Part shown: in pieces, positions 1-38,413 of the stretch
Layout of the letters: every line of letters starts with the position of its first letter
Numbering within the stretch: position 1 is the first letter of the stretch
Assembly: GCA_946061495.1 (NCBI GenBank)
Contig: CAMGSV010000001.1
Span: forward strand, 1-38,413
Length of the DNA stretch: 38,413 bases
Direction: 5' to 3'
Origin: an uncultured Spirochaetales bacterium
Lineage (GTDB): Bacteria; Spirochaetota; Spirochaetia; Treponematales; Treponemataceae
Position numbers and translations under genes: made by a program
Notes under the pieces: model-generated
Database searches by the model: none
What the model was told of the DNA's origin: nothing
Seen by the model: only the letters and a program-made list of their open reading frames with translations

Positions 1-923
1 AGTCCACGGGCATGGTACTTCTCGTAGATGGCCTTGAGGTTGGGAATCTCCTTGTGGCAAGGCTGGCACCAGGAAGCCCAGAAGTCGAGCAGCAGGTACC
101 TGTTGTTGTGGTGGATGAAGGAGAGCAGCTTCTCCTCGCCATTGAGGTTCTTGACCGTTACGGTAGGTGCGATGTCACCCACCAGTGTGGGAGGATAGAC
201 CTCATCCTTGACCTCACGTCCGTAGTAGCTCAGTTTGGCTGCATCTCCCAGCGAGTTGTAGAGTTCTCGGAATCCCTTGCCGAGGCGACCTGCAAGACGC
301 AACATGAAGAGAGGACCCATGAACGAATCCCGGTGCATGCGAACCACCTCCTCAAAGAGCTCCCCACGCTCCTCAAAGCTCTGTATCGTGCGTTCTATGT
401 ATTCCTTGCCCCGTGGCGTCTGGTAGATGGCAGCAATGGCCTCCTCGTTGTCGTTCATCTTACTGTTCTCGATGACGCGCACCACATCCTTGAACTGGCT
501 CTTCACGTCATCCTCCAGGCTGTCTATCGTCTCGCGGTACGCGCGGATGACATGGGTGTAGTGTTCCTGGTGCTGAGCCCCTTCTACATCGAGGCGGTGC
601 AACCGGTACGTGTTTCCGTTGCGCACACGTCCCTTCACGCTTACCGTCTCCCCGGGCGAGAGCAGCAACTCCAGCACACTGCTTTGACCCTTCACGCCCA
701 GCACCACCACTCGCGGTTCGTTGAGCGGCAGTGCCACTTCTTTTGCATCTACGGCCGCCATGCTGAGGATGTGTGGAGTTACCGACTTGTTGTTCGCTCC
801 CCAGGAGAGCGTCAGCGTGTCATTTGCACGCACATTCTTGAGATTGAAATTCAGCACTGCCTCACGCTGGGCATAAGCCAGGGTGGTCAGTGACATCAGG
901 ATGCAGGCTAAAGTTTTTTTCAT
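1..923 (-). CDS. TlpA/ResA-family thiol-disulfide oxidoreductase with N-terminal signal peptide (Bacteroidales type); runs off the window edge
   Basis: Not in the ORF track because it has no stop in the window. My translation of the minus strand from ATG 923 (alternative 932) gives MKKTLACILMSL... and near the edge LLLDFWASWCQPCHKEIPNLKAIYEKY, the classic WCxxC thioredoxin motif. Confidence 0.85.
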   Translation of the reverse strand, partial: MKKTLACILMSLTTLAYAQREAVLNFNLKNVRANDTLTLSWGANNKSVTPHILSMAAVDAKEVALPLNEPRVVVLGVKGQSSVLELLLSPGETVSVKGRVRNGNTYRLHRLDVEGAQHQEHYTHVIRAYRETIDSLEDDVKSQFKDVVRVIENSKMNDNEEAIAAIYQTPRGKEYIERTIQSFEERGELFEEVVRMHRDSFMGPLFMLRLAGRLGKGFRELYNSLGDAAKLSYYGREVKDEVYPPTLVGDIAPTVTVKNLNGEEKLLSFIHHNNRYLLLDFWASWCQPCHKEIPNLKAIYEKYHARG

Positions 924-974
924 GGTTCTCATTGTTTAATGGGTTTGGGTGGATATGTTTACTGTTTTAAAGAA

Positions 975-1033
975 TCAGGAGCGTGGTATTCCCACCGGGG
1001 ACATTCCCCACGGTTGGCATACCACACTCCTGA
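975..1033 (-). terminator. Long imperfect hairpin downstream of rho
   Basis: tcaggag-cgtggtat...ataccac-actcctga arms, just 3' of the rho stop on the minus strand. Confidence 0.45.
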
Positions 1034-1043
1034 AGATACCGTT

Positions 1044-1658
1044 TTATGAGTTCATGCTGAGGAGGAATTCCTCGTTGTGTCGGGTCATCTCCAACCGTTT
1101 CTTGACCTCGTTCATGGCCTCTATGGGGTTCATGTCGGAGAGGTACTTGCGGAGAATCCACATGCGGTCCAGCGTCAGCTTGTCATGCAGCAGGTCGTCG
1201 CGACGCGTGGAACTTGCCACGATGTTGACCGCCGGGAAGATGCGCTTGTTGGCCAGTGTGCGGTCCAGCTGCAACTCCATGTTGCCCGTACCCTTGAACT
1301 CCTCGAAGATGACTTCGTCCATCTTGCTGCCCGTGTCGATGAGGGCCGTGGCGATGATGGTGAGGCTGCCGCCTCCCTCAATGTTGCGGGCTGCGCCGAA
1401 GAAGCGTTTCGGCTTGTGCATGGCGTTGGCATCCACACCACCCGTCAGCACCTTGCCGCTGGCGGGAGTCACCGTGTTGTAGGCTCTGGCCAGACGGGTG
1501 ATGGAGTCGAGGAATATCACTACGTCGTGCCCACATTCCACCATGCGCTTGGCCTTCTCCAGTACGATGTTGGCGATACGCACATGGCGTTCTGCCGGTT
1601 CGTCGAAGGTGCTGGCTATGACCTCTGCATTCACGGTGCGGGCCATGTCGGTCACCTC
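1044..1658 (-). pseudogene. rho: Transcription termination factor Rho, C-terminal ATPase half only (5' part missing at the junction)
   Basis: [67 protein letters not shown]. Homology stops abruptly at ~1659. Ending ...EEFLLSMNS resembles Bacteroidales Rho. Confidence 0.95.
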
Positions 1659-1659
1659 C

Positions 1660-1899
1660 CTCGTATTCGTTGGCTGTAGTGATGTATTCGATGGAAGCGG
1701 CCCGTGACACAAGTATCTGCGTCTTGATGTCCTTGCGGCCGGAAAAATAAGAGGAGAGGCGGTTCTTCAGGTTCTTGGCCTTTCCCACATAAATCACGGT
1801 GCCTGCCTCGTCTTTCCAGAAGTAGACGCCGCTTGTAGAAGGAGCTTTGTGAGCCGTGTCGTGGAGTTGTTGTCGTCGTTCTTTGCTGTCTGTTTTCAT
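1660..1899 (-). pseudogene. uvrC: Excinuclease ABC subunit C, N-terminal GIY-YIG domain only (80 aa, truncated at the junction)
   Basis: MKTDSKE...[11 protein letters not shown]...[17 protein letters not shown]...[11 protein letters not shown], after which the expected ALLLE is replaced by rho sequence. Confidence 0.9.
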
Positions 1900-1909
1900 G
1901 TCGATACAA

Positions 1910-3424
1910 GTGAATAGAAAAGTCATACCCTGTTTTGCCCTCCTTTGTCTACTGGTGGGGCAGTCGGTTTTCTCCATGGAAAAGACCATGCAGCTGGGGG
2001 GCAGCAAGGGCTGGAACCAGATTTCCGCCATGGATGGCATCACCACCGGTCCCGGCAGGTTCGGGGAGGCATCCCTTGAGCTGGCCACTGCCTCCCGTAG
2101 GGTGTCGCCCCACACGGAGATGCTGTTCTCCTTCGAGGGAGACCAGCTGCAGGACGAGGCGGGCCGCTTCTCCGTGGCCAGCTCCGGTATCCGCCTGGTG
2201 CAGGATGCGGCCATGGGCAAGGGTGCGGGGCTTTCCACGGGTGGGGACACCGGTTTTTCTGTCATCGGACCTCCCGGCTCCATCTTCTCCACCTTGGATT
2301 GGTCGGGCTCCTTTTCCATGGAATTCTGGCTCTGCCCCTCGGTGGTGGACAACGGCGAGACGGTCATCTCCTGGAAGTCCAGCCGCAATGTGGAGGGCTA
2401 CTCCCTGTACCAGATTCTTTCCGCCACCTTCGTCAGCAACAGGCTCCGCTGGAATTTCACCAACCTCTTCGCCGGTTACACCTACAACAAGGGCGAGATT
2501 ATCCTGACAGGCTCCAAGAGCATCATCCCTGGCAAGTGGTCCCACCACATCCTCTCCTACAACGAGGAGACCGGATTGCTGGAGTATCGGGTGAACGGTC
2601 TGGTGGAGGACTTGAAGTACATCACCATCACCGGAGGGGAGCGGGGGGGGGCCTATCCCTTGGTGTTGGGAAATCCAGCCCCCTTGGATATTTCCTCCTC
2701 GTACGCAGGAAAGATTGACGACTTTAGAGTCTTGAATGCCTATATCTCCAACACCGAGGAGTTCTTCTACCAAAATCAGGAAAACTATCAGACAGGGTGG
2801 ACAGCAGTCCGGTACACTGTTGACGGTGGAAGCTTTATGAGCAAGCCTCTGGAGGTTCCTGCCGGCAGCCAGTTGCTGCGCCTGGATGCCCAGACCCTTG
2901 TTCCTGAGGAGACCGGGGTGGAGTATTTCGTGCGTGCCGGCGACAACTTCTACAGCTGGAACCAGAGCAGTCCCGCCTGGATTCCTGTTCGGCCGGGCCA
3001 GCCCATAGAAGGGGTTGAGGGGCGGTTCTTCCAGGTGCTGGTGCGGATGTATCCTGACGGTGCGGGGACAAAGACCCCTTCCATCACTTCCATTTCTTTG
3101 ACTTACAAGGAGAATGAGCCTCCGCTGCCCCCCTTCTACGTGAAGGCTACTGCAGGTAACGGATCCGTGGAATTGATCTGGTCCCACACCATCGACAAGT
3201 CCACCAGCTACTACGTCTATTATGGCGAGCGGCCGGGGGAGTATTTGGGACGTGTTGCATTGGAGGGCAGCTCTCCCGTAAAGGTGGGAATCCAGAATTC
3301 CATTAGGCTCACCGGGCTGAAGAACGGCAGAATCTACTATTTTGCCGTAGCGTCTGAATACAATGGCCAGATTGGGCCCTTGTCGCAAGAGGTGTATGCC
3401 CGGCCTACGGTCCAATCATATTGA
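1910..3424 (+). CDS. Exported LamG/concanavalin-like plus C-terminal fibronectin type III domain protein
   Basis: Signal-peptide-like N-terminus; [24 protein letters not shown] (LamG-like); [12 protein letters not shown]...YYVYYG...[16 protein letters not shown] (Fn3). Start uncertain (GTG 1910 or ATG 1898). Confidence 0.75.
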
Positions 3425-3438
3425 GGAAAGGGGAGTAT

Positions 3439-6114
3439 ATGACACCAGAAGTTTCGTCCACCCACAAGAACACCCTCTTCCGTGCCAAGTCTGCTGTGTT
3501 GGCCCGGGACTTCGATCTGGCTACGAGACTTTTCAAGCGGGTTCTGAAGGAGCATCCCGACAATGTCGAGGTGATGCATGAGTTGGCCGCCACCTATGTC
3601 CGCAGCGGACAGGATGAGCAGGCCCTCCTGGTTTGCCAGGAGATTCTTGAGAAGGACAGAAACGATTTTGGTGCCCTGGTGAGTCTCGGCGGAATCTACC
3701 GTCGGCTTGGTCGCTACGAGGAGTCCGTCTCCGTGTTGGAGCGGGCGCTGGCCCTGAACGAGGATAGCGTCCAGACCTATTACAATCTGGGCTTTACCTA
3801 CAAGCAGATGGAGCGGTATGATGATGCCTTGGAGTGCTTCAACAATGTAATCGAGGACGATCCAACTGATATTCTGGCCTACAATCATCTGGGGCACATT
3901 TATTCGCTGCGGGATGACAGCAAGAATGCCATCGCTTCCTATCGACGGGGATTGCAGCTGGATGCCAACCATCCCATTCTCCACTACAACCTTGCCTATG
4001 AGTACGAGAAGCTGGGGCGTGACGATGAGGTGCAGACCGAGTACGAGGCTGCGCTCCGGTCCAAGCCAGGGTGGAGCGAGGCTATCAACAGCTACGCCCA
4101 CTTCCTCATGTCCCACAACAGGTACAAGGAAGCCTACGAGATTCTCTCCCAGGGAATTCAGGTCACCCCTGAGAATATGCCGCTGCAGCAGGCCATGGGA
4201 ATGGTGCAGCTGAAGCGGGGTGAGTACGGCGATGCTGGCCAGCGGTTCAGGACAGTGCTGGAGTACGACAGCAACGATCCCATGGCCATGATGGGCTTGG
4301 CCGATGTCTATGTCTATGAGGGGCGGGAAAATGAGGCATCCAATCTGCTGGAGAAGGTGGAGTCCACGCCCCTCCGGAGCAAGGGTGAGCGGATGCAGTA
4401 CGCCCGCAGTCTCTTGAACGCCAATAAATTTGACTCGGCGGGAGCCCTCATCAAGGGCCTGCTGGATGAGTATGACTATGACTTGGCCACCGTCCATCTG
4501 GTGGCGGAGTATTATGCCTGCTGCAATGATATGGCACGGCTTGATCAGAGTCTCGACAGAATCAATGGTCTGGACAGCGCTTATTTCCTTCATTTTTTGG
4601 ATATTGCTCTCAGGTTCCGACAGATTGGCAATTTCGAGCGGGCACAGGTGTATTTGGTGGAGTATCTGAAGCGGCTGCCCAATGATCCGGTGGCCTTGGC
4701 CGCCTTGGCCTCCTGCTACGAGCAGTGCAATCAGTATGGGGATGCCATGCGGTTCTACCAGCGGGCCCTCACCAAGGATTCCCAGAATTCCATGCTGCAG
4801 GGGGCCTTGGAGCGAATTTCTCGTGCTTCCGAGCTGGGGCTTCATGAAGAGGTGGTGGAGGAGCCCACTGGGATTCCGCCAATAGTGACTCCATCCTTGG
4901 TGGAACTTGGTGATGACTGCCTGAAGCCAGGGGAAGAGCAGCTGGTGGTACGGCAGGAGGATCACGTGGAAAACCTGTACGTGTCCCCTGAGCCAGAACC
5001 GGTGATGGCCATTATGAAGCTGGATTCTTCCACCAACTCCAAGGGGATGACCCACTACGACCCATTGGTGATTCACTCCAATGAGCCTGATAACAATATG
5101 GATGTTCCTCCCTCAGGCCTTTCAGCCCTTGCCCATGACGATGGGCCGGTGGACTACGATCCATTGTATGCTCCCAATACCCCTCCTTCCTTCCATGATG
5201 AGGAGGATGCGATATTCGACAATGTAGACCAGACTCCGGAGGAGCATTTCCTTCAGGAAGCGCCCCGGCCGCCGCTTTCTGAAAAGGCCCATCAAGCTCC
5301 TCAGAAACAGGTGCTTCCGGAATTGCCTGTGTATGAGAAGTCCCCTGTGGAGCGGGAACTGGTGGAGGAGGATTTCGAGATTGTTCCAGAGCCTCCCAAA
5401 AAGGAGTCAGAAAAGACAAAGGACAGGGAGCCTTCCGAGGATGAGTTGGCCATGCCATGGGACTTTGACGGTGACCCCAGTGATTTTGAGCCGGAACCTG
5501 AGCCTGAAGAACTTGAGGTGGTGGAGGATGAGGTATCGGAGCCTGCTCCCCTGGAGCCTGTGGAGGATGAAGGCTTTGGCGATAGTGGGGAGCTGGAGGT
5601 TCTTTCCGACGACAAAGAGAGCACGTCTATCTCCCGGAACAAGCCTTTGAGGTTTGCGGAGGAGGAAAGGGGTGCAGATGGTCAGGTGGAGGAGCTGATT
5701 CCCCAAGGCATTCTTCTGGAAATCAACCGGTTGCTGGAGAACAAGGAGCTGTTGGAAAGGCACGGTGACGTGGTGCGGCTCTTCCGGGAAATGAAGCTCT
5801 TGTGCGAGCATCTGCCCCAGGTGAAGCGAGAAGGCTTCTATGCCGGTATGAAGCGGATGCAGATGGATTATATCATCAGCAAGCTGTCCGGCAAGCCAGG
5901 GCTGCTGGAGGTGGCAGAGACGCTCCGGGACAAGGGACTGGTGCGTGTGCCTGCCGAAAAGTATGACATCGTGGAGCGGTTCGACGAGCCGGCTGTGTCA
6001 GCAAGGGTTATCAGCCTGATGCGTCCCTTGGTGCAGCAGTTGCCGGACAAGGATGATGCCCTGTCTCTGGACAGCTCCCTCAGAAATATTTTAGAGCGTC
6101 TGGCTAAGCTGTAG
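3439..6114 (+). CDS. Tetratricopeptide-repeat protein with acidic Pro/Glu-rich linker and C-terminal domain
   Basis: Many TPR motifs (YYNLGFTY, YNHLGHIY, HYNLAYEY) over the first ~460 aa; GGGAG RBS before ATG 3439. Confidence 0.85.
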   Translation: MTPEVSSTHKNTLFRAKSAVLARDFDLATRLFKRVLKEHPDNVEVMHELAATYVRSGQDEQALLVCQEILEKDRNDFGALVSLGGIYRRLGRYEESVSVLERALALNEDSVQTYYNLGFTYKQMERYDDALECFNNVIEDDPTDILAYNHLGHIYSLRDDSKNAIASYRRGLQLDANHPILHYNLAYEYEKLGRDDEVQTEYEAALRSKPGWSEAINSYAHFLMSHNRYKEAYEILSQGIQVTPENMPLQQAMGMVQLKRGEYGDAGQRFRTVLEYDSNDPMAMMGLADVYVYEGRENEASNLLEKVESTPLRSKGERMQYARSLLNANKFDSAGALIKGLLDEYDYDLATVHLVAEYYACCNDMARLDQSLDRINGLDSAYFLHFLDIALRFRQIGNFERAQVYLVEYLKRLPNDPVALAALASCYEQCNQYGDAMRFYQRALTKDSQNSMLQGALERISRASELGLHEEVVEEPTGIPPIVTPSLVELGDDCLKPGEEQLVVRQEDHVENLYVSPEPEPVMAIMKLDSSTNSKGMTHYDPLVIHSNEPDNNMDVPPSGLSALAHDDGPVDYDPLYAPNTPPSFHDEEDAIFDNVDQTPEEHFLQEAPRPPLSEKAHQAPQKQVLPELPVYEKSPVERELVEEDFEIVPEPPKKESEKTKDREPSEDELAMPWDFDGDPSDFEPEPEPEELEVVEDEVSEPAPLEPVEDEGFGDSGELEVLSDDKESTSISRNKPLRFAEEERGADGQVEELIPQGILLEINRLLENKELLERHGDVVRLFREMKLLCEHLPQVKREGFYAGMKRMQMDYIISKLSGKPGLLEVAETLRDKGLVRVPAEKYDIVERFDEPAVSARVISLMRPLVQQLPDKDDALSLDSSLRNILERLAKL

Positions 6115-6140
6115 GAGTGATTTCTGAAAGGAAATAGAAC

Positions 6141-6174
6141 GGCCCGAAGGTGTCCTTCACCTTCGGGTCTTTTT
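6141..6174 (+). terminator. Rho-independent terminator
   Basis: cccgaaggtg-tcctt-caccttcggg perfect 10-bp stem followed by tcttttt. Confidence 0.85.
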
Positions 6175-6240
6175 CATGTGCTGTTCCAACAGGTGGTGAC
6201 ACCGACCGATGGAGGCCGGCGTCAAAAGCAGCTGCTGACA

Positions 6241-7503
6241 CTACAACAGAATAATGCGGGCGCTGGTGAGCACCTGGTTTCCTTCCTCTGTAATGAGGAT
6301 GTCGTTTTCCAGGCGGCATCCACCCATGGCTGGGTCGTAGAGGCCCGGCTCCAGCGTCACCACCATTCCCGGCTTGAAGCAGGCGGTGTCAGGCTGGCTG
6401 GGACGGACGGTGGGCCACTCGTGGGCTTCCAGTCCGTAGCCGTGGCCCAGGGAATGGGGCATGGCTCTTCCTGCGGCGGCAAATACTTCGTCCACCTTTT
6501 GGGCTGGTTTCTTGATGGGAATGTCCGGTTTGTACAGCTCCAGTGCCGCCTCATAGGCCGCCTGAACGAGATTCAGCTGCTGCTGCTGCTCGGCTGTCAG
6601 GGGGCCCTTGGCAAAGGTGAGGGTGACGTCACTGGTGTAGCCCTCCACCACCACTCCGAAATCCAGAATGGAAAGTCCTTGGGCGGGAAACTCACCGGCG
6701 GTGTAGGGGGGGAAGCAGTGGATGCCGAAGCTCCGGGCGGGACCAGCCGCCAAAGTCTCGAAGCCTGTCCCCTCACAGCCTGCGGCACGACATTCCCTCT
6801 CGATGAGGAGGGCGGCATCCAGCTCTGTGGTGATGGAGCCCTCTCGGACTCTCTGCTCCAGCACCAGGATGAGTTGGTCGGTGATGGCCGCCGCCCGCTT
6901 GATGCAGCTGATTTCGTATTGATCCTTGATTGCTCTCATGGCCACCGCGTCCTGATGGACTCCATCTTCACGGCACAAAAGATGCGCGGCTGTGGCTGGA
7001 TGCGCGGCGGCCAAGGCCTGGGAGACGGCCTTCTGGTAGGTGGCGTAGGCGGGATAGGGCAGGGAGGGTGGCAGCTCCACCTGGAGGCTGTGTCCTTGGG
7101 AATGGGCTGGCATGCGGGCCAAAAGCTGCGCCAGGGCGGTGGGGGCGGATCGGTTGAAGTCGGTGTAGGGCAGGATGGAGTCAACGGTAGCCATCTGGCG
7201 GGCCATGTTCACATCCCAGGGAATCAGCACCGACTCCCCGTCTGCGGTGAGTGCCAGCAGCGCGTCGCCAGGCTGGCCGGTGAAGTAGCGGATGGAGGGA
7301 TCCAGCCTGCCCTCCGAGTCCTCAAAGAAGGCCACGTCAATCTTCTTTTCCCGAAGGATTTTTGCAAAGGCAGCCTGCCTCTGGCGGCAGAAGTCTGCCA
7401 GGTGCAAGGTGTCTGGATGCACGCTGGCGTCGCCGGGCCCCTTTGCAACGGTAGTTCTTTCAAGGTCAGCAGTCATTGTCATTTGATGCTTGTTGTCGCT
7501 CAT
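6241..7503 (-). CDS. Xaa-Pro aminopeptidase/dipeptidase (M24B)
   Basis: ILDFG, YTSDVT, HSLGHGYGLEAHE, TLEPGLY, GCRLENDIL metal-ligand motifs. ATG 7503 overlaps the murJ stop (TAATG). Confidence 0.9.
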   Translation of the reverse strand: MSDNKHQMTMTADLERTTVAKGPGDASVHPDTLHLADFCRQRQAAFAKILREKKIDVAFFEDSEGRLDPSIRYFTGQPGDALLALTADGESVLIPWDVNMARQMATVDSILPYTDFNRSAPTALAQLLARMPAHSQGHSLQVELPPSLPYPAYATYQKAVSQALAAAHPATAAHLLCREDGVHQDAVAMRAIKDQYEISCIKRAAAITDQLILVLEQRVREGSITTELDAALLIERECRAAGCEGTGFETLAAGPARSFGIHCFPPYTAGEFPAQGLSILDFGVVVEGYTSDVTLTFAKGPLTAEQQQQLNLVQAAYEAALELYKPDIPIKKPAQKVDEVFAAAGRAMPHSLGHGYGLEAHEWPTVRPSQPDTACFKPGMVVTLEPGLYDPAMGGCRLENDILITEEGNQVLTSARIILL

Positions 7504-9086
7504 TATTTCCTCCTGAGTTTTCTTGCGATCACTTGGACCAGGGAATCCCTGGTGACAATCAGCAGCCCCACTCCCACTGCCCCAAAAATCAGGGCGGCCA
7601 GCAGCAGGGGCAGTCCCTCCTGCAAAATCCTGGTGCCAAAGGTGAACAGGGAGAAGAGCCTGTCCTTCAGCAGAATCAGGGGAATGGAGGCAATGGCGGA
7701 AAGTGCCACCATCTTCAGGGAGTAGCCCACCATGCCACGAACCACCGTACCCAGGGCGAACCGCTTTGTGCGGGCCAGGAAGACCAGCAGGAAGATGGTG
7801 TTGGCCAGACTTGCCAAACTCAAGGCCAATGCGATGCCGCCGCCAGCCATGGGCTTTACCAGAATCAGGGCCAGGGCAATGTTCACGGCAAAGCCCAGGA
7901 TGCCTGCGGTGGCGGGGGACTTGGTGTTGCCCTGGGCGTAGAAGGCCGGGGAGATGATGCGGTTGGCGGCGATGAAGAAGAGGCCGGAAATGTGGAAGAT
8001 GAAGGCTTCGAGGGTCAGTCGCACCGATTCCTGGTCGAAATTCTTGGACTTGTACACCAAGGCGATGATGTGCTCCCCGGTGATGAGGGAGAAGAAGGTG
8101 ATGGGAATGGTGATGAGTGCGATGATTTTCACCGACTGGGTGAGCATAGCCCCGAATTCCTCCCATTGCTGCCGCTTTGCCAGCCCCGCCATGTCCGGTA
8201 GGATGACCGTACCGATGGAGACGGCGAAGATGCCCAGAATCAGCTCCTGGAGCCGCAGGGAGTACTGGAGGCTGGACACCACACCGGTGCCAGCATGACC
8301 TGCCAGGGAGGTGGACACCACGTCGTTCAGCTGATAGGCAGCCATACCGATGATGGTAGGTCCCACCAAGGCGATCACCTTCTTGGTGCCGGGGTTGGAG
8401 AAGGCTTTTTTCAGGGAAGTGAGGGACACCCTCCAGCCGCCTTTCAGCACGAAGGGGAGCTGGAAGGCGGCCTGCACCGTTCCTCCTGCCATGACACCAA
8501 TGGCCATAGCCCGGGCGGGATTGGTGGTGAAGGGTGAGAGGAGGTAGGTGGCGGCAATGACGATGATGTTGAAAAGTATGGGGGTAAATCCTGACGGTGC
8601 AAAGATTTTCAGTCCATTGAGGATGCCCTGGAAAAAGGCCGCCACGGAAATCACCAGCAGGTAGGGAAACATGATGCGGGTCAGCAGGGTGGTTTCCTCC
8701 AATACGGTGAGGTTGCCATCCTTGTAGAACAGGGGAACGAGAAAGGGGGTGAGGCAGATTCCCAGCACCACCACCGCCGTGGTAAGGAAGGTCACCAGGG
8801 TGCAGGTGGCGTTGACGAAATCCTGGGTTTCTTGACGGCCCGATTCCGTGTCGGCAGTCTCAAGGTAGGCCTTGAAGGTGGGGATGAAGGCCACCGAGAT
8901 GCTGTTTTCTGCAAAGAGGCGGCGGAACAGGTTGGGAATCATAAAGGCTATGCCGAAGGCATCCGCCAGGTAGGAGGTACCCAGAAAGGCTGCCTTGGTG
9001 GCCTCCCGCACCAGTCCCAGCACACGGGAGACGAGGGTCAGCAGGGAAAGCTGGGCACCGGCCGCCAGCAAGGATTTCTTCTTCAT
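7503..9086 (-). CDS. murJ: Lipid II flippase MurJ (MviN)
   Basis: SRVLGLVRE, ADAF..AF.IPNLFRRLFAE, FYAQGNTKSP; multi-TM profile. Confidence 0.95.
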   Translation of the reverse strand: MKKKSLLAAGAQLSLLTLVSRVLGLVREATKAAFLGTSYLADAFGIAFMIPNLFRRLFAENSISVAFIPTFKAYLETADTESGRQETQDFVNATCTLVTFLTTAVVVLGICLTPFLVPLFYKDGNLTVLEETTLLTRIMFPYLLVISVAAFFQGILNGLKIFAPSGFTPILFNIIVIAATYLLSPFTTNPARAMAIGVMAGGTVQAAFQLPFVLKGGWRVSLTSLKKAFSNPGTKKVIALVGPTIIGMAAYQLNDVVSTSLAGHAGTGVVSSLQYSLRLQELILGIFAVSIGTVILPDMAGLAKRQQWEEFGAMLTQSVKIIALITIPITFFSLITGEHIIALVYKSKNFDQESVRLTLEAFIFHISGLFFIAANRIISPAFYAQGNTKSPATAGILGFAVNIALALILVKPMAGGGIALALSLASLANTIFLLVFLARTKRFALGTVVRGMVGYSLKMVALSAIASIPLILLKDRLFSLFTFGTRILQEGLPLLLAALIFGAVGVGLLIVTRDSLVQVIARKLRRK

Positions 9087-9385
9087 GGGTGGCAGTATAG
9101 CAGATGTAAACTAATAGTAAAAGGGGGATGCAGACTGGTCAGCTGGATTCCTAGCTGGTTTCCAATCCCAGCAGCTCGGCAGTGGCGCTAGAGCCAATCT
9201 GTCCGTACAGAAAAAGCCTCAGCTCCTGCTGGTAGTGTCCAGAAATGCACCGTGCAAATGGCGGTGGCAAACTTCACGTATTCTTAATATTTTTTTGAAA
9301 AATAAAGGTTTTGGGGATTTATTATGTTCTATTTTTCCTATAGGATGGTAGCAGTTGATACCATCGCAGATGTTCAGGAGGCTCC

Positions 9386-9841
9386 ATGTATCCACCCTTT
9401 TTCAATCCCTTCTTCAATTTCTCAAACAATCTGGAGGAGACAAAGACGGTTCTCAAGGATCGATTTCTCACTGAAGAGGAGACGAATTTCTTCTTTGAGA
9501 AGCTGCGGGAGTACAACCAGAAGTATTTTGTCAATATGCAGTATTGGTTCGTCAATTTCCTGGAGCGGGTGGTGCGCATGGAGAATTTCAACTTCTACAG
9601 CTACTCTCCCCTGACCTACTGGTGGGAGAACCAGTGGATAGGTTCCAAGCAAAAGCTCTCCAAGAGGCTGGGTGACGAGGGCTTCAACGCCTTCTTCATC
9701 ATGGTGGAGGATTTCATTGCGGAGGATGAGGAGCTCAGCCAGGAGGAGCGCTCCCAGCTGCAGGAAATTGCTCAGGTCTGCAAGATAAAGGCGATGAAAA
9801 ACTGGAGTCATGTTACCAGCATGCCCAGGGGAATTCTCTAG
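9386..9841 (+). CDS. Hypothetical protein (151 aa, aromatic-rich)
   Basis: AGGAGG RBS before the ATG; codon usage similar to neighbours; no motif recognised. Confidence 0.65.
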   Translation: MYPPFFNPFFNFSNNLEETKTVLKDRFLTEEETNFFFEKLREYNQKYFVNMQYWFVNFLERVVRMENFNFYSYSPLTYWWENQWIGSKQKLSKRLGDEGFNAFFIMVEDFIAEDEELSQEERSQLQEIAQVCKIKAMKNWSHVTSMPRGIL

Positions 9842-9908
9842 AGGTGTTGTACCCTGCAATGAAATAGTTTTTTTAAACGAAAGCTTTTGGCTGGTTTTCT
9901 CTCCAGCC

Positions 9909-9937
9909 TTGCCCCCATCCTTTTTTTTAGGTATAAT
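9909..9937 (+). promoter_or_regulatory. Sigma70-type promoter for citrate synthase
   Basis: TTGCCC-17 bp-TATAAT; the spacer contains a T8 run. Confidence 0.55.
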
Positions 9938-10043
9938 TACGAAAAATCTATTAGAATGTAGTATGTGGGCAGAAGGCCTTTAGTTCTGCCGTACATCATA
10001 GTGCATCACGGCTGGTCTTTCCAGCCTTCGGGAGGAGAAAATA

Positions 10044-11402
10044 TTGGCAGATTGCTTTGAGAATCTCATCGTGCAGAAGTTGTCCCTGTTGGTGGAGCTG
10101 AACGACCCCATCGATTCCAAACTGTACCAGAAATTCGACGTGAAGCGGGGCCTGCGTTATTCTGATGGCCGTGGCGTTCTGGCGGGCCTTACCCAGATTG
10201 GAGACGTTGTTGGTTACGAGGTGGTGGAGGGCCAGAAGGTGGCTGTTCCCGGAAAGCTCATCTACCGTGGCTACAATGTGGAGGATTTGGTGCGGGATAC
10301 GGCCTCCCAGGATGAGTTTGGATTCGAGCAGACGGTGTATCTGCTGCTTTTCGGCGACCTGCCCAACAAGACCCAGCTGGAGGAATTCCGCTCCTATCTG
10401 GGTGGCCGCCGTTCCCTGCCGGACAACTTCACCGAGGACATGATCATGAAGGCCCCCTCCCCAGACATCATGAACAAGCTTGCCCGCTGCGTGCTGGCCA
10501 GCTATTCCTACGATGAGAATCCTGACGATCCTGCCATTCCCAATGTGCTGAAGCAGTGCATTGACCTGGTGGCGAAATTCTCCACCTTCTCCGCCTACGC
10601 CTACCAGGCCAAGCGGCGGTATTACGACAAGAAGAGCATGTACATCCACAATCCGGTGTCGGAGCTTTCCACAGCGGAGAACTTCCTCCGCCTCATCCGT
10701 TCCGACAAGAGCTACACCAAGCTGGAGGCGGAGGTGTTGGATCTGGCGCTGATTCTCCATGCGGAGCACGGCGGTGGAAACAACTCCTCCTTCTCCATCC
10801 ACGTGGTGTCCTCCGCCGACACCGACACCTATTCCGCCATTGCCGCCGCCGTGGGTTCCCTCAAGGGGCGCCGTCACGGTGGCGCCAACATGATGGTGAT
10901 GCAGATGATGGACGACATCAAGGCCAACGTAAAGGACTGGTCCAACGAGGCTGAAATCAAGGAGTATCTGCGAAAAATTGTCCGCAAGGAGGCCTTTGAC
11001 CGCACGGGCCTCATCTACGGCCAGGGCCACGCTGTCTACACCATCTCCGATCCTCGTGCCATCCTGCTGCGGGACAAGGCGGCGGAGCTGGCCAAGGAAA
11101 AGGACATGATGGAGGAGTACGGCCTCTACTGCGCCATCGAGCGGCTGGCCCCGGAGGTCTTTGCGGAGGAGAAGGAGAGCGACAAGCAGATTTGCACCAA
11201 CGTGGACTTCTATTCCGGCTTTGTCTACACCATGCTGAACATTCCACGGGAATTGTACACCCCCATCTTCGCCATGTCCCGCATTGCCGGCTGGGCAGCC
11301 CACCGCATCGAGGAGGTGATTGCCGGGGGGCGCATCTACCGCCCCGCCTACAAGAATGTGCTTGATCCCCGCACCTTCGTTCCCATGGAAGGGAGGAAGT
11401 AG
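10044..11402 (+). CDS. gltA: Citrate/2-methylcitrate synthase
   Basis: GKLIYRGY, LHAEHGGGNNS, G..HGGAN, GQGHAVY..SDPR, NVDFYSG; TTG start with GGAGG RBS. Confidence 0.92.
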   Translation: MADCFENLIVQKLSLLVELNDPIDSKLYQKFDVKRGLRYSDGRGVLAGLTQIGDVVGYEVVEGQKVAVPGKLIYRGYNVEDLVRDTASQDEFGFEQTVYLLLFGDLPNKTQLEEFRSYLGGRRSLPDNFTEDMIMKAPSPDIMNKLARCVLASYSYDENPDDPAIPNVLKQCIDLVAKFSTFSAYAYQAKRRYYDKKSMYIHNPVSELSTAENFLRLIRSDKSYTKLEAEVLDLALILHAEHGGGNNSSFSIHVVSSADTDTYSAIAAAVGSLKGRRHGGANMMVMQMMDDIKANVKDWSNEAEIKEYLRKIVRKEAFDRTGLIYGQGHAVYTISDPRAILLRDKAAELAKEKDMMEEYGLYCAIERLAPEVFAEEKESDKQICTNVDFYSGFVYTMLNIPRELYTPIFAMSRIAGWAAHRIEEVIAGGRIYRPAYKNVLDPRTFVPMEGRK

Positions 11403-11404
11403 CG

Positions 11405-12160
11405 GTGGCGGGAGAACGGCTGGACAAGGTGCTGGCAAAGCATGGTTTTGGCTCCCGAAAGGATGCCCAGAAGCTGGTGCGGCGGGAAGGTATCCTTTTG
11501 AACGGCCAGCTGTGCCGCAGTCCCGACCAGCACATCGACCTGGACACTGACATGCTGGAGGTGGCCGGACAGGTGCTGCAGCTGCGCCGCCATCTCCACC
11601 TGATGATGAACAAGTGTGGCGGGGTGGTATGTTCCGCCAAGGACGGCCTCCACCGCACCGTCTTTGACCTGCTGGAGGAGGAGCTGCGCCACCAGTTCTT
11701 GGGTGGCAGCCTCCATCTGGTGGGCCGTCTGGACATTGACACGGAAGGACTGCTGGTCTTCACCACCGATGGTACCATGACCCATCGTCTCACCTCCCCA
11801 AAGAATCATGTTACAAAGAAATATCTGGTGGGCTTGCGGGATAGGGTGGAGCGAGGCTTGCAACCGCAGCTGGTGGAGGGGTTTCGTCAGGGCATCACCA
11901 TTGCACCTGAGGGTGATGATGGTGAGCATCTATGCCAGCCTGCTGGATTGGAGTGGATTTCTGACAGGGCGTGCCACCTCACCATTACGGAGGGGCGCTA
12001 CCACCAGGTGAAGCGGATGATGGCGGCTGTGGGCAATGAGGTGGTGAGCCTCAAGCGGATAGCCATGGGTGGTCTGAATCTGGATGCCAGTCTGGGCAGC
12101 GGCCAGTACCGGGAGCTGACGGCGGAGGAGCTTGCCCTGCTGACCAACCAGGCCCATTGA
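11405..12160 (+). CDS. RsuA-family rRNA pseudouridine synthase
   Basis: N-terminal S4 (RLDKVLA), GRLDIDTEGLL, TEGRYHQVKRM. Confidence 0.92.
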   Translation: MAGERLDKVLAKHGFGSRKDAQKLVRREGILLNGQLCRSPDQHIDLDTDMLEVAGQVLQLRRHLHLMMNKCGGVVCSAKDGLHRTVFDLLEEELRHQFLGGSLHLVGRLDIDTEGLLVFTTDGTMTHRLTSPKNHVTKKYLVGLRDRVERGLQPQLVEGFRQGITIAPEGDDGEHLCQPAGLEWISDRACHLTITEGRYHQVKRMMAAVGNEVVSLKRIAMGGLNLDASLGSGQYRELTAEELALLTNQAH

Positions 12161-12253
12161 CGGAGCTGATTTCCAGATGAAATGCAAGGGCTTGGAATTG
12201 CTTCCAAGCCCTCTTTTGTTCCTGCCGATGGTTTTTATTTTATTGTCGTATCC

Positions 12254-14845
12254 TTAGAGGGGATACTGCTTGTTCCGCAGCCGCTCCTCGAATTCCTCCT
12301 GGGACAGGGGCTTGTCAAAGTAGTAGCCCTGAATCAGGTCGCAGTCAAGCTCCTTCAGCACCTCTAATGTTTCTCGTGTCTCCACGCCCTCCGCCACAAT
12401 GTGCATGTCCAGCTCCTTTGCCATCCACACAATGTTTGTCACCACAATCTTTGACTGCCGGTTCTGGAGGATGGTGTCTATCAGGGACTTGTCCAGCTTC
12501 AGCACGTCGAATTGCAGGTTCTCCAGGAGGCTCAGGGAGGAGTAGCCGCTGCCAAAGTCGTCGATGGAGGCGGAGAAGCCCTTCTCGTTCAGCACGCGGA
12601 TGGCCTTGCTGAGCATCTTTTCGTCCTCGTTGTAGGCGGTCTCGGTGAACTCAATCTCGATGAGTTCATGGGGCAGCTGCCAGTTGTCCACGATGTTGCA
12701 GATGCGCTTGCCAATGTCTGGCATGGTGAAGTTCTGCTTGGAGAAGTTCACCGACACCTTCACTGGGTCCAGTCCCTGCTGTATCCAGGTGTCCATGGTG
12801 TTGCAGACCTGGTTCAGGATGTAGAAGTCCAGCTGCTGGATGAGGCCGGCAGACTCGCACATGGGAATGAACAGGGATGGAGGGATGAACTGCCCGTCCT
12901 TCTTCCAGCGAACCAGGGCTTCGGCACCCTTGAGCTTGTGGTCATGGACGCCCACCTTGGGCTGGTACACAATGATGAACTCCTTGTTTGCCAGAGCCTG
13001 GGGAATCTGCTGGATGTACATCATCTGGGTCAGGGTATGGTTCATGTTGGACTTGTTGTAGATGATGGTCTCATTGCTGCTGGAGTCGTTCTTCAAGGCA
13101 CCGGCAGAAAACAGGTGGCGGGCAATCTGGGAGAAGCTTTCCTCCGTGCCGTCGGGGTCGTAGGCGCCGCTTCTGACGGTGAGCTTCAGGGGAAAGTTGG
13201 TGTCCTCCGTGAGGCTGGTGAGCATCAGGTTGTTGATGAGGAAGATGTAGTATTTCAGATGGGGCTTGTTGAGGATGGCCACGAATTTGTCCGCCTCCAC
13301 ATGGAATAGCTGCTCTCCCGGCTCCAGATACCGCTGTGCTGCCTTGCTGAAATCCACCAGGATGGTGTTTGCCCCCTCATAGCCAAATCGATTGTTGAAC
13401 AGTCCGAACTGCTTGATGTCCAGCTGCACGTACACGTAGTTGGCAAAGGTGCCGTCCATAAAAAGCCGTTCAGCTGCCTTGAAGAGCATGGCCTTGTTGG
13501 GCAGTCCGGTGATGATGTCGGTGGTGGCCATCTTCATCATCATCTCTTGTCGATACTGGGTGCAGCTGTGGACGTTGTTGTATCCCTTGGCAATGGCCTC
13601 TGCCATGAGGCGGCAGCTCTTGTAGCCACAGTCCTGACAGTCGATGGTTCGGCTTGTGTCCGTGGTCTTGTACAGCTTCTGGAAGGCTTCCTCCACATCC
13701 TCTTCCCCCATCATTTTCTCAGGAATATGGAACGAATTGAAACTTCGTTGGAAATCATGAAGGTTCAGGGATGCGAATCGCCGTTGCAGCAGCTGGAGCC
13801 GTTGCCGTTCTGGAAGCCTGGGATTGTAGGGATTGTCCTTTTGTGAGAGGCAGGGAGCCGTTCGTGTTTGCAGGTTGAATTCATGGAGCACATTCTTGAT
13901 GTGGCAGTTTGCCTTGTCGGTGCCCGTTCCTGCAAGGCAGCCATGGGTGCAATCCAAGAAATCCATGAAGACATGCTCCCGGTTTTCTTTCAGCAGTCCC
14001 GCCATGGAACCCTCCTGTTCACCCAGATTGCCAAGTGCGGTCAACTGGATTCTCATGTCCCTGGTTCCCAGAAAATGGTCCATGTTTTCCTTCAGTCCAC
14101 CGGGAAAGTAGAGCCTGCCCTTTGGACCAATCCCCAGGAGGTTGAGCTTTGCAGAATAGTTGGAAATGTCCTGGTCTCCGATTCTTTCCAGCAGGTGCTT
14201 TATGGTGATGTGGTGGCTGATGTAGCCCAGGGTCTCTGGGGAACTGATTTGGTCGTAGTCGGCGATGCAGGGACTGAGATAGGCCAACCGCTCCTGGACG
14301 TTGCGGTATTTCTTCAGGTAGATTGCCAGGCTAACGGAGGGAGTGTGGATGGGGACCAGATTGGGAATCAGTTCCGGGTGAAGCTTTTCCACGTAGTTTA
14401 CCATGGAACTGCAGGTGGAGGAGATGGTGGCAGGTGCGTGCTCCTGCTGCAGATACTGGCTGTGAGCCCAGGTAACGATGTCGGAGCCAGCGGAGGCGTC
14501 GTAGAATTTCCTCACTCCCAGGGACTTGAGCCAGCCAAGAATCTGGTGGGCCTTTTCCGGGTACTGGAGCCACAGGATGGGGGATACAATGAGGGAGAGG
14601 TGGACTCCTGATTCCAGAGCCTTGAAGAAATCCTTGGTGTCGTCGGTATATTCCCGGGCTGTTTGAGGGCAGCCATCAAGACAGTGGCCACAGTGGATGC
14701 AGCGGGTGTTGTCCACAATCACATACCGCTTGCCGTTCTGGTGGACGGAAATGTTTGCTCCGGAAACTGGACAGGTGGAAATGCACCTGTTGCATCCAAT
14801 ACATTTGTCATTTGTGAAGATAACCTGTTTTTCCAGCTGTTGCAT
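12254..14845 (-). CDS. Fe-S / [FeFe]-hydrogenase-like sensor domain fused to degenerate GGDEF and EAL phosphodiesterase
   Basis: CIGCNRCISTCP and CIHCGHCLDGCP; SSTCSS, SPCIAD, LDCTHGCLAG; CQDCGYKSC...C; VEADKF at the GGDEF position; EALVRW, DDFGSGYSS, EGVE. Confidence 0.85.
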   Translation of the reverse strand: MQQLEKQVIFTNDKCIGCNRCISTCPVSGANISVHQNGKRYVIVDNTRCIHCGHCLDGCPQTAREYTDDTKDFFKALESGVHLSLIVSPILWLQYPEKAHQILGWLKSLGVRKFYDASAGSDIVTWAHSQYLQQEHAPATISSTCSSMVNYVEKLHPELIPNLVPIHTPSVSLAIYLKKYRNVQERLAYLSPCIADYDQISSPETLGYISHHITIKHLLERIGDQDISNYSAKLNLLGIGPKGRLYFPGGLKENMDHFLGTRDMRIQLTALGNLGEQEGSMAGLLKENREHVFMDFLDCTHGCLAGTGTDKANCHIKNVLHEFNLQTRTAPCLSQKDNPYNPRLPERQRLQLLQRRFASLNLHDFQRSFNSFHIPEKMMGEEDVEEAFQKLYKTTDTSRTIDCQDCGYKSCRLMAEAIAKGYNNVHSCTQYRQEMMMKMATTDIITGLPNKAMLFKAAERLFMDGTFANYVYVQLDIKQFGLFNNRFGYEGANTILVDFSKAAQRYLEPGEQLFHVEADKFVAILNKPHLKYYIFLINNLMLTSLTEDTNFPLKLTVRSGAYDPDGTEESFSQIARHLFSAGALKNDSSSNETIIYNKSNMNHTLTQMMYIQQIPQALANKEFIIVYQPKVGVHDHKLKGAEALVRWKKDGQFIPPSLFIPMCESAGLIQQLDFYILNQVCNTMDTWIQQGLDPVKVSVNFSKQNFTMPDIGKRICNIVDNWQLPHELIEIEFTETAYNEDEKMLSKAIRVLNEKGFSASIDDFGSGYSSLSLLENLQFDVLKLDKSLIDTILQNRQSKIVVTNIVWMAKELDMHIVAEGVETRETLEVLKELDCDLIQGYYFDKPLSQEEFEERLRNKQYPL

Positions 14846-14990
14846 TTTGCTGCCCCCGGAGGATTTTTCACTAACTCTAAGTGAAAGGAATGCTTTTGTC
14901 AACAATAGAGAAAAATTAAACATACTAAAACTATGGGAAAAATGTGTAAATCCCCTTCACTTTTATCTCTAAAACCATTATATTTAAATC

Positions 14991-16187
14991 ATGGATTGGG
15001 AAAGACTTTCTATGCCGGAGCCTGGTTCCCTGGTGGCGGTGGGTATGTCCGGCGGTGTTGACTCTACATTGACGGCCCTGCTGCTGAAGGAACGGGGGTG
15101 CCGTGTTGTCGGTGTCACCATGTCCAGCTGGATGGGGGATTTTTCTCTGCCCCCCTCCCCTGAGGGTGTGCGCTCCTCCTGCTACGGCCCGGACGAGGCT
15201 ATCGACATAGCCCAGTGCCAGGAATTGTGTCGTCAGCAGGGGCTGGAGCATCACGTCATCGATGTGCGGGATGCCTACCATCGTCACGTGCTGGACTACT
15301 TCACGGGTGAGTATCGGTGTGGCCGCACCCCCAATCCCTGCGTCAACTGCAACCGCACCATAAAGTTTGGGGCGCTGCTGGATGGAATCCGGGCAAAGGG
15401 GATTGACTTTGACTATTTCTGCACCGGCCACTATGCTGCCCTGGTTCGCCCACGGGATGATGTGCGGCTGGTTTATGAGCAGCTGGCGGTTTCTGGAGGG
15501 TCTGGACAGTGCGCTGTTGAGTCGGCTGTCAGGCCCGTGATGATATCCGCCGCCACGGACAGACGGAAGGACCAGACCTACTTCCTGTGCCGGGTTCCTT
15601 CTGCCACCCTGGAGCAGGTGCGCTTCCCCCTTTCTGCCTACACCAAGCAGGAGGTCTTCCAGATGGCCCGGGAGCGGGGGCTTGCCGCCGCAAATCGTGG
15701 TGAGAGCCAGGACTTCATCCCGGACTCCTATCTGGACATTATCTTTTCCGACCAGCCCTCCCGGCCGGGAGACATTGTGGATTTGGCGGGAAAAAAGCTG
15801 GGGGTTCACCGGGGCATCCAGTACTATACCATCGGCCAGCGGCGGGGACTGGGGGTCAGCTCCAATCGGCCCCTCTACGTCCACTCCATCGATGCAGCCA
15901 GCAACCGGGTGGTGCTTTGCGACGACGAGGATTTGCTGTGCAGCGGACTGGTGGCCACGGACTGGGTGTGGGCTGGGGACTATGCTCCCGAAGTGGCTTT
16001 CAAGGCCCAGGTGAAGATTCGCCTTGCCTCGCCAGCTGTGATGAGCACCATCCAGCCCCTGGAGGATGGCAGCTACAGGATTATGTTTGATGAGCCTCAG
16101 CGTGCAGTCGCCCCAGGGCAGGCCGCTGTAGTATATTATAATGGAATTATTTTTGGAGGCGGGATTATTTCCCGAGAAATCAGATGA
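14991..16187 (+). CDS. mnmA: tRNA 2-thiouridine(34) synthase
   Basis: GMSGGVDS PP-loop, TPNPCVNCN, TGHYA, KDQTYFL, YTIGQRRGLG, AVAPGQ. Confidence 0.95.
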   Translation: MDWERLSMPEPGSLVAVGMSGGVDSTLTALLLKERGCRVVGVTMSSWMGDFSLPPSPEGVRSSCYGPDEAIDIAQCQELCRQQGLEHHVIDVRDAYHRHVLDYFTGEYRCGRTPNPCVNCNRTIKFGALLDGIRAKGIDFDYFCTGHYAALVRPRDDVRLVYEQLAVSGGSGQCAVESAVRPVMISAATDRRKDQTYFLCRVPSATLEQVRFPLSAYTKQEVFQMARERGLAAANRGESQDFIPDSYLDIIFSDQPSRPGDIVDLAGKKLGVHRGIQYYTIGQRRGLGVSSNRPLYVHSIDAASNRVVLCDDEDLLCSGLVATDWVWAGDYAPEVAFKAQVKIRLASPAVMSTIQPLEDGSYRIMFDEPQRAVAPGQAAVVYYNGIIFGGGIISREIR

Positions 16188-17350
16188 ATCGTATTTATTT
16201 CGATTACAACGCTACCACACCCCTCTCAAAGGAGGTGCTGGATTTTTATACCAAGGAACTGGCCGAATACGCCAATGGCTCCAGCCTGCACCAGGAGGGC
16301 CGTGAGGTGGCCGCATCCATTGAGAAGGCTCGGCAGCAGATTGCCAGCTTGGTGCATTGTGAGCCTGGGGAGTTGGTGTTCACCTCCGGCGGCTCAGAGT
16401 CAAACAATACCGTGTTCAATACCATGGTGGCTCTTTCCAAGAAGCGGAACAACAAGGTGGTGGTCACCACTGCCATCGAGCATCCCTGTGTACTGGAGGC
16501 CAGCCGCCGGCTGGAGGACCAGTTCGGCTTTGAGGTCATCTTCCTGCCGGTGGACGAGGCGGGCATTGTGGACATGGAAAGCTACAGGAGGGCCCTGGAG
16601 AAGAAGCCCCTGCTGGTGTCCATCATGACAGCAAACAATGAGATCGGTACTGTCCAGGATATCAAGACCCTCTGTGCCATGGCCCATGAGGTGGGAGCCC
16701 TCTTCCACACCGATGCGGTGCAGGCGGCGGGCAAGATTCCCGTTGACTTCAAGGACTGGAACGTGGACTATGCCACTCTTTCCGCCCACAAAATCTATGG
16801 CCCCAAGGGGGTGGGCGTCCTCTACGTGAAGGCAAAGACTCCCATTGAGCCGCTGATTCGTGGTGGTCATCAGGAGCATGGCCTGCGGGCGGGCACCTAC
16901 AATGGCCCTGCCATCGCCGCCTTCGGTTATGCCGCCGAGCTGGCGGGCAAGGAGCTGGAAGACTATGCCGCCCACACTGGAAGGCTGCGTCAGAAGCTGA
17001 AGGATGGACTTTTGAAGGCGGTTCCCAGTATCCGCATCAATGGCCACGACACCCAGGTGCTGCCCAACACCCTCAACGTCTCCTTCCCTGGAGCCGAGGG
17101 CGAGGCAATCCTCCTGTATCTGGATTTGCTGGGAGTTGCCGCCTCCACTGGCTCCGCCTGTGCTTCCGCCAGCTTGGATCCCTCCCACGTGCTGATGGCC
17201 ACTGGCCTTGGCCCTGAGCTGGCCCACGGCTCCATTCGGTTCAGTTTTGGCAAATATAATACAGAAGAAGAAGTGGACTACGTTCTGGAGCATTTCCCGC
17301 CGGTAATCCAGCGGCTCAGGATGATGTCCACCGTATCATACAACGACTAA
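16184..17350 (+). CDS. nifS: Cysteine desulfurase (NifS/IscS type)
   Basis: YFDYNATT, FTSGGSESNN, HTDAVQA, SAHKIYGPKG, STGSAC. Confidence 0.93.
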   Translation: MNRIYFDYNATTPLSKEVLDFYTKELAEYANGSSLHQEGREVAASIEKARQQIASLVHCEPGELVFTSGGSESNNTVFNTMVALSKKRNNKVVVTTAIEHPCVLEASRRLEDQFGFEVIFLPVDEAGIVDMESYRRALEKKPLLVSIMTANNEIGTVQDIKTLCAMAHEVGALFHTDAVQAAGKIPVDFKDWNVDYATLSAHKIYGPKGVGVLYVKAKTPIEPLIRGGHQEHGLRAGTYNGPAIAAFGYAAELAGKELEDYAAHTGRLRQKLKDGLLKAVPSIRINGHDTQVLPNTLNVSFPGAEGEAILLYLDLLGVAASTGSACASASLDPSHVLMATGLGPELAHGSIRFSFGKYNTEEEVDYVLEHFPPVIQRLRMMSTVSYND

Positions 17351-17372
17351 GAGAGAAGGAAGGAATAGAAAG

Positions 17373-17972
17373 ATGCAAGATTGGTTGTATTCAGATATTG
17401 TAAAAGAGCACTTCATGAATCCCAAGAATGTGCTGATGGAGGATGAGTCCCAGTGGCCCTGCGACGGCCGGGGAATTGTCGGAAACATCAAGTGCGGCGA
17501 TCAGATGCTGATTCTGCTGCGTATCAAGGATGATGTCATTGAGGATGTCCGCTGGAAGACCTACGGGTGCGCCAGCGCCATCGCCTCCACCTCAATCCTT
17601 TCTGAGGCCTGCAAGGGCATGAAGATTGAGGAGGCCTACAAGCTGAAGCCCGCCGACATTGTGGCCCGGTTGGGTGGACTGCCCGCCAACAAGATTCACT
17701 GCTCCGTACTGGGAGACAAGGCCCTCCGTGCCGCCATCGACGACTACCTCACCAAGCAGGGCCGTCCTGTGTTTGCCGGGCAGGAGGAGGTGGAGGTAAT
17801 CTGCACCTGCCTCAATGTCACCGACCGAGACTTGGAGGAGGCCTACAAGGCTGGGGACCGCACCTGGGAGCAGCTGCAGTCCCGCACCAAGATTGGTACT
17901 GGCTGCGGTATGTGCAAGGAAAAGGCCATGGAGAAGATGCACGAGTTCGAGCATCTGTATGGAGAAGACTAA
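17373..17972 (+). CDS. nifU: Fe-S scaffold NifU/IscU with C-terminal BFD-like [2Fe-2S] domain
   Basis: CGD, GCASAIAS, KIHCS; then ICTC...GTGCGMC. Confidence 0.9.
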   Translation: MQDWLYSDIVKEHFMNPKNVLMEDESQWPCDGRGIVGNIKCGDQMLILLRIKDDVIEDVRWKTYGCASAIASTSILSEACKGMKIEEAYKLKPADIVARLGGLPANKIHCSVLGDKALRAAIDDYLTKQGRPVFAGQEEVEVICTCLNVTDRDLEEAYKAGDRTWEQLQSRTKIGTGCGMCKEKAMEKMHEFEHLYGED

Positions 17973-17982
17973 ATGAAGACAA

Positions 17983-18006
17983 CCGCTCCCTTTGCCAGGG
18001 GAGCGG
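17983..18006. terminator. Hairpin between convergent genes
   Basis: ccgctccc-tttgccag-gggagcgg 8-bp stem; no clear U tract. Confidence 0.5.
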
Positions 18007-18077
18007 CGTCTCTCAGCAAAGGTCTGCCAGTGATGGACCGCTCAGCAATGAGCTGTTCATCAGGCAGACTATTTTTT

Positions 18078-18944
18078 TTACCACACTTCCAAGGTGTAGT
18101 TGGCGGTGTATTCTTTGCCGTTGATGTCCGCCACGGTCACTGACAAGGTGTTCCGTCCCTTGGTGAGTGTTATTTCTGCCAGGAACTGTTTGTCTGGGGT
18201 GGGGTAGGTTTCCGTGGCGTTGTAGGGTCTCCGTCCTGCCACTGCCAGTCGGCGACCGGAGCGGACAAGACTGTCAAAGGTGATGGTTTCCACCGCTGCA
18301 CCGTTTACTGCCACACTGGTGACATGGGGAAAGAATTCCTGTTCCCGGCCACGGTACAGCTTGTAGGTTCCAGCGGGGAGACTCTTCCGGGTCCGTAGCT
18401 CCAGCGTCTCTCCGTTGCGTCCAATGGCGGTGATTCCGTACAGGGAGATGGGGAGCTCCTGCGGGAGCCGTGGCATCAGCAGCCGGGGGTTGATGGCTGA
18501 GTCCTGCTCCGTGTCGATGATTTGCAGCTCCAGGCTACTTTGGCCAGACTGCCATCCTGAGCCGCCACTGGTTCCCAGCTTTGTTCCCCCGGCAACTTGA
18601 GGAGTGGACTCGTTTACCTCCACCTGGGTCAGGTTCCCGTAGACACTGAGCAGTCCATCCTCATGGGCAATGATGACGGCGTTTCCCAGGGGAGAGTGGA
18701 ACCAGCCCATCTCGCTGTCACTTCCACCCAATACTGCAATGACTGTTCCCGACTCGATGGCAGCGATTTCTGCTGGCTCTGTAAAGACTAGCGAGCTGCT
18801 AAAATTGTGACCACGGAGCTGTCCAAATACGGCGGCAAAGGATTTCTCTGTCACCCCTCCCTGGGGCCACTCAAAGGCCGTTACGGGCAGTAGATGCACC
18901 GCTAATATCAGAAATGTTAGAAAAAGTGACCTGTTTCGTTTCAT
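18078..18944 (-). CDS. Exported M23-peptidase-fold protein, probably non-catalytic
   Basis: Signal peptide, FEWP, FGQLRG, LGNAVIIAHEDGLLSVYGNL, LGTSGGSG, INP; zinc-ligand histidines appear to be missing. Confidence 0.7.
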   Translation of the reverse strand: MKRNRSLFLTFLILAVHLLPVTAFEWPQGGVTEKSFAAVFGQLRGHNFSSSLVFTEPAEIAAIESGTVIAVLGGSDSEMGWFHSPLGNAVIIAHEDGLLSVYGNLTQVEVNESTPQVAGGTKLGTSGGSGWQSGQSSLELQIIDTEQDSAINPRLLMPRLPQELPISLYGITAIGRNGETLELRTRKSLPAGTYKLYRGREQEFFPHVTSVAVNGAAVETITFDSLVRSGRRLAVAGRRPYNATETYPTPDKQFLAEITLTKGRNTLSVTVADINGKEYTANYTLEVW

Positions 18945-18953
18945 GCTCGCTCC

Positions 18954-20030
18954 TTATTTTATGTCTAGATTGATTTTGGAGATGGAAGAGTCCCTTCCCA
19001 CAAAGAGGTTGCCGTCTTCGATAGTTATGAAGGCGGCGTCAGCCTGGAAGCCAAAGGAACCGATGAAGATTCCTTCGGTCTCCAGCAGGTAGATGTTGTA
19101 GCGGTTCCCATCCTTGGTGAGGACTGCAATCAGCTTGTTGTCGGTGCATTCTTGGATGGAAAGGATTTTTCCCTTCAATGGAATGGTGATGTTGGCAAAG
19201 GTGGTGCAGTCCACAATGCCGATTCCGGTGGCACTGGAATAAAAGACCTTGCGCTCATCCTGACTGAATTGCACCAGTACCGGCTCCCGTAGGTTCCCTT
19301 CCAGATAGGTGTGGAAAACCACCTTATTCACCCCGTTTCGCTGCTGGGTCAGTACAAAGCGCTGCTGGTTGATGCCGGATACACAGGCAAGCTGGCTGGC
19401 GGAGGGAGAAAGTGCGGTGCCCAGGATGATGGGGTAGGTGCTTCCCCCCGGGTCGAAGGTCTGGAGGAGCTCCCCGGAGGTTGAGAAGATGAATACCATG
19501 CCGTCGGCGTATCCCACAGCTGTTCCCGACGGGGTGGAGGAGATGGTGGTGATGGGGGCGGAATGCTCGAACTGCCACAGTCGTCCCTCCCTGCTGTATT
19601 GGGAGATGCCGTATCCGCCTGGAGTCAGCAGGTAGATTCTATCATCGCAGATGTAGGGAAAGCCCGCTCCTTCGATGTAGAAGTCGGGGCTGTCTACCCG
19701 TTCGGAATTCAGCTGGTAGACAGGAATCCTGGTGGAGTCGGGGGCATAGGCGGCTCGATAGGTGGGAGATATGGCTGCCTGGAAGGGAAAGCTTTCCATC
19801 AGGGGAATCGTGCCGTCGGCGGTGAAGTAGCCCATGTTTTGTCCCATACGGAAGGGCAACTGTATTTGGCTTGTGTCAGGCTTTTCCTGGGAAACCTGAA
19901 ATATGGATATTGTCCATTGAGGTGTCAGTTGGAGCTCGTTGCTCAGGGATCTAGCGGCAAAGAAGATGTAAAGTAGTAGGAACGCTACACTTACAATGAT
20001 GATGATATGAAGATTTTTCTTGATTTGCAT
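18954..20030 (-). CDS. Membrane-anchored beta-propeller-like hypothetical protein
   Basis: N-terminal TM helix followed by repeated beta-blade-like segments (AVGYADG.V.IF). Confidence 0.65.
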   Translation of the reverse strand: MQIKKNLHIIIIVSVAFLLLYIFFAARSLSNELQLTPQWTISIFQVSQEKPDTSQIQLPFRMGQNMGYFTADGTIPLMESFPFQAAISPTYRAAYAPDSTRIPVYQLNSERVDSPDFYIEGAGFPYICDDRIYLLTPGGYGISQYSREGRLWQFEHSAPITTISSTPSGTAVGYADGMVFIFSTSGELLQTFDPGGSTYPIILGTALSPSASQLACVSGINQQRFVLTQQRNGVNKVVFHTYLEGNLREPVLVQFSQDERKVFYSSATGIGIVDCTTFANITIPLKGKILSIQECTDNKLIAVLTKDGNRYNIYLLETEGIFIGSFGFQADAAFITIEDGNLFVGRDSSISKINLDIK

Positions 20031-20077
20031 TTTTTCATGGTATAATAATAGTAGAAAATTGTAAAGAGAGGTTTAAG

Positions 20078-20512
20078 ATGGAACAAAAGGCTCTGTCCCT
20101 AGATGAGGGAAAATTCAGACAACTTTATGAGGCAGCCTGTGCTGTTGCAAGGAATTCCTATTCTCCATACTCCCATTTTCCTGTGGGGGCAGCCCTGCTG
20201 ATGGAGGACGGTTCCATAATTACTGGGGCAAACATAGAGAATCGCTCCTTTGGCCTCACCAACTGTGCCGAGCGCAGCGCCATCTTTACCGCCATGTCTG
20301 CCGGACACCGTAGCTTTGTAGCCCTAGTGATTGTGACCCCCGCCAGCGACTATCCCGTGGGACCCTGTGGAGCCTGCCGTCAGGTGCTGACTGAATTCGC
20401 CCCGGCTCAGACACCGGTGTGGTTCGGCCCCAGTTGGGACAGGATGGTGCGGACCACCCTGGGTGAACTGTATCCCTATGACTCGCTGCACGAGTTGGCC
20501 TCATCCTTGTAG
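20078..20512 (+). CDS. cdd: Cytidine deaminase
   Basis: YSPYSHFPVGAA, NIEN, CAERSA, PCGACRQ. Confidence 0.95.
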   Translation: MEQKALSLDEGKFRQLYEAACAVARNSYSPYSHFPVGAALLMEDGSIITGANIENRSFGLTNCAERSAIFTAMSAGHRSFVALVIVTPASDYPVGPCGACRQVLTEFAPAQTPVWFGPSWDRMVRTTLGELYPYDSLHELASSL

Positions 20513-20550
20513 TTTGGAGAAATTGACTTCAATGGAACCCCTTGCAAGCC

Positions 20551-20579
20551 TTGACATAAAACGGCAAACAATGCAAAAT
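20551..20579 (+). promoter_or_regulatory. Putative sigma70 promoter
   Basis: TTGACA-17 bp-CAAAAT upstream of the HTH-EIIA gene. Confidence 0.4.
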
Positions 20580-20627
20580 AGGGGTAAAGATTGATACGTA
20601 TTACAATTCACAATTGAGGTTAACCAC

Positions 20628-21278
20628 GTGATTGACGATATTCTGACTATAGAAGAGGTTGCGAAGTACCTGCGGGTATCCGAGCGGACAGTGTATGACT
20701 GGGCACAGAAGGGGGAGATTCCTTCTGGAAAAATCGGAACAGTATGGCGCTTCAAGAAGAGCGAGATTGAGAAATGGGTGAACGACCGCCTTTCCTCCAG
20801 CTCCAAGCCCAGCACACCTCCCAGTATTGTCCAGGTTCGGAACATTTTGTCGCCCGACAGAATCGTTTTCCTGAACCACTCGACCAAGCAGGATGCATTG
20901 GTAGCCCTTGCCAACACACTGGGTGGTGCCCCCCAAATAAAGAATAGTCAGGAGCTGGCTACGGAGATTCTCAAGCGGGAAGAGCTGATGTCCACTGCCA
21001 TCGGGCGGGGCATTGCCATTCCCCACGTGCGTCTTGCCTCTGTCACCGACTTGGTGATGGCGGTGGGAATCAGCCGCACGGACATAATCGACTTTCAGGC
21101 AATTGACGACACACCGGTACGCCTGCTGTTTATGATTGCCGCAGCCTATAATCAGCATTCCTACTACCTGCAGACACTGTCCTTCTTTAGCTCACGGTTG
21201 AAGAGCCAGGAACTGCGGGACAACCTGCTGACGGCAGAGACCCCTCTGGATGCCTACAACCTGCTGCTGAGCGAGTGA
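20628..21278 (+). CDS. Excisionase-like HTH fused to PTS EIIA (fructose/nitrogen-regulatory type)
   Basis: LTIEEVAKYLRVSERTVYDW...KIGTVWRF; REELMSTAIGRGIAIPHVR. Confidence 0.9.
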   Translation: MIDDILTIEEVAKYLRVSERTVYDWAQKGEIPSGKIGTVWRFKKSEIEKWVNDRLSSSSKPSTPPSIVQVRNILSPDRIVFLNHSTKQDALVALANTLGGAPQIKNSQELATEILKREELMSTAIGRGIAIPHVRLASVTDLVMAVGISRTDIIDFQAIDDTPVRLLFMIAAAYNQHSYYLQTLSFFSSRLKSQELRDNLLTAETPLDAYNLLLSE

Positions 21279-21306
21279 CGGAACCATCCGTTCCTAGATT
21301 TTGATG

Positions 21307-21929
21307 TGAGGGGCTGTCTTGGAAGTTTTACAACTTTATCAAAAACAGCCCCTTTTTTTGCTGTATTTTTCTAAATTTTTAGCTGTGTTCTTGTGAAGTT
21401 TTTTCTTTATGGATTCATTGGTCTAACAATCTGCTTGATATCATAACCGATTATCAATAATCCCCATTCAACTCAAACTTTTTCATGCTACGCAGCTGAA
21501 ATCGTCTGAACTTTTGGTTGCTTGAATGTATTGTTCTGAAATCGGGTTTGTGAAATCCTGTCAACTGTATCATAGATACATTTTGTCGGCATTGTCTTGC
21601 CATTTGTCTTGATGAATATATTCCCGTCATATAGCAATATATCAATACTTTTGACAGTATAACTGGATTATAGTGACTTGCTCTGCCTCCTCTTGTATTT
21701 TTTCAAACACTTCCCTGTTTCTTAGTTCATCTACTGTCTTGCTTACTATTCTTACAAAATGAGTTTCGGGCACCAACTCTTCCAAACTCGGTGGCAATAA
21801 CCATTATTCACTTAGAGTTTATAGGTGATTTTTCGCTTACGCCTCTGCTCTGATTTGAAGTTTAGTAGATTTAATTGTCTGTAAATTTTAAAATAATAAG
21901 GGACTGGCTACTTTTGGAACAGCCCCTCA
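21307..21929 (-). mobile_element. Internally deleted, degenerate IS1182-family element
   Basis: AT-rich block bounded by inverted ends tgaggggctgt / acagcccctca. Minus-strand fragments LLPPSLEELVPETHFVR, YNPVILSKVLIYCYMTGIYSSRQ...KPDFRTI, followed directly by C-terminal KFRRFQLR. Confidence 0.8.
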
Positions 21930-21946
21930 TTGTTTCTACCTCAATC

Positions 21947-23227
21947 TCACTTCTCGCCGTCCACTGTCTTGGGGAGAATCAGGTTCAAAAGGATTCCCAC
22001 CACCGTGGCCAGGGCAATGCCGCCTAAGGAGAAGGTAAAGTCTTTTCCCACCTGGAACGGCAGGAGGCCACCACCGATCACAATCACCAGAATGACAGAG
22101 GAGATGGTGAGGTTCCGCTTGTCCTTGTAGTCAACGCCGCTTTCCACAATGGTACGCAGACCGCTGGAGGCAATCAGACCGTAGAGGAGCATGGAGATGC
22201 CCCCCATCACCGGTCCGGGAATGGTCTGGATGATGGCACCAAACTTCTGGATGAAGGACAAAACCAGCGCCACCACCGCGGCTCCACCAATAACCCACAC
22301 GCTGTAGACCTTGGTGATAGCCATGACGCCGATGTTCTCGCCATAGGTGGTGTTGGGCGGACCGCCCCAGAGGGCTGCCCAGGCGGAGGCCAAACCGTCT
22401 CCCAGCAGGGTGCGGTGCAGGCCGGGATTCTTGTAGAAGTCCTGTCCCACAACTCGGGAGGTCACCAGTGTGTCGCCCAAGTGCTCGCAGATGGTGGCCA
22501 ATGACACGATGATGAAGGTGACGATGGGAACCAGGCTGAACTTGGGGATGGCGAACTGGGGCAGTCCAAACCAGTTGGCCTGCTGGACAACGGAGAAGTC
22601 AATGAGCTTGTAGGCAGGAAAAATCATTCCCATAATCAGGGTGAACAGGTAGCCGCCCACCAGTCCGATGAGGATGGAGATGGTGTTGAAGAAGCCCTTG
22701 AAGAAGATAGTGGCCACAATGGCGATGGCTAGTGTTACAATGGCGATGGAGAAGTACACCAGAGAGTACTGGTCGCCGTTCATCATGGCGGAGGTCATGG
22801 CAGTGGGGGCCAAGTTCAGACCGATGACGATGATGACAGAGCCAATGACTACTGGCGGCAGCGCCCGGTCCAGCCACTTGGTTCCCGCCAGCTTGACGAT
22901 TCCTGACACCAGGGCATAGAAGATGCCGGCGCAGAAGGCTCCACCTAGGGCGTAGGTCATTCCGTACTCAGCGGAGATGCCAATGAGGGGCGGGATGAAG
23001 GCGAAGGATGAGCCAAGGAAGGCGGGAACCTTTGCCCCGGTAATCAGGATGTACAGCAGTGTTCCCGTTCCCGCCGTAAACAGGGCGGTGGAGGGGCTCA
23101 AGCCCGTCAGCAGGGGAACCAGTACGGTGGCCCCAAACATGGCGAACACGTGCTGGAAGCTCAAGGGAATCCAGCGTGCAAGGGGTGGCCGGTCGGCAGG
23201 CCCCAGAATCTGTTGGTTTTTTGACAT
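21947..23227 (-). CDS. uraA: Uracil/xanthine permease (NCS2, UraA/PyrP type)
   Basis: QHVFAMFGATVLVP, LGSSFAFI, PNTTYGENIGV; GAGGAG RBS before ATG 23227. Confidence 0.9.
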   Translation of the reverse strand: MSKNQQILGPADRPPLARWIPLSFQHVFAMFGATVLVPLLTGLSPSTALFTAGTGTLLYILITGAKVPAFLGSSFAFIPPLIGISAEYGMTYALGGAFCAGIFYALVSGIVKLAGTKWLDRALPPVVIGSVIIVIGLNLAPTAMTSAMMNGDQYSLVYFSIAIVTLAIAIVATIFFKGFFNTISILIGLVGGYLFTLIMGMIFPAYKLIDFSVVQQANWFGLPQFAIPKFSLVPIVTFIIVSLATICEHLGDTLVTSRVVGQDFYKNPGLHRTLLGDGLASAWAALWGGPPNTTYGENIGVMAITKVYSVWVIGGAAVVALVLSFIQKFGAIIQTIPGPVMGGISMLLYGLIASSGLRTIVESGVDYKDKRNLTISSVILVIVIGGGLLPFQVGKDFTFSLGGIALATVVGILLNLILPKTVDGEK

Positions 23228-23303
23228 GGTAGCTCCTCTTGGCGGCTTGAATCTGTCGTGTTTCCGGATAGCCGCACAACAACAATCAACAGAAAGATAC
23301 CAT

Positions 23304-23330
23304 AAAAAGAAAGGACCGTAAAGACGGCCC
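23304..23330 (-). terminator. Terminator-like hairpin between the ABC operon and uraA
   Basis: Minus strand gggccgt-cttt-acggtcc followed by tttcttttt. Confidence 0.6.
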
Positions 23331-23373
23331 CATCTTTTGAAAAAATATTGGCAATGGCGTTTCGGAAACAAAG

Positions 23374-23466
23374 CTCCCTCAGCACGCCGCAGGCGTGCGA
23401 CTGGTTCCCGCCTTAGCGACGGAGTTTCGGAACGAAACTCCCTCAGCACGCCGCAGGCGTGCGACT
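23374..23466. repeat. Two identical 29-bp REP-like palindromic repeats (64-bp period)
   Basis: ctccctcagcacgccgcaggcgtgcgact at 23374-23402 and 23438-23466; core gcacgcc-gca-ggcgtgc; extra hairpin ggagtttcg-gaa-cgaaactcc. Confidence 0.8.
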
Positions 23467-24319
23467 ATCCCTTCACTGCACCGGAAAGCACACCCCGGAT
23501 GATGTATTTCTGGCAGGAAAGGTAGAAAATCACCACCGGCAGCATGGCCAGCACCAGCATGGCCATCATGGCGCCCATGTCCACCGCACCGTAACCACCC
23601 CGCAGGTACTGGATGGCGATGGGAATGGTCTTGTAGTCTGTTCCGATGGTGAGGTAGGGCAAAAGGTAGTCGTTCCACACCCACATGATTTCCAGTATGG
23701 CGATGGTGATGCCGGTGCTTTTCAGCATGGGGACAATCACGTGAAAGAAGATTTGCGGCGGGGTGGCGCCGTCAATCATGGCGGCCTCCTCCATGGACAG
23801 GGGGATGGACTTGATGAAGCCGGAGAACATGAAGGTGGACATGCCGCAGCCAAAGCCGATATAGATCAGGATGATGCCGAAGGGATTGTCCAGATGCAGC
23901 AGGTTGGCCATCTTGCTCATGGTGAACATCACCATCTGGAAGGGCACAATCATGGAGAACACCAGGCTGTAGTACACGCCGCTGGTGAACTTGTTCTTCA
24001 CCCGGGTGATGAACCAGGCCAGCATGCTGCTCACCAGGAGGATGCCCGCCACGGAGGCCACGGTAATCCACAGGGAGTAGCCGAAGGCCTTGAAGAACTT
24101 AATCTTGGTGATGCCGGTGACGTAGTTTGCCAGCCCCACAAAGGTGGAGTTGTCGGGATTGGTGGAGGGCAGCCGGAAGGGCTCCGTGGAGATGAACAGC
24201 CGTCCCTTGAAGGAGTTCATCAGCACCACCACAATGGGAAGCAGCACATAGATGGCCGCCAGCACCAAAAAGGCGAAGATAAACCACTTGGCGTTCTTGT
24301 TCTTCTGAATCATGCTCAT
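23465..24319 (-). CDS. Carbohydrate ABC transporter permease (MalG-like)
   Basis: IPLSMEEAAMIDGA EAA loop, WNDYLLP. Confidence 0.92.
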   Translation of the reverse strand: MSMIQKNKNAKWFIFAFLVLAAIYVLLPIVVVLMNSFKGRLFISTEPFRLPSTNPDNSTFVGLANYVTGITKIKFFKAFGYSLWITVASVAGILLVSSMLAWFITRVKNKFTSGVYYSLVFSMIVPFQMVMFTMSKMANLLHLDNPFGIILIYIGFGCGMSTFMFSGFIKSIPLSMEEAAMIDGATPPQIFFHVIVPMLKSTGITIAILEIMWVWNDYLLPYLTIGTDYKTIPIAIQYLRGGYGAVDMGAMMAMLVLAMLPVVIFYLSCQKYIIRGVLSGAVKG

Positions 24320-25167
24320 TGCTCAACCTCCTTGCTCCGGGTGATTCTCAGCTGCAGCAGGGCGATGGTGGCTACGATGATGGTGAACACCACCGCCTTG
24401 GCCTGGCCAACCCCCTCGAATCCTGTGCGGCCATAGAAGGTGTTGTAGATGTTCAGGGCCAAAAGCTCCGTCTGCTTGCCCGGCTCCCCAGCGGTGAGGG
24501 CTAGGTTCTGGTCAAAGAGCTTGAAGCCGTTGGTCATGGTCATGAAAAGACAGATGGTGATGGAGGGCATGACGCTGGGGATGATGATCTTGGTGAGGGT
24601 GGTCCACCAGCCGGCACCGTCAATGGCGGCGGCCTCCAGCATGTCTCCAGGAATGTTCTGGATGGCGGCGATGTAGATGACCATCATGTAGCCCACGTTC
24701 TGCCAGTTCATCAGCACCACCAGTCCCCAGAAGCCGTACTTCGGGTCGCTGACGATGGTGACGCCGTACTTGTACAGCACGCCGTTGATGATCACCTGCC
24801 AGATCCATCCCAGCACGATGCCGCCGATGAGGTTGGGCATGAAGAAGATGGTGCGGAACAGGTTTGTCCCCGGCACCCCCTTGGTGAGAATCAGGGCAAG
24901 CCCAAAGGCAAAGAGGTTGATGGACACCACGGAGACGATGGTAAACTTCACCGTCAGCCACAGGGCCGAGTTGAAGTAGTTGTCTATGGTGAAGGCCTTG
25001 ATGTAGTTGTCCAGACCTACCCACTGGGCGTTGGTGACATTGGTGAATTCACAGAAGGACAGGTAGATTCCCATGAACAGGGGAATCAGGAACGCAATCA
25101 GGAAGCACACGATGCCCGGCAGGGCAAAGAGGGGAAAATATTTTCCCAAGGACCTTTCCATAACCAT
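24316..25167 (-). CDS. Carbohydrate ABC transporter permease (MalF-like)
   Basis: WVGLDNY, FRTIFFMP, LEAAAIDGA; AGGAGA RBS before ATG 25167. Confidence 0.92.
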   Translation of the reverse strand: MVMERSLGKYFPLFALPGIVCFLIAFLIPLFMGIYLSFCEFTNVTNAQWVGLDNYIKAFTIDNYFNSALWLTVKFTIVSVVSINLFAFGLALILTKGVPGTNLFRTIFFMPNLIGGIVLGWIWQVIINGVLYKYGVTIVSDPKYGFWGLVVLMNWQNVGYMMVIYIAAIQNIPGDMLEAAAIDGAGWWTTLTKIIIPSVMPSITICLFMTMTNGFKLFDQNLALTAGEPGKQTELLALNIYNTFYGRTGFEGVGQAKAVVFTIIVATIALLQLRITRSKEVEQ

Positions 25168-25181
25168 ACTGAATCTCCTTG

Positions 25182-25213
25182 AAAAAAGGGGGCCTCCCAA
25201 TTGACAGCCCCCT
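25182..25213 (-). terminator. Intercistronic hairpin after the binding-protein gene
   Basis: Minus strand agggggc...gccccc-tttttt. Confidence 0.55.
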
Positions 25214-25230
25214 CAAGCTAATGCAACCGC

Positions 25231-26583
25231 TTAGTTGTTCTTTATCTTCCACTCGGCGGCCCACTGGTCTTGTGCAGTCTTCACTACAGTGTTCCAGTCA
25301 GCCTTGCCCTCGAAGTAGGCCAGCAGCGCTGAGCCCAGGGCGTTCTTCCATTCCTCGGAGGGAATGGCGGCAAAGGTCCAGCCGATGGAGGTGACGCCGC
25401 TCTTGTTCATCCAGATGCTCACCTGCTGGGACAGGGGATCGGTGGGCAGCTCGGCCTCGCTGAAGCTGTTGAAGGGAGTGATGAACTTCAGGTCCTCGGA
25501 CACCAGCTTCTTTCCGGTGGGGGAGCTGAACAGCCAGGTGAGGAAGAGGTCTGCGGCCTGCTGGGCCTCGGGGCTGGCGTTCTTGTTGATGCACAGGTAG
25601 TTCTCCGTTCCCACGCAGAGGCCGGCATTCATCTCGCCGTCAATGCCCATGTACAGGGGCAGGAACTTGATGTCAGCAGCGGCAACCTTGTTGCCGGGGG
25701 TTCCCAGAATCTGAGCGGCTGCCCAGTTTCCGTTCTGCACCATGGCGCACTGGCCCAGGGCAAACTCCGCCATGGAGTCGTCCACGCTCTTGGAGCCCAG
25801 CAGGGTTTTGGGAGTGAGGCTGTTGTTGGTGTACAGATCCATCAAATCCTTGAAGTTCTTGTTGTAGGTGAAGTCCAGCTTGTCGGCTGCCAGTCCGGTG
25901 AGGACAGGGGAGGTGCCGGGGGCCTTCTGCAGGAACTCATAGTACAGGGGAACGTTCACGGTGTGGGTCTGCCACCGCCACTGGTTTCCCGCAGCCATGG
26001 AGGTGCTGGCAAAGACACCCTTGATTCCCAGTGCGGCACTGTTCTTCTGCATGTCCTCAACCACCGCCTTCAGTGTGGCGAAGTCCTTGATCTCCTCGGC
26101 TGAAGCGATGGTCACCGCCTTGTTGGGCAGTGCGAAATACTTGCTCATGATGGCGTTGTTGTAGATGATTCCGTAGCCCTCAACAGCATAGGGGATGGCG
26201 GCAACCTTGTCGTCCAGCTTCAGTGCCATGGACTTGTCTGCCAAAAGCTTGTAGAAGTTTGTGTTGTCCAAGGGGGCAGCATCGTTGCGGGAACCTTCAA
26301 GTCCCACAGGACCGTTGGTCTGGAAGATGACCGGGGGATTTGACTTTGCCTGCTCGCTTTTCAGTGTCTGCTCGTAGGTTCCGGAGGCAGCGGTGACAAC
26401 CTTCAGCTTGTAGCCGGGGTTCTCCTTCTCGAAGGCAGGGATGACCTTTGCCTCGTAAACGTCGGCAATCTCAGGCTTGAAGTTCAGGAAGTAGATTTCC
26501 TGGGCCTTTTCCTTTCCACCACCAGCAAACAGCATGGTGCCTGCCAGTGCCAGCATCAGGGTGATACCAGGTGCTTTCTTCAT
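25231..26583 (-). CDS. Sugar ABC transporter substrate-binding protein
   Basis: Spirochaete-type leader (LFAGGGKE), YFLNFKPE, IPYAVEGYGIIYN, AMVQNGNW. Confidence 0.9.
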   Translation of the reverse strand: MKKAPGITLMLALAGTMLFAGGGKEKAQEIYFLNFKPEIADVYEAKVIPAFEKENPGYKLKVVTAASGTYEQTLKSEQAKSNPPVIFQTNGPVGLEGSRNDAAPLDNTNFYKLLADKSMALKLDDKVAAIPYAVEGYGIIYNNAIMSKYFALPNKAVTIASAEEIKDFATLKAVVEDMQKNSAALGIKGVFASTSMAAGNQWRWQTHTVNVPLYYEFLQKAPGTSPVLTGLAADKLDFTYNKNFKDLMDLYTNNSLTPKTLLGSKSVDDSMAEFALGQCAMVQNGNWAAAQILGTPGNKVAAADIKFLPLYMGIDGEMNAGLCVGTENYLCINKNASPEAQQAADLFLTWLFSSPTGKKLVSEDLKFITPFNSFSEAELPTDPLSQQVSIWMNKSGVTSIGWTFAAIPSEEWKNALGSALLAYFEGKADWNTVVKTAQDQWAAEWKIKNN

Positions 26584-26685
26584 AACACAACTCCTTTTGG
26601 TGTATAGTGAAATCTAGAAATTGCAGGCAGGTGACGGACACACCGCCGTTCCTTCCTGTAACAATTTTAACACTCTCTAAAATAT

Positions 26686-26714
26686 ATGGTAAACCGATTT
26701 ACTAGCTCTGTCAA
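26686..26714 (-). promoter_or_regulatory. Sigma70 promoter of the sugar ABC operon with an overlapping LacI-family operator
   Basis: Minus strand TTGACA-17 bp-TACCAT; near-palindrome gtaaaccgatttac (26689-26702) lies in the spacer and overlaps the -10. Confidence 0.7.
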
Positions 26715-26873
26715 GGAAGAAAAGCGATAAAATGAGTATTTTCCGACAGAAACCATGCGTCCAGCTTCGGGTCATAGAAGATTCCACTGAATAAAATGTA
26801 GTGGATGATGGCGCTGTTTTCAAACAGGGCAAGCTGGAGTGAATCTTTCTGTAAATATGCCGAAAATTCAAGT

Positions 26874-28085
26874 ATGAACAGATTTCGTTTTTCAATCCCT
26901 TGTTTGATGGTGCTGTTTCTGGCCAGCCTTCTGTCCGCCCAGTCCAGCTCTCCCCTCCATATCGGAATCGATGATATCCGACTGGACAACATCCGCTCAG
27001 AGGAGGACGGCAGTCTCCAGGGCTTCATGCTCTATGTCCGGCAGAAGGAGGGCATGAAGTCAGTCCTTTTGACGGAGACGACACGCTCTGCCGATGGTAT
27101 GGCCACCAATTACGCCTACCGTGCCTTGGAGTGGAATCCTGTCAATGGCGATGAAAAGCGTCTGCTGAACGGCCAGCCACTGGTGTCCCAGTATGCTCGG
27201 TTCAGCATCATAGACTCCACTGCGGAAAGTCATCCAGAGCTGGGGACGGCCTTCTGCCTGTTCATTCCTCTGGAGATGGAGTACGGCTATCCCTGGTCCC
27301 GCAGTGGACGCACCAAGGTGGACATAGGCACCTTCATCAATATCCGAGCCTTTGGGGCGGCCTACGGGGACTATAGTAATGGCTATGAGGACAATCCCTT
27401 CATGTTCGATTTGGGAACCGTGCCGATGGATCCGCCTGCCCCTACTGCTCTGACTGACAGCTACAATCCCCAGGCGGTCACTGCCTTTGACCTAATTGCC
27501 AGGGAGGCGGGTGGTACCATCACCTATTCCAAGGGGCCGGAAACCATTGTTGACGACATTATCAATGTGCTGGAGGAACTGGATCCCAACCGCCCGGCGG
27601 AAATTGTCTTTGTCCTGGATTCCACCGGCAGCATGAAGGACGATGTTGCACAGTTGCGGGAAAGCTTGATTCCTCGGCTGGAGGAGGCCTTGGTCGACTT
27701 TGACTCCATGCGGCTGGGGTTGCTGCTGTATCGGGATTATGTCGATGGCTACAGCTTCCGGGGGGTGCCGGTACGCTTGTATCCCTTTGCGGATAGTGTG
27801 GAGGGGTTCAAGGAGCACCTCTTTGACTTCACCATCAAGGGAAATGAAGGGGGCGATGTTCCGGAGGCAGTCTATGAGGCATTGTATGCTGCCATGGACT
27901 TCTACTCGTGGAATGAGGAAAGCCAGAAGAAGGTGGTGCTCATCGGTGATGCGGAACCTCATAGCAAGCCTCGTGGTTCAAAGAAGTATACCCGAGAGCT
28001 AGTGGTTGCCACCGCCTTGGACGGGAATTTCACCATCGACACCATCATCATCCCCGATGGAAAGTCTTCTGTTGACAGGAAATAG
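26874..28085 (+). CDS. Exported von Willebrand factor A domain protein
   Basis: Signal peptide; VFVLDSTGSM MIDAS, YRDY, GGDVPEAV, LIGDAEPH. Confidence 0.85.
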   Translation: MNRFRFSIPCLMVLFLASLLSAQSSSPLHIGIDDIRLDNIRSEEDGSLQGFMLYVRQKEGMKSVLLTETTRSADGMATNYAYRALEWNPVNGDEKRLLNGQPLVSQYARFSIIDSTAESHPELGTAFCLFIPLEMEYGYPWSRSGRTKVDIGTFINIRAFGAAYGDYSNGYEDNPFMFDLGTVPMDPPAPTALTDSYNPQAVTAFDLIAREAGGTITYSKGPETIVDDIINVLEELDPNRPAEIVFVLDSTGSMKDDVAQLRESLIPRLEEALVDFDSMRLGLLLYRDYVDGYSFRGVPVRLYPFADSVEGFKEHLFDFTIKGNEGGDVPEAVYEALYAAMDFYSWNEESQKKVVLIGDAEPHSKPRGSKKYTRELVVATALDGNFTIDTIIIPDGKSSVDRK

Positions 28086-28088
28086 CTC

Positions 28089-28514
28089 CTACTCTTGGAC
28101 TGGTTTTTCCATGAGGCCCGCTTCAATCAGCTCCTTTTCCGGCACCTTTGCCATGTCCAGTTCTGCCAGCTTCTTGAAGGCAGCAGGAAGGGTTCCTGTG
28201 GTGTCGGTGTCATAGTAGGAGAGAATTCGCTGCAGGTCGGGAATGGCTTGCTGCCACTTCTTCTGCTTTACCTTCAGGTGGGCAATCTCATATTCGGCTT
28301 CCACCAGCTTGTCCATCTGGTCTCCGTAACGGATGATGATGGTCTCGTAGTAGGCCTGGGCGGCCTTCACGTTACCCTTGTCGTAGCTATCTTGGGCAAG
28401 ATTGACGAGTTCATCGGCGGTCAGGTTCTGTGGAATGTCCTTGGGTGCTGTCTGGCAGCCCAAGAACAAGATGCCTGCCATGGCAACAGAAATGAAAAAA
28501 AATGCACGCTTCAT
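28089..28514 (-). CDS. Small TPR/BamD-like lipoprotein
   Basis: Lipobox FLGC; helical TPR-like pattern (AQDSYDKG..AAQAYY, AEYEIAHL). Confidence 0.75.
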   Translation of the reverse strand: MKRAFFFISVAMAGILFLGCQTAPKDIPQNLTADELVNLAQDSYDKGNVKAAQAYYETIIIRYGDQMDKLVEAEYEIAHLKVKQKKWQQAIPDLQRILSYYDTDTTGTLPAAFKKLAELDMAKVPEKELIEAGLMEKPVQE

Positions 28515-28633
28515 GAATTTAGTATAGCATAGGTGAATCTAAAGTAAAAGGGGGAGGGAGCCCAGTAACCTGTCCCTGACTCGGTTTCTCTCCATGGCTC
28601 CCCGCTGGAAACGCTGGGGAGTCCATCTGTATG

Positions 28634-28812
28634 CTAGGGCTTGGGGCTGACTTCCCGTTTCAACTGCTGCACGGTCTCCAGCGGGAGGCTGGTGCAGCGG
28701 GCCACCATCTGGGGAGCCAGCCCTCGGACAGAAGGTTCCTGGCCGTCTCCAGCTTGGTCTGGTAGGCACCACGCTCCAGCCCTTGCTCCAAGCCGATAGA
28801 GATGCCTTTCTC
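28634..28812 (-). pseudogene. Frameshifted C-terminal remnant of an Rpn / PD-(D/E)XK nuclease-family protein
   Basis: EKGISIGLEQGLERGAYQTKLETARNLLSEG, then after a 1-nt shift LAPQMVARCTSLPLETVQQL...TAG. Confidence 0.7.
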
Positions 28813-28926
28813 ACAGCTTAGGAAGAGAACAGTCTCTTCGGCCTTCTTCTGCCTCCCGCCCCGCTGGTACGTTCGTTTACGGTCCTGGTGGTAGGGCTCC
28901 ACCAGGTCGGGTAGCAGGGAGGGGAA

Positions 28927-30021
28927 TTATTTTTTCTTCAGCAGGGCGGCGAAGGGATTGTAGGTCTCCCCGTCGTCCTGCTGGCTGCCTAGGAACTGTG
29001 CGGTGTCATTGTCCTGCTGGCTGCTGCTTGCTGGTCGCAGACTGATGCGCCGCTGGTCCAGATCCACGTCCTTCACTGCCACCTCCATGGTGGAGCCTGC
29101 CTTGAACTTGACCCGCAGGTTCGTGTTCCGGTTCTCACCCTGCAGCTCGGAGATATGCACCAAGCCGTCCAATCCCGGTTCCAAGGTCACAAAGAGGCCG
29201 TAGTCGGTGACCCGGGCGATGGTTCCAGTGTGCTTGGAGCCTGCGGGATACTTCTGGCTGGCGGTATCCCAGGGGTCTGCCATGAGACTCTTGAGGCTGA
29301 CGGAGACACGTTCCCGTTCCCAGTCGGTGGAGATGACCTCCACCTGAACTTCCTGCCCCACCTGCAGTACGGTGGAAATGTCCTCCACCCGGCCTCGCCC
29401 CACCTGGGAGATGGGCAGCAGGGCCTTGAAGCCGTCGATGTCCACAAAGGCACCGAAGCTTTGGAGGGATTCTACCCGGCCCTTTACCACGGAGCCCACG
29501 GTGATGTTCTTGCTGATGTCTGCGAGCTGCTGGCGGTGCTCTGCCTCCATCACGGCCCGGTTGGACACCAAGATGTTCCGTCCCTTCTCCTTGTACTCCT
29601 GGATTTTGAAGGTCAGCACTCGACCGATGTAGGCGGCGGCCTCCTCCTTCTGGCGGAATCCCATCTGGGAGTAGGGGCAGAAGGCTCTGGCATTTCCCAG
29701 TTTCACTTCAAAGCCGCCCTTGATTTCCTTTTCCACCTTGCCCTCCACGGGAATGCCGCTCTGCCATGCCTGCTCCAGCATGGAGTTATCAGTCTTGTCT
29801 GCAGATAACTTGGTGGTGAACCGCATCTCGCCGCCCCGCTCGCCGGTGAAGAAGGCCTTGACCTTGTCGCCCTCCTTCAGGCTGCACTGGCCCTCCTTGT
29901 CGGTGAACTCGGCCTTGTCGATGATGCCCTCGCTCTTAGCATTCAAGTCTATAAAAACGCAGTCGTTGGTGACGGCCACCACCACTGCCTCAATCTCTTG
30001 TCCTGGGGTAAGTCTGCTCAT
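28927..30021 (-). CDS. Four-S1-domain RNA-binding protein (RpsA-like)
   Basis: KSEGII, IKGGFEV...AFCPYSQM, FGAFVDI, YGLFVTLEPGLDGLVHISEL. Confidence 0.88.
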   Translation of the reverse strand: MSRLTPGQEIEAVVVAVTNDCVFIDLNAKSEGIIDKAEFTDKEGQCSLKEGDKVKAFFTGERGGEMRFTTKLSADKTDNSMLEQAWQSGIPVEGKVEKEIKGGFEVKLGNARAFCPYSQMGFRQKEEAAAYIGRVLTFKIQEYKEKGRNILVSNRAVMEAEHRQQLADISKNITVGSVVKGRVESLQSFGAFVDIDGFKALLPISQVGRGRVEDISTVLQVGQEVQVEVISTDWERERVSVSLKSLMADPWDTASQKYPAGSKHTGTIARVTDYGLFVTLEPGLDGLVHISELQGENRNTNLRVKFKAGSTMEVAVKDVDLDQRRISLRPASSSQQDNDTAQFLGSQQDDGETYNPFAALLKKK

Positions 30022-30081
30022 ATTCGTTCTAGCTCCTTAATCATTGTTCTTGTTTGACAGTTTCGTCCGCTGGCGACAACA

Positions 30082-30687
30082 TCAGCCATGGACCAGCTGC
30101 TTGATGGCATCCAGCAGCTGGCTGTACTCCGTGAAGGCGGGGATGGCCGGATGGTCGGCGATGATGTGCTCTGGTGCCCGGAACAGGAAGCCAGCCTGGG
30201 AGGCGGTGATCATGGCCAGGTCGTTGAAGGAGTCCCCGGAGGCGATGGTGTCGTAGCCCATGGACTGGAAGCCCTTGATGGCATGGAATTTGCCATTGTT
30301 CTGCCGCATCTTGTAGTCCACAATCTTTCCGTCGGCAGCCACCACCAGCTCGTTGCAGAAGATAGTGGGCATTCCCAGCTTTTCCATCAAGGGGGCGGCG
30401 AACTGGGTGAAGGTGTCCGAGAGGATCACCACCTGGGTCACCCGCCGCAGCTGGTCCAGGAATTCCTTTGCTCCCGGAAGAGGGTCGATGCGGGCGATGG
30501 TGGCCTGAATTGCCTGGAGCCCCAGCTCGTGCTCCTCCAGGATGGCCAACCGCTTCTTCATTAGCACGTCGTAGTCGCTGATGTCCCGGGTGGTGAGCCG
30601 CAGCTCCGGGATGCCAGTGGCCTCGGCAAAGGCAATCCAGATCTCAGGCACCAAAACGCCCTCCAAATCAAGGCAGGTTATATACAT
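30082..30687 (-). CDS. thrH: Phosphoserine phosphatase / homoserine phosphotransferase
   Basis: CLDLEGVLVPEIW, TTRDISDYDVLM, ILSDTF, SGDSFNDLAM. Confidence 0.93.
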   Translation of the reverse strand: MYITCLDLEGVLVPEIWIAFAEATGIPELRLTTRDISDYDVLMKKRLAILEEHELGLQAIQATIARIDPLPGAKEFLDQLRRVTQVVILSDTFTQFAAPLMEKLGMPTIFCNELVVAADGKIVDYKMRQNNGKFHAIKGFQSMGYDTIASGDSFNDLAMITASQAGFLFRAPEHIIADHPAIPAFTEYSQLLDAIKQLVHG

Positions 30688-30894
30688 ATCAATTCCTCGT
30701 GTAGTAGTCTGGCTCCGGGATGGGGCTCCCTGGAGTCGGAAAAATCCCTACCATTGTACCACAAAGCCCGTGGAATTGATAGTACCAGACCCCCTGTCTT
30801 TTTGGCTCAAGCTGTGCTATACTTCATGGTGAAGTCTGTGCCGTGACTGGGATGGCCTTCTCGTCAGTGATAATTTCAGGAGGTAGCCTATATT

Positions 30895-31533
30895 ATGGAA
30901 GGAAAACAGACGCTGGGCGGGGCCGTCAGCAGCTTTGAGCAGCAGTTCAAGAAATTCCAGGATTCGGGCAACAAGCCGCCGGAATTCCTGTTGCCCAAGA
31001 AGCGGGCCGCTGCCAAGACCCTGGCCACAGAGAAGGCCCGCAAGGGAAAGCGGGACGTGGTGGCCGCCTATCGGGAGCTCTTGTGGCCAGAAGCCACCTT
31101 CGGGGACTTTTCCGCCATTGCCCAGCAGCTGGAGGATGACAAGAAGCTTCTGGTGCGGGCCTACGATCTTTTCGTTGCTCTGGTGGACGTGAACCGCCAG
31201 CTGGGAGACCAGGACACCTTCATTGAGGACTTCACCATTGCATCCCCCCTCACCCAGCGGGAGCGCTACACCACTGGCTCGGACTTTGTGTACCTCCAGT
31301 TCTGGCTCCAGTGGGAGGCCAAGCGAACCGACTATGTGCCGGTGCTGCGCCTTGCCCGTGGACAGCCCGGCTGGCAGCTGGTGTTCGTCCCCAGTGGCAG
31401 CTTCTCCTGGACGGACTGGGAGCTTTCCGTGGTGCAGCTTCTGGAGGAGGAGTTCTACAAGGGGAGGATGCCGGGATTAGGCGCTGCCGACGCTGCCGAT
31501 GGCTCTGACGCTGCGGTGGAGGCGAGAAGCTGA
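30895..31533 (+). CDS. Hypothetical protein
   Basis: AGGAGG RBS and host-like codon usage; no motif recognised. Confidence 0.7.
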   Translation: MEGKQTLGGAVSSFEQQFKKFQDSGNKPPEFLLPKKRAAAKTLATEKARKGKRDVVAAYRELLWPEATFGDFSAIAQQLEDDKKLLVRAYDLFVALVDVNRQLGDQDTFIEDFTIASPLTQRERYTTGSDFVYLQFWLQWEAKRTDYVPVLRLARGQPGWQLVFVPSGSFSWTDWELSVVQLLEEEFYKGRMPGLGAADAADGSDAAVEARS

Positions 31534-32144
31534 CAAATGAGCTGAGGAAAGGTGGTCTCACGGTGCATACGCAATGGGGGTACTGTGGCAGAATCCATGG
31601 TGTAGAATTCATATTGTTCTTGTGTGTGGGGCCAACAGATGCCAAGTCCCTGTAATTTACCTTGGAATCTATTGGTGGCGTTGTTGCAGATGACGAGGTG
31701 CTCCAGCTGGGTTACAAGTTCCTGGGACAAGAGACGGATTGATGGGGAAAGGGAAGGGGTATTTAAGATGGCATTTGTAATTTCCCTCAAATCGATATAT
31801 TCGGTGTATACGATATCATAGGAAGTACAACTTTGGCGAAGGGATTGAACTGCCGCCTGCTCTTCCATCGAGGCATTGCTCAGGGAGTCTGTCCATTGGG
31901 TGAAAGTGATACGGAAGCTGGGCAGACTTTCTGTTGCCATGGCGGAGTAGGAGATGCTGGTGACAGTATTCGAATAGAATTCCTTGAAGGATTCCACCGA
32001 GACCAGGGCGAATTCTCGGTCTGTTATGTCAGGTGTTTTTGTAAGATGGGAAAGAATTGCTTTGTAGTTGCTGCCGGTTCCGGGAACGTTGGCTTGGGAG
32101 CCGACAATGTAGGTTGCCTCATGTTCCAGTTGCCACACGGTCTC
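31455..32144 (-). pseudogene. C-terminal half of a clostripain-like (C11) peptidase
   Basis: ETVWQL...YIVGSQANVPGTGSNY, YIDL, GLGICWP resemble the C11 segment after the catalytic Cys; no proper start and no catalytic His/Cys region. Confidence 0.55.
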
Positions 32145-32706
32145 CCTCCTCCACTAGCTGCAGGACTGCCGCCGCCACGAAGGTCTTGGTAATGCTGTAG
32201 ATGTAGTGGAGGGTTCCGCTCCCGTTTGACTCTCTGGTGGACAGGGATGTATAGCCTGTGTCTATGGAAAAGTCCACATCGTTTCCCTGCACCGCTACGG
32301 ATACGGCGGTCTGGATGTTGTGCTGGTCCAGGAAGGAGTGGACGGTCTTGATGAGGGCGGGATGCGAGGTGCTATAGACGTGGCAAGTGGCGCTGGCAAT
32401 TACTTGGCCGTCCCGATTGCACTGGGCCTGGACAGTGTGCCGTTTCTCATGGGGACTGGCGGTGGCAGAAAGTGAGGCTCCTTTGCCCTCTACTGTGCCG
32501 CCGTCCACCAGCCAGGTGATGGCACAGTCTTGCGGCAGATGGCTGGCTGTCACTGTGAAGGTGCTGCTCGGAGCCACCACATCCGACTGTGGCTGTATAG
32601 CGAATGCCGCTGGAGTCTCCTGGTTGTGCCTGCACGCTGATAGGAGCAGGATGGCCAGCACTCCCGCCGCCAGCAGAGAGATTCTATTACTGGTATTTGT
32701 ACACAT
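32119..32706 (-). pseudogene. Lipoprotein with Ig-like domain and truncated beta-lactamase-family serine hydrolase
   Basis: Lipobox LLSAC; YIYSITKTFVAAAVLQLVEEG (SxxK motif), then a stop 7 codons later. The ATG overlaps the 3' end of the upstream gene. Confidence 0.7.
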
Positions 32707-33709
32707 ACAGCGTCTCCTTGCACGGGTTAATTCTGTTTTCGGCGGAATCCTCCTGGCCCTCCGGCAGGTTGAACCAGGTGAAGGTGACGGTGTCCTCCGT
32801 GTCCCGGTGTAGCTCCACGTACTGCGGGGCATCGGGCGCGCCGTCAAAGAGCCGGTACACGGCCTTCTGGTTGGCCTCATCCACGGATATTTCCTTCATG
32901 CCCTGAAGGATGTTTGGTACATCTATCTCACCCCTATCCAGCAGAATTGTTTTTGGAAAACTGTTTGCTATTATAGAACGATCCTTATTTATGTAACCAA
33001 TTAGTTTGCTGTTGTCCGATAACTTTACTTGTCTGTATTTTATTTGCCTCATTGATGTGTCCTGATATACCAGAGCGGGAAGCCAGTTGTATACAGTGCT
33101 TTGGGGATAATATCCTATTTGGGGAGCATATAGTTGTTGGTTTATTATGTCAGTATTATTGATGGTCAGCCTGTAGGTGAAATAATCAATATGATTTTCT
33201 GTCTTAATGAGCTGGAGATTGCATTGGGCTTCTCCTATGATTTCGCCTTCATATCCATGTTTTGCAATGGGATTGTAACTGAATGCTTTTTGATTTTGCT
33301 GGGGAATGGTAATAAAGCTGTTGTCATCGATGATTTTATTCCACAAGTGTAACAGGAGGCAACATTTTCCGTTGTCGAATTCTAGGATAATGTTCATAAC
33401 GGTGACATACAATCGGTAGTTCCCGGTGTATTCTCGTATGGGAACATATTTTCCAGTGCTATCTGGTATAGAGAGGTGTTGAGGAACAATACTTCTGAGA
33501 GGAGCATTGGTGTCTGACTGCCACTGAGACCATTGCGAGAATGCTGCATCGTAAAGGTTCATTCCAACATCGTTTCTTGCCCAGTCAGGATAGTTCATTA
33601 TGAGTGCTCCAATATTTTCCACTCTTTTTTTTTCTGTTAAAGAAGGACAGCCGGTGAGGAGGACGCAGAGGAGCAGGACGGCGGAGATGGGGATTTGTTT
33701 CTTGGTCAT
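32687..33709 (-). CDS. Variable lipoprotein, paralogue 1 (340 aa)
   Basis: AAGGAG RBS, MTKKQ...LLTGC lipobox, conserved C-terminal QKAVYRLFDGAPDAPQYVELHRDT. Confidence 0.85.
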   Translation of the reverse strand: MTKKQIPISAVLLLCVLLTGCPSLTEKKRVENIGALIMNYPDWARNDVGMNLYDAAFSQWSQWQSDTNAPLRSIVPQHLSIPDSTGKYVPIREYTGNYRLYVTVMNIILEFDNGKCCLLLHLWNKIIDDNSFITIPQQNQKAFSYNPIAKHGYEGEIIGEAQCNLQLIKTENHIDYFTYRLTINNTDIINQQLYAPQIGYYPQSTVYNWLPALVYQDTSMRQIKYRQVKLSDNSKLIGYINKDRSIIANSFPKTILLDRGEIDVPNILQGMKEISVDEANQKAVYRLFDGAPDAPQYVELHRDTEDTVTFTWFNLPEGQEDSAENRINPCKETLYVYKYQ

Positions 33710-33771
33710 TGTGGTCTCCTTTGGTAAATTTGTGTGTCGCGTTTCTGAATAGAAAACCGACATACGTCTGA

Positions 33772-35073
33772 TTACTTATGCATCAGATTGAACGAGAAGA
33801 AGTGATAGAAGGGATTGTACGTCTCCCAGCCATTGTCGTATCCATTCCCATCAATCACTTTTATGTACGACCACTTGAAAATCCACCAGCCCTTCTCATC
33901 GTAGGCCACCACATTGCGGTAGTGGAGACCGCCGGTAAGTTGGCTCAGGCCGGACACTCCCCGCCAGTTTATGCCGGGAAGGTTGTTGTTGATGCAGGTG
34001 TTGGGGACAACCCCCAGGGCAAGGGTAACTTTGTAATTCGAGTAGCTTGCCACCGCATTGCCGAGATTCCACGGCCACGTCGCCCCCGTAAAAACGCCGC
34101 TGGTGATAATGCCCATCTTGGATTCCAAGGTGTTCACTCGGCTTGACCAGGAGAGATTGTTCCAAGTTTCAAGATTTTGCAAGCCATTCTCATGGATAAA
34201 GTCCAATAAAAATCCTGCTGAGGTAGGGCCACAATAGTTGTAAGAGGTGGGGTCTGCCTTGTCAATCATTCCCTGATCCACGCTCTTCCTCGGCTCGGAG
34301 CGTGAGCTGCCCCGGAAGGCCATGGAGCCCAGGCTGCCCTTGTTGGCCTTCGCCATGGCCCACAGCTGCGCGGTCTCCTCCCGCCATGCGGCAAGTTCGG
34401 ACTCTATGGCGGCGGTGTCCAGCTGCCCGGCCAGCTCCGGGTGCTGCCCAAGCATCTCCTCGGCGGTCAGCACCCTGGCAAGCTCCCCAGCGTCCTTCCC
34501 GGTTGCCGGATCCAGCACCCGCTGGAACTCCACGCTCCCGCCCCTGCTCACTGACACCGAGGCCACTGCGTGGGAAGGGTAGTCGTCGTCCACGATGCGG
34601 GGAATGTCGTCCTTGTCCAGCGCCCCCGTCAGGTACAGCTGGCTCAGCTCGTCCATGTAGCCGTCCATGGGGAACACCCTTGCGATGGGGCCTCCCAAAT
34701 CCTCCCGGGCGTTTCCGGCGATGGCGGCCACCACCCGCTCCCCGTCCATGACCCGGAACTCGTAGTAGCGCACAGTTCCCTCCGCATCATAGATGGCGAT
34801 GGGAATCTCCCAGAGGGTGGCGGAGGCGGGGAAGTCTCCCGCCGAGATGAAGTCCTCCAGAGCAAGCTGGGCGAACTCCCTGGACAGCTGCCAGTCCACA
34901 ATGCCCTCTCCGCCCCGGCTGAGCATGGCGTTCAGGTCATGCTCGGATGCCAGCAGCTCCATCTCCCGGCGGAGGGAGGTGTCCATGTCCTGCTGGCGGG
35001 TGGCGTTCCCACAGCCCAGCACAAAGGCCGCCATTACCAGGCTGACGGCGGTAATTGTTGTGAATCCTCTCAT
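33772..35073 (-). CDS. Lipoprotein with N-terminal pro-like domain and C-terminal papain-fold (C39/C10-like) cysteine peptidase domain (433 aa)
   Basis: GAGGAGG RBS, lipobox VLGC; YCGPTSA, GATWP, HYRNVVAY, IDGNG fit a Cys-His-Asp/Asn papain-like layout. Confidence 0.65.
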   Translation of the reverse strand: MRGFTTITAVSLVMAAFVLGCGNATRQQDMDTSLRREMELLASEHDLNAMLSRGGEGIVDWQLSREFAQLALEDFISAGDFPASATLWEIPIAIYDAEGTVRYYEFRVMDGERVVAAIAGNAREDLGGPIARVFPMDGYMDELSQLYLTGALDKDDIPRIVDDDYPSHAVASVSVSRGGSVEFQRVLDPATGKDAGELARVLTAEEMLGQHPELAGQLDTAAIESELAAWREETAQLWAMAKANKGSLGSMAFRGSSRSEPRKSVDQGMIDKADPTSYNYCGPTSAGFLLDFIHENGLQNLETWNNLSWSSRVNTLESKMGIITSGVFTGATWPWNLGNAVASYSNYKVTLALGVVPNTCINNNLPGINWRGVSGLSQLTGGLHYRNVVAYDEKGWWIFKWSYIKVIDGNGYDNGWETYNPFYHFFSFNLMHK

Positions 35074-35106
35074 CTTTTTCCTCCTCTTTGGATGAGTGGG
35101 TATAGC

Positions 35107-35268
35107 TCCATTGTGGGGCATGAATTCCCAGTTGTCAAGTTAGGCCAGGGTAATTTTAACGGAATTTTAATTGTTGCATGGATTTAACCTCTTTTTTATA
35201 GATATGGAGTTATCTATAAAAATAAAGATCAATGGCCAGCAGCCCTGCTGCCGTCGCTGCCGTCACGG
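35107..35268 (-). repeat. Inter-cassette repeat R1 (162 bp)
   Basis: Near-identical to R2 and R3; contains minus-strand TTGACA-17-CACAAT and tttttatagata-N6-tatctataaaaa. Confidence 0.95.
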
Positions 35269-35273
35269 AGATT

Positions 35274-36248
35274 CTATTTCTGCACATACAGCGTCTCCTT
35301 GCGCGGTTTAATTCTGTTTGCGGCGGAATCCTCCTGGCCCTCCGGCAGGTTGAACCAGGTGAACAGGACGGTGTCCTCCGTGTCCCGGTGTAGCTCCACG
35401 TACTGCGGGGCATCGGGCGCGCCGTCAAAGAGCCGGTACACGGCCTTCTTCTGGCTATCATCCAAGGAGACCTGCTTCATGCCGCCGTGGTAGAAAAGCT
35501 CGTTGGCAGTGGCCTGCCCCAAGTTGTCATAGCCGTGGGTGGAGGCACTGAAGCACCTGAACCCGGTGGTGACAAGGTCCTGCTCTCTAATTCTTGGTTT
35601 TTGGAACACATACTTTGGATTGTAGGTATCGGGTTCCTTGTGGAATGTATCTGGTAGCCAGCTGGGAACAGTGTTGCTGGTAAAATACGGCTCCTTCATG
35701 GCGGTGAAATCTGTGTTGACCATCTCGGTCTCGGCAATATTGAGTTTGTAGTTGAAAAGGAACTGTTTGTCATCTTCCGATTTTTTTGTCATGGTTACGG
35801 TGGCAGTCTTGTCCTGGGAAGAATCAGAGAAATCGAATTTCGCTGTGCCGGAGAAGGTGAACGAGTCGGGCGTTGTCTGGGGGATGGTGATGTCAGTGGA
35901 GTCGTGGTCGTCCTCCGTCACTTTTGCCAGCCAGACATACAGGAACACGACAGCCATTCCGTCATCAAATTCTATGCCAAGGTTCTGGCCTATCATCACC
36001 AGCCGGTATTTTCCGGTGTAGTCCTGCCGGTTGTATTTAGCTGGCAGCAACTGACTGAGGGCAGATCCTGCCCAATCCTGCCATTTGGAGAACGATTCTC
36101 CGGGGCGGGCAGCGTATGACCATTCAGGCAAATTTGCAATGCCCTTGCCTATGTTCTGGTAGAGGTTCATCCAGCAGTTGCAGGGGCAGCCGGTGAGGAA
36201 GACGCAGAGGAGTAGGACAGCGGCGATGAGAAGTATTTTCTTGGTCAT
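35274..36248 (-). CDS. Variable lipoprotein, paralogue 2 (324 aa)
   Basis: Same RBS/leader (FLTGC) and conserved C-terminal block as paralogues 1 and 3. Confidence 0.85.
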   Translation of the reverse strand: MTKKILLIAAVLLLCVFLTGCPCNCWMNLYQNIGKGIANLPEWSYAARPGESFSKWQDWAGSALSQLLPAKYNRQDYTGKYRLVMIGQNLGIEFDDGMAVVFLYVWLAKVTEDDHDSTDITIPQTTPDSFTFSGTAKFDFSDSSQDKTATVTMTKKSEDDKQFLFNYKLNIAETEMVNTDFTAMKEPYFTSNTVPSWLPDTFHKEPDTYNPKYVFQKPRIREQDLVTTGFRCFSASTHGYDNLGQATANELFYHGGMKQVSLDDSQKKAVYRLFDGAPDAPQYVELHRDTEDTVLFTWFNLPEGQEDSAANRIKPRKETLYVQK

Positions 36249-36285
36249 TGTGGTCTCCTTGAGACAGGTAATGAGCTGGTATACA

Positions 36286-36438
36286 TCCATTGTGGGGCAT
36301 GAATTCCCAGTTGTCAAGTTAGGCCAGGGTAATTTTAACGGAATTTTAATTGTTGCATGGATTTAACCTCTTTTTTATAGATATGGGGTTATCTATAAAA
36401 ATAAAGATCAATGGCCAGCAGCCCTGCTGCCGTCACGG
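36286..36438 (-). repeat. Inter-cassette repeat R2 (153 bp)
   Basis: As R1 but with one fewer 9-bp gctgccgtc unit; palindrome loop tggggt. Confidence 0.95.
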
Positions 36439-36443
36439 AGATT

Positions 36444-37481
36444 CTATTTCTGCACATACAGGGTCTCCTTCCGCAGGACACTCCTGTTCGTGGTGGCATC
36501 TTCTTGGCCCTCCGGCAGGTTGAACCAGGTGAACAGGACGGTGTCTTTCGTGTCCCGGTGCAGCTCCACGTACTGCGGGGCGTCGGGGGCGCCGTCAAAG
36601 AGCCGGTACACGGCCTTCTGGTTGTCATTGTCCACGGAGATTTCCTTCATGCCGCCGTGGTAGGTGGGGGCTGGCAGGTAGGAGGAGTGTTCAAGGTGGA
36701 CGTTGTACACTCCGTTGTTTCCTAGCGCAGGGGGAGAGTAGAAGTGCGTGTAGCTGGTGTAGTGATTCCCCGAAAGCTTCCCTATAATATTGCATTCCTC
36801 GCTGGAATCTTGCCTGGAAGAGCCGTCCTTTCTGACGTAGAGTCTTGACGGCAACCACGTGTGGACGGAATTCTGCTTGTCTGCAAACCATTGTTCAGTG
36901 TAGACATGGAATTTCTCATTGACTATGGGCTGTCCGTCTATGCTCAGGATGTAGGAGAACGTCGTCCGTCCTGTAGCCTCTTGGGTTCCTTTTGTCATAG
37001 TGCAGGCGAATTCTCCGATGTCCTGTCCTCCATAGAAACCGTATTTAGCTGTCCCATTGAAGCTGAATAGGTCGGGATCTGGTTGTGGAATGATGAGGGG
37101 GGTGTCGTAGTTTTCCTTTGTCGGTTCTTCCATGAAAAGGTAGAGCAGCCCGCATTCATACCCGTTGTCAAATTGAATGTAAAGAGTTTGCTCCCCAAGC
37201 TCGAGTTGGTAGAATCCCTTATAGTCGTAGACGCTCATTCTGTCATCAAAGGCAAAGTCTGAGGGGACGAGTTTGCGAAGGCTGCTGGCCTGCTCATCTT
37301 GCCAGAGCTTCCAATCTGACACACCTCCTGTACTTGTGCAGCTTACAGCCCATTGTGGATAGTTTGAAATCAGCCGCCCCCTGAGTTTTACCTCTTCTGG
37401 CAAGGAATACCAAGTTGTACAGCCGGTGAGAAGGACACAGAGAAGCAGGACGGCGGAGATGGGGATTTGTTTCTTGGTCAT
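36444..37481 (-). CDS. Variable lipoprotein, paralogue 3 (345 aa)
   Basis: Same leader (LLTGC) and C-terminal block. Confidence 0.85.
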   Translation of the reverse strand: MTKKQIPISAVLLLCVLLTGCTTWYSLPEEVKLRGRLISNYPQWAVSCTSTGGVSDWKLWQDEQASSLRKLVPSDFAFDDRMSVYDYKGFYQLELGEQTLYIQFDNGYECGLLYLFMEEPTKENYDTPLIIPQPDPDLFSFNGTAKYGFYGGQDIGEFACTMTKGTQEATGRTTFSYILSIDGQPIVNEKFHVYTEQWFADKQNSVHTWLPSRLYVRKDGSSRQDSSEECNIIGKLSGNHYTSYTHFYSPPALGNNGVYNVHLEHSSYLPAPTYHGGMKEISVDNDNQKAVYRLFDGAPDAPQYVELHRDTKDTVLFTWFNLPEGQEDATTNRSVLRKETLYVQK

Positions 37482-37518
37482 TGTGGTCTCCTTGAGACAG
37501 GTAATGAGCTGGTATACA

Positions 37519-37680
37519 TCCATTGTGGGGCATGAATTCCCAGTTGTCAAGTTAGGCCAGGGTAATTTTAACGGAATTTTAATTGTTGCATGGATTTAAC
37601 CTCTTTTTTATAGATATGAGGTTATCTATAAAAATAAAGATCAATGGCCAGCAGCCCTGCTGCCGTTGCTGCCGTCACGG
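37519..37680 (-). repeat. Inter-cassette repeat R3 (162 bp)
   Basis: As R1; palindrome loop tgaggt; homology ends abruptly at 37680. Confidence 0.95.
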
Positions 37681-37805
37681 TTGGTGTGGCGGTTGACAAA
37701 TGCGGGGGAGTGCAGGGGGGATGGTGGAGCCTGTATCCATGAATTCGTAGAAAAGCTTTGTACTAAATTGGATAAATGTAGTGGAATGTGATAGGAGGGG
37801 AGGCT

Positions 37806-38060
37806 ATGGGCAGCTGGGATAGGGTTTTGGATTCTATTCTCTCTGGCGTTCAGGATGCCAACATCAATTTCAAAGATTTGACCAAGCTGTTGGAAATGCT
37901 TGGATTCAACTTGCGGATAAAGGGAGACCATCATATTTTTATACGACAGAATGTGGTGGAAATCATCAATGTGTAGCCGAAAGGAAGCAAGGCAAAGCCA
38001 TATCAAGTGAAACAGGTACGGAATAGTATTTTAAGGTACAAGTTGGGGGGTGAGCTATGA
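37806..38060 (+). pseudogene. hicA: HicA-family toxin interrupted by an in-frame TAG
   Basis: FKDLTKLLEMLGF..RIKGDHHIF...IINV*PKGSKAKPYQVKQVR; TAG at 37974-37976; the frame continues to a TGA overlapping the hicB ATG. Confidence 0.85.
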
Positions 38061-38266
38061 ATCGGTATGAGATTGTGGTGTATTGGAGCGACGAGGACGA
38101 CTGCTATATTGCCGAGGTGCCGGAGCTTCCCGGGTGCATGGTTGATGGTGCCGACCGGCAGGAGGTGGTGCGCAATGTGGAGCTGGTGATTGACCAATGG
38201 CTTGAGACCGCCCAGGAGGAAGGACGGCCAATTCCCGTTCCAAAGGGGAGGCTCATGTACGTCTAG
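38057..38266 (+). CDS. hicB: HicB-family antitoxin (short form)
   Basis: YEIVVYWSDED..YIAEVPELPGCM.DG...W...A.E.GRPIP.P. Confidence 0.9.
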   Translation: MNRYEIVVYWSDEDDCYIAEVPELPGCMVDGADRQEVVRNVELVIDQWLETAQEEGRPIPVPKGRLMYV

Positions 38267-38362
38267 CTTGTGCATGAAGTAACCCGAAGGTACAGTCTAA
38301 AAAAAAAGCGGAAGCCGTAAAGGAGGCCACTGAAAAAGGTCTCCAATTTTAAGGCCTGAAAA

Positions 38363-38406
38363 AAAAGCCAGATTTTTGAGAAAAAAATCTCATAAATCTG
38401 GCTTTT
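38363..38406. terminator. Inverted repeat (bidirectional terminator or IS-end structure)
   Basis: aaaagccagattt...aaatctggctttt with inner tgaga/tctca pairing. Confidence 0.5.
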
Positions 38407-38413
38407 GCTCTTT

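Follow-up and report, generated by a model that had tools for sequence, protein, structure and literature searches.

Lipoprotein genes that lie side by side and are far more alike at their ends than in their middles raise two questions, namely how such a locus is built and reordered, and what its products do. We addressed both for a locus in the window (the whole stretch of DNA analysed, 38,413 nucleotides of a contig from an uncultured Spirochaetales bacterium of the Treponemataceae). Our reading, to which we give a probability of roughly 0.6, is that lipoprotein genes of one family, here called P, form an array in an operon X-P-p0-C11 and are reshuffled by RecA-type recombination over their shared ends, and that their products are likely partners of X, probably inhibitors.

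Genes and promoter repeats of the array

The earlier note had proposed a tandem array of lipoprotein paralogues, and this was confirmed: three P genes (modules A, B and C), all on the minus strand, all full-length and each with a start, encode products that are 38-43% identical (tblastn). No further P copies were found in the 86%-complete assembly. The gene order in the window is C-B-X-A-p0, and the features are as follows.

37504..37680, minus strand: repeat copy 3, with S stretch, AT-rich inverted repeat (37594-37645) and sigma70-like promoter (37550-37522)
36444..37481, minus strand: P module C, lipoprotein of 345 aa
about 36444-36663, minus strand: shared C-block of module C
36271..36433, minus strand: repeat copy 2, with S stretch, inverted repeat and promoter (36317-36289); a short leader to B comes next
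35274..36248, minus strand: P module B, 324 aa
about 35274-35493, minus strand: shared C-block of module B
35092..35268, minus strand: repeat copy 1, with S stretch, inverted repeat and promoter (35138-35110), preceding X
33772..35073, minus strand: X, 433-aa lipoprotein gene, predicted papain-fold cysteine-protease zymogen
32687..33709, minus strand: P module A, 340 aa, with a low-GC middle
32119..32706, minus strand: p0, serine-hydrolase lipoprotein of the beta-lactamase/PBP superfamily
31455..32138, minus strand: gene of the clostripain family (C11), 3' part; this gene closes the conserved operon X-P(n)-p0-C11

Gene X, which lies within the array directly behind repeat copy 1, is absent from the earlier note. 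The last codons of module A overlap the start of p0, whose 5' end is similar to the S stretch of the repeat; p0 itself is truncated in the window, where about 1.5 kb that is present in relatives has been deleted.

A promoter-bearing repeat around the paralogues had also been described, and three copies are indeed present, all in the array; the rest of the 2.44-Mb assembly (86% complete) has none. Copies 1 and 3 are 96% identical, and the S stretch is a remnant of a signal-peptide start. Every copy holds a 10-of-12 sigma70-like site (a sequence match, which is no proof of promoter function) and a 23-bp inverted repeat whose arms are separated by 6 bp, with slight differences among the spacers. 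In a promoter scan the region yielded 12 promoter-like sites, compared to 5.4 +/- 2.5 in shuffled sequence. Note that we rejected the idea that the inverted repeat is an attC site or a dispersed MITE, as just three copies occur in the assembly with up to 8 mismatches allowed.

Recombination through the shared ends

DNA identity among the three paralogues is 79-95% over the first 21 codons, 39-46% over the middles and 85.5-90.8% over the last 69 codons, so that the ends, previously called near-identical, are strongly similar but not identical. At synonymous sites the middles are saturated (pS 0.66-0.77) whereas the C-blocks are not (0.06-0.26), which argues that purifying selection alone cannot account for the ends. 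The GC fraction is 0.59-0.60 in the C-blocks and 0.39, 0.51 and 0.50 in the middles of A, B and C, respectively; the hand counts behind a reported GC jump (40/60 and 20/60) were exact, but the sharp drop is confined to module A. Family-wide, conservation is 0.32 in the C-block, which is not the highest, vs 0.42 for residues 38-110.

Between strains the picture of constant ends and variable middles, which holds among the paralogues, is reversed. Four middle types are known (A, B, C and D), and in a set of 58 proteins middles of the same module show 0.2-1.5% amino-acid difference (a low figure is favoured by the clustering threshold of 90% identity), whereas the C-blocks differ by 7-17% and form a fine mosaic that changes type within 5-15 codons. 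(The P cluster sample comprised 60 of 148 members, which are mutually non-independent.) From one end of the block to the other, the association between a C-block position and its module weakens from 0.72 to 0.06, four-gamete violations become more frequent with distance (6/42, 52/72 and 165/186 column pairs), and swapped N-termini are seen among P proteins. The mosaic C-blocks and the fading module link point to scattered homologous crossovers and not to a site-specific recombinase. A recA gene is present; the crossover pattern as such does not identify the enzyme.

These data bear directly on the idea that a site-specific recombinase uses the 23-bp inverted repeat as its core site, as in an integron-like or dif-module-like cassette system. 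Its two arms and 6-bp spacer, the presence of one per repeat copy and the slight variation of the spacers between copies would suit such a site. However, head-to-tail junctions have no inverted repeat, the array of genome G003 has none at all, and crossovers are scattered through the C-block with no single fixed position. Moreover, Phage_integrase (PF00589) matches number just three, on contigs C48, C78 and C190, and the array contig ends 730 bp past the array. We consider this reading of the inverted repeat largely refuted and scarcely credible.

The array is not fixed: its copy number and order vary among strains and species. Genome G003 has the order B-C-X'-D-p0, G012 and G004 have X-B-p0 with a single P copy, and locus tags give C-A-X-B in one assembly and B-C-?-D-A in another. 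Together with the pS contrast and the mosaic C-blocks, the varying orders support the proposal in the earlier note that the constant blocks act as recombination anchors. All of these arrays come from short-read metagenome assemblies, and Logan contigs end at the repeats, with none spanning the array; varying orders and mosaic ends could then be chimeras assembled across the repeats of mixed strains. We judge this very improbable. Exactly shared sequence in the window reaches 50-114 bp at its longest, and in other runs single contigs link X to B and X to C, with 24 and 50 ambiguous bases, respectively, and a shorter side of at least 255 bases. Furthermore, the single-P loci of G012 and G004 still differ from the window, and the mosaics switch over distances as short as 5-15 codons. 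Module depth is unequal in runs X7 and X9, which is not a measure of copy number. Six metatranscriptome runs from three studies contain 24-36% of the words, and the contigs of one such run, X14, cover p0, A, X, the repeat and B in part and lack the middle of C (in both cases the contigs may be DNA).

The array locus is nearly unchanged across species, which points to interspecies transfer, and the operon is absent from this slot in all five other genus members in which the slot was read. Monophyly of the A-D middles was rejected (AU test, p-AU 2.8e-5), and the middles, not being one clade, were likely collected from different lineages. The absence from the slot would also fit a horizontally gained operon in decay, its duplicated ends recombining neutrally, with the repeats as by-products and a repertoire that brings no benefit, as would damaged copies: G003 has a frameshifted C and a truncated X, and the window has the p0/C11 deletion. 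(Such damage is compatible with weak selection.) We find neutral decay improbable, given that four highly divergent middles stay intact across dozens of assemblies and that the other genus with the operon (G237 and G241) has independently arisen tandem P copies of its own, again with homogenised ends.

Reshuffling by homologous recombination, our preferred reading, would proceed as follows. The base would be the operon X-P-p0-C11, which two genera share in conserved form, P following X directly, and divergent P alleles of other lineages would have been captured into a single slot. Exchange over the approximately 60-bp signal-peptide block, the approximately 210-bp C-block and the S stretch, a pattern seen here that we attribute to RecA-type recombination, would homogenise the ends into mosaics and add, drop or reorder whole middles and X. 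Two forms of junction occur in the sequences: one is head-to-tail, where the C-block provides the next gene with its ribosome-binding site and start, and the other carries an inserted promoter repeat. Since there are two junction forms, position and promoter cassettes would set the output of each module. We hold these four steps with considerable confidence, and the P array offers a clean natural case in which the same short homologies shuffle the order of the genes, their translational coupling and the copies of the promoter.

Gene X and the predicted role of P

X had no Pfam/NCBIfam match above cut-off, and a weak Peptidase_C39_2 match (E 0.003) appeared in 1 of 22 X relatives. Its predicted model is closest to prostaphopain B (Foldseek E 1.3e-5; VIA Z 11.9, rmsd 5.4, 268 aligned), and residues Cys281 and His384 are conserved; X is thus predicted to be a lipoprotein papain-fold cysteine-protease zymogen with Cys and His. 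Across 301 family genomes surveyed, 15 others carry P, and in 13 of these it directly follows X, the two with no X match being G206 and G315. Wherever X gave a strong match (12 genomes), P comes next, or its start does where the contig ends. The gap between X and P is 3-81 nt (11 loci). The X and P trees are roughly congruent, for which co-inheritance suffices as an explanation. Note that p0 and C11 are likewise tied to the operon, and that adjacency is compatible with any shared pathway.

A, B, C and D gave no Pfam/NCBIfam match above cut-off. The model of module B (pLDDT 90.7) comprises two lipocalin-like beta-barrels, residues 38-187 and 190-324. The second barrel gives weak matches to staphostatin B (Z 6.7, with 88 aligned at rmsd 3.8) and staphostatin A (Z 5.7), both below the Z 8 level that no structural match of P reached, and the topmost match is the first barrel to the lipocalin-fold protein Tp0751 (Z 6.9); the fold may therefore be just a common arrangement. 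No IGTS-like stretch as in staphostatins is conserved before the last strand (46 rows). Foldseek with P returned nothing at E 0.001, and a sequence search against solved structures nothing significant. In the ESM Atlas the best score was 0.80 and the nearest named cluster lipocalin-like (0.77), a lead only. (Two candidates were set aside as chance: neurotoxin binding domain rows from Foldseek, with probability <0.1 and TM about 0.1, and GpsB, E 0.12 in the solved-structure sequence search.) A literature search on Treponema lipoproteins, arrays and proteases, with most subscription journals outside its scope, found no publication on the P family.

The best match to Treponema pallidum Tp0751, the many lipocalin rows and the nitrophorins among the better-probability Foldseek rows would also suit P proteins as surface ligand-binding proteins, adhesins or antigens, with the same recombination changing a surface visible to host or phage; in S. 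aureus, csa1 lipoprotein copy number alters immune stimulation (PMC7360770). We think this rather unlikely, as the middles are fixed over strains and species, unlike those of immune-escape antigens, and the tie of P to the protease gene persists in two genera. From the models and gene order we consider it likely that P products are cognate and spare partners of X, probably inhibitors. That P would bind X-type proteases, with spare modules shielding the cell surface from proteases of other strains, is the weakest step and a tentative one, somewhat short of an even chance. As a whole, an integron-like anti-protease array that needs no dedicated recombinase, holds foreign two-barrel inhibitor alleles, is tuned by reordering and a promoter cassette and passes between species seems to us unlikely; were it true, surface cysteine proteases would be weapons among gut spirochaetes. 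With the predicted models, an unnamed treponemal lipoprotein family would gain a fold, a candidate partner and a function open to testing. Should P prove to inhibit X, arrays of spare immunity genes would extend to secreted-type proteases of animal gut spirochaetes; if P is merely a generic surface lipoprotein, this is another recombining paralogue array.

Comparison with known systems

Antigenic variation by gene conversion (tprK, vlsE, msp2/p44) likewise places conserved ends around a variable middle in surface proteins. The P array shares such ends around divergent middles; unlike these systems it shows, in the 86%-complete assembly, three full-length genes with starts in place of one expression site fed by silent donors, and its middles are fixed alleles (at the 90% clustering noted above). 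In contrast to integron and dif-module systems, it has no recombination site at every cassette border, and no tyrosine recombinase adjoins it within the 730 bp to the contig end; a Xer enzyme encoded elsewhere could still play a part.

In the staphopain-staphostatin and Bacteroides C10 operons, a papain-fold zymogen gene is coupled to a lipocalin-like barrel gene, and no arrays of divergent copies are described in the portions of PMC7863939 and PMC3462683 consulted, whereas P forms such arrays. The position of P behind X resembles the staphopain arrangement. Unlike staphostatins (109-111 aa, single barrel, substrate-like IGTS stretch with the P1 glycine), P is a 300-aa lipoprotein with a signal peptide and two predicted barrels, in which no such stretch is conserved before the last strand.

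The earlier note did not recognise the arrangement, but precedents exist in the tipC, esaG and lpl arrays (PMC9484751 and PMC2568036). Streptococcal tipC and staphylococcal esaG form tandem sets of non-identical immunity paralogues, each set lying with a single cognate enzyme gene, and tipC has a probable lipoprotein signal peptide, 5' and 3' homology blocks around a variable centre, block recombination and variable copy number (PMC9484751). The P array shares with these and lpl the tandem non-identical paralogues, homology blocks and variable regions, the recombination through blocks (mosaic C-blocks, four-gamete counts, swapped N-termini) and the strain-to-strain variation in number and order, here in short-read assemblies. 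The tipC and esaG arrays differ from the P array in phylum and protein family and in their partner, a type VII toxin as opposed to a predicted lipoprotein protease zymogen; in the P array, moreover, the gene for the enzyme takes different places, the promoter cassette is present at some junctions and absent from others, and the middles do not form a single clade. The S. aureus lpl/csa1 genes are tandem lipoprotein paralogues that are shuffled by homologous recombination, expand and contract (PMC2568036 and PMC7360770). In lpl the conserved stretch is central, in a two-gene unit (PMC2568036), whereas that of the P array spans the junction, so that whole middles move. The shuffling mechanism is of a known kind, and the P family, its protease link and its movable promoter cassette are new.

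Layout of the array and its shared ends

The window belongs to an assembly of 2.44 Mb that is 86% complete; near-identical proteins carry the source labels Spirochaetaceae bacterium or Treponema sp., and most runs in which the stretch occurs are gut metagenomes of animals. Read along the minus strand, the features follow one another as repeat 3, C, repeat 2, B, repeat 1, X, A, p0 (a serine-hydrolase lipoprotein gene) and a fragment of C11 (a clostripain-family gene). Here A, B and C are genes of one lipoprotein family, P, named after their middles (modules):

32687-33709, minus strand: P gene with module A
33772-35073, minus strand: X, a 433-aa lipoprotein, predicted papain-fold cysteine protease
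35274-36248, minus strand: P gene with module B
36444-37481, minus strand: P gene with module C

The tandem lipoproteins with similar ends and divergent middles that the earlier note described were recovered: identity among the three paralogues is 38-43%, and their DNA identity is 79-95% over the first 21 codons and 85.5-90.8% over the last 69 codons versus 39-46% in the middles. Its repeat, promoter-like site and GC counts agree with ours, except that the sharp drop in GC belongs to module A only. The scattered motifs that it saw in the middles are present, yet they are the conserved core of the family; the mean top-residue share among 46 family members is 0.42 for residues 38-110 versus 0.32 for the stretch matching the C-block (the shared 3' end of the P genes). 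Gene X, which lies inside the array, was absent from that note. The window paralogues differ from one another by an uncorrected pS of 0.06-0.26 across the C-blocks, 0.18-0.42 across the short N-blocks (the signal-peptide ends) and 0.66-0.77 across the middles. Judged from these sequence comparisons, the ends of the array genes are homogenised, beyond mere conservation.

Every C-block ends in codons that contain AAGGAG and an ATG, the start of the next signal peptide. At head-to-tail junctions (B to C in genome G003, and as seen in N-termini) the frame of this ATG continues into the next module; at the window junctions it enters the repeat and is closed after 22-25 codons, and behind a promoter copy the next gene has a start of its own. 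We infer that gene order and promoter copies set expression. The S stretch, a signal-peptide-start remnant within the promoter repeat, is similar to the beginning of p0, a hint at how the first duplication may have arisen; in another genus (G241) two P copies and p0 share sequence in the same way (85 bp, 93%).

Several observations concern the surroundings. About 1.5 kb is absent at 32143-32145, where the front of p0 is joined to the back of C11; the segment is present in G003, G012, G004 and several runs' contigs, and the gap is either a strain-specific deletion or an assembly error. Just upstream of the array (37788-38266) an intact HicB-like gene accompanies a HicA-like gene that a stop interrupts; in G003 and G011 all that is left of the two is a remnant of the HicB end. 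The contig breaks in the end of a multi-copy IS-like element (38323-38413), which has very high depth in several runs and copies at contig ends in G000 (the window's own assembly) and G014. Ferredoxin, Fe-hydrogenase-like, GGDEF and EAL domains are fused at 12254-14923.

Shuffling and origin of the modules

Four 90% clusters have 148 members in all; 60 of these were examined and 58 were classified for module statistics, with P0051 excluded as truncated and P0058 because the motif filter did not catch it. Among these 58, whose rows are related, whose assemblies are short-read throughout and for which the 90% cut favours low middle values, the mean pairwise difference within a module was 0.16-1.5% in the middle versus 7.0-16.6% in the C-block, and the share of column variation explained by module was 0.72 where the C-block starts and fell to 0.06 where it ends. 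Violations of the four-gamete test became more frequent with distance: 6 of 42 pairs at most 4 residues apart, then 52 of 72, then 165 of 186. More than one type of N-terminus was found with each of A, B and C, and the tail overlapping p0 was found with each of A, B and D (a fourth module) and with 0 of 15 C proteins. That crossovers are spread over the block favours homologous recombination; recA is present in the assembly, and no integrase-family gene was found beside the array, the matches lying on other contigs. An assembly artefact is disfavoured because exact shared runs in the window reach at most 114 bp and because single-copy genomes also differ from the window.

The earlier note regarded the constant ends as recombination anchors, and between strains the arrays do differ in cassette number and order. 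With protein C as query, matches were found in 3 of 60 relatives, all three from the set of 15 that share the window's genus. G003 has B, a frameshifted C, an X that is truncated and fused to a junction start, D and p0; G012, G004 and locus L013 have X-B-p0. One assembly has consecutive locus tags for C-A-X-B, and four others have them for B-C-?-D-A, C-?-D-A, B-C-?-D and C-?-D, where the question mark stands for a gene that is probably X. When contigs of eight runs were aligned to the window, single contigs joined X to C (run X1) and X to B (run X11), and the S stretch to A (X1, X7, X9, X11), to C (X7, X9) and to p0 (X11); none of these contigs spanned the whole array.

The A-D middles are not monophyletic: that of C groups with an outside protein, P0093 (support 100/98), and an AU test rejects grouping A-D together (p 2.8e-5; 17 rows, a quick tree with long branches). 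Tandem P pairs of the other genus cluster together or closely in the tree, as local duplicates would. Relative to G012, three flanking genes have a pS of 0.66-0.79, p0 has 0.014 and the B middle 0.045; relative to G003 the values are 0.30-0.41 versus 0.03. These low values beside high flanking ones argue, at the level of sequence, that the locus crosses species. The slot is flanked by a conserved uncharacterised gene and by one that we take to be ilvC, and the operon is absent from it in G008, G009, G011, G014 and G015, the five other slots read.

Further rearrangements were seen at individual loci. L046 (G258:C94:1-4925) has the permuted order p0, C11, 1 kb, X and a P start, as tandem amplification or a circle would give. 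In L010 (10559-11044) X is joined to the S stretch via a short common stretch beside the catalytic cysteine codon, the product being a signal peptide remnant plus the C-terminal part of the protease without the cysteine. Allelic patches of X lie at 34205-34276 (next to the catalytic cysteine) and 34966-35047 (behind the signal peptide), and the allele types stand in front of different modules: window-type before A or C, G012-type before B, G003-type before D. L014 (189-2194 and 9204-13405), a rodent gut contig, has more duplicated lipoprotein pairs around a single-copy operon.

The predicted protease gene X and its neighbour P

When 301 genomes of the family were searched with profiles, 25 had a match to X and 16 a match to P (the window's assembly included). 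Of the 15 other P genomes, 13 have P immediately behind an X match (G206 and G315 are without one), and two P copies occur in G223, G237, G241 and G293. A strong X match was followed by P in 12 of 12 genomes (in G258 by a P start only, at a contig end), and of the ten genomes with a weak X match, mostly to the prodomain, none had a P match. The operon X-P(n)-p0-C11 is constant across loci, L014 included.

Residues 31-433 of the X model (pLDDT 78) match prostaphopain B (Z 11.9), and prointerpain A is a further match to the model (Z 9.1). Two beta-barrels are seen in the P model (pLDDT 90.7). The best row for the first is Tp0751 (Z 6.9, below Z 8), and the second matches staphostatin B (Z 6.7) and staphostatin A (Z 5.7); no P row reaches Z 8, and the modelled staphostatin match is weak. 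The reactive stretch of staphostatin B, as described in a portion of PMC7863939, has no conserved counterpart in the P family alignment. Since a staphopain-type zymogen has a staphostatin-like neighbour, an inhibitor is the most economical guess for P; that P would inhibit X is a reading to which we give about two chances in five.

Comparison with known systems

The array is real, shuffled and explained by a type of mechanism that is already known in kind. New are the P family, its protease link, modules of mixed origin, an enzyme gene moving within the array and an optional promoter cassette, and the putative protease partner provides a specific functional lead for P. Protease genes coupled with staphostatin-like genes are described for Bacteroides in part of PMC3462683. 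As portions of the respective accounts describe them, the lpl and csa1 lipoprotein arrays (PMC2568036, PMC7360770) are shuffled likewise, and streptococcal tipC (PMC9484751), present in up to 15 copies, has the same layout as the treponeme array, with a variable centre between terminal homology blocks through which recombination takes place.
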